Positions 1-64,000 of a stretch of 64,000 nt of DNA are shown here, piece after piece. A model generated the notes under the pieces. The model was not told where the DNA came from and ran no database searches. It saw nothing but the letters and a program-made list of their open reading frames with translations. Source of the stretch: an uncultured Clostridium sp. (GTDB lineage Bacteria > Bacillota > Clostridia > TANB77 > CAG-508); contig USFW01000003.1 of NCBI GenBank assembly GCA_900553985.1, positions 31,492 to 95,491 on the forward strand, given 5' to 3'. Position 1 is the stretch's first letter; each line of letters starts with the position of its first letter. Made by a program: the position numbers and the translations under genes.

Positions 1-1045
1 CAATTCCTCCTAATTCAAGGCATAGAGTTCCAAAAAAATAAATTAATTGTTTGTTGGAACTCATATCACACCATAAGTTATTTCCAGGGATATATCCATA
101 AGAATAAGGTATTTCAGAAAAAGAACAATTAGCCTTTGAGCCTTTACCCCAATAGTTATAATCAAAAACTCTAGATTTTAGAAATGACTTATCGATATTG
201 CCTTCTGTTGTAACCATAAGAGCTTCTGTTTTCTTTATGGAATTATCAATAATAGCCTGTTTACCTGAAATTTTACCTCCTGTTTGAAAACTAGTATCAG
301 GATAAGAATTATAGTTACAATATTTTATTAAAATATTAGTAGCTTTTTCTATTGATACAAAAACCTCAGAAGAATTTTCAGCATAATCTGTTATATTTAA
401 AGGATAATATATTGGAGAAGTAAAAACTTTACTTAAGCTAGTTGAAGAACCATTTAAATTCCAACCAGACAAAGGCCTAAGATTTTCATTAGAATTAATT
501 ATTGCATTAGATTTTTTATCTTGAATAAGATTTTCAGAAAATGTGAATTCAGGAGCAATATTGTCTATAATAATTCCAGTATCAAATGTTTTTTCAGAAT
601 TAACTTGATTAGAAGAATCTATTAAAATACCTTTTGGAAAAAACATATTTAATTTGCCATTTCCTTCGACATTTGTAATAGTAATTTTATAGGTTTTATC
701 AATAGGATTATCAGAAATTAATTTTAAATCTAAAATTTGAGGATAAATAAATTGATTATCAATTTTAAATTTAATAGTTTGCTTATTTATATTATTTATA
801 AGTAGATTTTTTTCAGTAATTTTAAAAGTAAATGATAATGTATGAGTTTTATTAGCATATTTTTCGTAACCTTTATTGGTATTAGTGCTATTAATAAATT
901 GTATATAAGGCTTAAGAATATCTATATTAATATTTGCTACAACGGTAGTATCATCAAAGATATACTTGGCAAAAGAAATATTTGATATAAAAGGTAAGAA
1001 AAATAGAATGAAAAATGTTATTATAAAAAAATAGAATTTTTTCAA
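1..1045 (-). CDS. secreted protein, N-terminal part only (gene runs off the left edge)
   Basis: My manual reverse-complement translation is open from 1045 to position 1. TTG start at 1045, 7 nt after GGAGG (1053-1057). N-terminus LKKFYFFIITFFILFFLPFISNISFA looks like a signal peptide. Later segments (IIDNIAPEF, ITDYAENSS) resemble bacterial Ig-like surface domains. Not in the supplied ORF track because it is truncated. Confidence 0.6.
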   Translation of the reverse strand, partial: MKKFYFFIITFFILFFLPFISNISFAKYIFDDTTVVANINIDILKPYIQFINSTNTNKGYEKYANKTHTLSFTFKITEKNLLINNINKQTIKFKIDNQFIYPQILDLKLISDNPIDKTYKITITNVEGNGKLNMFFPKGILIDSSNQVNSEKTFDTGIIIDNIAPEFTFSENLIQDKKSNAIINSNENLRPLSGWNLNGSSTSLSKVFTSPIYYPLNITDYAENSSEVFVSIEKATNILIKYCNYNSYPDTSFQTGGKISGKQAIIDNSIKKTEALMVTTEGNIDKSFLKSRVFDYNYWGKGSKANCSFSEIPYSYGYIPGNNLWCDMSSNKQLIYFFGTLCLELGGI

Positions 1046-1313
1046 AAAAATACCTCCTAAAATTAATTTTGAATAAAAATATAAAAATAAAGAATATGAA
1101 ATATAATTTTATTATAATTACAAAAATTGTAAATGTCAAGAATATAATATTTTATATTGAAAGTTTTTTATTGGTTTGTTGCTAATTTGTTTTTAATATA
1201 ATGGAGAAGTCGTTAATAAATAATTGAAAAAAAGTAATTGCTTAAATATAGGGCATTTGAAAACTCTTTGTCGAATTTTGCGATGAAAAAATGTAGAAAA
1301 TAATTAAAAAATA

Positions 1314-1342
1314 TTGACAATTACAAAAAATGGAATTAAAAT
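1314..1342 (+). promoter_or_regulatory. sigma-A-type promoter candidate for the sipW/TasA-like operon
   Basis: TTGACA (1314-1319), 17-nt spacer, TAAAAT (1337-1342). About 125 nt upstream of the first gene. Confidence 0.4.
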
Positions 1343-1467
1343 GTAATTAATTTCAAATTTCTTAATAATTCAAAATTTTTAAAGTCAATTTAACTTAAAT
1401 CAAAGTTTTTAATCAAATTAATCAGATTAAAGCAAACCAAAATTTAATAAAAAGGAGGAATGAATAT

Positions 1468-2052
1468 TTGAGTAAAAAGAAAAAAATAATAATTATAGTT
1501 TCAGTTTTACTTGCAATATTATTATCATTCATAGGAGGAAAAACATTTTCTAAATATTTAACACAAGTCAAAGGTGAAGGAGTTGCAGAGATAGCAAGTT
1601 GGGATTTTAAAGTTAATGGAAAAACAGATGAAGTTCAAACTATAAATTTATCTTCAACTTTTGATAATGAAACTTTGATAGGAAATAAAATAGCACCTGG
1701 AACAAAGGGAAGCTTTAATATAAATTTAGATGCAACAGGTTCTGAAGTAGGAATAAACTATAAAGTTACATTTGATGGAGAAACACAAAAACCAACTAAC
1801 TTAAAATTCAAATATAATGATACAAGCTATAATTCTATTAAAGAATTAGAAAGTGCATTAACTGGAACAATTAATGCAAATGATTCTGAAAAAACAAAAA
1901 CATTTACAATAAATTGGGAATGGCCTTTTGAAACAGGTTCTAATACAAGTGAAATTAATCAAAATGACAAAATAGATACACAAGAAGCACAAACGATTTC
2001 AAATTACACATTTAATGTAAATGTACAAGGTGTACAAGTTTCACCTAAATAA
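1468..2052 (+). CDS. TasA/camelysin-like secreted protein with a SipW-type signal peptide
   Basis: TTG start 9 nt after GGAGG. N-terminal K-rich segment, hydrophobic helix, then GGKTFSKY, resembling the GGGTWAAF SipW-cognate motif of TasA. Directly upstream of a SipW-type peptidase gene. Shares the IAPGTKG(S/H)F motif with ORF 3147-3767. Confidence 0.6.
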   Translation: MSKKKKIIIIVSVLLAILLSFIGGKTFSKYLTQVKGEGVAEIASWDFKVNGKTDEVQTINLSSTFDNETLIGNKIAPGTKGSFNINLDATGSEVGINYKVTFDGETQKPTNLKFKYNDTSYNSIKELESALTGTINANDSEKTKTFTINWEWPFETGSNTSEINQNDKIDTQEAQTISNYTFNVNVQGVQVSPK

Positions 2053-2075
2053 TAAGTGAATAAGAAATAAGGAAT

Positions 2076-2447
2076 ATGAATAAAAAAAATATATATAATA
2101 TAGTTTTAATAATATCAATAATTTCAATCATAAGTTTAATTTATATCAAATTTTTTTCTAAAAATATTAATATCAAGCCATTCGGCATAGAAATTTTAAG
2201 GGTAGAATCAGATAGTATGAAACCAGAATTTAGTAAAGGAGATATCATAATAATTCAAGAAAAAAAGGAATATGAGGTAAATGATATTATTACATTTCAA
2301 TTGACTGATACTGAAAAGATAACTCATAGAATTATTGAGAAAAATGAAAATACATATTATACAAAAGGAGACAATAATAATGCAAAAGATGAAACTGGAA
2401 TCCAAAAAGATGATATTCTAGGGAAAGTAATATATATTTTCAATTAA
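2076..2447 (+). CDS. sipW: signal peptidase I, SipW (archaeal/ER) type
   Basis: Single N-terminal TM helix. SDSMKPEF catalytic-Ser box, GDIIII, THRII and TKGDNN motifs typical of SipW-type peptidases. Confidence 0.8.
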   Translation: MNKKNIYNIVLIISIISIISLIYIKFFSKNINIKPFGIEILRVESDSMKPEFSKGDIIIIQEKKEYEVNDIITFQLTDTEKITHRIIEKNENTYYTKGDNNNAKDETGIQKDDILGKVIYIFN

Positions 2448-2477
2448 AAGGAGGATGAGTTACAATATTGTTTTCAT

Positions 2478-3134
2478 ATGAATAAAAAAATTACAGATAA
2501 ATTAAAAAAGATAAAAAACATAAAAAAAGAAAAAATTTTTAATAAAATTCCCAAAAATAATTCTCCCAATAATATAGCTAAAATTAATAAAGCTAAAATA
2601 AATAAATCTGAATTCAATATAGCTAAGACAATATTTTCTAACAAGGCAATCAATAAAAAGTACATACTTTTATTTCTATTATTTATAATCTTAATCATAT
2701 TTTTATTTTCAAAAAATAGTTTAGGAAAGCAAATGTCTAATACTAAAATAAATACAAATTCAGAAATAGCAAAACCAATATTAATAGTCGAAAATAATCC
2801 AGCAATAGATATAACAAATAAAAACAATAAAGGATATTATGACTTTAAAATAAAAAATTATAATGAACTAGGCGAGATTAATGAAATTGAATTAAGATAT
2901 AATATAGAAATATTGAATGAAGAAAATAAAGCAATTAAATTTAAACTGTATAAAGGTGAAGAGGAATTACTATTAGAAAAAAATAAAACAAAAGATATGA
3001 TTATTAAGAAGAATGAAAAACAAGAAGAAAATTATAAACTAGAAATTACATATGATAAAAATTTAGTAAGCTCATTAGAAGATATAATCCAAAATGTACA
3101 AATAAAAGTACACTCTGAACAACTAAAATCATAA
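2478..3134 (+). CDS. membrane-anchored protein of the sipW operon, unknown function
   Basis: About 60 aa Lys/Asn-rich cytoplasmic N-terminus, one TM helix (YILLFLLFIILIIFLF), then a beta-rich extracytoplasmic domain. Tightly packed with neighbouring genes. Confidence 0.55.
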   Translation: MNKKITDKLKKIKNIKKEKIFNKIPKNNSPNNIAKINKAKINKSEFNIAKTIFSNKAINKKYILLFLLFIILIIFLFSKNSLGKQMSNTKINTNSEIAKPILIVENNPAIDITNKNNKGYYDFKIKNYNELGEINEIELRYNIEILNEENKAIKFKLYKGEEELLLEKNKTKDMIIKKNEKQEENYKLEITYDKNLVSSLEDIIQNVQIKVHSEQLKS

Positions 3135-3146
3135 ATGGAGGCACTA

Positions 3147-3767
3147 ATGAAAAATAAGAGAAATAAAAAAATAATAAGTTTAATAATCGTAATTTTAATA
3201 GTAATAATTTTGATATTTTGTATTCTACAAAAAAGTAATTTCTTTCAAGATAATTTAATATTTTTTAAAATTTTAAATTCAAGTAATATTAATGAAAATT
3301 CACAAAATGACCATATATTTTATAATAATATAGCTGAATATAAAGAACAAAATAATCCATTGTTTTTCTATGTGACATATAATGAAACAAAGTTTAAAAG
3401 TATAAATTTACTGGATACAATAGATAAAAAAACATTAGTAAAAGAAAAAATAGCACCAGGAACAAAAGGTCATTTTGAGATAGTTTTAATCAGTAATAGA
3501 GATATAAATTATAAAATTATTTTTGAAAATCTAAATGAAAAGCCCCAAAATTTAGTATTTTCAATTAAAGGAAGTGATAGAGAATATAATAATCTAAATG
3601 AATTACAACAAGAATTAATAGGAAATTTAGAAAAAAATAAAGTAAAAAGAATAGATGTAAATTGGAGATGGAAATATGAAAATAATTTAGCAGATAATTT
3701 ACAAGATACAAAAGATGGAACAAGTTTAGATATGTATAAATTTAATATATATACAGTGTCATATTAA
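3147..3767 (+). CDS. TasA-like paralogue (secreted or anchored)
   Basis: The ATG at 3147 lies 5 nt after GGAGG (3137-3141). The ORF-track start at 3135 has no SD. N-terminal TM/signal segment. IAPGTKGHF and NW.W.YE motifs are shared with ORF 1468-2052. Confidence 0.55.
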   Translation: MKNKRNKKIISLIIVILIVIILIFCILQKSNFFQDNLIFFKILNSSNINENSQNDHIFYNNIAEYKEQNNPLFFYVTYNETKFKSINLLDTIDKKTLVKEKIAPGTKGHFEIVLISNRDINYKIIFENLNEKPQNLVFSIKGSDREYNNLNELQQELIGNLEKNKVKRIDVNWRWKYENNLADNLQDTKDGTSLDMYKFNIYTVSY

Positions 3768-3816
3768 AAAATTGATTTTAAAGAGTAAGATTAAAAAGTT
3801 AATATAAAAGATAAAG

Positions 3817-3855
3817 ACAAGATAAAATGTTTAAAAGCATTTTATCTTGTTTTTA
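3817..3855 (+). terminator. intrinsic terminator of the sipW operon
   Basis: ACAAGATAAAATG / CATTTTATCTTGT stem followed by a T-run. Confidence 0.6.
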
Positions 3856-3930
3856 TTGAGAAAAAATTATAAAACTATTTAATTTATTCTTCAAATATGC
3901 TAATATAAATAAAATTAAAGGAGGAAAAAG

Positions 3931-4371
3931 ATGAATAGAATAAGAGTCGCAGGAATAGTACCATTAAAAAATGGATTTGCATTTATGCACAGAAAAGATG
4001 TTATAAAAAGAAAAGATTTTCAAGACTATTATACATTCCCAGGAGGAGGACTAGAAGAAGGAGAAACATTAGAAGAAGGAACAATTAGAGAAATAAAAGA
4101 AGAATTTGGAATAAATGTAAAAATAGTAAAAAAACTTTATGAAATGAAGTCAGGAAAACTAAATCAAGAAGAATACTTTTTTCTTTGTGAGTATATAGAT
4201 GGAGAATTTGGAACAGGAAATGGACCAGAATATAATAATGACCCTAAATATATTGATAGTGGAAAATATATACCTGAAATAATTAATAGAGAAGATGTAG
4301 AAAAAATATTATTGCTACCAATAGAAATAAAAGAAAAATTGGTAGAAGACATAAAAAGAAAAAATATTTAA
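3931..4371 (+). CDS. NUDIX hydrolase
   Basis: Nudix box GGGLEEGETLEEGTIREIKEEFG (GX5EX7REUXEEXGU). Confidence 0.85.
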   Translation: MNRIRVAGIVPLKNGFAFMHRKDVIKRKDFQDYYTFPGGGLEEGETLEEGTIREIKEEFGINVKIVKKLYEMKSGKLNQEEYFFLCEYIDGEFGTGNGPEYNNDPKYIDSGKYIPEIINREDVEKILLLPIEIKEKLVEDIKRKNI

Positions 4372-4408
4372 ACAATTGTTTGACATTTATTTGTTTGTAT
4401 GATATTAT
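4370..4408 (+). promoter_or_regulatory. lexA promoter with a candidate LexA (Cheo-type) operator
   Basis: 12-bp perfect palindrome AAACAATTGTTT (4370-4381) overlaps the -35 TTGACA (4380-4385). 17-nt spacer, then TATTAT (4403-4408). Resembles GAAC-N4-GTTC with outer G/C replaced by A/T. Confidence 0.45.
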
Positions 4409-4438
4409 GTAGGAAAATATGAGAATGGAGTGAATAAA

Positions 4439-5089
4439 ATGCCAAAAAAGAAACCTGAATTAAATAGGAGAGAAAAGTCAATATTAAATTTTATTGAAAA
4501 ACAAATAATGACACAAGGTTATCCACCATCAGTAAGAGAAATTGGAAAAGCTGTTGGACTAAGCTCAACAGCAACAGTTCATGGATATTTAGCAAAATTA
4601 GAGGAAAAAGGGTATATAAAGAAAAAGGATAAAAAAGGAAGAACTTTAAGATTGTTAAAAGGTTCATCAGGAGAAGAGAAAGTAATGTCTAGTAAAGACT
4701 TTTATACTCAAAAAGAATTAGTAGAAGTTCCAATTATAGGAAGAATAACAGCAGGAGAGCCAATTTTGGCAGTAGAAAATGTAACAGATACATTTCCAAT
4801 TCCAATAGACTTTGTTGGAAATTCAGAAAGTTTTATGCTAACTGTTAGAGGAGAAAGCATGATAGAAGCTGGTATTTTAGACGGTGATTATATTTTGGTA
4901 AAAAAACAAAATTCTGCACAAAATGGAGAGATTGTTGTTGCTCTAATAGGAGATGAAGCGACGGTAAAGACATTTTATAAAGAAAAAGACCATATTAGAT
5001 TACAACCAGAAAATTCTACAATGGACCCTATTATAGTACCAAACTGTGAAATTCTTGGAAAAGTTGCAGGTGTATTTAGAAAGATGTAA
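4439..5089 (+). CDS. lexA: LexA repressor
   Basis: Winged-HTH N-terminus ([34 protein letters not shown]), an AG cleavage region, and an S24 peptidase C-terminus (GESM...K). The ATG at 4439 is 8 nt after GGAG. Confidence 0.95.
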
Positions 5090-5115
5090 TTCACAGAAAA
5101 TTCACAATTAAATTA

Positions 5116-5163
5116 TTGACAAATGACACTGTGTCACATATAATTATGAGTACAGTGTCATTT
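5116..5163 (+). promoter_or_regulatory. promoter with a palindromic operator in the spacer; also a possible lexA terminator hairpin
   Basis: TTGACA (5116-5121), 17 nt, TATAAT (5139-5144). The spacer holds the 13-bp palindrome TGACACTGTGTCA (5124-5136). AAATGACACTGT (5121-5132) also pairs with ACAGTGTCATTT (5152-5163), which is followed by T-rich sequence. Confidence 0.4.
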
Positions 5164-5333
5164 TATTTATTGTTATAGCAAAACGAATTTAATATTAGAA
5201 ATATGTGATTTATAGTCATATAAATTAGTTGATAAAACAAGATGAAATCTCATAATTAAAAAAAGTTAAATAAAAATTATAAGGTTTATAGGTAGCCATT
5301 AAAAACCTAAATATATTATAAAAGGAGAAGAAA

Positions 5334-7601
5334 ATGCTAAAAGTCTTAAAAAATTTAAAGAAAACTTTAGGTTCTGTAATTGCAATAGTAATATTACTTT
5401 GTATCCAAGCAACTACTGATTTAGCATTACCAGATTATACATCAAAAATAGTTAATATCGGAATACAAGCAGGTGGAATTGAAAATGCAGTACCAAAATT
5501 AATTTCTAAGGCAGATATGGAAAAAACACTGCTATTTACAGAAAATGATGAGGAAATTTTAAGTAATTATACATTATTAGGAGAAGAAAAGAATAAAGAG
5601 CAAGAAAAAATCCTAAACAAATATTTAGGAAAAGATTATAATGTAGAACCAAATACAATTTATGTTTTAAATGATGTAAATGAAGAAACTGAGAATAACT
5701 TAGAAAAGGATTTAGCTGGTGCTTTAATGGGAGCAACTGCAATTTCTAATGAAGAAACAGCAAATCAAATAAAACAAAAAATATTAGAAAATGTTCAAGA
5801 ACCACAAAAAACATATATGCAAAATAAGAGTTTAGTAGAGTTAATATCTAATATGCCAGAAGAACAAAAAAATCAAGTTTTACAAGAATTTACTAAAAAA
5901 ATAGATGAAATGAATGATTCGATAAAAGAGCAAGGAGCAGTTTCAGCAGTAAAGCAATTATACAAAGATTTAGGTGTTAATACAGATAAACTTCAAAATG
6001 ATTATATATTATTAGCAGGATTACAAATGCTAGGAGTAGCATCAATAACAATGATCTCAGCAGTATCAATTATGCTTTTATCAGCAAGAGTTGCTGCTAT
6101 GTTAGGAAAAACTTTAAGAGAAAAAGTATTCAAAAAAGTTTCTCAATTTTCAAATGCAGAATTAAATGAATTTTCAACAGCATCGTTGATAACAAGAAGT
6201 ACAAATGATGTGCAACAAATTCAACAATTAATAACTTTATTATTTAGAGTAGTTGTTTATGCACCAATTATTGGTATAGGTGGATTTGTAAAAGTACTTA
6301 CAGAAACAGATAATTCAATGGCTTGGATTATAGGAATAGCAATATTTGCAATTTTAGTAATTGTTGCAACATTATTTGCAGTAGCAATGCCAAAATTCAA
6401 AAAATTACAAGAATTAACAGATAAATTAAATGAGGTTACAAGAGAAATATTAACAGGAATTCCAGTAATAAGAGCTTTCCATAAAGAAAAAAAAGAAGAA
6501 AAAAGATTTGATGATGCAAATAAAGATTTAATGAAAACAAATGTCTTTGTAAATAGAGCAATGTCACTAATGATGCCTTTATTGATGTTTGTTATGAATG
6601 CAATAATGATTTTAATAGTTTGGGTTGGAGGTCACAAAATAGACGAAGGAATTATGCAAGTTGGAGATATGATGGCATTTATACAATATACAATGCAAAT
6701 CGTAATGTCATTCTTGATGATTTCAATGGTTTCAATTATGCTTCCAAGAGCATCAGTTTCAGCAAAACGTATAAATCAAGTTCTTGAAACAGAGCCTTTA
6801 ATTAAGGATAAAAAAGAAACAAAGAAATTAGACCCAAGCAAAAAAGGATTAGTAGAATTTAAAAATGTTTCATTCAGATATCCAGATGCTGATACAGAAA
6901 TATTAGAAGATATAGATTTTATAGCAGAGCCTGGAAAAACTACTGCAATAATAGGAAGTACAGGTAGTGGAAAATCAACAGTAGTAAATTTAATACCAAG
7001 ATTTTATGATGTAACAGAAGGAGAATTATATGTTGACGGTGTAAATGTAAAGGATGTATCACAAAAAGAATTAAGAGATGCCATAGGATTTGTACCACAA
7101 AAAGGAACATTATTTTCTGGAACAATAGAATCAAATATTAAATATTCAGATGAAAATATGTCAGATGAACAAATGATAAGCGCTGCAGAAATTGCCCAAG
7201 CAACAGAATTTATAGAGAATAAAGAAGAAAAATACAAATCACCAATTTCACAAGGTGGTGGAAATGTATCAGGAGGTCAAAAGCAAAGAATATCTATTGC
7301 AAGAGCCATTGCAAAGAATCCAGAAATATTTGTATTTGATGATAGTTTTTCTGCATTAGACTTCAAAACTGATAGTAAATTAAGAGAAGCTTTAGCAGAA
7401 AAAACAGAAAATAAGACTGTAATAATCGTAGCTCAAAGAATAAGCACAATATTAAATGCAGATAAAATTATAGTATTAGAAGAAGGTAAAATGGTAGGAG
7501 AAGGAACTCACGAAGAACTTATGAAAAATAATGAAACATATAGACAAATTGCACTATCACAATTATCTGAAGAAGAATTAGGACAGAAAGGAGGAGAATA
7601 A
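5334..7601 (+). CDS. ABC exporter, fused permease/ATPase, with a large insertion between TM1 and TM2
   Basis: Walker A GSTGSGKST, signature VSGGQKQR, Walker B IFVFDD. Six-TM exporter core. About 165 aa of polar sequence lie between TM1 and the next hydrophobic helix. Confidence 0.9.
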   Translation: MLKVLKNLKKTLGSVIAIVILLCIQATTDLALPDYTSKIVNIGIQAGGIENAVPKLISKADMEKTLLFTENDEEILSNYTLLGEEKNKEQEKILNKYLGKDYNVEPNTIYVLNDVNEETENNLEKDLAGALMGATAISNEETANQIKQKILENVQEPQKTYMQNKSLVELISNMPEEQKNQVLQEFTKKIDEMNDSIKEQGAVSAVKQLYKDLGVNTDKLQNDYILLAGLQMLGVASITMISAVSIMLLSARVAAMLGKTLREKVFKKVSQFSNAELNEFSTASLITRSTNDVQQIQQLITLLFRVVVYAPIIGIGGFVKVLTETDNSMAWIIGIAIFAILVIVATLFAVAMPKFKKLQELTDKLNEVTREILTGIPVIRAFHKEKKEEKRFDDANKDLMKTNVFVNRAMSLMMPLLMFVMNAIMILIVWVGGHKIDEGIMQVGDMMAFIQYTMQIVMSFLMISMVSIMLPRASVSAKRINQVLETEPLIKDKKETKKLDPSKKGLVEFKNVSFRYPDADTEILEDIDFIAEPGKTTAIIGSTGSGKSTVVNLIPRFYDVTEGELYVDGVNVKDVSQKELRDAIGFVPQKGTLFSGTIESNIKYSDENMSDEQMISAAEIAQATEFIENKEEKYKSPISQGGGNVSGGQKQRISIARAIAKNPEIFVFDDSFSALDFKTDSKLREALAEKTENKTVIIVAQRISTILNADKIIVLEEGKMVGEGTHEELMKNNETYRQIALSQLSEEELGQKGGE

Positions 7602-9432
7602 ATGCCAGGACCAATGGGAGGACCTATGGGAAAAGGTCATAGAAGTACAGAAAAAGCCAAAGACTTTAAGAAAACTACAAAAAAATTAATAAAATCTTAT
7701 CTTTCAAAATATAAAGCAGCAATATTTTTTGTAATACTATTTGCGATAGGAAGTACGATATTTACTATTGTAGGGCCAAAAATATTAGGAAATGCAACAA
7801 CAGAAATATTCAATGGTTTAATGGGGAAGATAAATGGTGGAGCAGGAATTGATTTTGGAAAAATAGGACAAATAGCATTAATTTTATTAGGACTATATAT
7901 AATAAGCACTATATTTTCAATTATACAAGGTTTTGCAATGACTACAGTATCACAAAAAATTACATATAAATTAAGAAATGATATAGCAATAAAAATAAAT
8001 AAATTACCTATGAAATATTTTGATAAAAGAACTAATGGAGAAGTTTTATCAGTAATAACAAATGATATTGACACATTAAGCATGAACTTAAATCAAAGTA
8101 TAACACAAATTATTACATCAATTTGCACAATAATAGGAATACTTGTAATGATGTTTTCAATAAGTTGGCAGATGACATTGATATCATTAATAATATTCCC
8201 AATAGCAGGTTTTTTAATAAAATCAATAGTTGAAAAATCACAAAAATACTTCAAAAATCAACAAGACTACTTAGGTCATGTTAATGGTCAAGTAGAAGAA
8301 GTATATAGTGGATTAAATATAGTAAAAGTATTTAATGCAGAAAAAAAGGTAACAGATGAATTTGAAAAAGCAAATAATGAATTATACAGGTCTGCTTGGA
8401 AATCTCAATTCCTTTCAGGATTAATGTTTCCAGTAATGAACTTTATATCTAACATAGGATATGTGGGAGTAGCAGTAGCAGGAGGATATTTAGCAATAAG
8501 AGGGACAATAACAGTAGGAAATATACAAAGTTTTATACAATATAATAAACAATTTACTCGGGCCAATTAATCAACTTGCACAAATATCAAGTATGTTACA
8601 AGCAATGGCAGCCTCAGCAGAAAGAATTTTTGAATTTTTAGAAGAACCAGAAGAAGTGGTAACTTCAAAAGGAAATATAGATACTTTTAAATTACAAGGT
8701 AATGTAGAATTTAGAAATGTAAAATTTGGATATGACGAAAATAAAACAATAATTAATAATTTTAATGCTAAAGTAAAAGAAGGACAAAAGATAGCAATAG
8801 TAGGGCCAACAGGAGCAGGAAAAACAACAATGGTAAAATTATTAATGAGATTTTATGATGTAACAGAAGGTGAAATATTAGTAGATGGACATAATGTAAA
8901 AGATTTTGATAGAGGAGAACTTCGTAAGATGTTCGGAATGGTACTACAAGATACATGGCTATTTGGAGGAACAGTAAAAGACAATATAAAATATAGTAAA
9001 GAAGAAGCAACAGATACAGAAGTAATCGGAGCAGCTAAAGCAGCTCACGTTCACCACTTTATAAAAACATTGCCTAATGGATATAATTCATTGATAAATG
9101 AAGAATCAACTAATATATCAGCAGGTCAAAAACAATTATTAACAATAGCGAGAGTAATATTAGCAGATCCAAAGATATTAATATTAGATGAGGCGACAAG
9201 TTCAATAGATACAAGAACAGAAATACAAATTCAATCAGCAATGGATAACTTAATGAAAGGAAGAACAAGCTTCATAATTGCACATAGATTATCAACAATA
9301 AAAAATGCAGATTTAATATTAGTAATGAACCATGGAGATATAGTAGAACAAGGAACACATGAAGAATTATTAGCTAAAAATGGATTTTATGCTGATTTAT
9401 ATAATAGTCAATTTGATGAAGGGGAAGAGTAG
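7602..9432 (+). pseudogene. ABC exporter permease/ATPase (partner subunit) split by a 1-nt frameshift
   Basis: ORF 7602-8570 encodes the TMD and ORF 8593-9432 encodes the NBD (GPTGAGKTT, SAGQKQL, ILILDEATS). Deleting one base in CGGGCC (8559-8564) restores ...QFTRPINQLAQISSMLQAMAASAERIF..., the normal TMD-NBD linker. Confidence 0.8.
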
Positions 9433-9463
9433 AAAATCTTAATAAAATTTAAAAATAAAGATG

Positions 9464-9511
9464 AATAGGCAGTCTCAGAAATATTTTTATATTCTAGGAC
9501 CGCCTATTTTT
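9464..9511. terminator. bidirectional terminator hairpin between convergent genes
   Basis: AATAGGCAGTCTCAGAA / TTCTAGGACCGCCTATT imperfect stem with flanking T/A runs. Confidence 0.5.
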
Positions 9512-9543
9512 AAATTAAATATTTAATTTAAAAATTTCTATGA

Positions 9544-10212
9544 TTAATCTTTTCTTTTTCCAAAGATAGATAATATTCTTAAGAAAATATTTACAAAATC
9601 AAGATACAATTGCATTGCACAATAAATATGAATTTTTTCTTTATCAATACCCTCTACACTTTGTAATAATTTAACTTTATTAATATCATAAATTGTTACC
9701 CCTAAGAAGATTGCTAGTATAATCCAATCTAAAATTATATCAAAAGTTCCATTTTTTAAAATAAATAAATTTATAATTGTAAGTACTAAACCAGCAATTA
9801 AAAATACAGTTAAATAAGGTCCCCATTTACTTAAATCTTTATTAGTTTTATAACCTATTAAAGCTAAAACAGCAAATATCAAAGCTGAAATGACAAATAG
9901 ATATATAATAGAACTTAACTCGAAAACAGCAAAAATTACTGCAAGTGTTACACCATTTATCATCGAATATACAAAATATAGAATACCAACTAGAATAGGA
10001 GGTAATTTTCTATATAGAAAACTAAACAATAGAACAGCTACTACTTCAATTATTAGTAAAATTGAAAAAGAATCTTCTATCAAGATTTTAAAATATAAAC
10101 CTGAAGAATAAGTGTACCAAGCAATAATTCCTGAACCAAGTAATCCTAGGAACATCCAAAAAAATGTCTTTCCAAATAATTTGTTTTGTACTGAAATATT
10201 TTCTTCTTCCAT
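9544..10212 (-). CDS. Bax inhibitor-1/YccA family membrane protein
   Basis: Seven predicted TM helices. N-terminal ...FGKTFFWMFLGLLGSGIIAWY and overall layout typical of the BI-1/YccA family. Confidence 0.75.
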   Translation of the reverse strand: MEEENISVQNKLFGKTFFWMFLGLLGSGIIAWYTYSSGLYFKILIEDSFSILLIIEVVAVLLFSFLYRKLPPILVGILYFVYSMINGVTLAVIFAVFELSSIIYLFVISALIFAVLALIGYKTNKDLSKWGPYLTVFLIAGLVLTIINLFILKNGTFDIILDWIILAIFLGVTIYDINKVKLLQSVEGIDKEKIHIYCAMQLYLDFVNIFLRILSIFGKRKD

Positions 10213-10344
10213 AAAATCTCCTTTCTTTCATTATATTAATACAAGTATATAAATAATAAAAAAAATATGCAATAATTTTGAAAAAAATATATGATAATAT
10301 TTTAAGATTAGTTCACAATAAAATAATATTTAGAAGTTATTTAA

Positions 10345-10620
10345 TTACTGGATAATGGTTTTAAAAATTAACCGCTGAAAATAGTTGATAATTATAATTT
10401 TTTTAGATTTTGACTACTTATTTCATTCAGAAAGAATTGGTAAGGCTTCCTAATGAGCCTCTCTCACTCAGACCCTTTCATACTTCAAGTACCGTGAGCA
10501 TTCCTCATTAGAAAGCCTAACCAATTCTAATCTTCATTCCAGTCGAACATCAAAATCTAAAAAAATTATAATTATTAACTATTTCCAGCTTCTCTACAAT
10601 AAAAACTATTATCATGTAAC
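10345..10620 (+). repeat. foldback element, copy 1 (family of four in this window)
   Basis: Whole-length imperfect hairpin centred near 10481. Outer arms are 10374-10414 and 10549-10589. The GC-enriched core is shared almost exactly with 24358-24635 and 50905-51175. Confidence 0.9.
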
Positions 10621-10730
10621 GTTATTTATATTAATTTTAAAAAATATATTGACAAAGATTTAAAAAAGTTATAATATTAAATCAATATATGAACATATAA
10701 TCATACAATTATATAAAAGGAGAAAAAATA

Positions 10731-11084
10731 ATGGATGAAAATTTATGTGAAATTACTATAATTCATGAAGATGTAGTAAAAAAAGTGAAGAAAATAATGC
10801 CAGAAGATGATGAAATATATGACTTAGCAGAGTTTTTCAAAGTATTTGCAGATTCTACAAGGATGAAAATAATATATGCTTTAATGGAAAATGAGTTATG
10901 CGTATGTGATTTAGCAAATATAGTAAATACAACTCAATCAGCAATCTCACATCAACTAAAAATATTAAGGCAATCAAAATTAGTTAAATTTAGAAAAGAA
11001 GGAAAAGTAGTATATTATAGCTTAGATGATGAACATATAAGCCAAATAGTAAAGAAAGGTCGTGAACATATTGAAGAGTTATAG
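10731..11084 (+). CDS. ArsR/SmtB-family metalloregulator (CadC-like)
   Basis: ELCVCDL metal-sensing motif and a winged HTH (QSAISHQLKILRQSKLV). Overlaps a downstream P1B-ATPase gene. Confidence 0.85.
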   Translation: MDENLCEITIIHEDVVKKVKKIMPEDDEIYDLAEFFKVFADSTRMKIIYALMENELCVCDLANIVNTTQSAISHQLKILRQSKLVKFRKEGKVVYYSLDDEHISQIVKKGREHIEEL

Positions 11085-13158
11085 ATATAAGTTAGAAGGA
11101 CTAGATTGTGCAGCCTGTGCTAAAAAAGTTGAAGAAAAATTAGCAAGTACAAGTGGATTTGAAGATGTAAATGTCAATTTTTCAACTTTGAAATTATCAT
11201 TTAAAACAGAAAAATATGAAAATGACAAAAACTTGACCAAAATGGTTGAAGAGATTGTTAAGAAAGTAGAACCAGATGTAAATGTTATAGAAAATTCAAA
11301 TAAAGAAATAAATGAAAAATCAGAACGAAGCAATGTAGATATTATTAGAATTATTATTGGAGTTTTAATTTATTTTATAGGAATGAAATCAAACTTGGAA
11401 AAAGAATTTTCATTAATATTTTTAATTATTTCTTTAATAATATTACTTTATAAAATAGTACCCAAAGCAATAAAACAAATAGTAAAGAATAAATCTTTAG
11501 ATGAAAATGCATTAATAGCAATATCAGCAATAGGTGCATGTTTTGTAGATAAAGCAATGGAAGGAATAATGGTTATAACATTATATGAAATAGGAAAAAT
11601 ATTAGAATCAAAAGCAATAAGCAAAACAAGAAATTCAATTTCAAGTTTAATGGATATAAGACCAGAATATGCAAATATAAAAGATAAAGAAGAAATAAGA
11701 AAAGTAAACCCAGAAGAAGTAAAAATAGGAGATATAATAGTAATAAAAAGTGGAGAAAAAATTCCACTAGATGGAATTATTATAAAAGGAGAAGCAGAAA
11801 TAGATAACTCAGCCTTAACAGGAGAAAGTGAGTTAATAAATGTTAAAGAAGACTCAAAAGTACTATCAGGAGGAATTAATGTTCAAGGATTAATTGAAGT
11901 AAAAGTTGAAAAACTATATGAAGACAGTACAGTAAGTCAAATTTTAAATTTAGTAGAAAATGCAACAGATAAAAAAGCAAAAACAGAAAATTTTGTTTCA
12001 AAAGCTGCAAAAATTTATACACCAATAGTGTTAGGGTTAGCAGTACTTGTAGCAATATTTATGCCAATATTTTTTAAAGGAGTAACATATCAAGAAAGTA
12101 TATATAAAGCATTAATATTTTTAGTAATATCATGTCCTTGCTCAATAGCAATATCAGTACCATTAAGTTATTTTAGTGGAATAGGTAAAGCTTCTAAAAG
12201 AGGAATTTTAGTAAAAGGAAGTGATTACTTAGATGGTTTAAAAGACATTAAACAAATAGTATTTGACAAAACAGGAACAATAACAACAGGAAATTTTAAA
12301 TTAAGTGAAATTAAGTCATTTAATGAAAAATATAATGAAAAAGAAATTTTAAAATACTTTGCAATGGGAGAAAGCTATTCAAATCATCCAATAGCAAAAT
12401 CAATATTAAATGAAGTAAAAAATGAAGATATAGATATAAAACAAGTAAGAGATTTTGAAGAAATTGCAGGTAAAGGTCTAAAATATAAAATACAAGATAA
12501 GGAAATCATTATTGGAAATAAATCAATAATGAATGATAATAAAATCACTTCAAATCAAGAAGAAGGAACTATATTATTTTTAAAAATAAATGACGAAGTA
12601 GTAGGAAGTATTAAATTAATAGACGAAATAAAACCAGATGTAAAAACTACAATGAAAAAGCTAAGTGATTTAGGAATAAAAACTAAAATGTTTACAGGAG
12701 ATAAAAAGGAAATTGCACAAAAAATAGCAAAAGAAGTAGGAATAAAAGAAGTAAAATACGAAATGTTACCACAAAATAAATATGAAGAATTAGAAAAAGT
12801 TTTACAAGGTAAAAAGCCAAGCGAAAAGGTAGCATATGTAGGAGATGGAATTAATGATAGTCCAGTACTAGCAAGAGCAGATATTGGAATATCAATGGGT
12901 GGAGTAGGATCTAGCTCAGCAATAGAAGCCTCAGATATTGTAATAATGACAGACGAATTATCAAAAGTTATAGAAGGTATTGAAATTTCTAAAAAGACTA
13001 ATAAAATAATAATGCAAAATTTAGTTATATCAATAGGAATAAAATTATTGGTTTTTGCATTAACTCTATTTGGACTTTCAGATATGTGGGAAGCAGTATT
13101 TGCAGATGTGGGAGTAACATTAATTACAGTATTTAATACATTGAGAATATTGAAGTAG
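11062..13158 (+). CDS. heavy-metal translocating P1B-type ATPase (CadA/ZntA-like)
   Basis: N-terminal HMA domain with GLDCAACA, TM CPC motif (SCPCSIAIS), DKTGTIT phosphorylation site and GDGINDSP hinge. The true start may be the TTG at 11071. Confidence 0.9.
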   Translation: MNILKSYRYKLEGLDCAACAKKVEEKLASTSGFEDVNVNFSTLKLSFKTEKYENDKNLTKMVEEIVKKVEPDVNVIENSNKEINEKSERSNVDIIRIIIGVLIYFIGMKSNLEKEFSLIFLIISLIILLYKIVPKAIKQIVKNKSLDENALIAISAIGACFVDKAMEGIMVITLYEIGKILESKAISKTRNSISSLMDIRPEYANIKDKEEIRKVNPEEVKIGDIIVIKSGEKIPLDGIIIKGEAEIDNSALTGESELINVKEDSKVLSGGINVQGLIEVKVEKLYEDSTVSQILNLVENATDKKAKTENFVSKAAKIYTPIVLGLAVLVAIFMPIFFKGVTYQESIYKALIFLVISCPCSIAISVPLSYFSGIGKASKRGILVKGSDYLDGLKDIKQIVFDKTGTITTGNFKLSEIKSFNEKYNEKEILKYFAMGESYSNHPIAKSILNEVKNEDIDIKQVRDFEEIAGKGLKYKIQDKEIIIGNKSIMNDNKITSNQEEGTILFLKINDEVVGSIKLIDEIKPDVKTTMKKLSDLGIKTKMFTGDKKEIAQKIAKEVGIKEVKYEMLPQNKYEELEKVLQGKKPSEKVAYVGDGINDSPVLARADIGISMGGVGSSSAIEASDIVIMTDELSKVIEGIEISKKTNKIIMQNLVISIGIKLLVFALTLFGLSDMWEAVFADVGVTLITVFNTLRILK

Positions 13159-13240
13159 GATTTAAATAATATAAAAATAATAAAAGAGATTTGTATAATA
13201 GACTTCTTAAAAGGTGTTGATTAATTAGATAAAAGTGTGA

Positions 13241-13325
13241 ATTCAAAAGAATACAAGAAAATAGTCAAAATTTGCACAATGAAGTGGTCAAAAAATGCAC
13301 AACAAAACAGTTAAAATTTGTACAA
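13241..13325 (+). repeat. tandem direct repeats, 23-bp period (3 good units plus 1 degenerate)
   Basis: GTCAAAATTTGCACAA (13264), GTCAAAAAATGCACAA (13287) and GTTAAAATTTGTACAA (13310). A degenerate unit ATTCAAAAGAATACAA sits at 13241. The array ends 35 nt before the next start codon. Confidence 0.7.
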
Positions 13326-13359
13326 TAGCATTGAAAGAATAAAAATATAGGAGTTAAAA

Positions 13360-14061
13360 ATGGAAAATTTAAAAGAAGAGGTAAAAGAAAAATTACACAA
13401 ATTATCAGACGAAAAATATAAAAAATTCCATACAGGTTTATGTCCAGGGGTAGATAATATTTTAGGAATAAGAGTGCCGATACTTAGAAATTATGCAAAA
13501 GAATTAAAGAAGGAATATAACTTGGAAGATTTAATTCAAAATATCGATGAACAATATTATGAAGAAATAATGCTAAAAGGAATGATAATAGGACTAGAGA
13601 ATAAGAAAGATTTTGATACAATTAAAGGTTATATAAAAAACTTTTTACCTAAAATAGATAATTGGGCAATATGTGACACATTTTGTGCAGGATTAAAAAT
13701 TACTAAAAAATACGAAAAAGAAATGTGGGAATTTATAAAAATATACTTAAAATCAAAAAATGAATTTGAAGTAAGATTTGCAATAGTAATGATTTTAGAC
13801 TATTATATAAAAAAAGAATATATACCAGAAGATTTTAAAATATTTGAAAATACAAAAAGTGATAAATATTATATACAAATGGCAGTAGCTTGGGCTATAT
13901 CAATATGTTTTATAAAATTTTATGATGAAACAAAAGAATTTATGAAAAAATCAAATATTGAGAAATTTACATATAATAAAGCAATACAAAAAGCTATAGA
14001 GTCATACAGAATTACAGAAGAGCAAAAAGAAGAATTAAGAAAGTTAAAAAAGAATATGTAA
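13360..14061 (+). CDS. DNA alkylation repair protein (AlkD/HEAT-repeat family)
   Basis: Length and motifs (GIRVP.LR..AK; NWAICD.FC) are typical of the DNA alkylation repair enzyme family. Confidence 0.65.
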   Translation: MENLKEEVKEKLHKLSDEKYKKFHTGLCPGVDNILGIRVPILRNYAKELKKEYNLEDLIQNIDEQYYEEIMLKGMIIGLENKKDFDTIKGYIKNFLPKIDNWAICDTFCAGLKITKKYEKEMWEFIKIYLKSKNEFEVRFAIVMILDYYIKKEYIPEDFKIFENTKSDKYYIQMAVAWAISICFIKFYDETKEFMKKSNIEKFTYNKAIQKAIESYRITEEQKEELRKLKKNM

Positions 14062-14072
14062 GAAAAAAGGGC

Positions 14073-14126
14073 TATCCTAGATATAAGAATATTTCTGTGG
14101 GATAGTCTTTTTATATCTAGGATAGT
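14073..14126 (+). terminator. terminator region with alternative hairpins
   Basis: CTATCCTAGATAT (14075-14087) can pair with GGGATAG (14100-14106, followed by TCTTTTT). It can also pair with the perfect complement ATATCTAGGATAG (14114-14126). Confidence 0.5.
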
Positions 14127-14222
14127 CTATTTCAAAATTATTAATTTTTTATAAATTTTACTTGATAAAACATAAATTTATGATATTATTATGTAATAAA
14201 AAATAAACAAAAGGAGAAGTTT

Positions 14223-15959
14223 ATGGAAAAACAAAATAAAAAAGTAAAAAGGGAAAAAAGGGGAAAAAGAAAGTTAACAGCAGAAGAAGTTAATAAAAAG
14301 AAAAAAATGATAACTAGAATTTTTATACTAATAGTAGTATTGATAGTTTTATTTGGGATTGCAATGTTTGCAAGTGATTTTATAATTTTGGATAAAAATA
14401 AAACAACAAATTTAATAATAAATAATAAGAATGTAACATCAAACTTAAAAAATGATATTTATATAGAAGATGGGATTATATATTTATCAAAAAGTGATGT
14501 AGCTAATTTCTTTGACAAATATATATATGAAGAAAAAGAATCAAATAAAATAATAACAACATATGATAAAAAAATAGCTGAAATAGGATTTGAAGATAAT
14601 GTAATAAATATAAATGGAGCAAATAAAAAAATATATGCTCATGCAATAGAGAAAAATAATACAATTTATTTACCAGTTTCAGAAATGAAAGAAGTATATA
14701 ATATAGAAGTTCAAAATATAGAAGATACAAAAGTTATAACAATGGATTCATTAAATAAAGAACAAAAAAAGGCAGTAGTAACTTCAGATTTATCAATAAA
14801 ATCATCAACAAGAATGATTGCAAAAACAGTTGATAGAATAAAAAAAGGCTCAACAGTTGTAGTTATTTCATCAGACAAAGGATATTCAAGAGTAAGAACA
14901 GAAAGTGGAAAAATAGGATATATAAAAACTAAAAAATTAGCAAATGAATATAATGTAAGAGAAAATATGGAAGAAGAAAAACAAATAGAAGGAAAAGTTA
15001 ATTTAACTTGGGACTATTATTCAGAAACAGCTTCAGCACCTGATAGAATAGGTACAAAAATAGATGGAGTAAATGTTGTTTCACCTTCATTTTTCTATAT
15101 AGATGAAAAAGGAAGATTTGTTGAAAATGTAGGAGATAAAGGAATAAGTTATATAGAATGGGCACATGAAAATGGATATAAAGTATGGCCAATGGTATCA
15201 AATGCACCAGCAGCTTCATCTAGTTTAGAAATTACATCTAAAATTATGAATGATTATGAAATAAGACAAAAATTAATTGATGCAATAGTAAAATCATGTG
15301 TAGAATATGATTTAGATGGAATAAATATAGATTTTGAAAATATGAAACAAGAAGACAAAGATATGTTCTCAAGATTTATAATAGAATTAGTACCAAGAAT
15401 GAAAGAAATAGGACTAGTTACAAGTGTAGATGTTACAGCACCAGATGGAGGAGAAACTTGGTCAATGTGCTTTGACAGACATGTTATAGGTGATGTAGCA
15501 GATTATACAATATTTATGGCATATGATCAAAACGGTATTTCTAGTAATAAAGCAGGAACAAATGCAGGATATGATTGGATAAAATTAAATTTAACTAAAT
15601 TCCTAAAAACAGAAGAAATTGAACCAGAAAAATTAATATTAGCAGTTCCATTTTACACAAGATTATGGACAGAAAATCCAAATGGAGAAATAATAAAAAA
15701 ATCAACAGTAGCAATGAATAAAATAGAAAATGTTATACCAGATGATGTAGAAAAACAATGGAAAGATGATGTTAAACAAAATTATGTTGAATATAAAGAA
15801 GGAGAAAACACTAAAAAAATGTGGATAGAAGATGTAGAATCCTTAAAAGCAAAAATGTCATTGATAAAAGAAAACAACTTAGCTGGTGTAGCATCTTGGC
15901 AAAAGGGAATGGAAACTGATGATGTTTGGGAAATGATGAATAATGAATTAAATAAGTAA
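14223..15959 (+). CDS. GH18 glycoside hydrolase, YaaH/YdhD-like spore peptidoglycan hydrolase
   Basis: GH18 catalytic motif DGINIDFE. N-terminal TM anchor followed by stalk and SH3-like segments. Confidence 0.8.
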   Translation: MEKQNKKVKREKRGKRKLTAEEVNKKKKMITRIFILIVVLIVLFGIAMFASDFIILDKNKTTNLIINNKNVTSNLKNDIYIEDGIIYLSKSDVANFFDKYIYEEKESNKIITTYDKKIAEIGFEDNVININGANKKIYAHAIEKNNTIYLPVSEMKEVYNIEVQNIEDTKVITMDSLNKEQKKAVVTSDLSIKSSTRMIAKTVDRIKKGSTVVVISSDKGYSRVRTESGKIGYIKTKKLANEYNVRENMEEEKQIEGKVNLTWDYYSETASAPDRIGTKIDGVNVVSPSFFYIDEKGRFVENVGDKGISYIEWAHENGYKVWPMVSNAPAASSSLEITSKIMNDYEIRQKLIDAIVKSCVEYDLDGINIDFENMKQEDKDMFSRFIIELVPRMKEIGLVTSVDVTAPDGGETWSMCFDRHVIGDVADYTIFMAYDQNGISSNKAGTNAGYDWIKLNLTKFLKTEEIEPEKLILAVPFYTRLWTENPNGEIIKKSTVAMNKIENVIPDDVEKQWKDDVKQNYVEYKEGENTKKMWIEDVESLKAKMSLIKENNLAGVASWQKGMETDDVWEMMNNELNK

Positions 15960-16000
15960 AATAAAAATCATTTTAGACTGTATAAGTTTAAAATGATTTT

Positions 16001-16237
16001 TTATTCTGAAATAACATCATCAAAAAGAGGATCATTAAAAAATTCTTGCAATGTAATGTTAAAACCTTCACAAATATGTAACATAGTATCCATTCTTAAA
16101 TTTTTAGTATCATTTTTTAAGAAATCTGAAATTGTGGGTAAAGATACACCAGCAGATTTTGATAAATCAAAAAGTTTCATATTATTTTCTTTTAATAAGT
16201 TGTAAATTCTTTTACGAGTAGCATCTGAAAGTTGCAT
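16001..16237 (-). CDS. XRE-family HTH transcriptional regulator
   Basis: HTH_3-like segment (LFDLSKSAGVSLPTISDFLKN). Divergent from gene 16429. Confidence 0.8.
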   Translation of the reverse strand: MQLSDATRKRIYNLLKENNMKLFDLSKSAGVSLPTISDFLKNDTKNLRMDTMLHICEGFNITLQEFFNDPLFDDVISE

Positions 16238-16296
16238 TATTACACCTCTTTCTTAATTTAATATAAAAATTATATCAAAGTAAGAAATCAAACCAC

Positions 16297-16393
16297 TAAG
16301 GAAAACCTTAAAACAAAGTTAAAAAACTAAGGAATTTCTTAATTCGGGTTGAAAAAAATAATAATATATGATATTTTGTTAAGGAATTCCTTA
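16297..16393. promoter_or_regulatory. three palindromic operator sites and an extended -10 promoter
   Basis: TAAGGAAAACCTTA (16297-16310), TAAGGAATTTCTTA (16328-16341) and the perfect palindrome TAAGGAATTCCTTA (16380-16393). Promoter: TTGAAA (16349-16354), 17 nt, TGaTATTTT (-10 at 16372-16377). The third site sits at about +1. Confidence 0.6.
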
Positions 16394-16428
16394 ACAAAAA
16401 CGAATGATAAAGAGGAGGTAAATAATAA

Positions 16429-18360
16429 ATGAAACAAATTAGAGAAAAAAGAGGAATAACACTAATTTCATTGGTGATTACAATTATAGTATTGTTAATA
16501 TTAGCAGGAGTAAGCATAGCAATGTTAACAAGTGATAATGGAATAATAACAAATGCAAAAAAATCAAAAATATCAACAACATTTTCAACATATAAAGAAG
16601 AGGTAGAATTATATAAAAACAATAAAATTGCGGAAAATACAAATTTTTTAGAAAATACACTAGAAGCAAGTAAAATAAGTTTATCATATAATACTAAAAA
16701 AGAAGAGGAAAAAGGAAATATAAAAAGTATAATAACTACTATAAATGACAAAGACTTAGAAAAGTTTGAAATAATAAAAGGAAAATTATTAATTAATACT
16801 AAAGATATAAATGAAATAAAAGTAGCACAAAGTTTAGGAATACAAGTAAATCCGTATGATATAACAGAAGAAGGAGAGCTATTATCATCAGATGGAAATT
16901 TATTACTTGTGGATGAAAATGGATATTTAAAGATTCCAGATAATGTAACAAAAATAGGAGAAGGTGCATTTGCAAATTTGAAAGGACTAAAAACAATTAT
17001 AATACCAGGAAGTGTAAAAGAAATAGGTAAAAATGCATTTACACGAAATTCAGAATTGCAAACAGTTATAATGGAAGAAGGGGTTGAAAGTATTGGACAA
17101 TCAGCATTTTCAGGATGTGAAAAATTAAAAAATGTTTCAATGCCAGAAAGTTTAAAGGAAATGAAGAGTTCAGCTTTTCAAAGTGATCCTACAATAGAAG
17201 AAATACAAATACCATCTAAAATTAGAAAAATAGATGCATATACTTTTTCTGGAAATGCAAAACTAAAAAAAATTATATTACCAGAAAGTTTAGAAATTAT
17301 AAATGTAGGAGCTTTTTCCTATACAGGTTTTGAAGAAATAGTAATTCCTGAAAAAATAAATAAAATTGAAGTAGGTGCATTTGAAGGAAACTTTGAATTA
17401 AATAATATAATAATAAGAGGTGAAAATCCACAATATATATATGAAAATGGAATGTTAATGACAAGAAATAAAGATGATATTTTATTTATATCTGATAAAT
17501 ACTTAAAGACTATAAATACCTTTAAAATTCCTGATGGAATAACAAGATTTAATATAAACTTAAATAAATATACAAATATTACAAAAATAATTATTCCTGA
17601 AAAAATAGAAAATATAGCTGCACATAATTTTCCAGACACAATTAATGAAATAGAATTATCAAATACAAGTAATATATATGATATAAATGAAAGTAAGAAA
17701 ATATTATATAGAAAAGATACAAAAGAAATAATAAATTGTTATTCAAAAGAAGAAAATATAAATTTAAAAGAAGAAGATATTTTAAAAATAGGAAATCATG
17801 CTTTTAAGCAAGCAGTTAATGCCAAAAATATAATATTGCCTGATTCATTAAAAATTATAGGTTCAGAAGCATTTACTAATTGTAAAAAAATTGATGAAAT
17901 AAAAATAGGGGTAAATGTAGATAATATAAATCCACTTTTTAAATATGGAAATTATAGTGGAAAGGTAACAATAGATAAAGGAAACCCTAACTATATTATA
18001 GAAAACGATATTTTATATAATATAAATAAAACTAAATTATATACTGTATTATATAATATAGAAGGAGAATTCTATATTGATGAAAATGTAGAAAAAATTG
18101 ATCAATTAGCATTTCATAATCAATATAGAATGACTAAAGTTAATATACCTAAGAGTGTAAAAGAAATAGAGAATAGTTTTAACTATTGTAATGGATTGAC
18201 AGAAATTAATATTCCTAATACAGTTGAAAAGATTAATAATAGTGCTTTTCAGCAATGCAAAAACCTGAATAGAATTAATATAAACAAAAATAAAGATTCA
18301 ATATCAGGAGCACCATGGGGAGCTATAAAAGGAATGAAAGTTGTAAAATGGAAAGAATAG
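16429..18360 (+). CDS. BspA-type leucine-rich-repeat surface protein with a type IV pilin-like N-terminus
   Basis: N-terminus MKQIREKRG|ITLISLVITIIVLLILAGVSIAML resembles a prepilin leader plus hydrophobic helix, but lacks Glu5. The rest is repeated LRR_5-like units (IP..V..IG..AF..C..L..I). Confidence 0.75.
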   Translation: MKQIREKRGITLISLVITIIVLLILAGVSIAMLTSDNGIITNAKKSKISTTFSTYKEEVELYKNNKIAENTNFLENTLEASKISLSYNTKKEEEKGNIKSIITTINDKDLEKFEIIKGKLLINTKDINEIKVAQSLGIQVNPYDITEEGELLSSDGNLLLVDENGYLKIPDNVTKIGEGAFANLKGLKTIIIPGSVKEIGKNAFTRNSELQTVIMEEGVESIGQSAFSGCEKLKNVSMPESLKEMKSSAFQSDPTIEEIQIPSKIRKIDAYTFSGNAKLKKIILPESLEIINVGAFSYTGFEEIVIPEKINKIEVGAFEGNFELNNIIIRGENPQYIYENGMLMTRNKDDILFISDKYLKTINTFKIPDGITRFNINLNKYTNITKIIIPEKIENIAAHNFPDTINEIELSNTSNIYDINESKKILYRKDTKEIINCYSKEENINLKEEDILKIGNHAFKQAVNAKNIILPDSLKIIGSEAFTNCKKIDEIKIGVNVDNINPLFKYGNYSGKVTIDKGNPNYIIENDILYNINKTKLYTVLYNIEGEFYIDENVEKIDQLAFHNQYRMTKVNIPKSVKEIENSFNYCNGLTEINIPNTVEKINNSAFQQCKNLNRININKNKDSISGAPWGAIKGMKVVKWKE

Positions 18361-18416
18361 TACAAATAAGTTGGATAAAACTATAATACAAATTCAATAA
18401 TACAAGTATAAATTCC

Positions 18417-18464
18417 TTGACATTACCCACTCTAGCATATATAATACATACAAATGTACATTTG
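18417..18464 (+). promoter_or_regulatory. sigH promoter and a downstream palindrome
   Basis: TTGACA (18417-18422), 17 nt, TATAAT (18440-18445). The 14-bp perfect palindrome CAAATGTACATTTG (18451-18464) lies between the -10 and the SD. Confidence 0.55.
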
Positions 18465-18479
18465 GAGGTATTTTGACGA

Positions 18480-19127
18480 ATGCAAGAAGAAAATGTGTTT
18501 TTTTCAATAAACGAATATAGCAAAATGACAGATGAAGAAATAATTAAAGAAATAAGAAATGGAGACAAACAAGCTCTTACATATTTAATGAACAAATATA
18601 AAGAAATTGTTAACTTAAAAGTTGGAAAATACTATATGGTGGGAGCTGAAAAAGAAGATATAATTCAAGAAGGTTTAATTGGATTATTTAAAGCAATAAA
18701 GACATTTAATGCAGAAAAAAATAACACATTTAAGACTTTTGCAAATATGTGTATAGAAAGGCAATTAATAACAGCAATAAAATCATCAAATAGACAAAAA
18801 CATATGCCATTAAATTCATACTTATCTTTAAATATGTCAGCATATGATAATGAAGAAGAAAATGGTGCAGAATTAATGGATACATTTGATAGTAAAACAA
18901 TAGAAGACCCATTAGAAACAATTATTAACAAAGAATATTATGACGAGATAGAAAAATCAATAGATAAAACATTAAGCCAATTTGAAAAACAAGTTTTAGA
19001 TAGATATATGAAAGGTGAAAGCTATGTCACAATAGCAAAAAGACTAGATTCACCAGTAAAATCAGTAGATAATGCAATACAAAGAATAAGGAAAAAGGCG
19101 ATGAAAAATTTGCCAAATGAAATTTAA
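18480..19127 (+). CDS. sigH: RNA polymerase sigma-H (Spo0H)
   Basis: Sigma-70 regions 2 and 4. Text is characteristic of SigH (IIQEGLIGLFKAIKTFNAEKNNTFKTFANMCIERQLITAIK..NRQKH.PLNSYLSL). Confidence 0.9.
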   Translation: MQEENVFFSINEYSKMTDEEIIKEIRNGDKQALTYLMNKYKEIVNLKVGKYYMVGAEKEDIIQEGLIGLFKAIKTFNAEKNNTFKTFANMCIERQLITAIKSSNRQKHMPLNSYLSLNMSAYDNEEENGAELMDTFDSKTIEDPLETIINKEYYDEIEKSIDKTLSQFEKQVLDRYMKGESYVTIAKRLDSPVKSVDNAIQRIRKKAMKNLPNEI

Positions 19128-19267
19128 AAAAATTGAAAATAAATAAAGTTTTTATTTGATAATTGAAAACAAAAAAGATTAATTGGAGGTTTAATGTTTA
19201 AAATAAATGTAGATTTAATTTGTTAGAATTTTACAAAATTAAATCCACATTATTTTTTATTAATTGT

Positions 19268-19343
19268 TGGGGCTTCCAACGGGAATTGAACCCGTGACCT
19301 CCACCTTACCAAGGTGGCACTCTACCTACTGAGCTATGGAAGC
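19268..19343 (-). tRNA. tRNA-Thr (anticodon GGU), CCA encoded
   Basis: Reverse complement GCTTCCATAGCTCAGTAGGTAGAGTGCCACCTTGGTAAGGTGGAGGTCACGGGTTCAATTCCCGTTGGAAGCCCCA folds as a cloverleaf. Anticodon loop is TTGGTAA. Confidence 0.9.
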
Positions 19344-19397
19344 AAAATAAACCAAAGCAATTATACAATAAGAGAATATAAAAGTAAATAATTTCTA

Positions 19398-19426
19398 TTG
19401 ACTTTTTTAAAAAAATATAATAAAAT
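19398..19426 (+). promoter_or_regulatory. promoter of the thrS leader
   Basis: TTGACT (19398-19403), 17 nt, TAAAAT (19421-19426). Confidence 0.45.
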
Positions 19427-19432
19427 TAAAGT

Positions 19433-19661
19433 CATAAGTAAAAGGCAAATAAGAGAAGAGTAAAATAAAGGTTACCAAAAGAGAGAGTTAGTCAAAGGCT
19501 GAAAGCTAACTTTGGAAAACATATTTGAAAACTAACTCTTTAAGTTTTTGGTGAATAAGCCAAACGAGTAAGATACGTTATAATCTTTAATAAAGTGAAA
19601 TTTAGGATGGAACCGTGTAAATAGCACTCCTATGGATATTAAATATCTATGGGAGTTTTTT
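19433..19661 (+). promoter_or_regulatory. T-box riboswitch leader (Thr specifier) with terminator
   Basis: Stem I elements AGAGAGAG and GGCTGAAAG. Candidate specifier ACU followed by A (19531-19534). T-box sequence AAATTTAGGATGGAACCGTG (19598-19617). Terminator is a 13-bp stem (19626-19638 with 19644-19656) plus a T-run. Lies upstream of thrS. Confidence 0.8.
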
Positions 19662-19826
19662 GTATGTATATGAAATTCTTATAAAATTTGGTATGAAAAT
19701 AAAGAGTAAGAAAGTGTATTAAAAATAAAAAATTAATCATACCTAATTAGTTCTATTTTAAATAAAAATTAGTACAAAATTAAAAAATTAATATAATATA
19801 TTTTATAAAAATAAGGGGGTTATCTT

Positions 19827-21761
19827 ATGATAAAAATTACATTAAAAGATGGTTCTAATTTAGAAGTAGAATCAGGAGCAAAAATCATTGACATTGCAAA
19901 AAAAATAAGTGAAGGATTAGCAAGAAATGCAACTTGTGGAGAAATAGATGGAGAAATAAAAGACTTAAGATATGAAATAAAAGAAGATAGTAATTTAATA
20001 ATACACACATTTAATGAAGACGATTTAGAAGGAAAAAAAGCATATTGGCATACAACATCACACATAATGGCACAAGCAGTAAAAAGATTATTTCCAGATG
20101 TTAAATTTGCAATAGGACCAAGTATAGATGAAGGTTTCTATTATGATTTTGATGTTGAAAAACCATTTACAGATGAAGATAAAGCAAAAATAGAAGAAGA
20201 AATGAAAAAAATAATAAAAGAAAATATAGAAATAGAAAGATTTTCATTACCAAAAGATGAAGCTTTAGAATTAATGAAAGAACAACCATATAAAGTAGAA
20301 TTAATTGAAGAATTACCAGAAGATGAAGAAATCAGTTTCTATAAACAAGGTGACTTTACAGATTTATGTGCAGGACCACATCTAATGAGTACTGGAAAAG
20401 TAAAAGCAGTAAAAATATTATCATCATCAGGAGCATATTGGAGAGGTAGCGAAAAAAATAAAATGTTACAAAGAATATATGCAATATCTTTCCCAAAAGC
20501 TAGTCAATTACAAGAACATTTAGACTTTTTAGAAGAAGCAAAACAAAGAGACCATAGAAAAATAGGGAAAGACTTAGACATTTTTATGACACATAAATTA
20601 GTAGGTTCAGGACTTCCAATGTATTTACCAAATGGTGCAACTATTAGAAGAATTTTAGAAAGATATATTCAAGACAAGGAAATTCAATTAGGATATGCAC
20701 ATGTATATACACCATCATTAGCAAATGTAGACTTATATAAAACAAGTGGACATTGGGATCACTATAAAGATGATATGTTTCCAGTAATGAAAATGGATAA
20801 TGAAGAAATGGTATTAAGGCCAATGAACTGTCCACATCATATGCTAATTTATAAAAATAAAATGCATTCTTATAGAGATTTACCAATTCGTATAGGAGAA
20901 TTAGCTCATGATTTCAGATATGAATCAAGTGGTAGTGTTTGTGGATTAGAAAGAGTTCGTCAAATGTGCCAAAATGATGCGCATTTATTTGTAAGACCAG
21001 ACCAAATAAAAGAAGAAGTAGGAAGAGTTTTAACTTTAATAAAGGAAGTATATCAAAAAGATTTTGGATTTCCAGCTTCAGCCTTTAAATATAGATTATC
21101 TTTAAGAGATAAGAAAAATAAAGAAAAATATATTGATAATGACGAAATGTGGGAAACAGCAGAAAGTCAATTAAGAGAAATATTAAAAGAATTAAATATT
21201 GAATTTTATGAAGCAGAAGGAGAAGCAGCATTTTATGGACCAAAAATTGATATTCAAATCAAAACAGCATTAAATCATGATGTAACAATACCAACATGTC
21301 AATTAGACTTTGCATTACCAGAAAGATTTGAATTAGAATATATAGGAGAAGACGGAAAAGCACATAGACCAGTAGTAATTCATAGAGCAATTTTAGGTTC
21401 ATCAGATAGATTTATATCTTTCTTACTAGAAGAAACAAAAGGAAATCTACCAGTATGGGTAGCACCAGTACAAGTAAAAATATTGCCAATTACAGATAAT
21501 CAACATGATTATGCTTACAAGGTAAAAGAAAAATTACAAGTAAAAGGAATTCGTGTAGAAGTAGATGATAGAAATGAAAAAACAGGTTATAAAATTCGTG
21601 AAGCACAATTGCAAAAAATTCCGTATATGTTGATTGTTGGTGAAAAAGAAGTTGAAGGAAATACAGTATCTATTCGTTCAAGAGAAGAGGGGGATATTGG
21701 CGTAAAGGTAGTAGATGATTTTGTTGAAGAAATATTGGAGAAAGTAGAGAATAAAAAATAG
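19827..21761 (+). CDS. thrS: threonyl-tRNA synthetase
   Basis: TGS domain, editing-domain HxxxH (HTTSHIMAQAV), class II core and anticodon-binding domain. Length 644 aa. Confidence 0.95.
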   Translation: MIKITLKDGSNLEVESGAKIIDIAKKISEGLARNATCGEIDGEIKDLRYEIKEDSNLIIHTFNEDDLEGKKAYWHTTSHIMAQAVKRLFPDVKFAIGPSIDEGFYYDFDVEKPFTDEDKAKIEEEMKKIIKENIEIERFSLPKDEALELMKEQPYKVELIEELPEDEEISFYKQGDFTDLCAGPHLMSTGKVKAVKILSSSGAYWRGSEKNKMLQRIYAISFPKASQLQEHLDFLEEAKQRDHRKIGKDLDIFMTHKLVGSGLPMYLPNGATIRRILERYIQDKEIQLGYAHVYTPSLANVDLYKTSGHWDHYKDDMFPVMKMDNEEMVLRPMNCPHHMLIYKNKMHSYRDLPIRIGELAHDFRYESSGSVCGLERVRQMCQNDAHLFVRPDQIKEEVGRVLTLIKEVYQKDFGFPASAFKYRLSLRDKKNKEKYIDNDEMWETAESQLREILKELNIEFYEAEGEAAFYGPKIDIQIKTALNHDVTIPTCQLDFALPERFELEYIGEDGKAHRPVVIHRAILGSSDRFISFLLEETKGNLPVWVAPVQVKILPITDNQHDYAYKVKEKLQVKGIRVEVDDRNEKTGYKIREAQLQKIPYMLIVGEKEVEGNTVSIRSREEGDIGVKVVDDFVEEILEKVENKK

Positions 21762-21771
21762 AATTCTTTAA

Positions 21772-21808
21772 TTTCAAAAGCCTCTAAATTATTTAGAGGC
21801 TTTTGAAA
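21772..21808. terminator. thrS terminator (near-perfect palindrome)
   Basis: TTTCAAAAGCCTCTAAAT / ATTTAGAGGCTTTTGAAA. Confidence 0.7.
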
Positions 21809-21940
21809 TTATGATTTGATAGAATTACAAGAAATATAATGGTGAATTGTAAAACGTAAATATATTAATTAAAAATAAAAGCGGATTTTATTTTTACAAT
21901 TTACCAGAAATACTAATTTGATAAAAATTCGACAGAATAG

Positions 21941-22071
21941 TTGACACAAATAGTATTTTATGGTAAAATAAGTAACTGTAATCCGCTTAGTCAAGGTTAG
22001 AAAACACTATGTAATGATAGTTACCTTTTTTAAGGATTAGCGAGTATACAAATAAGGGAGGTGCATTTTAA
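21941..22071 (+). promoter_or_regulatory. rplU promoter and structured 5' leader (possible L21 leader)
   Basis: TTGACA (21941-21946), 17 nt, TGgTAAAAT (-10 at 21964-21969). A leader of about 100 nt contains AATCC/GGATT pairing. The L21-leader assignment rests on position only. Confidence 0.35.
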
Positions 22072-22431
22072 ATGTACGCAATAATTGAAAGCTGTGGAAA
22101 ACAATACAAAGTAGCAGAAGGAGATGTTGTATTTTTCGAAAAACTAAATGCAGAAGAAGGTAAAAAAGTTACTTTCGATAGTGTTGTATTAGTTTCAGAT
22201 GAAGGAAAAGTACAAGTAGGAAATCCTTATGTTAAAGGTGTTAAAGTAGAAGGAAAAGTAGTTTCTCATGGTAAAGGTAAAAAAATCATTGTTTTCAAAA
22301 TGAAAGCTAAAAAGAATTATAGAAGAAAACAAGGACACAGACAACCATATACAAAAGTAGAAATTACATCAATAAAAACAGCTGCTAAAAAAGCAGAAAC
22401 AAAAAAAGCTACTGAAAAAGTAGAAGCATAA
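22072..22431 (+). CDS. rplU: 50S ribosomal protein L21
   Basis: [14 protein letters not shown]... is canonical L21, with a Lys/Ala-rich C-terminal tail. Confidence 0.95.
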
Positions 22432-22486
22432 TTAATGTATAAATTAATTGGAAATATATATATTGAACCGAAAGGAGTGAAAAAAC

Positions 22487-22747
22487 ATGGCTCATAAAAA
22501 AGGTCAAGGTAGTAGCCACAATGGTAGAGAGAGTGAATCAAAGCGTCTTGGAGTAAAAAGAGCTGATGGTCAATTTGTTTTAGCAGGAAATATCCTAGTA
22601 AGACAAAGAGGTACAAACGTACATCCTGGAACTAATGTAGGAAAAGGTAGCGACGATACTTTATATGCATTAGTAGATGGAAAAGTTAAATTTGAAAGAA
22701 AAGGTAGAGATAAAAAACAAGTAAGTGTTTATCCAGTAGAAAACTAA
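22487..22747 (+). CDS. rpmA: 50S ribosomal protein L27 (no N-terminal propeptide)
   Basis: [24 protein letters not shown]... begins directly with the mature-type AHKK sequence. Confidence 0.95.
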
Positions 22748-22978
22748 TAGAAAATAATTTATAAAAAGATTTGGTTAAAAGTTATGTGAAAATATAAACA
22801 TAATATAAAACTAAATCTTTTTTTGTAAAATAAAGCAAATAAAAATGCGAATTTTGAAAAATAAATAGGATTTTTGTAAAAAAGCATTTACATTTTTGAA
22901 AAAGTTGTATAGAATATACTAAATTGTGTATAAAATTACAAAAACAAAAGAAAACAAAAAATGAAAGGAAGTATATCA

Positions 22979-24271
22979 ATGAAAATATTGATGTTAACAT
23001 GGGAATATCCACCAAGAGTAGTAGGAGGAATAGCAAGAGTTGTATATGATTTGTCAAGAACTTTATTAAAAGATGGTCATGATGTAACAGTTGTTACATA
23101 TAAAGAAGGAGATGCACCATATTTTGAAGATGATAAAGGAGTAAAAGTATACAGAGTAGATAATTATATGATAAATCCTAATAACTTTATCGATTGGATT
23201 ATGCAATTAAACTTTAATTTAGTTGCAAAAGCAAATGAGATAATAGCAAAAGAAGGAAATTTTGATGTAATTCATGCACATGATTGGTTAGTAGCATATG
23301 CAGCAAAAACATTAAAAAATTCATATAATATTCCAATAGTTGCAACAATACATGCAACAGAAGCAGGAAGAAATAGTGGAATACATGACGAAACACAAAG
23401 ATATATAAATGACACAGAATGGATGCTTACATATGAAGCTTCAGAAGTTATAGTTAATAGTAATTATATGAAAAATGAATTACAAAGACTATTTGGTTTA
23501 CCATATGAAAAGATAAATGTAGTTCCAAATGGAGTTAATTTAAACTTATTTAATGGTGTAGAAAGAGATTATAACTTTAGAAGAAGATTTGCTATGGATA
23601 ATGAGAAAATTATATTATTTATGGGAAGATTAGTATATGAAAAAGGAATTCAACATTTAATTTCAGCTATGCCTAAAATTTTAAATGGATACCATGATTC
23701 TAAACTTGTTATTTGTGGAAAAGGTGGAATGATAGACGAGCTAAAAGCACAAGTAAATGCTATGGGAATATCAAATAAAGTATATTTTGCAGGATATATG
23801 AATGGAAAAGATGTGCAAAAAATGTATAAAGCAGCTGATGTTGCAGTATTTCCAAGTACATATGAGCCATTTGGAATAGTTGCATTAGAAGCAATGCTAT
23901 CAGAAAATCCAATAGTTGTATCGGATATTGGAGGCTTAAATGAAATTGTGCAACATAGAGAAAATGGAATGAAAAGTTACGCAGGAAATCCAAATTCAAT
24001 AGCAGATTCAATATTAGAATTGTTATATGACCATAAATTATGTGCAGACATAACAAAAAAAGCTAAAAATAAAGTTAGAAATGAATATAACTGGAATAAG
24101 ATAGCACAAGATACTCACTTCACATACCAAAAAGCAATTTGCCAATCAATGGCAGAAAAACAAAAAAGAGAGCTTGAACAAGAAAGAGCTAAGAAAACTA
24201 AAAAAGTAGTTAAGGGAGATAACGAAATTACTAATTTACTTAACTTTAGAAAACGTCAAGCGTATGCATAG
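22979..24271 (+). CDS. family 4 glycosyltransferase (GT-B, group 1)
   Basis: MKILMLTWEYPPRVVGGIARVV N-terminus and a C-terminal E..G....EAM motif region (YEPFGIVALEAM). The ATG at 22979 is 7 nt after AAGGAAG. Confidence 0.8.
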   Translation: MKILMLTWEYPPRVVGGIARVVYDLSRTLLKDGHDVTVVTYKEGDAPYFEDDKGVKVYRVDNYMINPNNFIDWIMQLNFNLVAKANEIIAKEGNFDVIHAHDWLVAYAAKTLKNSYNIPIVATIHATEAGRNSGIHDETQRYINDTEWMLTYEASEVIVNSNYMKNELQRLFGLPYEKINVVPNGVNLNLFNGVERDYNFRRRFAMDNEKIILFMGRLVYEKGIQHLISAMPKILNGYHDSKLVICGKGGMIDELKAQVNAMGISNKVYFAGYMNGKDVQKMYKAADVAVFPSTYEPFGIVALEAMLSENPIVVSDIGGLNEIVQHRENGMKSYAGNPNSIADSILELLYDHKLCADITKKAKNKVRNEYNWNKIAQDTHFTYQKAICQSMAEKQKRELEQERAKKTKKVVKGDNEITNLLNFRKRQAYA

Positions 24272-24297
24272 GAAATATAGAATAATATATAAAATGA

Positions 24298-24340
24298 AGA
24301 CTGTCATAAATATAGGAATATATTTATAGGCAGTCTTTAA
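24298..24340 (+). terminator. intrinsic terminator
   Basis: AAGACTG..ATAAATA / TATTTAT..CAGTCTT stem followed by TTT. Confidence 0.6.
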
Positions 24341-24357
24341 TGATTTTAAAAAAATAA

Positions 24358-24635
24358 GTTACTGGGTAATGTTTTTTAAATTAGTCGCTGTGAATAGGTG
24401 ATACTTATAACTTTTTTTAATTTTTGACTACTTATTCCATTCAGAAAGAATTGGTAAGGCTTTCTAATGAGCCTCTCTCACTCAGACCCTTTCATACTTC
24501 AAGTACCGTGAGCATTCCTCATTAGAAAGCCTAACCAATTCTAATCTTCATTCCAGGCGAACGTCAAAAATTAAAAAAAGTTATAAGTATCACCCATTCA
24601 CAGCTTTTCTATAATAAAAATTGTTATACTATAAT
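24358..24635 (+). repeat. foldback element, copy 2
   Basis: Same core as copy 1. The outer arms differ from copy 1 at about 8 positions, but the two arms still match each other at 41 of 42 positions. Confidence 0.9.
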
Positions 24636-24751
24636 GAAAAAAATTGAAAAATTTTCTTAAATTCTACAAATTTAGCATAAAAATGGTGTATAATATAAAA
24701 GTAATGTACTTAAAAATATAATCAAAAAACAAAATAGAAAGAGGAATTATT

Positions 24752-25654
24752 ATGGCAAACTTTAAGTCAGGATTTGTAACATTAATAGGAAGAACAAATG
24801 TAGGAAAATCAACATTAATAAATTTATTAGTAGGAGAAAAAGTTGCAGCAATAGCAAATAAAGTTCAAACAACAAGAACAGCAATAAGAGGTATAGTAAA
24901 TAGAGAAAATGCACAAATAATATTTACAGATACACCGGGAATACATAAACCAAAGCACAAGCTAAATGAAACAATGGTTGAGACTTCATTTTCAACTATA
25001 CCTGATGCAGATATAGTGTTATTTTTAATAGAAGCAACAAGTGAAGATATTGGAAAAGGAGATAGAATAATACTAGAAAAAATAAAAGAATCTAAAAGAA
25101 AAACTATATTGATAATAAATAAAATAGATTTAGTAAAAAGAGAAACTCTTTTAAAACTAATTGAAATATATAGTAAAGAATATAGTTTTGAAGCAGTAAT
25201 ACCAATTTCAGCAACAAATTCTAAATATAGAGAAATAATATTGGATGAAATTGAAAAAAATTTACAAGAAGGACCAGCATATTATGATACAGAAGAATAT
25301 ACAGACCAAACTTTAAGACAATTAGCAGAAGAAACAATAAGAGAAAAAGCACTAAAATTACTACAAGATGAAGTACCGCATGGAATTTATGTAGAAATAG
25401 AAAAAATGAAACTAAGAAAAAATAAGCAAAAAGAAGAAATATATGATATAGAAGCAACGATTTACTGTTTAAGAGAATCTCATAAAGGAATAATAATAGG
25501 AAAAAATGGAGAAATGCTAAAAAGAATAGGAAGAGCAGCAAGGATAGATATGGAAGAAAATTTTGGCACAAAAATAAATTTAAAAACTTGGGTAAAAGTA
25601 AAAGAAGATTGGCTTGATAATCAATCAATAGTTAATAAGTTCAAATTACAATAA
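24752..25654 (+). CDS. era: GTPase Era
   Basis: G1 GRTNVGKST, G3 DTPG, G4 NKID and a C-terminal KH domain. Confidence 0.95.
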   Translation: MANFKSGFVTLIGRTNVGKSTLINLLVGEKVAAIANKVQTTRTAIRGIVNRENAQIIFTDTPGIHKPKHKLNETMVETSFSTIPDADIVLFLIEATSEDIGKGDRIILEKIKESKRKTILIINKIDLVKRETLLKLIEIYSKEYSFEAVIPISATNSKYREIILDEIEKNLQEGPAYYDTEEYTDQTLRQLAEETIREKALKLLQDEVPHGIYVEIEKMKLRKNKQKEEIYDIEATIYCLRESHKGIIIGKNGEMLKRIGRAARIDMEENFGTKINLKTWVKVKEDWLDNQSIVNKFKLQ

Positions 25655-25748
25655 TAAACTATTAACAAAAAGATAAAAATTGTATAAAATATATAAAAAT
25701 GCAAAAGATAATATTAAAGGTAAAACTTTAAGAATGGAGATGAAATGT

Positions 25749-25940
25749 ATGATTAAACAAATTGCTTGGGATGCCTTTAAAAAAACAGGAGACATAGAAA
25801 CATTTTTGGAGTTAAAACAATTTGAAAATACGGAAAATAATATAAAAGATATGACTATAACCCCAATGGGTATGTCAGAAAAAACAAATCAAATTAATGA
25901 AAATGGAAAAGATATAAATCAAAAACCAAATATATTTTAG
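25749..25940 (+). CDS. YqzL-like small protein
   Basis: MIKQIAWDAFKKTGDIETFLELKQFE resembles the YqzL family. Conserved position between era and recO. The ATG at 25749 is 8 nt after GGAGA. Confidence 0.5.
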   Translation: MIKQIAWDAFKKTGDIETFLELKQFENTENNIKDMTITPMGMSEKTNQINENGKDINQKPNIF

Positions 25941-26009
25941 TAATAAAGTAGAATATGGAATAAATAAAAATAAAGTTATATTAACAGAAATGGTAAAGGG
26001 AGAATAAAA

Positions 26010-26738
26010 ATGGCAACAACAAAAGTAAAAGGGATAATTTTATCAGAAAATAATATGGGCGATTATGATAAAATGCTTACAATATTAACTCCAAATTTTG
26101 GTAAAATTTCGTGTGCAGCAAAAGGGGCTAGACGACCTAAAAGTGCTTTACTTGCTGGTACACAACTCTTTTGCTTTGGAGAATATTTGATGTATAAAGG
26201 AACAAGTACATATCATATAAATTCGTGTGAAACAATAGAAATGTTTTATAATATAAGAACAGATTTAGATAAATTAAAATATGCAATTCATTTAAATAAA
26301 ATAGTGCAAGATATAACAGAAGAAAATGAAAATTGCTATAATATTTTACAATTATACTTAAATGCTTTATATACAATATCAGAAACAGACAAAGATATGG
26401 ATTTGGTAGTTAGTATATTTAAGTTAAGAATTTTATGTATATTAGGTTTTACTCCTAGAATTATGTCATGCGTAAATTGTAAAGAAAAAGAAAAGTTGCA
26501 ATATTTTAGTATAAGAGATAATGGTTTAAAATGTGAAGCATGTAGCAAACAAGATAAGTCAGCATTATATATGTCAGAGAGTACATTAAATGCAATAAAA
26601 TATACAGTAACAGCACCAGCAAAGAAATTATTCTCATTTAACTTGAAAAATGAAGCACTAGAAGAATTTAAGTTGATAACGAAAATATATTTTAATGAAA
26701 AATTAGAAAAAGAATATAAATTGGAGGAAATATTTTAA
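26010..26738 (+). CDS. recO: DNA repair protein RecO
   Basis: OB-fold N-terminus and a CxxC...CxxC zinc motif (CVNCKE...CEAC). Follows era as in other Firmicutes. Confidence 0.9.
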   Translation: MATTKVKGIILSENNMGDYDKMLTILTPNFGKISCAAKGARRPKSALLAGTQLFCFGEYLMYKGTSTYHINSCETIEMFYNIRTDLDKLKYAIHLNKIVQDITEENENCYNILQLYLNALYTISETDKDMDLVVSIFKLRILCILGFTPRIMSCVNCKEKEKLQYFSIRDNGLKCEACSKQDKSALYMSESTLNAIKYTVTAPAKKLFSFNLKNEALEEFKLITKIYFNEKLEKEYKLEEIF

Positions 26739-26750
26739 AATAATTAATAT

Positions 26751-26784
26751 AACTCGAACTTATGAAAAATGATAAGTTCGAGTT
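26751..26784 (+). terminator. recO terminator
   Basis: AACTCGAACTTA / TAAGTTCGAGTT 12-bp stem. Confidence 0.7.
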
Positions 26785-27069
26785 ATTCATTTTTAAAGTC
26801 ATTTCCTTGACCTATATAATTCTTATTTAATTTACATACTATTATATCATAGGCTATCTAAAAATGTTATAATATAAAATTAATAAAATAGAAAATATAT
26901 GAAACAACAATACAAAGTGAAAATAAATTTAGGATTGAAATTTATTTTCAAGAGATAAGTATTATTAGTTAAAAAAAGGCAAAAAATAGTTGAAAAAAAA
27001 TAAAATAACATATATAATAAAAATATATCATAAAAAAACAAAACATAAAAGAAGAAGGGAGCGATTTTT

Positions 27070-27597
27070 ATGAAAATAAAAATAATAGGTAAGGAACTAA
27101 AGATAACAGAAGCAATGAACGATTATGTAGAAAAAAAATTAGACAGAATCGATAAATATTTTGAAGATGCAGAAGCAGATGTTACTTTAAAAACAGAAAA
27201 AAATGAACAAATAGCAGAAATATGTGTTTTAGCAAACGGAGAAAAATATAGAGCCGTAACTGAAGACAAAGACTTATATGCATCAATAGATAAAGATATT
27301 GATATATTAGAAGGTCAAATTAGAAAAATGAAAACTAAAAAAGAAAAAATGATGAGAGAAGGAAGTTTAAAAACAATGGAAGTTTCAGATGATAAAATAG
27401 CTGAGATATCTAATGAAATAATAAAAACTTCTTACTATGAAATAAAACCAATAACACCAGAAGATGCAGTTCTTGAATTAAAAGAAAAACCAACACATAA
27501 TTTTTTAACATTCATAAATGTTGAAACAGGAAAAGTTAATGTTATACATAAATTAAAAGATGGAAAAAATTATGGTTTAGTAGAACCAGAAGCATAA
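27070..27597 (+). CDS. hpf: ribosome hibernation promoting factor (long HPF)
   Basis: YfiA/HPF N-terminal domain (ITEAMNDYVEKKLDRIDKYF) plus the C-terminal dimerisation domain of long HPFs. Confidence 0.9.
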   Translation: MKIKIIGKELKITEAMNDYVEKKLDRIDKYFEDAEADVTLKTEKNEQIAEICVLANGEKYRAVTEDKDLYASIDKDIDILEGQIRKMKTKKEKMMREGSLKTMEVSDDKIAEISNEIIKTSYYEIKPITPEDAVLELKEKPTHNFLTFINVETGKVNVIHKLKDGKNYGLVEPEA

Positions 27598-27601
27598 GTA
27601 A

Positions 27602-27628
27602 AAAGGCAGGAAATCAAATCCTGCCTTT
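27602..27628 (+). terminator. hpf terminator
   Basis: AAAGGCAGGA / TCCTGCCTTT stem. Confidence 0.7.
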
Positions 27629-27797
27629 ATGTATTTTGTAAAAAATATATAAAAACAAAATTTAACTTTCTGCCAAATTAATTATATTTTACAGTATAAT
27701 TAGTGAATAATAATATTACTATAAAGTATATTTTAAAATTCTAAGCTAATCATAACTAATTTATATAATTAATAAACTAACAAATCTGTGAAAATAA

Positions 27798-27995
27798 CTA
27801 TTTCATTTGTTGTTCAGCTTGTTGTATTAATTTTCTTACCATGTTTCCACCTATTCTACCAGCATCTCTAGCAGAAATGTCACCATTGTAACCATCTTTT
27901 AAATTAACACCAACTTCACTAGCTACTTCATATTTGAATTTATCTAATGCATCCATAGCTTCTGGAACTAATTTTTTATTACTGTTGTTTGCCAT
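27798..27995 (-). CDS. alpha/beta-type small acid-soluble spore protein
   Basis: Canonical SASP motifs: KFKYEVASEVGV and G..GG.MVRKLI. Confidence 0.95.
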   Translation of the reverse strand: MANNSNKKLVPEAMDALDKFKYEVASEVGVNLKDGYNGDISARDAGRIGGNMVRKLIQQAEQQMK

Positions 27996-28384
27996 GTTAT
28001 TTCACCTCCGTATATATACTTTTTATGAAAAAACTATTGTCTTTTCTAATACTATCATTTGCAATTTTGAAAAAAATAAACAGGAAATTTTTACTAAAAA
28101 TAAAATGATTATAATTTGTATGTAATTTGTAAATTTAATAAAAAAATTAATTATAGTTTACAATAGGAATGTAAAAAATATACTATCAATATACTTGACA
28201 TTTATTTATATATAAATATATAATGAATAATCAGTGATTTAACTAAAGAAAAAACTAAATAATCAACAATAAAAGTAAATTACTAATGCTGATTTGTAAA
28301 TGGCATAATAATGTTATTTATATAATTAAAAATATAAATTATTTATGTTTGTTTGCAACTTTAAGAAAGGAATGGAAAACAAAA

Positions 28385-29266
28385 ATGTATAAATTAGTAG
28401 CAATAGATTTAGATGGTACAATGTTAAACAGTTATGGAGTTGTAACTGAAAAAACAAGAAATACAATAAAAAAGTGTATTGAAAGAGGAACAGATGTAAT
28501 AATTGCCTCAGGGAGACCAATAGATTCAATAAAAACAATAGCAAAAGAAATAGGAAGTGAAAAATATTTTATAGCTGGAAATGGTGCAATGATATATGAT
28601 ATACAAAAAGATGAAGTGATATATGAAAAATATATGAGTAAAGAAAAGGTATTAGAAATAATTAAAATATGTGAAGAAAATAGCATTTCATATAATGTAT
28701 ATACAGATAAAACAATTTTAGCTACAAGTTTAAAATATAATGTTTTATATTATCATAAAGAGAACTTGAAAAAAGAAGATAATAAGAAAACTAATATTAG
28801 TATTGTTGAAAATATGTACGAATATGTAAAAAATATGAAAGAAGAAAAATTTTTAAAGGTGACAGTTTGTGATGAAAGTAAGACAATATTTAATTCTATC
28901 ATAAGAAAATTAAGACAAATAGAAGAGATTGAAGTTTTAGATGTATTACATATGTCAAGAAAAATAATAAAGCAAGGAACAGAAGATATTCCAATAGAAT
29001 ATCATTATACAGAAATATCTCGTGCAAATGTTGATAAATGGAATGCACTAGAATTTTTAATGGAAAAAACAAACTTGAAGAGAGAAGAGATAATAGCAAT
29101 TGGAGATAATATAAATGATAAAAAAATGATAGAAAATTCTGGATTAGGAATAGTTATGAAAGGTAGTACACCAGTGGTTTGTGAGATTGCAGATTATATA
29201 ACGGAAAGTAATAATGATGATGGTGTAGCAATAGCATTAGAAAAATTTTGCTTAGAGAATAATTAA
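28385..29266 (+). CDS. Cof-type HAD-IIB phosphatase
   Basis: Motif I AIDLDGTML, motif IV GDNINDKKM, and a cap domain typical of the Cof subfamily. The internal ATG at 28385 gives the usual N-terminus. Confidence 0.85.
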   Translation: MYKLVAIDLDGTMLNSYGVVTEKTRNTIKKCIERGTDVIIASGRPIDSIKTIAKEIGSEKYFIAGNGAMIYDIQKDEVIYEKYMSKEKVLEIIKICEENSISYNVYTDKTILATSLKYNVLYYHKENLKKEDNKKTNISIVENMYEYVKNMKEEKFLKVTVCDESKTIFNSIIRKLRQIEEIEVLDVLHMSRKIIKQGTEDIPIEYHYTEISRANVDKWNALEFLMEKTNLKREEIIAIGDNINDKKMIENSGLGIVMKGSTPVVCEIADYITESNNDDGVAIALEKFCLENN

Positions 29267-29488
29267 AATGAAAATTTAATGAAAAATTAGCAATAAAATC
29301 GACTTAAAAATTAAAAAAACATATGAAATTACTAGCACATCTGCAATGTTACAAAAATATTACAGATGTGTTATTTTTATGTTACAGAGAAGGAATAAGA
29401 TTGATTTTTATTTACAGTTGATGTAAAATAAAATAAAGTTTATTTGTAAAAAAATATATAAAAATAAATATAAAGGGAGGAATTTGTA

Positions 29489-30454
29489 ATGGCAACAAAT
29501 CCAATGCAAAGAAAAGCAAGAAATTCATTTTTATTAGGAATGTTAGTTATGCTTATAATAACAGGAATAATAATAGCAATTTTATTTATACAATTAACAA
29601 ATATTAAAAAAGCAGAAAAACAAGAAAAATTAGCAATGGTAACAGTTTATACATTAAATAGAGATGTTGATGCAGGAGAAGAAGTAAGTGAAACAGATTT
29701 TACAATTACATCAGTAAATAAGGATATAGCTCCTAAAGATTATTTAACACCAACAGATTTAAAAGAAAAAAATATAGCAAAAATAGCTATGACAGCAGGA
29801 ACAGTTTTATCAAAAGAGATGATTTATGAAGATGAATCAGAACAAGGAAATGATGTAAGAAAACAAGAATATAACATGTTTGTATTACCAACAGACTTAC
29901 AAAATGGTGATTACATAGATATAAGATTAATGTTGCCTTCAGGAACAGATTATATTGTAGCATCTAAAAAGAGAGTTGAAATACCACAAATTGCACAGGT
30001 AGATGCAACTGATACAATTTCAGTTAACTTATCAGAAGAAGAAACATTATTAGTTAGTAATGCAATAATAGATGCTTATAAAATAGTAGGCTCAAAATTA
30101 TATGTTACAAGATATACTGAACCAGGACTTCAAAAAGCTTCAGAACCAACATTCCCAGCTAATAAAGATGTAATGTCTTTAATAAATGCAAATCCAAATA
30201 TTGTGGAAGAGGCAAGACAAGCATTATGGGCAAGATATAATGATGGAGATGGTGTAAACCAAAGAAACAATGTTATAAATTCATCAATAACAAATGCAGG
30301 TGATCAAGCAACACAAAATCTTCAAACAAAAATGGAAGACAGTATTACGAATTCACAAACAAGAAGAAAAGAATATTTAGATTCTTTATCAGCAACAGCA
30401 CCAACTACACCAGAAGCAACAACTACAACTACTACAAATACAACATCAAAATAA
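29489..30454 (+). CDS. CpaB/RcpC-like Flp pilus assembly protein (SAF domain)
   Basis: N-terminal TM helix. SAF-like segment VTVYTLNRDVDAGEEVSETDF. Thr-rich low-complexity C-terminus. Confidence 0.65.
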   Translation: MATNPMQRKARNSFLLGMLVMLIITGIIIAILFIQLTNIKKAEKQEKLAMVTVYTLNRDVDAGEEVSETDFTITSVNKDIAPKDYLTPTDLKEKNIAKIAMTAGTVLSKEMIYEDESEQGNDVRKQEYNMFVLPTDLQNGDYIDIRLMLPSGTDYIVASKKRVEIPQIAQVDATDTISVNLSEEETLLVSNAIIDAYKIVGSKLYVTRYTEPGLQKASEPTFPANKDVMSLINANPNIVEEARQALWARYNDGDGVNQRNNVINSSITNAGDQATQNLQTKMEDSITNSQTRRKEYLDSLSATAPTTPEATTTTTTNTTSK

Positions 30455-30469
30455 AAGAAAGGAATTAAT

Positions 30470-31168
30470 ATGAAAAAGATAGGATTTATAGGAGCGTATG
30501 ATAAAACAGATTTGCTATTAAATTTAGCCAAGATATTAACAGTAATGAATAATAGGGTATTAATAATAGATTCAAGTTTGATGCAAAAAGCCAAATATGT
30601 TGTACCTGTTATAAATCCTACTGTTACATATATAACAACATTTGAAGATTTCGATGTTGCAGTTGGATTTAACAGCTTAAAACAAATAAAAGGATATTTA
30701 GGATATTCTGAAAACGAAGATCTACCATATGATATTGTTTTGGTGGATTCAGATACAGAAGAAAGCATAGAAAATTTTGAGTTAATAAATGCAGAAAAAA
30801 ATTATTTTGTAACAGCTTTTGACTTATATTCATTAAAAAAAGGACTAGAGATATTAAGTGGGCTAAGAGAACCAATGGCTTTAACAAAAATATTATTTTC
30901 AAAAGATATGACAAAAGAAGAAGATGATTATTTGAATTTTTTGTCACTAGGATATAAAGCATTGTGGAATGATTATAGAATATATTTTATATTAAATGAA
31001 GAAGATACAAATGCATTAATAGAAAATCAGAGAGTTTCAAAAATAAGATTTAAAAAAATAAGTTCACAATATAAGGATAGTTTGATATATATAGTTCAAG
31101 AAATATTAAAAGATACAAGTGAAAGTAATATTAGAAAAGTTGTTAAAATAATAGAAAGAGGAGTATAA
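30470..31168 (+). CDS. ParA/MinD-fold protein with degenerate P-loop (TadZ/CpaE-like)
   Basis: MKKIGFIGAYDKTD occupies the Walker A position but has no GKT/S. A later VLVDSD Walker B-like strand is present. Confidence 0.5.
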   Translation: MKKIGFIGAYDKTDLLLNLAKILTVMNNRVLIIDSSLMQKAKYVVPVINPTVTYITTFEDFDVAVGFNSLKQIKGYLGYSENEDLPYDIVLVDSDTEESIENFELINAEKNYFVTAFDLYSLKKGLEILSGLREPMALTKILFSKDMTKEEDDYLNFLSLGYKALWNDYRIYFILNEEDTNALIENQRVSKIRFKKISSQYKDSLIYIVQEILKDTSESNIRKVVKIIERGV

Positions 31169-31169
31169 T

Positions 31170-32018
31170 ATGTCAATTGTAACATTTTACAATAATAATA
31201 TAGAACAGACTGGAAAAACAATGTCAATAACAGCAATTGCTACATTTATGTCAATTGAACATAATTACAGAATTCTTATAATATCTACAACAAATAAAGA
31301 AGATAATTTAAAAAATTGTTTTTGGGAAGAAAAGAAAAAAAGAAGAAATTTAGGAATATTTGGACCAAATGCAAATCTTGAAGTACAAAATGGTGTAGAA
31401 GGGTTAACAAGAATAATTAGAAGCAATAAAATAACACCAGATATAATTACAAATTATACAAAAGTTGTGTTTAAAGATAGACTAGAAGTTTTATTAGGAA
31501 GTAATCAAGTTGAGCGTAATAGTCCAGAATTGCAAAATATAGAAAAAACATATCCAGAAATAATAAAATCAGCAAATAAATATTATGATTTAGTATTTGT
31601 AGATTTAGATGAAAATGTAGATGAAGAAACAAAAACTTCAATATTAGATATGTCAGACGTAACAGTGGTTAACTTGAGTCAAAGATTAAGAAGTATAAAT
31701 AAATTTGCTGAAACTAAAGTAAATACAAATAGATTGAAAGATAGAAAAAAATTAATTTTAATAGGAAGATATGATAAGTATTCAAAATATAATTCTAAGA
31801 ATATAACTAGATATTTAGGAGAAAAAAATCAAGTATTGACAGTACCATATAATACATTATTTATGGAAGCTAGTGAAGAAGCTGGAGTACCAGATTTATT
31901 TTTGAGATTCAGAAAAATGGCAGAGACAGAAGATGTTAATGGATTTTTTATATCAGAGATAAGAAGAGCTAGTGAAAATATAATTTATAGATTACAAGAT
32001 TTACAAATGAAATTGTAA
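31170..32018 (+). CDS. ParA/MinD-fold protein (TadZ/CpaE-like), deviant P-loop
   Basis: FYNNNIEQTGKTMS (partial Walker A) and LVFVDLDE (Walker B-like). Start is 2 nt after the upstream stop. Confidence 0.5.
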   Translation: MSIVTFYNNNIEQTGKTMSITAIATFMSIEHNYRILIISTTNKEDNLKNCFWEEKKKRRNLGIFGPNANLEVQNGVEGLTRIIRSNKITPDIITNYTKVVFKDRLEVLLGSNQVERNSPELQNIEKTYPEIIKSANKYYDLVFVDLDENVDEETKTSILDMSDVTVVNLSQRLRSINKFAETKVNTNRLKDRKKLILIGRYDKYSKYNSKNITRYLGEKNQVLTVPYNTLFMEASEEAGVPDLFLRFRKMAETEDVNGFFISEIRRASENIIYRLQDLQMKL

Positions 32019-32035
32019 AAGAAAGGAGACCTTAA

Positions 32036-33982
32036 ATGACTATAACAAATATAATATTATCTCTAATTGTATTACTAATAACAGCATTTGCAGTATATTA
32101 TTTCATTAAAAAGAAAAAAGAAGAACCAGTAGAAGAAACAATAAATGTGGATGATAAAACATATACATTGGATGCAATGAGAGATTTTGTAAAGAGAAGA
32201 TTAGATGAAATAACAAAAGTCAATTTATATGATATAGGTCTTTCAGAAGAAGAATTAAAAAGAAGAAAAAATAAAAAATATGAGCTAAAAAAAGCATTAA
32301 AAGGATGTACATATGGAGATGTTAATGATAAAAAATATGTTAAGGAATTAATATATGATTTATTAGCACAAGAATATGGAGTTGATGAAACAAATATATC
32401 TAAAGCAATACCATTTGATATTCCATCACTTCTAACTGCTAGAGACAAATTTGATATTTTAATATATGTATATAAAAAAGAATTTGGATACGAAGCTTTA
32501 ACAGAAATGATAAAAAAATATGATTTAGCTGAGTTAAAATATATAGAAGGAGAAACAAAACCTTCATATGTAATTACTGAACAAGAAATTGAAGATATAT
32601 ATGAAAAGGAAAATATAACATTAACATTTGCAGATAAATTAGCAATAGTAGTACAAAGAATTTATCAACATTATAAAGGATATAGTTCAATTGATGAAGT
32701 AAGAGATATGAATATAGATGGAGTTTCTGGAGGAGTATCAGGTCTGCCAGAAAGTTTTTTAAGTCAAGTAGCACAAACAGATGGAGATTATTTAAATCAA
32801 ATAGCAGAACATAAAGTACCAAGAGCTTGTGATAGCATATGGATATTCTTCCAAGGTAAATCTATAAGATTAGCATTCTTATCATTTGAAACAGAAGCTG
32901 AGTTAAAAAGAGTATGTCAAAATATATATAAATACAATAACCCAGGACAATTATCAGACACAAATGGATATAAAATTAATGAAATGAAAGACGGTTCTCG
33001 TGTTGTTGTAGTAAGACCAAGTTTCTCAGAAACATGGGCATTTTTTGTAAGAAAATTCGATGTTAAAAGAGCAACTTTAGAACAATTAGTAAGGGATCCA
33101 GGAAAAGAAGATGCAATACAATTGTTAAAATTTCTAGTAAAAGGAGCAAGGATTACTTCAATAACAGGAGAGCAAGGTTCGGGTAAAACAACACTATTAA
33201 TGGGAATGATAGAAAATATATATGAAACAATGAATATAAGGGTTCAAGAAACAGCATTCGAGTTACATTTAAGAAAAATATATCCAACAAGAAATATTTT
33301 AACATTCCGTGAAACAGACACAATTTCAGGACAAGAAGGTTTAGATGTTCAAAAGAAAACGGATGGTTCTGTAAATATCATTGGAGAGGTTGCAACAGAC
33401 CCTGTAGCATCTTGGATGATACAAGCAGCCCAAGTAGCATCTAAATTCACATTATTTACTCACCATGCTAAAACATTTCCAAACTTAGTAACAGCATTAA
33501 GAAACTCAATGTTAAGAACAGGAGTATTCACAGACGAAAAAACAGCAGAAGAACAAGTTGTACAAGTTTTAAATTTTGACATTCACCAAGTAAAAGATTT
33601 TAGAGGAAAAAGATATATAGAAAGAATTACAGAATGTATACCAGTAGAAGACAAAAATGAATATACATTTGACCATAGAAAAGAAAAAACATTAGAAGGA
33701 AAATTTGATAAGTTTTTTGATAATGCAACACATTTTTTTACAAAAACAACAGATAAACAATTATATACATATAGAAACATAATGGAATATATTGATGGAG
33801 AATATGTAATAACAAATCCAATAACAGATGAAAATATAAAAGAAATGAGAAATAATATGGATGAAACAGATGTAGAAGCATTTGATAAATTTATAGAAAA
33901 ACATTGGGCAAAAAAATCAAATGAAACAGTAAATAGTGAAGCAGAAAAACCAAAAAGAGGAAGAAAAGCAAAACAATCATAG
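32036..33982 (+). CDS. CpaF/TadA-family secretion ATPase with an N-terminal TM anchor
   Basis: Walker A GEQGSGKTTLL. Downstream ETAFEL and IIGEV...THHA boxes sit in the positions of the Asp and His boxes of VirB11/CpaF ATPases. N-terminal hydrophobic helix ILSLIVLLITAFAVYYF. Confidence 0.7.
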   Translation: MTITNIILSLIVLLITAFAVYYFIKKKKEEPVEETINVDDKTYTLDAMRDFVKRRLDEITKVNLYDIGLSEEELKRRKNKKYELKKALKGCTYGDVNDKKYVKELIYDLLAQEYGVDETNISKAIPFDIPSLLTARDKFDILIYVYKKEFGYEALTEMIKKYDLAELKYIEGETKPSYVITEQEIEDIYEKENITLTFADKLAIVVQRIYQHYKGYSSIDEVRDMNIDGVSGGVSGLPESFLSQVAQTDGDYLNQIAEHKVPRACDSIWIFFQGKSIRLAFLSFETEAELKRVCQNIYKYNNPGQLSDTNGYKINEMKDGSRVVVVRPSFSETWAFFVRKFDVKRATLEQLVRDPGKEDAIQLLKFLVKGARITSITGEQGSGKTTLLMGMIENIYETMNIRVQETAFELHLRKIYPTRNILTFRETDTISGQEGLDVQKKTDGSVNIIGEVATDPVASWMIQAAQVASKFTLFTHHAKTFPNLVTALRNSMLRTGVFTDEKTAEEQVVQVLNFDIHQVKDFRGKRYIERITECIPVEDKNEYTFDHRKEKTLEGKFDKFFDNATHFFTKTTDKQLYTYRNIMEYIDGEYVITNPITDENIKEMRNNMDETDVEAFDKFIEKHWAKKSNETVNSEAEKPKRGRKAKQS

Positions 33983-34018
33983 TATCATGATAAAGCTAAA
34001 AGGAGGTGCGATATAAGA

Positions 34019-36097
34019 GTGTCTAATCAAATAATATTTTACATAATGGGTGGAGCAGCAGGACTATTAGTAATAATGATAATTGCATATTTTATATTAG
34101 CAAAGAGAATGCAAAAATCAGAATATAGACAGATAAAAAGACTACAGCAAGGCACAAAAGAAAAATCATTTTCTTCAGAAGTTCTTTTTCAAAAACTATA
34201 TATAATGTATGTAAGAGTTCCATTCTTAAAAAGATATATATTAAAATTGCGTAGAAGATTAGAGATTATAAATATTGATGATGAGTATAGCACAAGAAGA
34301 GATTCAGCAAAAATTTTAACTAAAGCACTAGCCTTAATTATACCAATAGTTATTGTGACAATTTTACTAACAAAAAGTAATTATCTAATAATGACAATAT
34401 TACTTATATTTGAATTATTCATGATAGATACATTAATAGATGGATCAGTAGATAAAAAAGATTCAATGCTATTAAAAGAACAATTAGATTTCTTTTCTGA
34501 AATAAGACATGCATATCACGAATTTAATATGGTAGAAGAAGCAATATATCAAGTATCACAAGATGACGAAATGGATGTATCAAGGCAAGGAGAAAAAATC
34601 TATGAAATATTAATTTCTGATGATCCAGAAATGGAATTAGAAAAATATTATGATATAGCACCAAATATATTCTTAAAAGAATTTGCGGGAGTATCATATT
34701 TAACAAAAGAATTTGGTGATAGAAAAGTAGATGGTGCATCATTGTACTTAAAAAATATAAATAACATATCAAAAGAAATGCAATTGGAAATTTTAAAAAG
34801 GGATAAGCTAAACTATGTATTTCAAAGCTTATCACTAATTGCAATAACACCAATATTATTACTAGAGCCATTAAAAAACTGGTCAATATCAAACTTCTCA
34901 TTTACAGCAAGTTGGTATAATGGAAAACCAGGAATGATAGTTCAAATACTAATATTAATCTTAACATTTATATCATATACCTTGGTAAGAAGATTAAAAG
35001 ATAATGGTTCAACAGGAATAAATACAAAAAATACAGAAAATCCATGGCAAGCAAAATTATATAAAAACAAAATAATAAAAAAAATTGTTGACTTATTTAT
35101 CCCAAAAGAAGGAACAAAAGAATACAGAAAAGTACAACAACAATTAAAAGATGCCGCATCACATTTAAAGATGGAATGGTTATATATAAATAGAATAACT
35201 TTGGCAATAACCACTTGTGTTGTGTCAATAATAGTATTTACATATTTGCATAAATTAGCTATAGACTATGTATACACAGAACCAACTACAAGTTATAATC
35301 TGATGGGAGAACTAGACGAAAAAGATAAAGCAAAAGCTATGGAAATAACAGAACAAGACAATATAATATTAAATATGTTTAGAGGAAAGTTGGATACAAC
35401 AGAAAAGCAAATTCAAATAGAAGTAAAAAGACAAAAGTTTTATGAAGATGCAGAAGATAAAGAGATAGAAGTAGCAGTAGAAAGAATTTATAAAAAATTA
35501 AAAATTGTAAATAGTGAATATATAAAATGGTTTGAAATATTATTATCTTTTGTATTTGCAATAATAGGATATATGGCACCAATGGCATTACTTATGTTCC
35601 AAATAAAAATGAGACAAATAGAAATGGAAGATGAGGTAATGCAGTTTCAAACAATAATTTTAATGTTAATGCAAATTGAAAGGGTAAATGTTGAAATTAT
35701 ATTGGAATGGCTAGAAAGGTATGCAAATATCTTTAAAGAACCAATATCAAAATGTGTAAATAACTATGAATCAGGAGCATGGGAAGCTTTAGAGGAAATG
35801 AAAGAAGAAGTAAGTTATATGCCACTAGTAAGAATCATAGAAAGCTTGCAAGCAGCAGTAGAAAAAATTCCTATCAAAGATGCCTTTGATGAATTAGACT
35901 CTGAAAGAGACTACTATCAAGAAAAAAGAAAAGAATCGAATGATAGATTAATAAAAAGAAAAGGTATGATAGGAAAAGCAATAGGATTCGCACCGATGGT
36001 ATGTATGTTTGTTGGATATTTAATTGTACCATTAGTATTCATAGGATTAACAAGTATGTCAGATACAATGGCAGGAATGATGTCACAAACGATGTAA
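34019..36097 (+). CDS. polytopic membrane protein, TadB/TadC (GspF-like) platform candidate
   Basis: 692 aa with multiple TM helices. The C-terminal part (ESGAWEALEEMKEEVSYMPLVRIIESLQAAVEKIPIKDAFDELD) resembles the T2SS-F repeat. Confidence 0.55.
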   Translation: MSNQIIFYIMGGAAGLLVIMIIAYFILAKRMQKSEYRQIKRLQQGTKEKSFSSEVLFQKLYIMYVRVPFLKRYILKLRRRLEIINIDDEYSTRRDSAKILTKALALIIPIVIVTILLTKSNYLIMTILLIFELFMIDTLIDGSVDKKDSMLLKEQLDFFSEIRHAYHEFNMVEEAIYQVSQDDEMDVSRQGEKIYEILISDDPEMELEKYYDIAPNIFLKEFAGVSYLTKEFGDRKVDGASLYLKNINNISKEMQLEILKRDKLNYVFQSLSLIAITPILLLEPLKNWSISNFSFTASWYNGKPGMIVQILILILTFISYTLVRRLKDNGSTGINTKNTENPWQAKLYKNKIIKKIVDLFIPKEGTKEYRKVQQQLKDAASHLKMEWLYINRITLAITTCVVSIIVFTYLHKLAIDYVYTEPTTSYNLMGELDEKDKAKAMEITEQDNIILNMFRGKLDTTEKQIQIEVKRQKFYEDAEDKEIEVAVERIYKKLKIVNSEYIKWFEILLSFVFAIIGYMAPMALLMFQIKMRQIEMEDEVMQFQTIILMLMQIERVNVEIILEWLERYANIFKEPISKCVNNYESGAWEALEEMKEEVSYMPLVRIIESLQAAVEKIPIKDAFDELDSERDYYQEKRKESNDRLIKRKGMIGKAIGFAPMVCMFVGYLIVPLVFIGLTSMSDTMAGMMSQTM

Positions 36098-36112
36098 AGG
36101 AGATGAAGTTTA

Positions 36113-36826
36113 ATGGAGAATGCATCAAAAGCATTAATAATAGCAGGTAGTGTGTTATTAGCACTAATAGTAATTGGTGCATTCATGTTAATGTTATCGA
36201 ATCTTACTGATTATAAGGATAAAAATGATACAAGAGTACAACAACAACAAATAGTCGAATTTAATAATCAATTTTCAACATATGATAGAATAGGTCTAAG
36301 AGGAACTGATATGCTATCTTTAATGAATAGAATAATAGACTATAATGTAAGAAAAACAGCAGAAGAAGTAGGTTTTCAAAAGATGAAAATGACTATAAAG
36401 GGAATTGATAAAAATATACTACAAGCAGTGAGATATGAGCCATCAGGACCAAACTTATTAATAAAGAAAAATGCTTATACGCAAGAAGATTTATCAGAAA
36501 TAGTAACAAAACCTCAAAATTTAGAAAATAAATATCAGAAAAAATATATTACACAATTAGTAAGTAACGTTTCATCTTTTATGGATATTTATAGCAGTAG
36601 TTTATCAATAAATCAAAAGATACAAGAAATAAATGATAAAAAATGGTTGCCCAAAAGTATAACAACATATGGGAGCTTAGATAGTGTGAAAAATGACATT
36701 TTAATATATTATGAGTATTCACAATTTAAGAGAACATACTTTGATTCTACAGGAGAGACTAAATATGATAAAAATACAGGAAGAATTACGGAAATGAATT
36801 TTAATTGTGTAGGAATAGGAGAGTAA
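36113..36826 (+). CDS. pilin-like protein, MENASKAL class (237 aa)
   Basis: N-terminus MENASKALIIAGSVLLALIVIGAFMLMLS. One of four paralogous N-termini in the locus. Confidence 0.6.
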   Translation: MENASKALIIAGSVLLALIVIGAFMLMLSNLTDYKDKNDTRVQQQQIVEFNNQFSTYDRIGLRGTDMLSLMNRIIDYNVRKTAEEVGFQKMKMTIKGIDKNILQAVRYEPSGPNLLIKKNAYTQEDLSEIVTKPQNLENKYQKKYITQLVSNVSSFMDIYSSSLSINQKIQEINDKKWLPKSITTYGSLDSVKNDILIYYEYSQFKRTYFDSTGETKYDKNTGRITEMNFNCVGIGE

Positions 36827-36827
36827 T

Positions 36828-37316
36828 ATGGAGAATGCATCAAAAGCATTATTAATGGCAGCAGGCGTACTAATTGGGGTATTGATATTATCTTTAGCAG
36901 TATTTTTATTTGTGAATTTTGGAGGAACATCAGCTAGGATACATGATACAGTACAAAAAAACCAATTAGCTAAATTTAATACACAATTCACTAATTATGA
37001 AACAAAAGAAAGTGTAACAATTTATGATATTGTTTCAGTAGCTAATTTAGCAACTGAAAATAATAGAGAAAATCAATTACAAAAGAAAACAGCATCAACT
37101 AATGGAATAGATAATTATATAACTGTAAAATTAAAAGGAAGATGTATAGAAGGTGGAGAAAACACAGATATAAAGCAACTAGAGGATGATTATAATAAAA
37201 AAATAATAGAAGATATCAATAGACAAAATAATGGAGAATTAAAAAAATATAAAGCAAAGACATATGTAAGTACAGAAACGGGCAGAGTTTATTTAATAGA
37301 ATTTAGTGAAATTTAA
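36828..37316 (+). CDS. pilin-like protein, MENASKAL class (162 aa)
   Basis: N-terminus MENASKALLMAAGVLIGVLILSLAVFLFV. Confidence 0.6.
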   Translation: MENASKALLMAAGVLIGVLILSLAVFLFVNFGGTSARIHDTVQKNQLAKFNTQFTNYETKESVTIYDIVSVANLATENNRENQLQKKTASTNGIDNYITVKLKGRCIEGGENTDIKQLEDDYNKKIIEDINRQNNGELKKYKAKTYVSTETGRVYLIEFSEI

Positions 37317-37357
37317 TAAAAAAATTTTATATATGGAATATATTAGACAGGTGAAAA

Positions 37358-37789
37358 ATGAAGAAATTTATAATTTTTTTAGTAGTTATTTTAATGATAA
37401 TTGCAACAATATCATATCTTTATTTGAATTATAAAGCTAATTACAACATAGCCCAAAAAGAAAATTTTCAATTTGAAAGTTACTATAATCAAGAAATATT
37501 TGGACCAGATGTTGCAACTGTAATAAATAAAGCAATTGATAAAAATTCAAACAACAATATAAAGAAAGATAATAAAGGCAATTACATAGAAGATAATACT
37601 AATTCGATAAAAATAGATATAAAATTTATAGATGATGATAAAATACACAACATGGAAGAAATCTTTAACAAAGGTATAGGCACATTTATGCAATATTATA
37701 GCCAGATAAAATTCAAATGCACAAAAATTGATTATCATAAATCTAGTAAAAAAGTTAAATATATGTTATTTGAACAAATAACAAAATAA
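37358..37789 (+). CDS. small N-terminally anchored protein of the pilus locus
   Basis: MKKFIIFLVVILMIIATISYLYL anchor followed by a polar domain. Confidence 0.5.
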   Translation: MKKFIIFLVVILMIIATISYLYLNYKANYNIAQKENFQFESYYNQEIFGPDVATVINKAIDKNSNNNIKKDNKGNYIEDNTNSIKIDIKFIDDDKIHNMEEIFNKGIGTFMQYYSQIKFKCTKIDYHKSSKKVKYMLFEQITK

Positions 37790-37859
37790 TAAAGTTATTT
37801 AAGTTACTAAAGAAATTTAGTATATATAGCAAAAGTAAAATTTAAAGGAGGAATTTTTT

Positions 37860-38282
37860 ATGGAAAATGCATCAAAAGCATTAATTATTGCAGGAGCAAT
37901 ACTATTAGCAATTTTAATTATAACATTAGGAATTGTAATTTACAATCAAGCACAAGGAGTAGTAAATAATAGTTCGATGAATCAAGTTGAAGTAACACAA
38001 TTTAATACACAATTTACACAATATGAAGGTAAACAAAGAGGTTCAGTTGTAAAATCTCTATTCCAAACAGTATTAGCAAATAATGTATCACAAGATAGTG
38101 AGGATAGACAAGTTAAAATTGAATGTACAGTAACAGGAAATTTAGAAAAAAATGCTACATCATTACCTGCAAATATGTCAAAAATAGCAACAGGTGCATC
38201 ATATGAAATAAGTATTAAATATGGTACAGGTAAAGGTAATGCTGGATTGGTTGATGTAATTACAGTTGCACCAGCAAATTAA
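37860..38282 (+). CDS. pilin-like protein, MENASKAL class (140 aa); major subunit candidate
   Basis: N-terminus MENASKALIIAGAILLAILIITLGIVIY. Strongest SD in the locus (AAAGGAGGA), preceded by a 70-nt spacer, and the smallest globular domain. Confidence 0.6.
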   Translation: MENASKALIIAGAILLAILIITLGIVIYNQAQGVVNNSSMNQVEVTQFNTQFTQYEGKQRGSVVKSLFQTVLANNVSQDSEDRQVKIECTVTGNLEKNATSLPANMSKIATGASYEISIKYGTGKGNAGLVDVITVAPAN

Positions 38283-38308
38283 AAAGTACAAAGAAAGGAT
38301 GATATATT

Positions 38309-38950
38309 ATGGAAAATGCAGCAGACGCATTAAAAATGGCAGCAGCCGTATTAGCTTTTGTTCTAGCATTAGGAATTAGTATGTCATCTTTTTCCGAAGT
38401 TAGAGAAGTTTCTGAAATAATTTTAAATTATAAAGACAAAGAATATAATTACAATTATATTCCAGAAAATGGAGATACTACTAGAAAAGTAAGTGTAGAG
38501 ACAATAGTTCAAGCAATTTATAGAGCGTACAATGAAAATTATAAAATTTATTTTTATGAAAATGGTAATGAATCAGACCCATTAACTATATTTCAAAAAG
38601 GAACAAATCAAAAAGAAGAAATTAATTATATTGATTTAAGAGGACAAGCACTAGTAAGTGTTGAAAAGAGAAATCAGTTTATAGGTTGCATTTTATATGG
38701 AAGTTCATATAGAGATCCTAATGGAAAATCATTTAATGATATAAAAAATGAATTTAAAGAACTAGGAATTATATTGCAAGATCAAGGATTATATGATAAA
38801 ATATTAAGTAGTGGAGGAGCTGAAGAAAAATTTGGAGTGTATTATGAAGATGATGAGATAGTAGATAACTCAAATCCAGATGATTCTGAATCAAACGTAC
38901 CACAAGCAAACAGAGTAAAGAAAAGGGTTATTACATATATTTTGCAATAA
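38309..38950 (+). CDS. pilin-like protein, MENAADAL variant (213 aa)
   Basis: N-terminus MENAADALKMAAAVLAFVLALGISM. Confidence 0.55.
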   Translation: MENAADALKMAAAVLAFVLALGISMSSFSEVREVSEIILNYKDKEYNYNYIPENGDTTRKVSVETIVQAIYRAYNENYKIYFYENGNESDPLTIFQKGTNQKEEINYIDLRGQALVSVEKRNQFIGCILYGSSYRDPNGKSFNDIKNEFKELGIILQDQGLYDKILSSGGAEEKFGVYYEDDEIVDNSNPDDSESNVPQANRVKKRVITYILQ

Positions 38951-38985
38951 TAAAAAGGAGAATTTATTATTAGAAGGAGGAAGTT

Positions 38986-39519
38986 ATGGGAGATTCATTG
39001 ATAACAATAATTGCAATAATTTTAGCAGCAGTTTTAATGTTTGTATTTCCATTAATGACTATGTCGGATAGAACAGATGATGTTACACAACTAGCAGTAA
39101 AAACAGCTACAACTGATTTTGTAGACACAGTAAGAACAACAGGAAAATTAACATCAGATAATTACAGTAAATTCGTAGAAAGTATTAATTCAACAGGAAA
39201 TACATATGATGTAGAAATGGAAGTAAAAGTTCTAGATGAAAATCCAGGAAAGAAAACATCACAAACAGCAACAGAAAAAATAGGTGAAAATGTATATTAT
39301 TCAATGTATACATCACAAATTCTAGAAGCATTAGGAAAAAATAATAATAATGCAGTATTAGCACTTAAAGAAGGTGATTATTTCATAGCAAGTGTAAAAA
39401 ACACTAATACAACATTATCACAACAACTAAAGAACTTTTTCTATACAGTAACAGGAAACGACACTTATACTATTGCAGCATCACATGGAGGAATAGTATC
39501 AACTAATGGAGTAAAATAA
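38986..39519 (+). CDS. N-terminally anchored pseudopilin-like protein (TadE-like position)
   Basis: MGDSLITIIAIILAAVLMFVFPLMTM hydrophobic N-terminus followed by a beta-rich domain. Confidence 0.5.
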   Translation: MGDSLITIIAIILAAVLMFVFPLMTMSDRTDDVTQLAVKTATTDFVDTVRTTGKLTSDNYSKFVESINSTGNTYDVEMEVKVLDENPGKKTSQTATEKIGENVYYSMYTSQILEALGKNNNNAVLALKEGDYFIASVKNTNTTLSQQLKNFFYTVTGNDTYTIAASHGGIVSTNGVK

Positions 39520-39539
39520 TGCTAGAAAAATAGAATTTT

Positions 39540-39571
39540 AAGGGGCGTCATATAAAATTACGTCCTTTTTT
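39540..39571 (+). terminator. internal terminator in the pilus locus
   Basis: AAGGGGCGT / ACGTCCTTT stem (with G-U pairs) and a T-run. Confidence 0.5.
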
Positions 39572-39604
39572 CAAATTTTAAATATAAACGAAGGAAATAA
39601 ATTT

Positions 39605-41224
39605 ATGAAAATACAATATTTAGCAGTAATTTTTATAATCATAATATTACCAATATCACTAATATTATCAGCCTATACTCAAAATCATATATCAACATTA
39701 AATTTACAAGAACTATATGATTCAAAACTTGATACAGCAACATACGATGCGGTAAAAGCTTTTCAATTAAATACTATAAATAATAGTACATCAGACATAC
39801 AAAATTCAAAAATTAGAGATATAGAAGCAGCAGTAAATACTTTTTTCAATTCAATAGCATCTAATTTTAATATGGTAGGATACAATAGTGATGTATTAAA
39901 TAAATATGTACCAGCATTAGTATTTACAATGTATGATGGTATATATATATATACATCATACACAAACGATTTAAGTGATGTTAAACAAGGCGAAAACTCA
40001 ACATATAAAGATGGAGAAAACTTAGCTGGATTAAAACCATATATTTTTTATAGTTGTAGGTATAAAACAGGTGCAACTGATGTAGTAATAACATATTCCT
40101 TAGACAATTACATACAAATTGATGGAAAAGTTAACAGTGAATATATTCATAAAGATGGATATTTATATAATCCAAGTGACATTCAAATAAATGGAAACAA
40201 TGTAACATATAGAGGAATACCAATAAACCAAGAAGAAGCATTAAAAGAAATATTACCAGATGGAAATGAATATACATATTTAAAATTAAATGGAGTAAAA
40301 TACTATAAAGATATAAATTCAGATAAATGGTTTTCTATATTAAATGGACAAAAAAAGCTACAAGGAAAATTTTCATCAAAATATGAAACTACAAATGACT
40401 TAGCAATAAAATTCTTTAAAGAAGCCAAAGAATTTAGCGATTGGTTCTATAATCAATCAGGACTTAGTGATTTAAAAGCTTCAAATGCAGTAGATGAAAA
40501 GGGACAACCACTAAAAAAATTAGTGGATGAGAGAACTTCAGTAGTGTATGAATTCGCATCAAATCAAAGAATTTTTGATAATAGTGGACATATAGAAGAT
40601 CCAGCTTCACAATTTAATAACCACAGATTGGCAGTAATAAGATATACAATAGAAAAAAATCTATCAATAGCAATAGCAAACTACAATAACTTTACACAAG
40701 GAGCATCGATAAATTTTCAAATGCCAAATTTAACAGAAGAAGAATGGGCACAAATAATGAATAATATGTCAATGATAAGCTTTTTGGAAGGTTTAAGTAT
40801 TGGTGGTAAAGTTTATAATGGATATTCAATTATAAATAATAACAAAAATCAAGAAGTTGTATCAGAAAATTCAATATATATTGTAGGAAATGATAATAAT
40901 TATCATATGGTAACAGATAAAGATTTAGTAACTATGATTACACCAGAAGTAGGTTATTTAAACATAGACTTTGAGAGAAAAAGTATAATAGGAATAGAAG
41001 ATACTACAAAATATTATTATCCAAGAAGAGAATTGGGATGCTATGGAAGCATAGTTGCTCATACTAATTTAGATGTAGAATCTGATAGTATATATGAATA
41101 TTTAGGAAAATCTACTAATAATAAAGTAGCAAGTGTATATTATACGGCTTTGGCAAGAGAAAGATATAGTAGCTATAAGGCAAGTAGGACATATGATACT
41201 TATACAGAGCAATTTAAGGAATAA
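39605..41224 (+). CDS. large N-terminally anchored protein (539 aa), pilus-associated or tip candidate
   Basis: MKIQYLAVIFIIIILPISLILSAY anchor followed by about 510 aa of extracytoplasmic sequence. Last gene of the cluster. Confidence 0.5.
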   Translation: MKIQYLAVIFIIIILPISLILSAYTQNHISTLNLQELYDSKLDTATYDAVKAFQLNTINNSTSDIQNSKIRDIEAAVNTFFNSIASNFNMVGYNSDVLNKYVPALVFTMYDGIYIYTSYTNDLSDVKQGENSTYKDGENLAGLKPYIFYSCRYKTGATDVVITYSLDNYIQIDGKVNSEYIHKDGYLYNPSDIQINGNNVTYRGIPINQEEALKEILPDGNEYTYLKLNGVKYYKDINSDKWFSILNGQKKLQGKFSSKYETTNDLAIKFFKEAKEFSDWFYNQSGLSDLKASNAVDEKGQPLKKLVDERTSVVYEFASNQRIFDNSGHIEDPASQFNNHRLAVIRYTIEKNLSIAIANYNNFTQGASINFQMPNLTEEEWAQIMNNMSMISFLEGLSIGGKVYNGYSIINNNKNQEVVSENSIYIVGNDNNYHMVTDKDLVTMITPEVGYLNIDFERKSIIGIEDTTKYYYPRRELGCYGSIVAHTNLDVESDSIYEYLGKSTNNKVASVYYTALARERYSSYKASRTYDTYTEQFKE

Positions 41225-41360
41225 TAATTGTGCTTGCTTATACTATATTTCAAATATAATTTATTATTAAACTGGTAATTATAATATAAAAAATGATAAG
41301 GTATAATATAAAATAAAAAGTTAATAATATTAAAGAGAACTTAAAAAAAAGGAGAAAAAA

Positions 41361-42591
41361 ATGCAAAAGAAAACAAAATCTTTAATATTATTGACTTTTT
41401 TAATTATAATATACATGTATACATTAGTGATAACATCAATACCAGGTAAAATGGTAGTATTTGAGGGAGAAGAAATAAACATAAAAACATTATTAGGACT
41501 GAATTTAATGGAAAAAAACGATAGCATGGAAGTATCATCAAATGTAAATAATCAGAAAATAAATGAAGTAGGAGTAAAAAAGCTTACATTAAATTTGTTT
41601 GAAAAATTACCATTAAAATCCATAAATGTATCAGTATTGCCAAGAACTAAAGTAATACCGGTTGGAAACATTGCAGGAGTAAAACTATATACAAGTGGAG
41701 TTTTGGTGGTAGGAATGTCTGAAATAGAAGGGAAAGATAATAAAATATATAAGCCATATGAAAATACAGGAATAAAAGAAGGAGATACAATAACTAAAAT
41801 AAATAATAAATATATATCTTCAACTGATGATCTAATAGATAATGTAAATAAATCAAATGGAGATACAATTGAAGTAACATATATTCAAAATGAACAAACA
41901 AAAGAATGTAGTATAACCCCAGTAAAAACTGATGAAGATGAATATAAAATTGGACTTTGGGTAAGAGATAGTGCAGCAGGAGTGGGAACAGTAACATTTT
42001 ATGAACCTGATACAAAAACATTTGGAGCACTAGGACATGGGATAGCAGATATAGATACAGGTGAGTTATTAAATATAGCATCAGGAGAGTTTGTAACGAC
42101 TAGAGTTTTAAATATAACAAAAGGAGAAAAAGGAAATCCAGGGAAAATTCAGGGAACAATTGAAAATCAACAAACAATAGGAGAAATATCAAAAAATACA
42201 GGTTTTGGGATATATGGCAAAGTAGATAATATATCAAGTTTAGATATAGATGCATCCAAAGAAATGGAAGTAGCATTAAGAGATGAAATAAAATTAGGAA
42301 AGGCAAAGATACTATGTAACTTAGATAATAAAAATGTACAAGAGTATGAAATAGAAATAAAGAAAATATATAAGGAAAATAATTATAATAACAAAAGCAT
42401 GGAAATAGAAATAACAGATGAAAGGCTAATAAACAAAACAGGAGGAATAATACAAGGAATGAGCCGGATCACCAATAATTCAAAATGGAAAATTTGTAGG
42501 TGCAGTAACACATGTATTAGTTAATAATCCAAAAGAAGGATATGCTGTGTTTGGAGATTTAATGCTAAAACAAACAAAAGAAATAAAATGA
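41361..42591 (+). pseudogene. spoIVB: SpoIVB peptidase (S55) interrupted by a 1-nt frameshift at the catalytic-Ser motif
   Basis: PDZ plus S55 domains. The frame breaks after GGIIQGMS (extra C at 42464/42465 in AGCCGGA). The +1 frame continues [34 protein letters not shown] to the TGA at 42589-42591. This matches the conserved GMSGSPI...GAVTHV region. Confidence 0.85.
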
Positions 42592-42706
42592 TTTTGGGGT
42601 CGGAGACAAAAATCATGTAAGAATTTGAAAAAGATAATAATAATAAATTTTTAAATAAAAAATGGGGTATCAGAGATGCTGATTTTTGTCTCCGACCCCA
42701 AAATCA
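42589..42706. repeat. 27-bp perfect inverted repeat between convergent spoIVB and murC
   Basis: TGATTTTGGGGTCGGAGACAAAAATCA occupies 42589-42615. Its exact reverse complement occupies 42680-42706. Loop of 64 nt. The arms abut both stop codons. Confidence 0.9.
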
Positions 42707-44089
42707 TTATTTAATTAACAGAGTTCCAATATCAGTCACAGTACCAGCTCCTAAAGTCATAACAATATCATTTTCTTTAACATTATCTTTAATATACTTT
42801 ACACATTCGTCAAAATCAGGAATATATAAAGCTTTTTTACCAAGAGAATTAATTTTATCAACTAAATCTTTAGAAGATATACCATAAGTATTAGTTTCTC
42901 TTGCTGCATAGATATCTAAAACAATAATATTATCAAAATTTAGTAAAGCTTTTGCAAAATCATTTAATAAATTTTTTGTTCTGCTATAAGTATGAGGTTG
43001 GAAAATAACCCAAGACTTATTATATTTTTTATTCATTAAAGATTTAGCTGTTGCAATAATTTCAGTAGGATGATGACCATAATCATCATATACACTTGCT
43101 ATTCCATTTACTTTTCCTTTAAATTCAAATCTTCTATGAGCACCAGTGAATTTTAATAATCCTTTTTTAATAGATTGATTATCAATACCATATGCATTGC
43201 AAAGAGCAATACAAGCCAAAGCATTTAAAACATTGTGCATTCCAGGAACCGATAACTTAATTCTTTCAAAAAATTCATCATTATGATATACATCAAATTC
43301 AGCAAAACCATCATTGTCAAAAACAATATTTACAGCAAAGAAATTTGTATTTTTATTAGTAATACCATAAGTAACAACTTTTGAAGAGGTATATTGACGT
43401 AAATCTAAACAATTATTATCATCACCATTTAAAATTAGTAGACCATCATCAGGTAGGAGTTTTACATATTTTACAAAAGCATTTTTTATGTTTTCAAAAG
43501 TTTTGAAATAATCTAAATGGTCATTATCAATATTTAAAATAATTTCAGCTTTAGGGAGGAATTTTAGGAAACTTTCAACATATTCACAAGCTTCAATTAT
43601 AAAATACTCACTATTTCCTACTCTATAATTACCATCAAGTTGTTTTAAATAAGCACCAACTTGAATACTAGGGTCTTTCATAGCTTCAACAAAGCAAAGA
43701 GAAATCATAGAAGTAGTAGTTGTTTTTCCATGAGTACCAGAAACACAAATAGTATCTTTATAACATTTTGTTAGTTCTCCTAAAAAATCAGCTCTTTCAA
43801 TAGTTGGAATATTATTTTCCTTAGCAATTACCATTTCAGGATCATCTTGCCTAATTGCAGCAGAATAAACAACTACATCTGAATTTTTAACATCTTCACT
43901 ATTATGTCCAATAGTTACTTTAATTCCTTTTTTAGTTAAAGTTTCAACAGTTTCAGAATTATAACAATCAGAACCAGTAATGTTAAAGCCCCAATTAAGT
44001 AAAATTTCAGCAATTCCACTCATACTAACCCCACCGATTCCAATCATATGTATATTTTTATATTTTTTTATATTATCTATATTAGGCAT
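42707..44089 (-). CDS. murC: UDP-N-acetylmuramate--L-alanine ligase
   Basis: IHMIGIGGVSMSGIAEIL Rossmann N-terminus and GTHGKTTTTSM P-loop. Mur ligase middle and C-terminal domains. Confidence 0.95.
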   Translation of the reverse strand: MPNIDNIKKYKNIHMIGIGGVSMSGIAEILLNWGFNITGSDCYNSETVETLTKKGIKVTIGHNSEDVKNSDVVVYSAAIRQDDPEMVIAKENNIPTIERADFLGELTKCYKDTICVSGTHGKTTTTSMISLCFVEAMKDPSIQVGAYLKQLDGNYRVGNSEYFIIEACEYVESFLKFLPKAEIILNIDNDHLDYFKTFENIKNAFVKYVKLLPDDGLLILNGDDNNCLDLRQYTSSKVVTYGITNKNTNFFAVNIVFDNDGFAEFDVYHNDEFFERIKLSVPGMHNVLNALACIALCNAYGIDNQSIKKGLLKFTGAHRRFEFKGKVNGIASVYDDYGHHPTEIIATAKSLMNKKYNKSWVIFQPHTYSRTKNLLNDFAKALLNFDNIIVLDIYAARETNTYGISSKDLVDKINSLGKKALYIPDFDECVKYIKDNVKENDIVMTLGAGTVTDIGTLLIK

Positions 44090-44266
44090 TAATCAACACT
44101 CCTTTTTAACAGATAGATTATACAATTTTATATGTAAAAATTCAATAGTTTAAAGGAAATTTCATTATATTGTATGTTATAAAATTTTATAAGTTACAAT
44201 TTTTAGTTTATCTATAATAAAATAGTTACATAGTAACAAATAAAATTTAAAAAATTGTAAAAAAAA

Positions 44267-44330
44267 GAAGGAAAAAGATTTTTTATGAAGAATAATATAA
44301 TTGTACATAAGATATAAATAATATGTACAA
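44267..44330 (+). promoter_or_regulatory. sigma-H-type promoter of spoVG plus a downstream inverted repeat
   Basis: GAAGGAAAA (44267-44275), 11 nt, GAAGAATAA (44287-44295). This fits RNAGGAWWW-N11/12-RNNGAATWW. TTGTACATA (44301-44309) pairs with TATGTACAA (44322-44330). Confidence 0.5.
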
Positions 44331-44366
44331 AATATTTTTAAAACTTAAGGAAGGCAGGTGCACAAA

Positions 44367-44639
44367 ATGCAAATAACAGATGTACGTTTAAGAAAAGTTA
44401 ATTCAGAGAACAGAATGAAAGCTGTTGCTTCTGTAACATTCGATAATGAATTCGTAATTCACGATATCAAAGTTATCGAAAGCCAAAATGGATTATTTAT
44501 AGCTATGCCAAGTAGAAAAACTCCAAACGGAGAATTCAAAGATATAGCTCATCCAATCAATGCTGAAACTAGAGAGAAAATTCAAAAAGCTATATTAGAA
44601 GCTTATGAAGCTCCAGAAACAGAAGAATCAGCAGAATAA
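44367..44639 (+). CDS. spoVG: septation/sporulation regulator SpoVG
   Basis: [11 protein letters not shown]...[44 protein letters not shown] is canonical SpoVG. Confidence 0.95.
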
Positions 44640-44653
44640 TTATAAATAAAAGA

Positions 44654-44693
44654 AACTGTCCTAAAATAAATATATTTATAGGACAGTTTTTTT
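44654..44693 (+). terminator. spoVG terminator
   Basis: AAACTGTCCTA / TAGGACAGTTT stem and a T-run. Confidence 0.7.
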
Positions 44694-44851
44694 GATCTAA
44701 TTTTCTTAGTTTTAAGTAATATAAATATAATTTTAAGTTATGTAAATGTTTTTTACTATAAAAGACTTGAAAAAAAGGCAAAAAACAGGTAAAATATAAA
44801 GGAATTTCAATAAAGAGATAAATTAAAAATTTAATAAAGGAATGATTTTAA

Positions 44852-45409
44852 ATGTACTTAATAGTAGGTTTAGGAAACCCAGAAGAAGAATATTCAAATA
44901 CAAGACATAATATGGGGTTTGATACAATTAATAAAATAGCAAAAGAATATAACATTGAAATAAATAAAAATAAATTTAAGGGGATATATGGAACAGAAAC
45001 GATAGAAAATGAAAAAGTTATTCTATTAAAACCACAAACATATATGAACTTAAGTGGAGATAGCATAATAGAGGCTATAAAATTTTATAAAATTGATATA
45101 AGTAAAATAATAGTAATATATGATGATATGGATGTAAAACCAGGGAAAATAAAGATAAGAAAGAAAGGTGGACCTGGTTCTCATAATGGAATGAAATCTG
45201 TAATAAGTTGTTTAGGAAGTCAAGACTTTTCAAGAATAAGAGTAGGAATTGGAACACCTGAACATAAAAACGATATGATAAATTATGTAATAGGAAAAGT
45301 TCCTAGTGAAGAATTGGAAAAGCTAGAGGAAGGAACAGAAATTGCAAAAGAAGCTGTTGTAGAAATAATAAAAAATGGAATAGATATTGCAATGAATAAA
45401 TTTAATTAA
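44852..45409 (+). CDS. pth: peptidyl-tRNA hydrolase
   Basis: MYLIVGLGNPEEEYSNTRHNMGF and GHNG motifs. Confidence 0.95.
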   Translation: MYLIVGLGNPEEEYSNTRHNMGFDTINKIAKEYNIEINKNKFKGIYGTETIENEKVILLKPQTYMNLSGDSIIEAIKFYKIDISKIIVIYDDMDVKPGKIKIRKKGGPGSHNGMKSVISCLGSQDFSRIRVGIGTPEHKNDMINYVIGKVPSEELEKLEEGTEIAKEAVVEIIKNGIDIAMNKFN

Positions 45410-45537
45410 AACATTTGTATAAAAAGAAAATAGAAATTTAACAATGTCAATGTAAATTATATTTCATTTAGATATAAAAAATGGTTTATAGGTAAAGCCA
45501 ATAAAAAAACCTAAATATATTATACAAGGAAAATAAA

Positions 45538-46725
45538 ATGCTAGAGTTAATGATAAAAAGAACATTAGAAAATAAAGAAATAGCACTTATAGAAGATGGA
45601 AAATTAATCGAATATTATATAGAAGAAAATAAAGACGAAAGAAAAGAAGGAAATATATATATTGGTATAGTAAAAGACATAGTAAAAGGAATGCAGGCTG
45701 CTTTTGTCGATATAGGTACAGAGAAAAATAGTTTTATACATTTAGAAGATATAATGCCTCAAGTAGATAGAAAAGATGGAATTAAACAAAATAAAAAACG
45801 AGACATTAATGAAATTGTAAAAAGAGATCAAAAATTATTAGTACAAGTAAAAAAAGATAGTAATGACAAAAAAGGTGCAAGAATATCAACACATATAAAT
45901 TTACCGAGTAAATATATAGTATTAATGCCGAATACAAATATAATAACAATATCACAAAAAATCGAAGATAAAAAAGAACAAGAAAGACTATTAAAGATAG
46001 TAAAAGAAAATATTTCAGAAGGAAATGGAGCAGTTATTAGAACATCAGCAGAAGGAAAAGATAAAGAACTAATAGAAGATATAAAATATATTGAGACTAA
46101 ATGGGAAGATATAATATCAACAAATATCGACATAAATAAAAATAAAGCACAACTATTATATACAAGCCAAGATATAGTAGAAAAAATGTTATTAGATTTA
46201 GTGGAGAAAAAATTAGAAAAAATTACGGTATGTGATAATAGAGATTATAATACAGTAATTAGAATGAAAAAAGAAAATGCTGAATATAAAAACATACAAG
46301 TTGCTATAAAAGGTGAGGATTCAATATTTAAAACATATGATTTAGAAAAACAAATTGAAAAAAGTAAAAATAGAAAGATATGGCTAAAATGTGGAGGTTT
46401 TATCACAATAGACAAAACTGAAGCTTTGACTGCAATAGATGTAAATACTGGAAAGTATACTGGAAAAGATAATGTAAGTGATACAGTATATAAAGTAAAT
46501 GAAGAAGCAACAAAAGAAATTGCAAAACAATTAAGATTAAGAGATATTGGTGGAATAATAATAATTGATTATATAGACATGAAGAATGAAGAAAATAAAC
46601 AAAAAATAGAGGAATTATTAAAGCAAGAATTGAAAAAAGATAGAACAAAGACACAAGTTGAAGGATTTTCTAGATTAGAATTAATGGAATTAACAAGGAA
46701 ACATATTTGTAGTCATAAAAATTAG
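45538..46725 (+). CDS. rng: ribonuclease G/E-family endoribonuclease (short form)
   Basis: S1 domain (GNIYIGIVKDIVKGMQAAFVDIG), DNase I-like core (ALTAIDVNTGKY) and LMELTRK near the C-terminus. Confidence 0.85.
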   Translation: MLELMIKRTLENKEIALIEDGKLIEYYIEENKDERKEGNIYIGIVKDIVKGMQAAFVDIGTEKNSFIHLEDIMPQVDRKDGIKQNKKRDINEIVKRDQKLLVQVKKDSNDKKGARISTHINLPSKYIVLMPNTNIITISQKIEDKKEQERLLKIVKENISEGNGAVIRTSAEGKDKELIEDIKYIETKWEDIISTNIDINKNKAQLLYTSQDIVEKMLLDLVEKKLEKITVCDNRDYNTVIRMKKENAEYKNIQVAIKGEDSIFKTYDLEKQIEKSKNRKIWLKCGGFITIDKTEALTAIDVNTGKYTGKDNVSDTVYKVNEEATKEIAKQLRLRDIGGIIIIDYIDMKNEENKQKIEELLKQELKKDRTKTQVEGFSRLELMELTRKHICSHKN

Positions 46726-46895
46726 AAATATACAAAATAGATTTAATATATAAAAGAATACTTATTTTATATGGTGTTCTGGTATATGTAAAAGCAGATA
46801 GTTATTATGATAATGCTATATAAAGACAAAGAAAATAAATTTCAAAATAGAGTTTGATTATATTTGTGCAAAAAGAGAAAGGAATTAAAGTAAAA

Positions 46896-48263
46896 ATGAA
46901 CGTAGGTTTTATATCTTTAGGATGTAGTAAAAATTTAATAGATACAGAAGCAACAATTGGTATTTTTAAAGAACATAAATTTAATATAGTAAATGATGAA
47001 GAAAAAGCAGATATTTTAGTAATAAATACATGTGGTTTTATAGAATCAGCTAAAGAAGAAGCAATAAATACAATATTAGAAATGGCAGAATATAAAAATA
47101 AAAGATGTAAATATTTAATTGTAATGGGGTGTCTAGTACAAAGATATTATGAGGAATTGATAAAAGCAATTCCAGAAGTAGACTTGTTCTTGAAAATTGA
47201 TGAATATGATGAAATTTGGGAAAAGATAGAAGATTTAATAAAAAGAGATATTGTTCAAAAATCAAAAAAGAAAACAAGTAAGAAAATTTCTGAAATTCCT
47301 GCAATGCCAATGTTGAAACAAGAAGAATTTTTGAATAGGGTTATAACAACAGGTAAAAATTTTGCATATTTAAAAATAGGTGAAGGCTGTAGTAATAGAT
47401 GTACATATTGTGCAATTCCATATATTAGAGGTCCATTTATAAGTAGAAAAATGGAAGATATTTTAGAAGAGGCAAAAGGTTTAGCGAAAAATGGAATTAG
47501 AGAATTAATTGTAATAGCACAAGATACAACTAAATATGGAGAAGATATATATGGTGAAACAAAACTTGCTGAGTTATTACAAGAATTATCAAAAATAGAA
47601 GAAATAAAATGGATTAGATTTTTGTATTCTTATCCTGAAGGAATTACAGATGAGTTGATAGATGTTGTGGCAAGCAATTCTAAAATAGCAAAGTATTTTG
47701 ATATACCAATTCAACATATTTCAAACGATGTGCTTAAAAAAATGAATAGGAGAACTAATAAGGAACAGATAACTGGTTTGATAGAAAAAATAAGAAGTAA
47801 AATACCAGATGTGACTTTAAGGACGAGTTTAATTGTGGGATTTCCTGGGGAAACAGAGCAAAACTTTAAAGAATTACAAGAGTTCATAAAATTTGCTAGA
47901 TTTGATAAATTAGGTGCTTTTATGTATTCAAGGGAAGAGGGAACTCCTGCTGAGAAATTACCAAATCAAGTGCATGGGAATACAAAGAAGGCTAGATATA
48001 ATAGAATTATGCAAGAACAAAAGGAGATTTCAATATGTAACCAAGAGAAAAAGCTTGGAAAGAAACTTTCTGTTTTGGTAGAGGATATGTCTTTTGATGC
48101 TAATTATTTTGTTGGTAGAAGTTTTCAAGATGTTCCAGAGATAGATGGTGTTGTGTATATTAAGAATGAGGGGAATAGGAAACTTGAGGAAGTTTTGAAT
48201 AATTTTGTTGAGTGTGAAGTGGTAGAAGTTAGTGAGTATGATTTAATTGCAAAATTTATTTAA
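46896..48263 (+). CDS. rimO: ribosomal protein S12 methylthiotransferase RimO
   Basis: UPF0004 N-terminus (ISLGCSKNLIDTE), radical SAM CSNRCTYC and a TRAM C-terminus. Confidence 0.85.
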   Translation: MNVGFISLGCSKNLIDTEATIGIFKEHKFNIVNDEEKADILVINTCGFIESAKEEAINTILEMAEYKNKRCKYLIVMGCLVQRYYEELIKAIPEVDLFLKIDEYDEIWEKIEDLIKRDIVQKSKKKTSKKISEIPAMPMLKQEEFLNRVITTGKNFAYLKIGEGCSNRCTYCAIPYIRGPFISRKMEDILEEAKGLAKNGIRELIVIAQDTTKYGEDIYGETKLAELLQELSKIEEIKWIRFLYSYPEGITDELIDVVASNSKIAKYFDIPIQHISNDVLKKMNRRTNKEQITGLIEKIRSKIPDVTLRTSLIVGFPGETEQNFKELQEFIKFARFDKLGAFMYSREEGTPAEKLPNQVHGNTKKARYNRIMQEQKEISICNQEKKLGKKLSVLVEDMSFDANYFVGRSFQDVPEIDGVVYIKNEGNRKLEEVLNNFVECEVVEVSEYDLIAKFI

Positions 48264-48285
48264 GTGTGGTGCTTTTGAGGGGAAC

Positions 48286-48525
48286 GTTAAAATATAGCCG
48301 TTAGAAACTAGTAGTATAAATAATTTTTTTATATTAACGGCTTCTTTCATAATTTAAGAAATTCTATTGCAAAATTTTTGGTGCCCTTTCTGTGTTGGTC
48401 TCTTTTTGGAAAAGCGACCACACGAACATTACCCCAAAATTTTGCAAAGATTTTCTAAAATTATTCCAGTCACACATTAATATAAAAAAATTATTTACAC
48501 TACTACTTTCTAACTACTCTACAGT
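48286..48525 (+). repeat. foldback element, divergent fourth member
   Basis: Nested inverted repeats 48300-48338 / 48476-48514, 48351-48381 / 48433-48461 and 48391-48399 / 48415-48423, centred near 48407. Flanks and internal loops are homologous to copies 1-3, but the core differs. Confidence 0.85.
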
Positions 48526-48578
48526 GTTGAAAAAGTGCATTTTTTATGATTTAATATTGGAAGGATGGATGATGTGAT

Positions 48579-49592
48579 ATGAAGAAGAGAATTTTGACAG
48601 GTGATAGACCAACGGGAAGATTGCATATTGGACATTATTTTGGGTCTTTGAAGAAGAGGGTTGAGATGCAAAATAGTGGTGAGTATGATATGTATATTTT
48701 GATTGCTGATGTTCAAGCTTTGACTGATAATTTTAATAATCCAGAGAAGGTTAGAAATAATGTGAGACAACTTGCTATGGATTATTTGGCTTGTGGTATT
48801 GACCCTAGTAAAACTACTATATATATACAGTCTATGATACCTGAGACTGCTGAGCTTACTGTTTATTATTCTAATTTGGTTTCAATTGCAAGATTGGAGA
48901 GAAATCCAACTGTTAAGACTGAAATTGCTCAGAAAAGAGAGGTTTTCGGCGAGAGTGTTACTTATGGATTTTTAGGATATCCAGTTAGTCAAGCAGCTGA
49001 TATAACAACTTTTGAAGGTGAGTTAGTTCCAGCAGGAGAAGATCAAGAGCCTTTAATAGAACAAGCAAGAGAGATTGTTAGAAAATTTAATAGTATTTAT
49101 GGAGATGTTTTAGTTGAACCTAAAATTGTATTGTCAGAAGGTAAAAGAATAAAAGGCCTTGATGGTAATGAAAAGATGGGTAAATCTTTAGGAAATGCTA
49201 TTTATTTATCTGATACTGAAGAAGAAATTACAAAAAAAGTTATGAGTGCTGTAACAGACCCTAATAGAATAAAAAAAGATGATTTAGGAAATCCTGATAT
49301 ATGTATGGTTGCATATTATCATAATCTATTTACAGATTCAGAAGATGTGAAAAAAATATGTGAAGAATGTAGAGCTGGAAAAAGAGGTTGTGTTGCTTGC
49401 AAAAAACAATTGGCGAAAAATATAATTGAGTATTTAAGACCGATAAGAGAAAAAAGAAAATATTATGAAGAGAATATAGAACTTGTAGATGAGATCCTTA
49501 AAGAGGGAACTGAAAAAGCAAGAAAGACAGCGAAGGAAACAATGAAGAAAGTAAAGAGTGCTATGAAATTAGATTATTTTGATGAAATATAA
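48579..49592 (+). CDS. trpS: tryptophanyl-tRNA synthetase
   Basis: HIGH motif (GRLHIGHYFG), KMSKS variant KMGKS, and length 337 aa. Confidence 0.95.
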   Translation: MKKRILTGDRPTGRLHIGHYFGSLKKRVEMQNSGEYDMYILIADVQALTDNFNNPEKVRNNVRQLAMDYLACGIDPSKTTIYIQSMIPETAELTVYYSNLVSIARLERNPTVKTEIAQKREVFGESVTYGFLGYPVSQAADITTFEGELVPAGEDQEPLIEQAREIVRKFNSIYGDVLVEPKIVLSEGKRIKGLDGNEKMGKSLGNAIYLSDTEEEITKKVMSAVTDPNRIKKDDLGNPDICMVAYYHNLFTDSEDVKKICEECRAGKRGCVACKKQLAKNIIEYLRPIREKRKYYEENIELVDEILKEGTEKARKTAKETMKKVKSAMKLDYFDEI

Positions 49593-49600
49593 AAAGTTAA

Positions 49601-50887
<1,287 letters not shown>

Positions 50888-50904
50888 CATATAAATTTTT
50901 GTTG

Positions 50905-51175
50905 TAATAGATATAGCTTTTACAAATTAACCGCTGAAAATAGTTGATAATTATAATTTTTTGGGCTTTTGACTACTTATTTCATTCAGAAAGAATTGGT
51001 AAGGCTTCCTCATGAGCCTCTCTCACTCAGACCCCTTCATACTTCAGGTACCATGAGCATTCCTCATTCGAAAGCCTAACCAATTCTAATCTTCATTCCA
51101 TGCGAACGTCAAAATCCAAAAAATTATAATTATCAACTATTTTCAGCTACTTTATAATAAAAGATTTTTAGTAAT
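50905..51175 (+). repeat. foldback element, copy 3
   Basis: Same core as copies 1 and 2, with five substitutions. Outer arms 50933-50973 / 51108-51147. Begins 18 nt after the obg stop codon. Confidence 0.9.
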
Positions 51176-51188
51176 TTTACAATATGAG

Positions 51189-51217
51189 TTGACTAAAATA
51201 GAATTTAGTGGTATAAA
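51189..51217 (+). promoter_or_regulatory. tRNA-Glu promoter
   Basis: TTGACT (51189-51194), 17 nt, TGgTATAAA (-10 at 51212-51217). Confidence 0.55.
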
Positions 51218-51234
51218 TAATAAGTAAAATTTAA

Positions 51235-51309
51235 GGCCCCTTGGTCAAGCGGTTAAGACGCCACCCTCTCAAGGTGGAATCATGGGTTCGATTCCCGTAG
51301 GGGTCACCA
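51235..51309 (+). tRNA. tRNA-Glu (anticodon CUC), CCA encoded
   Basis: GGCCCCTTGGTCAAGCGGTTAAGACGCCACCCTCTCAAGGTGGAATCATGGGTTCGATTCCCGTAGGGGTCACCA. The body is tRNA-Glu-like and the anticodon loop is CTCTCAA. Confidence 0.85.
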
Positions 51310-51394
51310 AATGTATATTTGAATTAAAAAATAAAGTCAATAGTTAAAATCGATAATTAAATTTTAGCTATTGGCTTTATTTTGTTTTAAAAAT

Positions 51395-51814
51395 CTATTT
51401 TTTAAATCCATCACTAATATCATAATAATAATCTAAGCATCTAGCAATATAATCAGAATTTACATTAAAATAATTTGCTATTTCAGTTGCAGTAGATATA
51501 CCATTATTAATTAATTGTTTAACTTCTTGATATGGAAAAAATTCGTTCCAAGCTGCAATATCAGCAGACTGCTCCATATCATTTATTGTTTCATAAGGGT
51601 CATTAGATTTATAATATGAATGAGCTAAATAATGACCAAATTCTTGAATTATAATTGTATTTTCATGTGTAGAATTTTTAATTTGCTCTTTATCAACAAC
51701 TATTGCAGTAATATTTTCATAATGTACAATTGCACCAGGTGTCAAAAAAAGTTTTTTATTTATATAGTGTATATTTTCTTGTTGTAATCTTTTGTATAAA
51801 TCATCAGTATTCAT
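51395..51814 (-). CDS. ImmA/IrrE-family metallopeptidase-like protein with a variant motif (QEFGH)
   Basis: Small protein directly downstream of an XRE repressor. IIIQEFGHYLAH sits where the HExxH motif is expected. Confidence 0.6.
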   Translation of the reverse strand: MNTDDLYKRLQQENIHYINKKLFLTPGAIVHYENITAIVVDKEQIKNSTHENTIIIQEFGHYLAHSYYKSNDPYETINDMEQSADIAAWNEFFPYQEVKQLINNGISTATEIANYFNVNSDYIARCLDYYYDISDGFKK

Positions 51815-51816
51815 TT

Positions 51817-52149
51817 TTAATTTTTATTTTGTTTTTTTAATAAATCCTCCATAATTTCTCGTAAAATTTCCTGATTTTCTTTATTTAATCCCTTTATGCC
51901 ATTTGCAAAAGCAATTTCTATATCATCAAGTTCTAAACTGTTATTTTTAACATCACTTTTACAGAGAATATAATCTATACTACAACCAAATATTTCAGAT
52001 AATCTTATTAAAATTTCTATACTAGGTTTGCGTGATTCATTTTCGTACATTGCAATAGTGCTTTTTGCACCATTAATTTTATCAGCAAGTTCTTGTTGGG
52101 TATATCCAAATTGTTTACGCAATTCTTTTATCCTATTCATTGCAATCAC
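51817..52149 (-). CDS. XRE-family HTH repressor (ImmR-like)
   Basis: MNRIKELRKQFGYTQQELADKINGAKSTIAMYENESRKPSIEIL is a canonical HTH_3 domain. Confidence 0.85.
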   Translation of the reverse strand: MIAMNRIKELRKQFGYTQQELADKINGAKSTIAMYENESRKPSIEILIRLSEIFGCSIDYILCKSDVKNNSLELDDIEIAFANGIKGLNKENQEILREIMEDLLKKQNKN

Positions 52150-52227
52150 TCCTCATCAACAATTATAACATGCATATATAACATATTTCAACAAATAAAT
52201 ACAAAGTTCTTTAATAAATCAAAAAGA

Positions 52228-52265
52228 TTGACAGTTCACTTAAAGTATATTATACTTAAAGTGAA
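52228..52265 (+). promoter_or_regulatory. promoter overlapped by a 15-bp inverted repeat operator
   Basis: TTGACA (52228-52233), 17 nt, TATACT (52251-52256). TTCACTTAAAGTATA (52235-52249) pairs with TATACTTAAAGTGAA (52251-52265) with one mismatch. Confidence 0.55.
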
Positions 52266-52416
52266 TTTAAAGGAAAGGAGATAATGTAATGAAAAAAAGA
52301 AAATATTATTTAATAATCTAGTATAAGAACAAATAATTTTACAAAGAAAAAAATATGAAAACAAAGATGTATTTTTTATCCAAAAGCATAATGCTAAAAT
52401 AATAAAGGTGATAATA

Positions 52417-52791
52417 ATGAGCGAAGTAATAAAAAATTTAAAAACTATAAGGAAAAAATTAGATAAAAGTATAAGAAAATATGGAATATATTCAGAAAAC
52501 TCACAAATAATTAGTAAAGAATTTGATGATTTATTAAATGTGTATTATAAATCCATAAAAGAAGTAGAATTTCCTGAAAGCTCAATGATGATAATTTATT
52601 ATAGGATATCATATAATGCATTAAAAGAATTAACACAAAAAAATAAAAAGTTTCCATTAGTAAAAGAATGGAACAAATATGCTAAAGAAAATAAATTTAT
52701 GTCACATATTTCTTTAGAATACATATCGAAATTAGATTGGAATTATATACAAATAAAAGTTGAAAGAGAAATAAATTTAGAAATATTATAG
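52417..52791 (+). CDS. protein with a Spo0E-like N-terminal domain
   Basis: LKTIRKKLDKSIRKYGIYSENSQIISKEFDDLLNVY resembles the Spo0E aspartyl-phosphate phosphatase helix-hairpin (SQELD.LI). The ATG at 52417 is 6 nt after AGGTG. Confidence 0.45.
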   Translation: MSEVIKNLKTIRKKLDKSIRKYGIYSENSQIISKEFDDLLNVYYKSIKEVEFPESSMMIIYYRISYNALKELTQKNKKFPLVKEWNKYAKENKFMSHISLEYISKLDWNYIQIKVEREINLEIL

Positions 52792-52987
52792 GAGATTTTG
52801 TCGAAAATGATTGCAAAAAACTTGACAAGATATTTTAATTTTATAAAATAGATAAAAGAGATAGAAGACCGCGAAATCTATTACTATCTCTTTTATAACA
52901 ACACTCAATAAAGAGGTGTTACTATCAGTATAACCTCTTTATATACAAAAGTCAAATGTATTTTATACGAAAGAGAGGTTTTAATTT

Positions 52988-53146
52988 ATGAAAAAGATGA
53001 AATTAGAAGATTTTATAAGAAAAAGGATATTTGAGAATAGAAAAATGTTTTCTAAAAAAGAATTGACAAAAATAGATGAAAATATTATACTTATAAAAAA
53101 GATATATATATTGGCATTAAAAGATAGTTGGAATATGTATAAATAG
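52988..53146 (+). CDS. hypothetical small protein (52 aa)
   Basis: ATG 9 nt after AGAGAGG. Encodes MKKMKLEDFIRKRIFENRKMFSKKELTKIDENIILIKKIYILALKDSWNMYK. Below the ORF-track length cut-off. I recognise no homology. Confidence 0.3.
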   Translation: MKKMKLEDFIRKRIFENRKMFSKKELTKIDENIILIKKIYILALKDSWNMYK

Positions 53147-53149
53147 ATT

Positions 53150-53272
53150 TAAAAGGGAGTAGCTTTAATTTACTAATCAACAGTCGCGATAATTATTATC
53201 TGGTTAGTAAGCTTTTGGAAATGAGCAAGCGAGACTTTTAAAAGGAAAACAATACCTTTTAAAGGTCTTTTT
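53150..53272 (+). promoter_or_regulatory. yybP-ykoY-like (Mn2+) riboswitch candidate with terminator
   Basis: 5' AAAAGGGAGTAGC (53151-53163) and 3' GAGCAAGCGAGACTTTT (53223-53239) resemble the conserved GGGGAGUAGC / AGCAAGAC strands. Terminator: AGACTTTTAAAAGG (53232-53245) pairs with CCTTTTAAAGGTCT (53255-53268), followed by a T-run. The terminator shares GACTTTT with P1. Confidence 0.5.
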
Positions 53273-53338
53273 ATATGTTTATTTTATGTCATAAAAAACT
53301 AAAATAATGCCAAAATAATTACAAAAGGAGGAAGAACA

Positions 53339-56068
53339 TTGGAAAATCATAACTGGTTTAACAAGAAAGTAGAGGATGTAGAAAAAGAGCTACACACAAA
53401 TATTGAAACAGGACTAACAGACGAAGAAGTAAAGCAAAGAAGAGAAAAATATGGTCTAAATCAATTGAAAGAAAAAAAGAAAAAATCAATGTTAAAAAGA
53501 TTTTTAGACCAATTCAAAGACTTTTCAATCATAATTTTAATAATAGCAGCAATAGTATCTGGAGTAGTTGGTGTAGCAGAAGGGGAAGGAATTACTGATA
53601 CAATAATTATATTGATAGTAGTTCTTGTAAATGCAATAATAGGAGTAACACAAGAGTCTAAAGCTGAGAAGTCATTAGAAGCATTACAAAAATTAACAGA
53701 CCATGCATCTAAAGTTATTAGAAACGGACATATTACTGTTGTCCCAGCAAAGGAATTAGTACCTGGAGATATTGTTGTATTAGATACAGGTGATTATATC
53801 CCAGCAGATTTAAGAATTACAGAAGCAGTAAACTTAAAATCACAAGAAGCATCACTTACAGGAGAATCTGTTCCAGTAGAAAAAACAATAGAAAAAATAG
53901 ATGATGCAGAAATTGGAATAGGAGATAGAACAAATATGCTATTTTCTTCTAGCTTAGTAACATATGGTAGAGGAAAAGGAATTGTAGTAGAAACAGGAAT
54001 GACGACAGAAGTTGGTAAAATAGCAGAAATGATAAACCAAACAGAAGAACAAATAACACCACTACAACAAAAATTAAATAAACTAGGAAAGACTTTAGGA
54101 ATAGCAGCCTTAGCTATATGTGTATTTATATTCATAATAGGATTATTGCAACATAAAGAACCAATTCATATGTTTATGACAGCAGTATCACTAGCAGTTG
54201 CAGCAATACCAGAAGGATTAGTTGCAGTTTCTACGATTGTTTTAGCAATTGGTGTTCAAAAAATGGTAAAGAAAAATGCGATAGTAAAAAGATTACCAGC
54301 AGTAGAAACATTAGGAAGTGCAACAGTTATATGTTCTGATAAAACAGGAACATTAACTCAAAATAAAATGACAGTAGAAAAAGTATTTTTAAATAAAGAA
54401 ATAAAAGATTTTTCAGAAATTGATAAAAACAATGTAAATGAAGATATGACAAAATTAGTATATGCAAATATGCTATGTAATGACACAAAAATTTCTAAAG
54501 ATGGAACATTAACAGGAGACCCAACAGAAACAGCATTAGTAGACATGGCATTTAATCTTAATTTTGACCCATCAATATATGATAGAATGGTTCGTGTTGC
54601 AGAAGTTCCATTTGATTCAGATAGAAAATTAATGACAACAGTCAACAAAGTTAATGATAAATATATTGCATATACAAAAGGTGGAGTAGACGAATTACTA
54701 AGAATATGTAAAGCATATTTATTAAACAACGAAATTAAAGAAGATTTAGAAAATTATGCTGTAACAATCAGAGAAAAAAATGAAGAAATGGCAAAAGAAG
54801 CATTAAGAGTTTTAGCTTGTGGATATAAAGAATTTGACTATGAACCAACAGAAGAAGAAATAAAAAATATTGAAAGTGATTTAATATTTGTCGGAATGGT
54901 TGGAATGATTGACCCACCAAGAGAAGAAGCTAAAAAAGCAGTAGAAAAATGTAAAACAGCAGGAATAAAAACTGTAATGATTACGGGAGACCATAAAATT
55001 ACAGCAACAGCAATAGCCAAAAAATTAGGAATATTAGAAAATGAAAACGAAGCAATAACAGGTCAAGAACTTGAAAAAATGAGTGATGAGGAATTACAAA
55101 AAAATGTAAGACATTATTCAGTATATGCAAGAGTTTCACCAGAACATAAAGTAAGAATAGTAAAAGCATGGCAAAAAAATGGAGAAATAGTTGCAATGAC
55201 AGGTGATGGAGTAAATGATAGTCCAGCACTAAAAACATCAGATATAGGATGTGCAATGGGAGTTGTAGGAACAGATGTAGCAAAAGAAGCAGCAGATGTA
55301 ATTTTAACAGATGACAACTTTGCAACAATAGTATCAGCAGTAGAAGAAGGAAGAAGAATATATGATAATATATTAAAAGTTATTCAATTCTTATTATCAA
55401 GTAATATAGGAGAAATAGTAGTACTATTTTTAGCAACACTATGTACACCATTATTTGCAAGTTGGTTTGGAATAACAGACATAGCACACTTAGAAATATT
55501 ATTACCAATTCACATATTATGGATTAACTTAGTAACAGACTCATTACCAGCATTAGCATTAGCATTTGACCCAGCAAATTCTGATATAATGAAAAGAAAA
55601 CCAAATAAACCTGAAAAGGGAGTATTTACAAAAGGAATGACTTGGAGAGTTATATACCAAGGTGTAATGATAGGATTATTAACACTAGCAGCATTTATGA
55701 TAGGACTTGCAACAACAACAGAACCACTAGATGGATTAACATTAGACGAATCAAAAATAGAAGTAGGTCAAACAATGGCGTTTGTCACACTAGCATTTTC
55801 AGAGTTAGTTCATGTATTTAATATTAGAAATAATAAAAAATCAATATTTAAAACTAAGGTATTTAATAATAGCAAATTGATATGGGCAATATTAGCATCA
55901 GCAGCTTTAATGATAGGAATATTAGCAATACCACCATTAAGAGCAGCATTTAGTATTCCAGTATTACCAAGTCAAAATATATTAGAATTAGTGGGATTAG
56001 CACTTGCACCACTTGTAATTGTTGAATTGTTCAAATTATTTAGAATAAATTCATTTAAAGATGAGTAA
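53339..56068 (+). CDS. P2-type cation-transporting ATPase (Ca2+/Mn2+ type)
   Basis: TTG start. Motifs TGES, CSDKTGTLT, TGDGVNDSPALK. Ten-TM architecture with N-terminal Cation_ATPase_N text (GLTDEEVKQRREKYGLN). Confidence 0.9.
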   Translation: MENHNWFNKKVEDVEKELHTNIETGLTDEEVKQRREKYGLNQLKEKKKKSMLKRFLDQFKDFSIIILIIAAIVSGVVGVAEGEGITDTIIILIVVLVNAIIGVTQESKAEKSLEALQKLTDHASKVIRNGHITVVPAKELVPGDIVVLDTGDYIPADLRITEAVNLKSQEASLTGESVPVEKTIEKIDDAEIGIGDRTNMLFSSSLVTYGRGKGIVVETGMTTEVGKIAEMINQTEEQITPLQQKLNKLGKTLGIAALAICVFIFIIGLLQHKEPIHMFMTAVSLAVAAIPEGLVAVSTIVLAIGVQKMVKKNAIVKRLPAVETLGSATVICSDKTGTLTQNKMTVEKVFLNKEIKDFSEIDKNNVNEDMTKLVYANMLCNDTKISKDGTLTGDPTETALVDMAFNLNFDPSIYDRMVRVAEVPFDSDRKLMTTVNKVNDKYIAYTKGGVDELLRICKAYLLNNEIKEDLENYAVTIREKNEEMAKEALRVLACGYKEFDYEPTEEEIKNIESDLIFVGMVGMIDPPREEAKKAVEKCKTAGIKTVMITGDHKITATAIAKKLGILENENEAITGQELEKMSDEELQKNVRHYSVYARVSPEHKVRIVKAWQKNGEIVAMTGDGVNDSPALKTSDIGCAMGVVGTDVAKEAADVILTDDNFATIVSAVEEGRRIYDNILKVIQFLLSSNIGEIVVLFLATLCTPLFASWFGITDIAHLEILLPIHILWINLVTDSLPALALAFDPANSDIMKRKPNKPEKGVFTKGMTWRVIYQGVMIGLLTLAAFMIGLATTTEPLDGLTLDESKIEVGQTMAFVTLAFSELVHVFNIRNNKKSIFKTKVFNNSKLIWAILASAALMIGILAIPPLRAAFSIPVLPSQNILELVGLALAPLVIVELFKLFRINSFKDE

Positions 56069-56160
56069 AAAATGAAGTTTTAGAATATGATTTTATATAG
56101 AAAAATAGTATTTAAAGTTAAGATTAAATCTAAAATTTAAAATATTAATTTAAAAAGTAA

Positions 56161-56207
56161 AATGACTGTCTTAGAATATGAAAATATTTCTAAGATAGTC
56201 ATTTTTT
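56161..56207 (+). terminator. ATPase terminator
   Basis: AATGACTGTCTTAGAA / TTCTAAGATAGTCATT stem and a T-run. Confidence 0.7.
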
Positions 56208-56290
56208 CTATACAACAAGTAAAAGCATCTTAAAAAAGACCCGCGATAGCTTTACTACTGTAGTTTCGATACTTTTCTTATAGATGAAGG

Positions 56291-56473
56291 CTAATTATAT
56301 AAATTTCGTTCATATAAATCATCAATAAAAACATCTTTTTCTTCAAAATTATCAATAAATCCAACTTTTGCAATGTTTTCATTTACACCTTGAATCCATA
56401 CAGGTCTATCATCATAAAAAATATCACATTTTTCTTTATTATCTAAAATAGAATATACTCTTTTTAAATCCAT
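56291..56473 (-). CDS. sspH: H-type small acid-soluble spore protein
   Basis: 60 aa. The pattern M..KR...IL......I.Y...PVWIQ.VNE is typical of the SspH family. Confidence 0.6.
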   Translation of the reverse strand: MDLKRVYSILDNKEKCDIFYDDRPVWIQGVNENIAKVGFIDNFEEKDVFIDDLYERNLYN

Positions 56474-56584
56474 AAAATCACGCTCCCTAAAAAATATATT
56501 TATTTAAAGTATATCCTTTGAAATGGATAAATATTCATAATAAGTCGATTTAAATTTTAAGATTTTATAAATATTTTATGAAAT

Positions 56585-56702
56585 TTGACATATAATAAAA
56601 TATGAGTTATAATACACTCAAGACGTCGATAAGTAGTTCTAAATAAAAAAACGTAAAAAGACTAGGAAGTCTCTCAAAACTTTTCCTAGTCTTTTCCTTT
56701 TT
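56585..56702 (+). ncRNA. candidate antitoxin sRNA (RNA II-like) with its promoter and shared terminator
   Basis: TTGACA (56585-56590), 17 nt, TATAAT (56608-56613). The transcript would carry TAAGTAGTTCT..ATAAAAAAACG (56630-56653). It ends at hairpin AAAAGACTAGGAA / TTCCTAGTCTTTT (56656-56695) plus a T-run. Confidence 0.5.
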
Positions 56703-56704
56703 GT

Positions 56705-56773
56705 TTAATCCTTTAAGTGCTTTACTATTAAGTAAATTAAATAAAGTTTCAACACTTTAAGTAGTTCTTTCAT
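56705..56773 (-). CDS. candidate type I toxin peptide (22 aa)
   Basis: Encodes MKELLKVLKLYLIYLIVKHLKD. GGAGG lies 11 nt upstream. Own promoter: TTGACA (56843-56838), 17 nt, TATATT (56820-56815). The terminator hairpin is read from the opposite side. Confidence 0.45.
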   Translation of the reverse strand: MKELLKVLKLYLIYLIVKHLKD

Positions 56774-56940
56774 AAAAAAACGATCCTCCTTTCTACCTTG
56801 AGAAAGGTAAGAACAATATATAGTATATAATGTGTTTTGTCAAATATAATTTATATTAATAAAATAAAAAATAAATTTGACTTATAAAATCAAATCATAT
56901 AAAATATATTAATAATATACAAAAAATAAGGAGGAATTTT

Positions 56941-58581
56941 ATGAAGATACAATATAAAGATAAAATAAAAGAAATAAAAGAACCAATGAAAATTAGTGAT
57001 TTATTCAAAGAAGAAATAGAAGAAAGTAAATACCCAGTTATAGCAGGAATATTCAACAATGAATATGTAAATTTAGATTATAAAATAGAAAAAGATGGAA
57101 AAGTAGAGTTAATAGACATCTCATCAAAAGAAGGGCAAAAAGTATATAGAAGAACATTAATATACATAGTTGGAAAAGCATTTGAAAAACTTTATCCAAA
57201 TGAAAGAATGGAAGTAAACTATCAATTAGCAAATTCAATGTTTTGTGATTTCATAGGAAAAGAAGTTACAGAAGAGTTTGTTAAAAAATTAACTGAAGAA
57301 GTAAAAAATATAATAGAACAAGATTTACCAATAAAACAAGTAATAATGAATATGAAAGAAGCAAAAGCTTTCTTTGAAAAAGAACATACTTCAAAAGGAA
57401 GATTGCAAATTGACTTAGAAAATAATGATGAAGTTTTTATGTATTTTTGTGAAGATTATTATAACTACTGTTATGGAACTTTAGCAAATAGAACAGGAAT
57501 AGTAAAAATATTTGAAATTGTAAAATATAATGATGGATTTTTAATTAGATATCCAAGTCAAAAAAATCCAGAGGTATTACCAGAACTTGCTGAAACTAAA
57601 AAGCTTGCATGGGCAATGGAAGAATATGATGATATTCATAAAATTTTAAATATAGAAAGAACATATAAAATAAATGAAGCAATAAAAGAAAAAAGAGTAA
57701 ATGATATAATAATGTTAGCAGAAGCATTACATGAAAAGAAAATAGCAAAAATAGCTGATAATATAGCACAAAATAAAAACATAAAAATGATTTTAATAGC
57801 AGGTCCATCTTCATCAGGAAAGACAACATTTGCACAAAGGCTAGGAATACAATTAAGATTAAATAGAATAAAACCAGTAACAATTTCAGTGGATAATTAT
57901 TTTGTTGAAAGACAAGATACACCAAGAGATGCAAATGGAGAATACAATTTTGAATGTATAGAAGCAATAGATTTAGAGCTATTTAATGAACATTTGACAA
58001 AGTTATTAAATGGCGAAGAAATCGAAATGCCAGAATTTGATTTCCATGAAGGAACAAAAAAATATAATGGAAAGATGGTAAGATTAGAAAAAGATGAAGT
58101 ATTAGTAATTGAAGGAATACACTGCTTAAATGATAAATTAACAAGTAAAATACCAGCAGAACAAAAATATAAAATATATATAAGTGCATTAACAGTATTG
58201 AATTTAGACAGATTTAATAGAATATCAACAACAGATACAAGATTAGTAAGAAGAATAGTAAGAGATTATCAATTCAGAGGATATTCAGCACAAAGTACAA
58301 TACGTACATGGAATAAGGTAAATGAGGGAGAGGAAAAAAATATATTCCCATTCCAAGAAGGAGCAGATTTCGTATTTAATACATCTTTAGTATATGAATT
58401 AGGAGCATTAAAGCCAATAGTAATGCCTTTATTAGAACAAATAACGAATAAAGAACCAGAATATGCAGAAGCAAGAAGAATAATGAATATGTTAAAATAT
58501 TTTGAAGAAATTCCAAAAGAATACATACCAAATAATTCATTGCTAAAAGAATTTTTAGGTGGAGGAAACTTTAAATATTAA
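56941..58581 (+). CDS. TGS-domain / uridine kinase-like nucleoside kinase
   Basis: N-terminal TGS-like region. P-loop AGPSSSGKTTFAQRL. The C-terminal half belongs to the PRK/uridine kinase family. Confidence 0.75.
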   Translation: MKIQYKDKIKEIKEPMKISDLFKEEIEESKYPVIAGIFNNEYVNLDYKIEKDGKVELIDISSKEGQKVYRRTLIYIVGKAFEKLYPNERMEVNYQLANSMFCDFIGKEVTEEFVKKLTEEVKNIIEQDLPIKQVIMNMKEAKAFFEKEHTSKGRLQIDLENNDEVFMYFCEDYYNYCYGTLANRTGIVKIFEIVKYNDGFLIRYPSQKNPEVLPELAETKKLAWAMEEYDDIHKILNIERTYKINEAIKEKRVNDIIMLAEALHEKKIAKIADNIAQNKNIKMILIAGPSSSGKTTFAQRLGIQLRLNRIKPVTISVDNYFVERQDTPRDANGEYNFECIEAIDLELFNEHLTKLLNGEEIEMPEFDFHEGTKKYNGKMVRLEKDEVLVIEGIHCLNDKLTSKIPAEQKYKIYISALTVLNLDRFNRISTTDTRLVRRIVRDYQFRGYSAQSTIRTWNKVNEGEEKNIFPFQEGADFVFNTSLVYELGALKPIVMPLLEQITNKEPEYAEARRIMNMLKYFEEIPKEYIPNNSLLKEFLGGGNFKY

Positions 58582-58705
58582 AATGTTATAAATGATAAAG
58601 AATTTATAACGAAGACTGATTCAAAAAGAGACTAAGTTGAAATACATGAATCTTTTATTAACATGTGTTCATTTTGAGTAAAACGAGAAAGGAAAAGAAG
58701 TTTAT

Positions 58706-59023
58706 ATGGAAAATAGTAGAAGATTTACAGAAATAGATGAAGAGTTTATATGTGAAAATTGTGGAAAAAAAGTAACAAAACTAGGTTATTCTTGTAGAGA
58801 CCATTGTCCTTTTTGTTTACACTCAAAACATGTAGATAAAAATCCGGGAGATAGAGCAGAAGAATGCCATGGTGACTTAGAACCAGTTAGTTTAGAGATT
58901 CATAGCAAAAAAGGTTATGTTATTATTTACAGATGTAAAAAATGTGGTGCAATTAGAAAAAATAAGTCAGCAAAAGATGATAATATGGATTTAATAATTG
59001 ACTTAAGTAGTAAGCAGATATAA
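58706..59023 (+). CDS. RNHCP domain protein
   Basis: CENCGK...RDHCPFCLHSKHVD..PGDR...CHG motif set typical of the RNHCP family. Confidence 0.7.
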   Translation: MENSRRFTEIDEEFICENCGKKVTKLGYSCRDHCPFCLHSKHVDKNPGDRAEECHGDLEPVSLEIHSKKGYVIIYRCKKCGAIRKNKSAKDDNMDLIIDLSSKQI

Positions 59024-59073
59024 AATAAATAAAAATGAATTGAAAATTAAACATTAAAATGTATAATTTCAAT

Positions 59074-59310
59074 TCATTTTTTATTTGGAATATAATCAAT
59101 AATATCAGTAATTTTGCAATTTAAATAATCACATAATCTTGCTATAACAAATATATCAAATCGGACTAATTCACCTGATATTATTCTTTTTAATACTTTA
59201 AAATCTGTATTTGTATCTTTCATTAATTTATTTATACTAATTTTTTTCTTTCTTAGAATATCATCTAGTTTAAATAAATATTCTCCTTTTTCTATATTCA
59301 ATTTTACCAT
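59074..59310 (-). CDS. XRE-family HTH transcriptional regulator
   Basis: 78 aa. The HTH-like centre (ISINKLMKDTNTDFKVLKRIISGE) and the C-terminus (LCDYLNCKITDII) are typical of short Cro/CI-type regulators. Divergent from gene 59431. Confidence 0.7.
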   Translation of the reverse strand: MVKLNIEKGEYLFKLDDILRKKKISINKLMKDTNTDFKVLKRIISGELVRFDIFVIARLCDYLNCKITDIIDYIPNKK

Positions 59311-59318
59311 ATTTATCT

Positions 59319-59388
59319 CCTAAAAAACTATAAAAACATTATATAGTTTTTTAGGTTACTTGACTATTGGTTATATAACCAGTATAAT
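59319..59388. promoter_or_regulatory. divergent control region: 14-bp inverted repeat and a promoter with a palindromic spacer
   Basis: CCTAAAAAACTATA (59319-59332) pairs perfectly with TATAGTTTTTTAGG (59342-59355) and overlaps the XRE SD. Promoter: TTGACT (59360-59365), 17 nt, TATAAT (59383-59388). The spacer holds the palindrome TGGTTATATAACCA (59368-59381). Confidence 0.6.
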
Positions 59389-59430
59389 GTGTATGGATTA
59401 ATTTTTGAGAAAAAAGGAGAAATAAAATAA

Positions 59431-60585
59431 ATGAAAAAACTAAAAAAAGAAAATAAAGTTAAAATTGAAAGAAAAAATGAGATTGGAATTACATTAATAG
59501 CATTAGTAATTACAATTATTGTATTATTAATTTTAACAGGAGTATCAATAGCGATGCTAACAGGGGATAATGGAATATTAAAACAAGCAACTGAAGCTAA
59601 AGTACAAACAGATATAGGAGAACAAACAGAAAAAATAAAATTAGCAGTAACAGATGCTAAAATAACAAACGAAGAGTATCAAGAGTTAAATTTTGAAAAT
59701 TTACGAAATGCAATAGCTAAACAATTTGGAAATGTGGCAGAAGTAACAGCCAATGCAGATGGAACATTTTTAGTAAAAATTAGGGATAGAACTTATAATA
59801 TTTTTTCTGATGGAACAGTATATTTAAAAGATCCAAGTAATTTTGCTAGTTTAATAACTCCACAAAACTATGGAGAAAAAGTAAAATATAGTGCTAATGG
59901 AGTAACTGATTGGAAAATTTTTTATAATGACGGAAATAATGTATTTTTAATTGCATCTGATTATTTAGAAAATACAAAGATACCTTCTGATTTAGGGATT
60001 GTAGGAGAAGGAACATATAAGGTTAGTTGGAACGAATTGATATATAGTGGAGCAGAAGATGTGAAACAAGAAATAGCTAATAAATATAAGTTAAAATGTT
60101 ATCCGGACAATAAAAATAGTATGAAGGCAGTAGCTAGTTTAATGGATATAGAAAAGTGGAAGGTTTTCGTAGACACTAATGTAGCAGATTCTGCTATTGG
60201 CAGTCCAACAATAGAAATGTTTTGTGATAGTTGGAATCAAAAAGGATATACACAATTATATTGTAATAATTATGATAGTAGAGGATATTTTGTAGGGGGG
60301 AATGACAAACCATCTACTATGAAATATGATATTTCAAGTAATGCTGGATATAATGATAAATTATATTATCCACATAAGGAATTAACGGAAGATGGATGTA
60401 TGGGATATTTTTTAGCTTCAACAGTAGCTAATGATAGTGGAAATTTAATGAGAATTAGTTCAGCAGGAAATATAAATTATAGGCATCAAAGTGTTGCACT
60501 TGAAGGATTACGTCCAGTCGTATGTTTGAAAACTTCAATAAATGGTGAATGGGATAAGAATAAAAATGAATGGATATTAAAATAA
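59431..60585 (+). CDS. secreted/anchored protein with a type IV pilin-like N-terminus, unknown C-terminal domain
   Basis: ...ERKNEIG|ITLIALVITIIVLLILTGVSIAMLTGDNGIL is nearly identical to the N-terminus of ORF 16429. The C-terminal ~330 aa are unrelated to that protein. Confidence 0.7.
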   Translation: MKKLKKENKVKIERKNEIGITLIALVITIIVLLILTGVSIAMLTGDNGILKQATEAKVQTDIGEQTEKIKLAVTDAKITNEEYQELNFENLRNAIAKQFGNVAEVTANADGTFLVKIRDRTYNIFSDGTVYLKDPSNFASLITPQNYGEKVKYSANGVTDWKIFYNDGNNVFLIASDYLENTKIPSDLGIVGEGTYKVSWNELIYSGAEDVKQEIANKYKLKCYPDNKNSMKAVASLMDIEKWKVFVDTNVADSAIGSPTIEMFCDSWNQKGYTQLYCNNYDSRGYFVGGNDKPSTMKYDISSNAGYNDKLYYPHKELTEDGCMGYFLASTVANDSGNLMRISSAGNINYRHQSVALEGLRPVVCLKTSINGEWDKNKNEWILK

Positions 60586-60703
60586 AAAAGTTTATAAATA
60601 GGTACGAATTTATTATTGGTTTTATAGTAAGAATAAACATAAAAAGGATAATGGGAATTTATAATTTCACAAAAACTAAGATAATTTTTATTGAAAATTA
60701 GAA

Positions 60704-60748
60704 AGTTAAAATGAAATAGGGACATAAAAAATTTCATTTTATGTTCCT
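60704..60748. terminator. bidirectional terminator
   Basis: AAATAGGGACATAAAA / TTTTATGTTCCTATTT stem between convergent genes. Confidence 0.65.
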
Positions 60749-60757
60749 ATTTTATTT

Positions 60758-63340
60758 TTAAATCTCACGATTCAAATTCCCATTAGTATAATTTTTTCCC
60801 TCTAATCTTTCACCATTTCTAACTTTTGAAACAATATTATTAATCTCATCAATATTTTCCTCTAAAATATCAACCCTAGCAAAATTAATATTAAAATCAG
60901 AAGGAGAAATTGAAGTTATTTTACTATTATAAATAGTTGTAACAGTTTGAATGTTATCAGGTGAAATTTGAAAAGTCATATTAAGTCTATCTTTCAGAAG
61001 ATAAGAATTTTTACTATTACACTTTTGTTTACAAGTAGGATAACATTTATCAGTTTCACCAAGCAAGCAATAATTCATATTAAGAACTGGAGTTTTCCCA
61101 TATACAATTAATTCATTATCTAAAGTATTACAAATTGATAAAGAATTAATGGTAGTTTTATCTAATTCGGGAGAAATAGTATATCTAATTGCTCCTAATT
61201 CTTTTAACTCTGAAATAGTATAGTTATTATACACATTAAATGTATAGTTGGTAATTATTTCAAAATTTTTATTAAATTCTTTAGATAAAGATTCTAATAA
61301 TTTAAAATTGCATATATTAGAAATCACAAAACCTTGTATCTTATAATTTTGCAAAGTATTTTCTATATTAGATAAAAGTAAATTTTTATAATTTGACTTT
61401 ATAATAGTTGGCATATAAATATATATATTAAATTTACTATCTAAAATATGTAATATATCAGCAAAAGTTCTGTTAGTAAAATACTTAAGAGGTATATAAA
61501 CATTTTTTATTTTATCACTTAACTTTGAATAATCATAATCTAAATTCAAAATATTTAGTAATACTGAAATATCAAAATTTTTAGAGTTACTATTAAAAAC
61601 TAGATTACCTTTAATAGCTTTAGTAAGTCCAATATTTTCATAGTTACAATTTGAGTTTAAGCTGTTTTCAATATTTTCAGGATTACAGTTCAAATTTAAT
61701 TTATTATCTTCAGTTTTATTATTTACATTTGATTCATTGCATGGTAAATTATAGCCATCTAAATTAAAATAATTGTTTCTCTTAATTTTTTTAAGAGCAT
61801 AATCTTCAACTAAGGCTAAAACTTTTCTTCTTAAATCATTTAAAAGACTTAATTTAGGAATAAACAATCCGGCATCTAAATCTATATTAAAATGTTTAAA
61901 CTCAAAAGGAGTAGAAGCTGTTTTTGAAAATTGACTTATTATAGTTTCTTCACTTAAAGGTCTATTTTTAGCTTCTAATGGAATTAAATCAGAAACATAA
62001 TTTATAAATAAATCTTTATATAATTCTATATTAGAAGATGAGGATACTGAAACTACAATAGGTTTACCTTCTTTTATAGAAATATTGCAATTAAGAGCAA
62101 CTTTTCTATATTCTTTAGAATAACTTGATTTTGCTAAATCGCTTAATTCTTTTGAACTCATTTTATAAACATTATTACCTAATTTAATATTTCCCTTCAT
62201 TCTACCAATAATTACAGTATCTCCAACATTAGTTTCAGTAATATTTTTATTATTACAATTCATCAACTCAGAAACAGTATAAGAACCTTGCTCATAATCA
62301 ACAGAAATTGTATCACCAATCTTAATAGGTTCGTTTAGTTTTATTGTAATTAATCCTTTTTTTTCATTATATTTTTGAATCTTTCCTAAGTAAAGACCCA
62401 TATTATTAGGCTTTTCCTTATAAACTAAATCTTTATTCCCAGAATTAGATAAATGCCCAGAAGAAGACATGCCTCTATTAAAAACTTGTAATAGTTCTTT
62501 TCTATCATTTTCATCGATAATATATTCTTCATTAGAATATGCTAAATCTATATATTTTCTATAAATTCTAGTTACAGTAGCAACATATTCAGGATTTTTC
62601 ATTCTACCTTCAATTTTAAAACATTTAACACCTGATTCTATTAACTTAGGAATATAATCTAAACCACATAAATCACGAGTACTTAAAAGATATCCTGAAT
62701 TTATTTTTTTATCATTTTCTAATAACTCAAAAGGTAATCTACAAGGACCAGCACATTTGCCTCTGTTGCCAGAACGGCCACCTATCATACTAGAAAAAAG
62801 ACATTGACCAGAATAAGAAATACATAAAGCTCCATGGATAAAAGTTTCAATTTCTACATCAGTATTTTTACAAATAAAATCAATATCATTTACAGAAAGT
62901 TCTCTTGAAAGAACAATTCTTTTAAAACCTAAATCTTGTAACTCTAAAGCTCCATTTAAATTATGAACAGTCATTTGAGTACTAGCATGAACTGGTAAAT
63001 CAGGAAAAGTTTTTATTAATTTCATTGCTAAACCTAAATCCTGAACAATAATTGCATCAATTCCAAATTTATAAGCTTTTTTAGCTAAGTTTAGAGCTGA
63101 TTCAAGTTCATTATTTTTTATTAATGTATTTAATGTAAGATTTGTCTTAACTCCTCTTATTTTTGCATATTCAATAACCTTCTCTAAGGTTTCGTCATCA
63201 AAATTAGTAGCAAAAGCTCTAGCGCTAAAAATATCAGCACCAAAATATACACTATTTGCACCATTTTGAACGGCAGCTTTTAAACATTCAAAATCACCAA
63301 CAGGTGAAAGTAATTCAACCATAATTTTATATATAACCAA
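60758..63340 (-). CDS. U32-family peptidase (long form)
   Basis: VELLSPVGDFECLKAAVQNGANSVYFG N-terminus and E.F.HGALC..YSG.C motif typical of peptidase U32. Long C-terminal extension. The exact start is uncertain (TTG 63340 or ATG 63322). Confidence 0.85.
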   Translation of the reverse strand: MVIYKIMVELLSPVGDFECLKAAVQNGANSVYFGADIFSARAFATNFDDETLEKVIEYAKIRGVKTNLTLNTLIKNNELESALNLAKKAYKFGIDAIIVQDLGLAMKLIKTFPDLPVHASTQMTVHNLNGALELQDLGFKRIVLSRELSVNDIDFICKNTDVEIETFIHGALCISYSGQCLFSSMIGGRSGNRGKCAGPCRLPFELLENDKKINSGYLLSTRDLCGLDYIPKLIESGVKCFKIEGRMKNPEYVATVTRIYRKYIDLAYSNEEYIIDENDRKELLQVFNRGMSSSGHLSNSGNKDLVYKEKPNNMGLYLGKIQKYNEKKGLITIKLNEPIKIGDTISVDYEQGSYTVSELMNCNNKNITETNVGDTVIIGRMKGNIKLGNNVYKMSSKELSDLAKSSYSKEYRKVALNCNISIKEGKPIVVSVSSSSNIELYKDLFINYVSDLIPLEAKNRPLSEETIISQFSKTASTPFEFKHFNIDLDAGLFIPKLSLLNDLRRKVLALVEDYALKKIKRNNYFNLDGYNLPCNESNVNNKTEDNKLNLNCNPENIENSLNSNCNYENIGLTKAIKGNLVFNSNSKNFDISVLLNILNLDYDYSKLSDKIKNVYIPLKYFTNRTFADILHILDSKFNIYIYMPTIIKSNYKNLLLSNIENTLQNYKIQGFVISNICNFKLLESLSKEFNKNFEIITNYTFNVYNNYTISELKELGAIRYTISPELDKTTINSLSICNTLDNELIVYGKTPVLNMNYCLLGETDKCYPTCKQKCNSKNSYLLKDRLNMTFQISPDNIQTVTTIYNSKITSISPSDFNINFARVDILEENIDEINNIVSKVRNGERLEGKNYTNGNLNREI

Positions 63341-63632
63341 TTCCTTTCATTTATTTTTTAGTATTTTGAGTATATATCTATTAACTAAATTCGACATTAT
63401 TATATCATTTTCAATCTTTTTTGTAAAATTTTATTAAATATTAATTTTAAAACCAGTATTTTCATTGTATTTAAAAAATCTATGGTAATTTCAAGTAAAA
63501 ATGTGCTATAATATTAAATAGAAAATAAAATTTAAAATACATTTTAATTGTTAATGTTTATTTTGACTTTCACAATTAAAATGCAAATTAAAGTAAATAA
63601 TGTATAACAATTATAAAAAGGAGAGTGAATAT

Positions 63633-63908
63633 ATGGTATATACACTTTGCAAATATCCAGATGAAACAGAGGTAGTTTTTTCAGATATTCGTAAAAAAGA
63701 CAATGGAGAAGAATATATTAGAGTTTCTTTTGAACGACCTACTGAACATGGATTTGATACAGTTGTTTTTGAACTTCCTAGCTATAAAATAGTAGAGAGG
63801 GATGGACAGTATTCAGATGAAGAGGTAGAAGAATTTAGAAAAATAGTTGAAAGAGGAGCACATCTATTTTTTAAGTATGCGCGTGAAGGAGGTCTTAAAT
63901 TTGCCTAA
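63633..63908 (+). CDS. hypothetical protein (91 aa)
   Basis: The ATG at 63633 is 7 nt after AGGAGAG. I recognise no family. Confidence 0.45.
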   Translation: MVYTLCKYPDETEVVFSDIRKKDNGEEYIRVSFERPTEHGFDTVVFELPSYKIVERDGQYSDEEVEEFRKIVERGAHLFFKYAREGGLKFA

Positions 63909-63916
63909 TTTATTAG

Positions 63917-64000
63917 AAACAATGCGGTTATAAAATTTATTTTTGGTCTAATGAGAACGATGAACCTATTCATGTGCATGTTTCAAAAGGTAAACCAAAT
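63917..64000 (+). CDS. DUF4160-like protein fragment (runs off the window); start codon out of frame
   Basis: The frame reads ...GYKIYFWSNENDEPIHVHVSKGKPN, similar to the F.FYSNE..EP.H.HV motif of DUF4160. The only nearby ATG (63922) is displaced by one base (ATG C GGT TAT...). Confidence 0.35.

Follow-up and report, generated by a model that had tools for sequence, protein, structure and literature searches.

The foldback located between rimO and trpS in a 64,000-nucleotide stretch of DNA from an uncultured Clostridium sp. (hereafter, the window) is a strain-variable mobile insertion and not a fixed RNA gene. It consists of a 258-bp non-coding element of the 'B type', referred to below as copy 4 (48277–48534, + strand), accompanied by an 8-bp target-site duplication. 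Alignment relates it, as a rearranged form, to a 277-bp foldback family, family A, which is represented by three further copies in the window. We consider the rimO–trpS element to be a non-autonomous MITE-like foldback that moved with an 8-bp target-site duplication, and put the probability of this reading at about 0.8. The foldback family itself is undescribed; the MITE-like kind to which we assign it is already known. The host is a spore-former with a G+C content of ~25%.

The rimO stop codon is located at 48263 and the trpS start at 48579, with a 315-bp spacer between them. Pfam domains of the neighbouring genes match their names (UPF0004, Radical_SAM and TRAM_2 for rimO, tRNA-synt_1b for trpS). 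Spacers were compared in ten strains with an exact TrpS protein match to the window. A 315-bp spacer, as in the window, was found in three of them (L001, L005, L006), while the other seven (L002–L004, L007–L010) have a spacer of 49 bp; the DNA flanking empty and filled sites is 98–99% identical. Copy 4 is additionally present in L062 and L063. The deletion that best converts the filled site into the empty one (...TAAGTGTGGTGCTTTTTTTATGATT...) is exactly 266 bp long (258 + 8), and its junction can be placed anywhere in 48269–48277 owing to a repeated octamer, which reads GTGCTTTT on the left (48269–48276) and GTGCATTT, with one substitution, on the right (48535–48542). Each of the seven empty sites contains one GTGCTTTT, and BLAST matches of the empty to the filled sequence overlap by 8 nt. 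The removal of 266 bp together with the repeated octamer thus defines the unit as a 258-bp element plus an 8-bp target-site duplication. The strain difference may reflect insertion or a precise loss between the 8-bp repeats. The initial annotation had set the limits of the element at 48286–48525, which covers the hairpin but misses 9 nt at either end as well as the duplication. Searches of ~600 kb of same-lineage DNA by blastn and by nhmmer with a profile of A plus B revealed no copy-4-type member beyond this one locus, and a 20-mer from the copy 4 core had no match in viral contigs.

Copy 4, inserted together with its duplication 5 nt past the rimO stop codon, forms a single long interrupted hairpin. 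The three nested inverted repeats that had been reported in the spacer are indeed present at their places. The arms of the outermost one are located at 48293–48337 and 48477–48521 and are 89% complementary, those of the second at 48349–48382 and 48431–48464; the third, a small one, pairs GTGTTGGTC (48392–48400) with GACCACAC (48416–48423). The predicted RNA fold has an energy of –75.6 kcal/mol for the + strand (z –10.3) and –95.9 kcal/mol for the – strand (z –13.2), in both cases relative to 200 dinucleotide shuffles, and the corresponding z values for single-stranded DNA against shuffles are –9.1 and –13.0. The lower energy of the – strand fold comes from additional pairs within loops. No ORF is contained in copy 4; the sole frame that touches it, of 61 codons, exits into the trpS leader.

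Copies 1–3 of the window belong to family A and are all in the same (+) orientation. Copy 1 (10344–10620, 277 bp) has the termini ATTACTGGATAATGG...CTATTATCATGTAAC and lies between perfect duplicates of GTTATTTA (10336–10343 and 10621–10628). Copy 2 (24356–24636) is flanked by AAAAAAAT (24348–24355 and 24637–24644) and is present in seven out of seven further strains compared, with no empty site among them. Copy 3, with approximate ends at 50903 and 51178, has decayed termini and no clear duplication; in L002–L004 the interior between its outer-helix arms is deleted, which leaves a 42-nt hairpin. A remnant of a family-A right end, TTTTTAGTTTATCTATAATAAAATAG, is found on the + strand at 44195–44230, the place where L002 and L003 carry a larger copy with its left arm deleted, and a truncated left half of a family-A copy is present in L021. 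Outside the window, an exact 21-mer from copies 1–3 revealed 30 family-A loci in four uncultured Clostridia MAG species. A loop-motif pattern added seven copies from metagenomes, along with seven chance matches; it gave no new subfamily and found nothing in viral contigs. In total, family A comprises more than 40 copies in the four Clostridia MAG species and metagenomes, most of them from short-read MAG assemblies, where repeat mis-joins can occur.

The ends of a family-A element pair in a 19-bp terminal helix (GTTACTGGATAATGGTTTT / AAAACCATTATCCWGTAAC) that forms its terminal inverted repeat (GTTACTGGATAATGG / CCATTATCCWGTAAC); the end motifs read GTTACTGGATAATGG...AAATTARCCG and CTCTACAAT...CCATTATCCWGTAAC. 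Further inwards follow an 11 × 11 outer internal loop (AAAWTARCC / TWCTCTACAAT), an outer helix of ~40 bp, a 13 × 16 inner internal loop (CTACTTATTYCAT / TCATTYCANNCGAAC), an inner helix of ~30 bp and an apex of 46 nt. Sequences initially taken for the left and right flanks of the foldback are therefore both strands of the 11 × 11 internal loop, which in family A is enclosed by the terminal helix. Duplicated octamers are located immediately outside the termini, at a constant distance from the loops. They are perfect not only in copies 1 and 2, but also in L023 (CAAAATAT), L027 (AAAAAGTT) and L016 (ATTTGTGT), and match at 7 of 8 positions in L040, L046 and L037. The octamers vary in sequence, and no constant 4–5 nt target is seen at the left end.

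Copy 4 aligns with copies 1–3 over its whole length with closely similar spacings between shared strings (42/43, 108/110 and 45/47 nt), and a profile made from family A together with copy 4 itself matches it at E 1e-35. Both strands of its outer internal loop resemble the A consensus: the left strand AAAATATAGCC (48289–48299) is identical to AAAAATTAGCC at 9 of 11 positions and the right strand TACTCTACAGT (48515–48525) to TACTCTACAAT at 10 of 11, levels reached by 14 and 1 of 500 shuffles, respectively. The outer helix, in which 48300–48337 pairs with 48477–48514, is 75% identical to A in its left arm and 72% in its right arm (0 and 4 of 500 shuffles). For the inner internal loop, identity is 10 of 13 on the left strand (CGGCTTCTTTCAT, 48338–48350, against CTACTTATTTCAT; 4 of 500 shuffles) and 11 of 16 on the right strand (ATTCCAGTCACACA, 48463–48476; 15 of 500). 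The inner helix, whose left arm (48351–48381) pairs with the right arm (48434–48462) according to both the inverted repeat and the fold, is at chance level relative to A, as are the apex (48382–48433), which contains the third small helix, and both termini. The left terminal segment, GAGGGGAACGTT (48277–48288), is unpaired in the RNA folds and in the + strand DNA fold, with a few end bases paired in the – strand DNA fold; unlike the ends of A, it is not complementary to the right terminal segment, GTTGAAAAA (48526–48534), which ends in an A run immediately before the duplication. A short A-run right end like this one is also seen in the L012/L029 copy.

Taken by strand, the loops of copy 4 are 69–91% identical to those of A, and the pooled loop strands agree at 40 of 51 positions compared to 63 of 113 in the core (Fisher's test, P-value 0.005). 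The profile match and the segment identities support the proposal that copy 4 is a divergent relative of copies 1–3, and the strings quoted as common to copy 4 and copy 1 do occur in the form given. The identities describe copy 4 as 'same arms, different core and ends' and not as 'same loops, all helices swapped'. Of the initial view that loops are conserved and helices exchanged, with all paired sequences unrelated, one part stands, namely that the loops are more alike than the core; the outer helix, however, is homologous, lack of relationship is confined to the inner helix and apex, and the loops vary within family A. Of 32 A copies, 10 contain ATTCCAGTC without change, 17 contain CTTATTTCAT and 25 contain CTCTACA; the left strand of the outer loop occurs in 18 variants and the right strand of the inner loop in 13. 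The strings in common are thus not invariant across the family; the first comparison had matched copy 4 mainly to copy 1. Lack of loop conservation in further copies, named at the outset as an observation that would refute the initial view, is seen in part, and the arms overall are still clearly homologous. Variation within A is lowest in the inner helix with the apex, i.e. the part absent from copy 4.

Complementarity within the family is actively kept, a conclusion supported by an alignment (A2) of 32 distinct family-A copies with 67 pairs. Standard pairs occupy 98.4% of pair cells, compared to 93.1% in shuffles. Both sides have changed in 21 of the 67 pairs (128 cells), a number reached in none of 500 shuffles, and 4–6 double-changed pairs were obtained in a control with partners slid by 1–3 columns. 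All but one of the 21 double-changed pairs fall in the outer helix; in the inner helix, variation is so slight that covariation is never seen. Covariation is also present in helices of the apex, at columns 125/161 (C.G in 26 copies, U.A in 6) and 139/151 (T.A in 16, C.G in 14, A.T in 1). A 14-codon micro-ORF considered in the family-A apex was rejected, as its 'synonymous' variable sites are better explained by the covarying pair 139/151.

The same tendency is seen in copies that have stayed in place. L012 and L029 represent one locus in two species, with five differences in each arm of the outer helix, five out of five compensated, whereas elsewhere the two differ at 1 of ~120 positions in the left flank, 9 of ~110 in the right flank and 2 of ~130 in the core. 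Further orthologous pairs show the same behaviour. In our reading of alignment A2, three of the five outer-helix states occur in L029 only, which makes import from another copy unlikely. A tally of pair types gave 17 G.U cells versus 18 A.C cells among the departures on the + strand, so that wobble pairs allow no call of the RNA strand; this balance does not point to selection on one RNA strand and is what a DNA-level process predicts. The compensation may have either of two causes: a folded single strand kept by selection, or quasipalindrome correction, in which template switching copies a mismatch of one arm into the other arm free of selection, as described in PMC7202029. The latter is a mutational mechanism and not an element family. 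It matches the compensated orthologous changes and the G.U/A.C balance, but correction alone leaves unexplained the persistence of the asymmetric loops and the covariation of the two small apex helices of 3–5 bp.

We also examined the orientation and surroundings of the copies. In 34 of 36 copies the same strand of the element is on the G-rich strand. All 23 listed copies between co-directional genes, which represent ~17 independent loci, are co-oriented with both genes (P-value ~1e-5, our own estimate for ~17 loci after merging orthologues); copies in divergent gene contexts are uninformative for orientation. The set contains no copy between co-directional genes on the lagging strand, and replication and transcription are inseparable in these data. 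About half of the copies begin 20 nt or less after the upstream stop codon, and genes beside different copies are unrelated to one another. The sense orientation between co-directional genes suggests that the copies are probably transcribed into mRNAs.

The sizes of 258 and 277 bp, below the ~400 bp that bounds such elements, the lack of a transposase gene in them, the constant 8-bp duplication and the presence/absence pattern are those of a MITE; terminal inverted repeats, a further trait of such elements, are found in family A and are missing from copy 4. Conserved loops had been taken to argue against a simple repeat, an argument that loses its force with an element that is mobile, absent from seven strains, flanked by an 8-bp duplication and related to copies, in part truncated or decayed, that occupy many intergenic sites with no relation to one another. 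We propose that the family would be moved by a predicted transposase acting in trans and making 8-bp staggered cuts, and that the cis-acting sites may be held in the arms common to A and copy 4. Complementarity of the arms would be kept by the need to fold single-stranded, in a transcript or in replication-exposed DNA, or by template switching during replication. In an mRNA, an interrupted duplex of ~100 bp would be expected to influence processing or stability, as reported for Correia, ERIC, BOX/RUP and bcr1 (PMC3049150, PMC3184786, PMC2649163). Such an RNA-level effect would be compatible with MITE identity and, where it occurs, would belong to this explanation.

No autonomous element with matching ends was found in ~600 kb of same-lineage DNA or in plasmid and phage collections. 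In same-lineage loci the terminal 15-mer matched only the repeats themselves; in viral contigs it gave 120 chance matches, none of them profile-confirmed. BLAST searches of plasmids and phages likewise returned no relative of the element. The only transposase remnant found, an IS256-like one in L005, was rejected as a partner since its ends are unrelated. L002 and L003 harbour a DGR-type reverse transcriptase, located elsewhere and strain-specific.

Ordinary transposons are conserved, and bound by protein, in their inverted repeats. Against a plain MITE, the inverted parts of the present family vary freely and the non-inverted loop strands are shared; moreover, copy 4 has no terminal inverted repeat and yet shows a clean duplication, at a single locus. 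A broader reading would be a mobile module of structured nucleic acid, whose folded strand with its two conserved asymmetric loops is recognised for mobilisation or acts as an RNA in the host. It fits helices that drift and stay paired even in resident copies, the movement of copy 4 without terminal repeats, cores that can be swapped between the same arms, and the sense orientation of all informative copies. We regard this reading as rather unlikely; if true, it would mean either a mobilisation system that recognises hairpins and still produces an 8-bp duplication, or a regulatory RNA that is carried by a MITE and selected in the host.

Somewhat less probable still is movement through a single-stranded hairpin stage, in which the enzyme would recognise the folded molecule and its asymmetric loops instead of double-stranded terminal repeats; such a mechanism would be a variant that departs from the classical cut-and-paste MITE. 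Recognition of shape would fit an outer helix that is free in sequence and almost never in pairing, and the non-inverted loop strands are what A and copy 4 have in common; the movement of copy 4 without a terminal inverted repeat, the strong strand bias relative to replication or transcription and the high stability of the hairpin as single-stranded DNA point the same way. However, a duplication that is regularly 8 bp long speaks for staggered double-strand cleavage. Single-strand transposition systems (IS200/IS605, RAYT-type) are not known to produce a target duplication. Neither an HUH-type nor a reverse-transcriptase gene is associated with the copies, departures of the G.U and A.C types are balanced, and compensation need not reflect transposition at all since it is also observed in resident orthologous copies.

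The initial annotation favoured a functional RNA, that is, a structured non-coding or cis-regulatory RNA spread to several intergenic sites. Covariation that includes the small apex helix (125/161 and 139/151), strict sense orientation between genes and an A core that is strongly conserved in four species are consistent with such an RNA, but presence/absence polymorphism with target duplications, unrelated neighbouring genes, decayed and truncated copies, loops that are not invariant, absence of the conserved A core from copy 4 and wobble pairs without strand preference all argue against it, and we consider it quite improbable. At the gathering score, Rfam 15 detects two tRNAs and nothing else in the whole window. 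With permissive thresholds, copies 4 and 1 gave only weak generic-hairpin matches, such as a sub-threshold match to a plant miRNA precursor, a generic long AT-rich hairpin (39.6 bits versus the 249 required). A T-box leader, which would not be surprising ahead of trpS in a Firmicute, was discarded as a candidate, as there is no Rfam match to it. No intrinsic terminator site, meaning a short G+C-rich stem with a T run directly behind it, was predicted on either strand of 48200–48620 or 10250–10750. The suggestion that the element replaces a conventional terminator after rimO thus finds no support, the empty 49-bp spacer having no hairpin and the filled one no terminator-like site. The right strand of the family-A outer loop reads TACAAT/TATAAT, and TTGAC-N16-18-AAGAAT/TAGAAT spans the inner loop. 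These promoter-like motifs match at consensus level only and do not exceed shuffles; a promoter in the loops is a possibility.

Origin as a derivative of an IS200/IS605-type palindrome-associated element, or as a REPIN moved by a RAYT, would account for a hairpin-rich, non-coding, intergenic repeat with strand bias relative to replication direction, but is very improbable given 8-bp duplications, octamers that differ with no fixed left-end target, and the lack of a TnpA/RAYT gene in the same-species loci, which carry Pfam-annotated genes, unlike the MAG and metagenome ones. A chance likeness of AT-rich palindromes, with copy 4 unrelated to copies 1–3, might be invoked for a ~25% G+C genome and a shared helix core that consists of an A/T run (ATAATTTTTTTA), but this low-complexity explanation is already refuted by the profile match and by six segments that exceed shuffled controls; agreement of the block lengths within 1–2 nt also argues against it.

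For annotation, the rimO–trpS spacer should be described as holding a strain-variable insertion, and not a conserved trpS regulator or a rimO terminator. The analysis documents a foldback family in a common uncultured lineage of gut Clostridia that is spore-forming and has a genome of ~1.5–1.75 Mb with 25% G+C. It also calls for caution in RNA discovery: a mobile DNA palindrome can give rise to strong covariation together with 'conserved loops', and covariation at orthologous loci may reflect arm-to-arm correction as well as selection. The unusual features of the family are the shared asymmetric loops, helices that are free but compensated, a member that moved without terminal repeats and the strict sense orientation. 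If they hold, the family would offer a tractable case for what transposition systems recognise beyond terminal repeats, and for how palindromic repeats shape operon mRNAs.

Among known systems, the likeness to Correia, ERIC and bcr1 is one of architecture and likely effect; the family is set apart from them by the length of its duplication. Correia elements duplicate TA and not 8 bp. According to PMC2649163 and PMC3049150, Correia elements of Neisseria and ERIC elements of enterobacteria are co-transcribed foldback repeats whose long duplex can be cut or protected by RNases and whose ends can create promoters. They probably work in a similar way to the present family, although the hosts are unrelated and the sequences apparently so; our elements may be cleaved by RNase III, act as promoters or bind a host factor. 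With bacterial MITEs as defined in (Delihas 2011, PMC3184786; Croucher et al. 2011, PMC3049150) the family shares a small size, AT-richness, non-coding, intergenic, multi-copy and strain-variable occurrence, target-site duplication and a stem-loop formed by the whole unit; family A shares the terminal inverted repeats as well, unlike copy 4. It departs from typical MITEs in its length of 258–277 bp, at the long end of the range, in having no cognate insertion sequence identified, and in self-complementarity that spans the entire element in three or four nested helices instead of the termini alone. In behaviour, the closest described analogue is, by our comparison, bcr1 of the Bacillus cereus group (Okstad 2004; Klevan 2007), which is described in PMC3184786 as a transcribed repeat ~155 bp long that is flanked by a 5-bp duplication and folds into two hairpins in a cruciform-like shape. 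As far as that account goes, both are intergenic mobile repeats of Firmicutes with direct repeats of fixed length, uneven distribution between close strains and compensatory changes. The present family differs from bcr1 in its size of 258–277 bp, its 8-bp duplication, its single nested foldback and its apparently unrelated sequence.

Copy 4, the 258-bp foldback element in the rimO-trpS spacer (window 48277-48534), shares its asymmetric layout with one family-A copy found in two comparison loci (L012 6395-6690 and L029 5065-5360). The left end of that copy is long and non-complementary (TTGAGATGAATTG...), and its right end stops at an A run 6 nt past the loop and is followed by an octamer repeat matching at 7 of 8 positions (ACAGGTGT / ACAGGTTT). 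With the preceding T included, the left end of copy 4 reads TGAGGGGAA and matches TGAGATGAA at 7 of 9 positions. A 12-nt identity (ATTGCAAAATTT) was also found between the 3′ end of rimO (window 48245-48256) and the left arm of the copy-4 inner helix (48366-48377); by a rough estimate, chance alone would produce ∼0.1 such match, and the identity may be without meaning.

Family A is also represented by decayed forms. One copy has lost the interior between its outer-helix arms, leaving a 42-nt hairpin (L002 12350-12400, a comparison locus), another is without its left arm (L002 5698-5841), a third is truncated in its left half (L021 2405-2498), and a stub in the window (44195-44230) keeps nothing but the right end. 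This series suggests that palindrome-driven deletions lie behind the decay of the family.

When the glycosyltransferase-era spacer (window 24272-24751) was compared with L055-L061, eight strains in all, the five variable sites all fell within copy 2, and none in its ∼200 nt of unique flank. Behind this clustering lies either a raised mutation rate within the palindrome or cross-talk among repeat copies in metagenome assemblies. The family-A apex contains a 14-codon frame (ATGAGC...CCGTGA, MSLSHSDPFILQVP; for example, window 10455-10499, columns 115-160 of the family alignment A2), which is preceded by an AAGG motif and has its commonest variable sites at third codon positions; two copies have ACG instead of ATG at the start. 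The same variable sites, columns 139 and 151, covary as a base pair (T.A / C.G / A.T), and a small helix is therefore the simpler reading of them.

Several more intergenic spacers of this region (window 46761-46815, 44691-44735, and 45413-45467, each against L002) differ by 50-120 bp between strains, and none of them resembles the foldback family; indels between genes are common in this species. The spoIVB-like gene and murC converge on a perfect 29-bp inverted repeat (AATGATTTTGGGGTCGGAGACAAAAATCA; window 42587-42615 / 42680-42708, with a 64-nt AT-rich spacer), which may be a terminator for both directions or a further small palindromic insertion. At window 36113-38950, four paralogous ORFs lie side by side and have in common a 5′ block of 71 nt coding for MENASKALIIAG and a hydrophobic stretch; they resemble a tandemly arranged family of pilin-like or secreted proteins. 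Upstream of murC, L002 (1797-3868) and also L003 carry a reverse transcriptase-bAvd pair and a MutS_I fragment, where the window strain has different genes. This pair is strain-variable, is unassociated with the foldback copies, and belongs to the diversity-generating retroelement type.

Follow-up and report, generated by a model that had tools for sequence, protein, structure and literature searches.

The spacer between sspH and udk in this uncultured Clostridium sp. contains about 260 bp in which a short open reading frame and an opposing small RNA can be predicted, and the question that it raises is whether these two genes form a toxin-antitoxin system and, if so, of what kind. [quoted passage not shown] A preliminary description of the 64,000-nucleotide stretch of DNA analysed here (the window) had likened the locus to the enterococcal par system. 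We consider it probable that the spacer holds a chromosomal type I toxin-antitoxin cassette with the par (Fst/RNA II) architecture, which belongs to a new family and whose peptide is a candidate toxin. The par-like interpretation gains from a comparison across the family: the architecture is conserved as a unit, the ORF looks like a coding sequence, and the pairing blocks of the two RNAs co-vary.

The features of the cassette are given in Table 1. The individual elements that had been proposed, namely the two promoters, the single bidirectional terminator, the 22-codon ORF, the 5' UTR hairpin that pairs with the Shine-Dalgarno (SD) region and the direct repeats, were all located at the positions claimed for them.

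Table 1. Positions (numbered from the first nucleotide of the window) and strands of the features of the sspH-udk cassette.
Feature	Position	Strand	Description
Cassette	56585-56843		~260-bp sspH-udk spacer; predicted gene pair: hydrophobic peptide of 22 residues and, facing it, a small antisense RNA
sRNA promoter	56585-56613	+	TTGACA-17 nt-TATAAT; 12/12 consensus positions
Predicted antitoxin sRNA	56620-56700	+	~75-80 nt; unstructured 5' targeting region, then terminator stem-loop
Palindrome	56622-56627	+	GACGTC; predicted 5' end of the sRNA
sRNA copy of direct repeats	56630-56653	+	Targeting sequence; TAAGTAGTTCT (56630-56640) and ATAAAAAAACG (56643-56653)
Predicted toxin mRNA	~56808 to ~56648	-	~160 nt
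Bidirectional intrinsic terminator	56656-56695	both	Common to both RNAs; 14-bp stem (56656-56669/56682-56695), 12-nt loop
Candidate toxin ORF	56705-56773	-	22 codons plus stop; product MKELLKVLKLYLIYLIVKHLKD
mRNA copy of direct repeats	56758-56782	-	Target site; blocks 56758-56768 and 56772-56782
Shine-Dalgarno region	56785-56792	-	AAAGGAGG; GGAGG-to-ATG gap of 11 nt
5'-terminal mRNA stem-loop	56788-56807	-	CCUUUCU/AGAAAGG in the minimum-free-energy fold of the predicted mRNA
Toxin mRNA promoter	56815-56843	-	TTGACA-17 nt-TATATT; 11/12 consensus positions

The two promoters are convergent, with 230 bp between them, and the plus-strand sRNA promoter is probably the stronger. In the window, matches to at least 9 of the 12 consensus positions are as numerous as in shuffled sequence, and matches to at least 11 of the 12 occur about once per 6 kb (22 in the 128 kb of both strands). 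The ends of the sRNA were placed 6-8 nt past the -10 element and at the U-run, respectively. In its predicted fold the terminator hairpin is formed, and the 5' part is unpaired in the centroid. The terminator hairpin folds on both strands and has A-runs before it and T-runs after it on each; a simple terminator scan missed it because the scan limited loops to 8 nt. The two RNAs are predicted to overlap at their 3' ends by about 50 nt, an overlap that is formed by the terminator and gives them complementary 3' stem-loops. The stop codon (56705-56707) lies outside the terminator, and the ORF outside the 3' overlap. We infer that both RNAs are transcribed, and infer likewise their relative stabilities.

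The two RNAs are further connected by an 11 + 11-nt direct repeat, in which TAAGTAGTTCT and ATAAAAAAACG of the sRNA gene both recur in the mRNA copy, at 56758-56768 and 56772-56782 respectively. In the mRNA, block CGUUUUUUUAU covers the spacer between SD and start together with the AU of AUG, and block AGAACUACUUA covers codons 2-6. Because of these repeats, the 5' part of the sRNA is complementary to the SD-start spacer, the start codon and codons 2-6. The duplex between this part of the sRNA and the translation initiation region has a predicted energy of -26.2 kcal/mol in the window module, compared to an average of -10.7 kcal/mol (sd 2.7) for dinucleotide shuffles, none of which reached it in 2000 trials. 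The complementarity in two 11-nt blocks suggested earlier is borne out. The 5' stem-loop of the mRNA is predicted to sequester the 5' half of the SD and to bury the 5' end of the transcript. Across the family this stem-loop is conserved as two sequence classes. Either class pairs with the SD's 5' half, 95% of cells being paired in one and 98% in the other, and compensatory support comes from one pair only (G-C to A-U).

In the peptide, a hydrophobic core (residues 4-17) lies between a polar N-terminus and a charged tail. The GRAVY of the core is 2.1-2.65, which is comparable to the value of 2.62 for Fst, and K6 and K9 break it up in most variants. The hydrophobic moment of the whole peptide is low at 0.08-0.21 (PSM-alpha3 has 0.44), with 0.5-0.6 for residues 1-11, the amphipathic N-terminal half. 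With a high core GRAVY and a low overall moment, the peptide resembles a transmembrane segment more than an amphipathic one. A classical transmembrane helix is, however, not obvious, because the peptide is short (22 residues) and lysines 6 and 9 interrupt the hydrophobic stretch. A PSM-like amphipathic peptide was considered and rejected on the basis of the low whole-peptide moment.

Databases returned no relative. Seven representative peptides gave nothing meaningful against Pfam, including the Fst model, or NCBIfam at E values up to 10, and the 24-sequence peptide alignment contains no Pro/Gly motif of the PXXXG type. Since this motif is absent, the peptide is not an Fst homologue, in agreement with the preliminary description. 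The whole window was without an Rfam match at gathering thresholds, and in positions 56400-57000, scanned at E values up to 10, the only matches (microRNA and VrrA, all with E above 0.5) were spurious and included no antitoxin family. In the literature, strings from the peptide core retrieved nothing, and work on type I systems in gut metagenomes contained no description of this family. The family thus appears to be previously undescribed, and it is spread through uncultured human-gut Clostridia.

The search for further copies of the peptide and repeat arrangement that had been suggested returned dozens of diverged copies: about 80 in gut Clostridia contigs, of which 56 are unique. The module is present on 74 human-gut metagenome contigs, which reduce to 56 unique modules. 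The pattern by which these were collected called for the sRNA promoter and the terminator arm, so that the conservation of these two elements is partly an effect of ascertainment. A profile search found additional copies outside the pattern. The closest relative, L002, has a diverged second copy in tandem, and L060 has a copy at another locus. The family occupies at least 15 unrelated chromosomal housekeeping contexts, with some copies in tandem; no conserved partner gene adjoins the cassette, and each context has its own flanking genes. Attenuation of udk or sspH transcription was rejected as an explanation, since the cassette recurs beside unrelated genes. A MITE-like element was also rejected: apart from the two promoters, no inverted repeats were seen at the ends, nor any duplication of a target site.

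The preliminary description had looked to orthologous spacers for retention of the arrangement, and here it fared less well. In 52 related genomes the sspH-udk spacer is short and the module is absent, and only L002 came from this route; even genomes with 96% identity between their udk proteins differ in whether they have it. However, because the family occupies many other loci, we take its absence from orthologous spacers to reflect a sporadic, insertion-like distribution and not a lack of function. Plasmid and phage collections gave no match by blastn of the module or tblastn of the peptide, searches in which the low-complexity filter may hide short matches rich in AT or Leu. Viral contigs, scanned with a pattern, contained no module. 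Plasmids and phages, where the cassette was not found, are the typical home of addiction modules.

The chassis of the cassette is well conserved. The 19-nt core of the sRNA promoter, TTGACATATAATAAAATAT, is almost invariant across the family, and the promoter is kept in the L002 and L060 copies as well as in copies that did not come from the search pattern. Family members have a TTGACA and a TATAnT-type -10 at the same place for the toxin mRNA promoter. All copies conserve the terminator stem; in L099b an A-T pair of the stem has become G-C by a compensatory change (GACTGGG...CCCAGTC). At the 5' end of the sRNA, the palindromes of other variants, 8-14 nt long, have another sequence but an unchanged offset (7-8 nt past the -10); palindromes of at least 8 nt occur here in 64% of 28 variants, compared to 15% of shuffles.

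The ORF itself appears to evolve as a coding sequence. There are 27 distinct peptides, all of 21-24 residues, in which frame and length are kept, with the consensus MK[DE]hhKhLKLhhIYLIVKxLxx; L10, Y14 and I16 are invariant in the alignment of 24 sequences. The entropy at the three codon positions is 0.94, 0.39 and 1.25, so that variability increases from position 2 to 1 to 3, and pN/pS is 0.46-0.48 (about 0.47) in frame compared to 0.67 and 2.5 in the other frames. An SD 6-11 nt from the start codon is kept throughout the family. Weak starts, TTG or GTG, are used by 19 of the 27 ORFs. Decayed copies are also found, which have lost the start codon, suffered a frameshift, mutated the SD or deleted the initiation region. 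Orphan sRNAs occur as well. That decayed toxins seem to outnumber decayed sRNAs is partly a matter of ascertainment, because the same pattern required the promoter and terminator arm.

The pairing blocks differ from variant to variant. Every family member has its own repeats at the equivalent position, always matching within a module, and many variants have in addition a third block, through which the sRNA 5' end pairs with codons 6-9. The co-varying blocks fall into about 15 specificity groups. Cognate duplexes average -24.5 kcal/mol and non-cognate ones -10.8 kcal/mol. For 25 of 30 pairs the cognate sRNA ranks first or shares that place with a nearly identical variant. The same holds for copies that reside together: the tandem copies of L002 give -22.6 and -23.9 kcal/mol for cognate pairs and about -10 kcal/mol for cross pairs, and those of L099 give -29 and -30 against about -11 kcal/mol. 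Co-resident tandem copies are accordingly predicted to be orthogonal, with no cross-pairing, and the antisense pairing appears to be under selection.

The closest architectural parallel is par of Enterococcus faecalis pAD1 (Fst/RNA II), whose defining features are given in the review of Weaver (2020, PMC7472228). As in par, convergent promoters share a bidirectional terminator, which produces complementary 3' stem-loops (PMC7472228); the ORF lies outside the overlap, a predicted 5' stem-loop sequesters the SD, and direct repeats of the DRa/DRb type render the sRNA complementary to the translation initiation region. The peptides are also alike in being small and hydrophobic with a charged N-terminal dipeptide (here MK[DE]) and a charged tail, and both systems occur on chromosomes and in several copies. 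The differences are that the peptide has 21-24 residues rather than about 33, has no PXXXG and no Pfam Fst match, and that its sRNA has no Rfam match; that this family has the third pairing block in many variants and the palindrome at the 5' end of the sRNA; and that its hosts are uncultured gut Clostridia, with no plasmid copies found. Of the separate 5' helix that stabilizes the mRNA in par, upstream of the stem-loop, we saw no distinct counterpart, and the 5' end of the mRNA is already buried in the predicted 5' hairpin. The terminator loops vary in sequence among copies, and the YUNR (U-turn) loop motif, which in par nucleates the kissing complex, is too degenerate to serve as a criterion; it is absent from some par homologues (PMC7472228).

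Other Gram-positive systems share parts of this design. In both Fst/RNAII and SprA1 the sRNA overlaps the 3' end of the mRNA, spares the ORF and pairs outside the overlap (T1TAdb, PMC8594479). SprA1/SprA1AS of Staphylococcus aureus thus resembles the present cassette in its 3'-overlapping sRNA, and SprA1AS represses through a non-overlapping 5' domain at the SD and start (PMC8594479); its product PepA1, a membrane peptide of about 30 residues, can be likened to the candidate peptide. There is, however, no similarity in peptide or RNA sequence, SprA1 lies on a pathogenicity island, and PepA1 has an Fst-type hydrophobic domain. The Bacillus subtilis systems TxpA/RatA, BsrG/SR4, BsrE/SR5 and YonT/SR6 are likewise convergent type I systems that overlap at their 3' ends, but there the sRNA overlaps the ORF, the pairing is the overlap itself, and control is mainly by RNase III-dependent degradation (PMC8594479); they have no direct repeats at the initiation region, and their toxins are 29-59 residues long and found in prophage regions. 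The Clostridioides difficile modules (CD2517.1-RCd8 and others) come from the same class of bacteria and also have convergent overlapping genes with small, hydrophobic, unannotated toxins (PMC6563280). For homologous copies of these, antitoxins specific to the cognate toxin have been reported (PMC6563280). Their toxins are 34-53 residues long with lysine-rich C-termini, and are linked to prophages, CRISPR arrays or riboswitches (PMC6563280); they have no sequence similarity to the present family and no direct repeats of the par type.

The RNA-level and coding evidence would fit equally well with an antisense-regulated small membrane protein that is not a toxin, such as a micro-protein with a regulatory or structural role or a peptide linked to sporulation or stress, whose expression the RNA logic keeps low or conditional. 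The chromosomal housekeeping contexts, with no link to plasmids or phages, agree with this explanation, as does the lysine-interrupted hydrophobic core, which is atypical of pore-forming toxins. We nevertheless think it rather unlikely. A housekeeping micro-protein would not be expected to sit in a dispensable cassette that is missing from close relatives, nor to be multiplied in tandem with diversified and mutually orthogonal pairing specificities, and it has no conserved partner gene nearby; moreover weak starts, a double lock on translation and inactivated ORFs are hallmarks of type I toxins.

A peptide that is secreted or active at surfaces and gated by antisense RNA (a cytolysin of the PSM type, a leaderless bacteriocin or a signalling peptide) is suggested by the length of 21-24 residues, which is about that of phenol-soluble modulins and some leaderless bacteriocins, and by the amphipathic N-terminal half. 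This we judge highly improbable, given that the whole-peptide moment is well below that of PSM-alpha3, that no transporter, immunity or processing genes accompany the cassette in its differing surroundings, and that RNA architecture of the par type is specific to type I toxin-antitoxin systems (PMC7472228, PMC8594479). Finally, at 25.8% GC promoter-like hexamers are common, as the shuffle-level count of 9/12 matches indicates, and short ORFs are frequent, so that the ORF and repeats might be by-products of an AT-rich, non-coding intergenic repeat with a terminator, or of chance. We give this hardly any credence: frame, length, SD spacing and codon-position pattern are kept over the 27 distinct ORFs, the duplex energy is beyond the reach of shuffled sequence, and the pairing blocks co-vary between the two RNAs in 15 groups.

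For the type I toxin-antitoxin cassette that we favour, we propose the following scheme, in which we infer the membrane targeting, the toxicity and the order of the pairing steps. A sigma-A promoter on the minus strand would produce the mRNA of about 160 nt for the hydrophobic 22-residue peptide, and the convergent plus-strand promoter an sRNA of about 80 nt, with both RNAs ending at the common terminator. In the nascent mRNA, the 5' hairpin would mask the SD and protect the 5' end. The sRNA would then pair along the translation initiation region, with the complementary terminator loops as a possible nucleation point, and block ribosome binding; RNase III may also cut the extended duplex. When sRNA levels drop, the peptide would be made, insert into the membrane and arrest growth.

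On this interpretation, the regulatory design of par has been reused with an unrelated and very short peptide in abundant, uncultured gut Clostridia. Genes of this class, with ORFs of fewer than 30 codons and often a TTG or GTG start, are missed by standard annotation. The family provides dozens of natural sRNA/mRNA pairs, from which one could learn what governs antisense specificity and cross-talk and build orthogonal regulators for Gram-positive hosts, and insertion, deletion and tandem variation of the cassette may add to the differences among close gut strains.

A wider proposal, on which we are evenly balanced, is that the modules constitute a new type I toxin family, unrelated to Fst and among the shortest in Gram-positive bacteria (21-24 residues), in which a conserved chassis of near-invariant sRNA promoter, terminator and peptide core is combined with RNA pairing blocks that alone have diversified, into at least 15 mutually orthogonal specificities. 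If so, there would be selection against cross-talk between co-resident copies, and the human gut microbiome would hold a natural library of orthogonal riboregulators. As a still bolder extension, the cassette might spread by itself between intergenic promoters. Two observations hint at this. The insertion beside the udk promoter is clean, and that promoter resembles the cassette's own sRNA promoter; and truncated, promoter-only copies flank some modules.

The preliminary description had placed convergent promoters, a short ORF, a shared terminator, a hairpin at the Shine-Dalgarno (SD) region and direct repeats in the spacer between sspH and udk, and the sequence from 56200 to 57200, together with the scans, contains each of these elements. 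They are listed with their surroundings in the table below. The ORF is the only one between the two promoters. In the window, which has a GC content of 25.8%, promoter matches of at least 11/12 positions occur 22 times over both strands, or about one per 6 kb. The terminator hairpin was overlooked by the terminator scan because its loop is 12 nt long.

Features of the par-like module and its surroundings in the window
Feature	Position	Strand	Basis or remark
SspH-family spore protein, left neighbour	56473-56291	-	Pfam PF08141
sRNA promoter TTGACA-17-TATAAT	56585-56613	+	12/12 positions match
Predicted sRNA (putative antitoxin)	56620-56702	+	Fold: 5' part unstructured, then terminator hairpin, then U-runs
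Palindrome at predicted sRNA 5' end	56622-56627		Perfect; 7-8 nt past the sRNA -10
Terminator hairpin	56656-56695		Fold: 14 bp
ORF encoding MKELLKVLKLYLIYLIVKHLKD	56773-56705	-	ORF scan
Predicted mRNA	56808-56645	-	Fold: 5'-terminal hairpin CCUUUCU/AGAAAGG over 5' half of SD AAAGGAGG; common terminator hairpin, then UUUUUACGUUUUUUU
Alternative hairpin UACCUU/AAGGUA	56794-56809	-	Would free the SD
mRNA promoter TTGACA-17-TATATT	56843-56815	-	11/12 positions match
Promoter repeat, sRNA copy	56581-56614		34 nt
Promoter repeat, udk copy	56873-56906		34 nt
546-aa protein, right neighbour	56941-58581	+	Named udk in the preliminary description
tRNA gene	19271-19343	-	At gathering thresholds, Rfam matches the window only here and in the next row
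tRNA gene	51235-51306	+	As preceding row

The 64-kb window has exactly two copies of the repeat TAAGTAGTTCT, at 56630 and 56758, each with ATAAAAAAACG 2 or 3 nt beyond it. The two RNAs cross these repeats in opposite directions, so that the 5' part of the sRNA is complementary to the SD-start spacer, the AU of the AUG and codons 2-6 of the mRNA. Complementarity of the two RNAs around the translation start, as claimed earlier, is borne out by a predicted duplex of -26.2 kcal/mol, a value reached by none of 2000 dinucleotide shuffles of the sRNA segment (mean -10.7, sd 2.7).

Searching with the module using nhmmer identified three copies: an orthologue in L002 (the locus of the closest relative), the diverged module in tandem with it, and one at another position in L060, from another related genome. 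Common to these copies are TTGACATATAATAAAATAT and the terminator arm AAGACTAGG, and a metagenome scan for these two sequences separated by a gap of 40-70 nt found 74 contigs, mostly from human gut. The search for further copies of the peptide and repeat arrangement, proposed in the preliminary description, brought the family to 79 instances and 56 unique modules, including the window and the genome loci. A profile search of the fetched DNA added copies outside the exact scan pattern, namely tandem pairs in L099 and L125, another copy at a distance of 5 kb in L102, and three on L112. These have repeats of their own and retain both the peptide and the promoter TTGACATATAATAAA[AT]T[AG]TGTGCTAATAT, and promoter conservation is therefore not solely an artefact of the search pattern. 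The flanking proteins place the family in at least 15 unrelated genomic contexts; those flanks that were tested encode housekeeping functions (AspRS, GatC/GatA, Tex, response regulators, histidine kinases, VanW and CoA-enzyme activase). An identical pattern scan of viral contigs gave no matches, and no family copies were found in the plasmids and phages searched.

With the reading frame picked from the profile score and the SD spacing, the complete modules specify 27 different peptides, 21-24 aa long, with the consensus MK[DE]hhKhLKLhhIYLIVKxLxx, of which L10, Y14 and I16 are invariant. Variability at codon positions 1, 2 and 3 is 0.94, 0.39 and 1.25 bits, and pooled pN/pS is 0.46-0.48 in frame, compared with 0.67 and 2.5 for the alternative two frames. 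These substitution patterns show the family ORF to be a gene under coding selection. Start codons in the 27 distinct ORFs are 8 ATG, 5 GTG and 14 TTG (19/27 TTG or GTG), with the SD 6-11 nt upstream; several variants have two in-frame TTG codons 3 nt apart (MLKE.../MKE...), which leaves the true start ambiguous in these. The core (residues 4-17) is hydrophobic, with a GRAVY of 2.1-2.65, and the hydrophobic moment of the whole peptide is low, at 0.08-0.21. By comparison with Fst, PSM-alpha3 and IbsC, the peptide resembles a short membrane helix more than an amphipathic peptide of the PSM type. Assignment to the Fst toxin family was considered and rejected: the peptide is only 22 aa long, lacks the PXXXG motif and has no Pfam or NCBIfam match, in agreement with the earlier remark that it does not resemble Fst.

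The position of the longest repeats between the sRNA 5' part and the rest of the module is constant in all variants, covering the start codon and the SD-start spacer, while the repeat sequences themselves vary: TAAGTAGTTCT/ATAAAAAAACG; AAGTAAGTC/ATAATGnC; ACTGTTCAAAATAGT; GTTTCACAA/AAGCAAAC; AAACTTTTCAAAAA/AAAAAGTAAC; and AAAATGTTGTTCA. Many variants have a third block, in which the sRNA 5' end (e.g. UUUAGCAAUU) pairs with codons 6-9. Over 30 distinct sRNA/initiation-region pairs, the mean cognate energy is -24.5 kcal/mol versus -10.8 for non-cognate pairs, and in 25/30 the strongest partner is the cognate sRNA, alone or tied with a near-identical variant. When pairs with a cross energy of at least 80% of the cognate value are joined, 15 specificity groups result, with a mean energy between groups of -10.1. 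Copies within one genome are insulated from each other: the tandem copies of L002 have cognate values of -22.6 and -23.9 against cross values of -10.2 and -9.9, those of L099 have -29.0 and -30.1 against -11.9 and -10.9, and the co-resident copies of L102, L112 and L125 behave likewise. As judged from this co-variation, which we count as shown, the antisense pairing is under selection.

The predicted 5' end of the sRNA also carries a palindrome, found at an identical offset in the modules of L002, L060 and L074-L147. Its sequence differs but palindromy is retained (GACGTC, GCAATTGC, GCTTAAGC, CAACGTTG, GCAATATTGC, TGACGTCA, GTAATTAC, ATTGCTTAAGCAAT), and palindromes of 8 nt or more are present in 64% of 28 variants, versus 15% of shuffles. 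Possible roles are those of a small 5' hairpin, a site of sRNA dimerisation or an operator.

The CCTTTC/GAAAGG hairpin described earlier is present in the predicted mRNA fold and belongs to one of two 5' UTR classes, CCUUUC/GAAAGG (class 1, as in the window) and CC..CUUGCU/GGCAGG..GG (class 2). Both hairpins begin at the predicted 5' end and cover the SD in its 5' half. The pair count is 95% in class 1, with no double changes, and 98% in class 2, where three sequences have one G-C to A-U compensatory pair; the hairpin is backed by conservation and by two solutions to one fold, not by rich covariation. The alternative UACCUU/AAGGUA hairpin is possible as had been claimed, and is mutually exclusive with the SD-masking hairpin; class-1 UTRs conserve its CCUU/AAGG core, and it could act as a conformational switch.

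The features of par are convergent promoters, a bidirectional terminator, DRa/DRb repeats over the initiation site, an SD-covering 5' stem-loop, an upstream helix and a U-turn loop (Weaver, PMC7472228). The promoters, terminator, DRa/DRb-type repeats and SD stem-loop are likewise found in the module. Only Fst/RNAII and SprA1/SprA1AS are noted to combine a 3' overlap clear of the ORF with pairing elsewhere than in the overlap (T1TAdb, PMC8594479), and the module has this arrangement. In Clostridia, type I systems are reported essentially from C. difficile, where the toxins are 34-53 aa long and par-type repeats are lacking, and Fst-like matches are reported in C. bolteae and C. asparagiforme (PMC6563280). 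An Rfam search assigned the module to none of the Rfam antitoxin families, and full-text literature searches turned up neither the peptide core nor the family. The comparison supports a locus that is par-like in operation but not an Fst homologue, a new family of a known kind of system. The mechanism itself is familiar; what is new is the family, its spread in uncultured gut Clostridia, and about 15 pairing specificities, orthogonal to one another, that share a conserved chassis, all directly testable.

The par model is the best-supported mechanism. The mRNA would form its 5' hairpin; the sRNA would pair over the initiation region and block ribosome binding, possibly nucleated by the complementary terminator loops; and loss of the sRNA would allow the peptide to be produced. 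The par-like reading is upheld to the limit of sequence analysis by pairing co-variation, coding selection and architecture, the last two, like the first, counted as shown; from it we infer transcription, relative RNA half-lives, pairing order, any RNase III role, membrane action and toxicity. The signs of toxicity are indirect: a predominance of weak starts, a predicted double lock on translation (5' hairpin and antisense RNA), orthogonal tandem copies, a sporadic distribution and apparently inactivated copies. Several copies look inactivated, including those with a start codon changed to CTG (L135), a frameshifted toxin ORF (L125), a mutated SD (L092, L109) or a deleted initiation region (L076, L087), and orphan sRNA genes lacking a toxin ORF (L084, L093, L139); this asymmetry of decayed toxin and intact sRNA is partly ascertainment, since the search needed an intact sRNA promoter and terminator.

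The right neighbour is presumably udk. A plain uridine kinase is much shorter than this product, which has an extra N-terminal region and is strongly conserved in the clade (57-97% identity in most of 73 loci); its relatives are without exception from uncultured gut Clostridia MAGs (humans, chickens, rabbits). The preliminary description had held that loss of the module from orthologous spacers would speak against it. The module is indeed absent from the 52/73 loci with sspH directly upstream of udk, where the spacers are ~150-220 nt. In L002 (udk 96% identical) the 775-nt spacer has two tandem modules; the window has one in 467 nt. L003, also with a 96% identical udk, has neither sspH nor module. 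Copy number and presence thus differ among very close relatives, which identifies the cassette as a variable insertion, and the joint absence from L003 means that near-identical genomes differ in the spore-protein gene and the cassette together. At L003 3790-3845, compared with window 56256-56867, sspH and the cassette are replaced by ~50 nt of unrelated AT-rich sequence.

The sRNA and udk promoters form a direct repeat, 74% identical, that flanks the cassette and shares AAATTTGAC[A/T]TATAA..., and a truncated additional copy of the sRNA promoter follows some other modules (e.g. L078 1630-1682). These may be the trace of cassette insertion or duplication, or mere promoter resemblance. Relatives lacking the module have the udk-type promoter only, TTGACTTATA...TACAAT.
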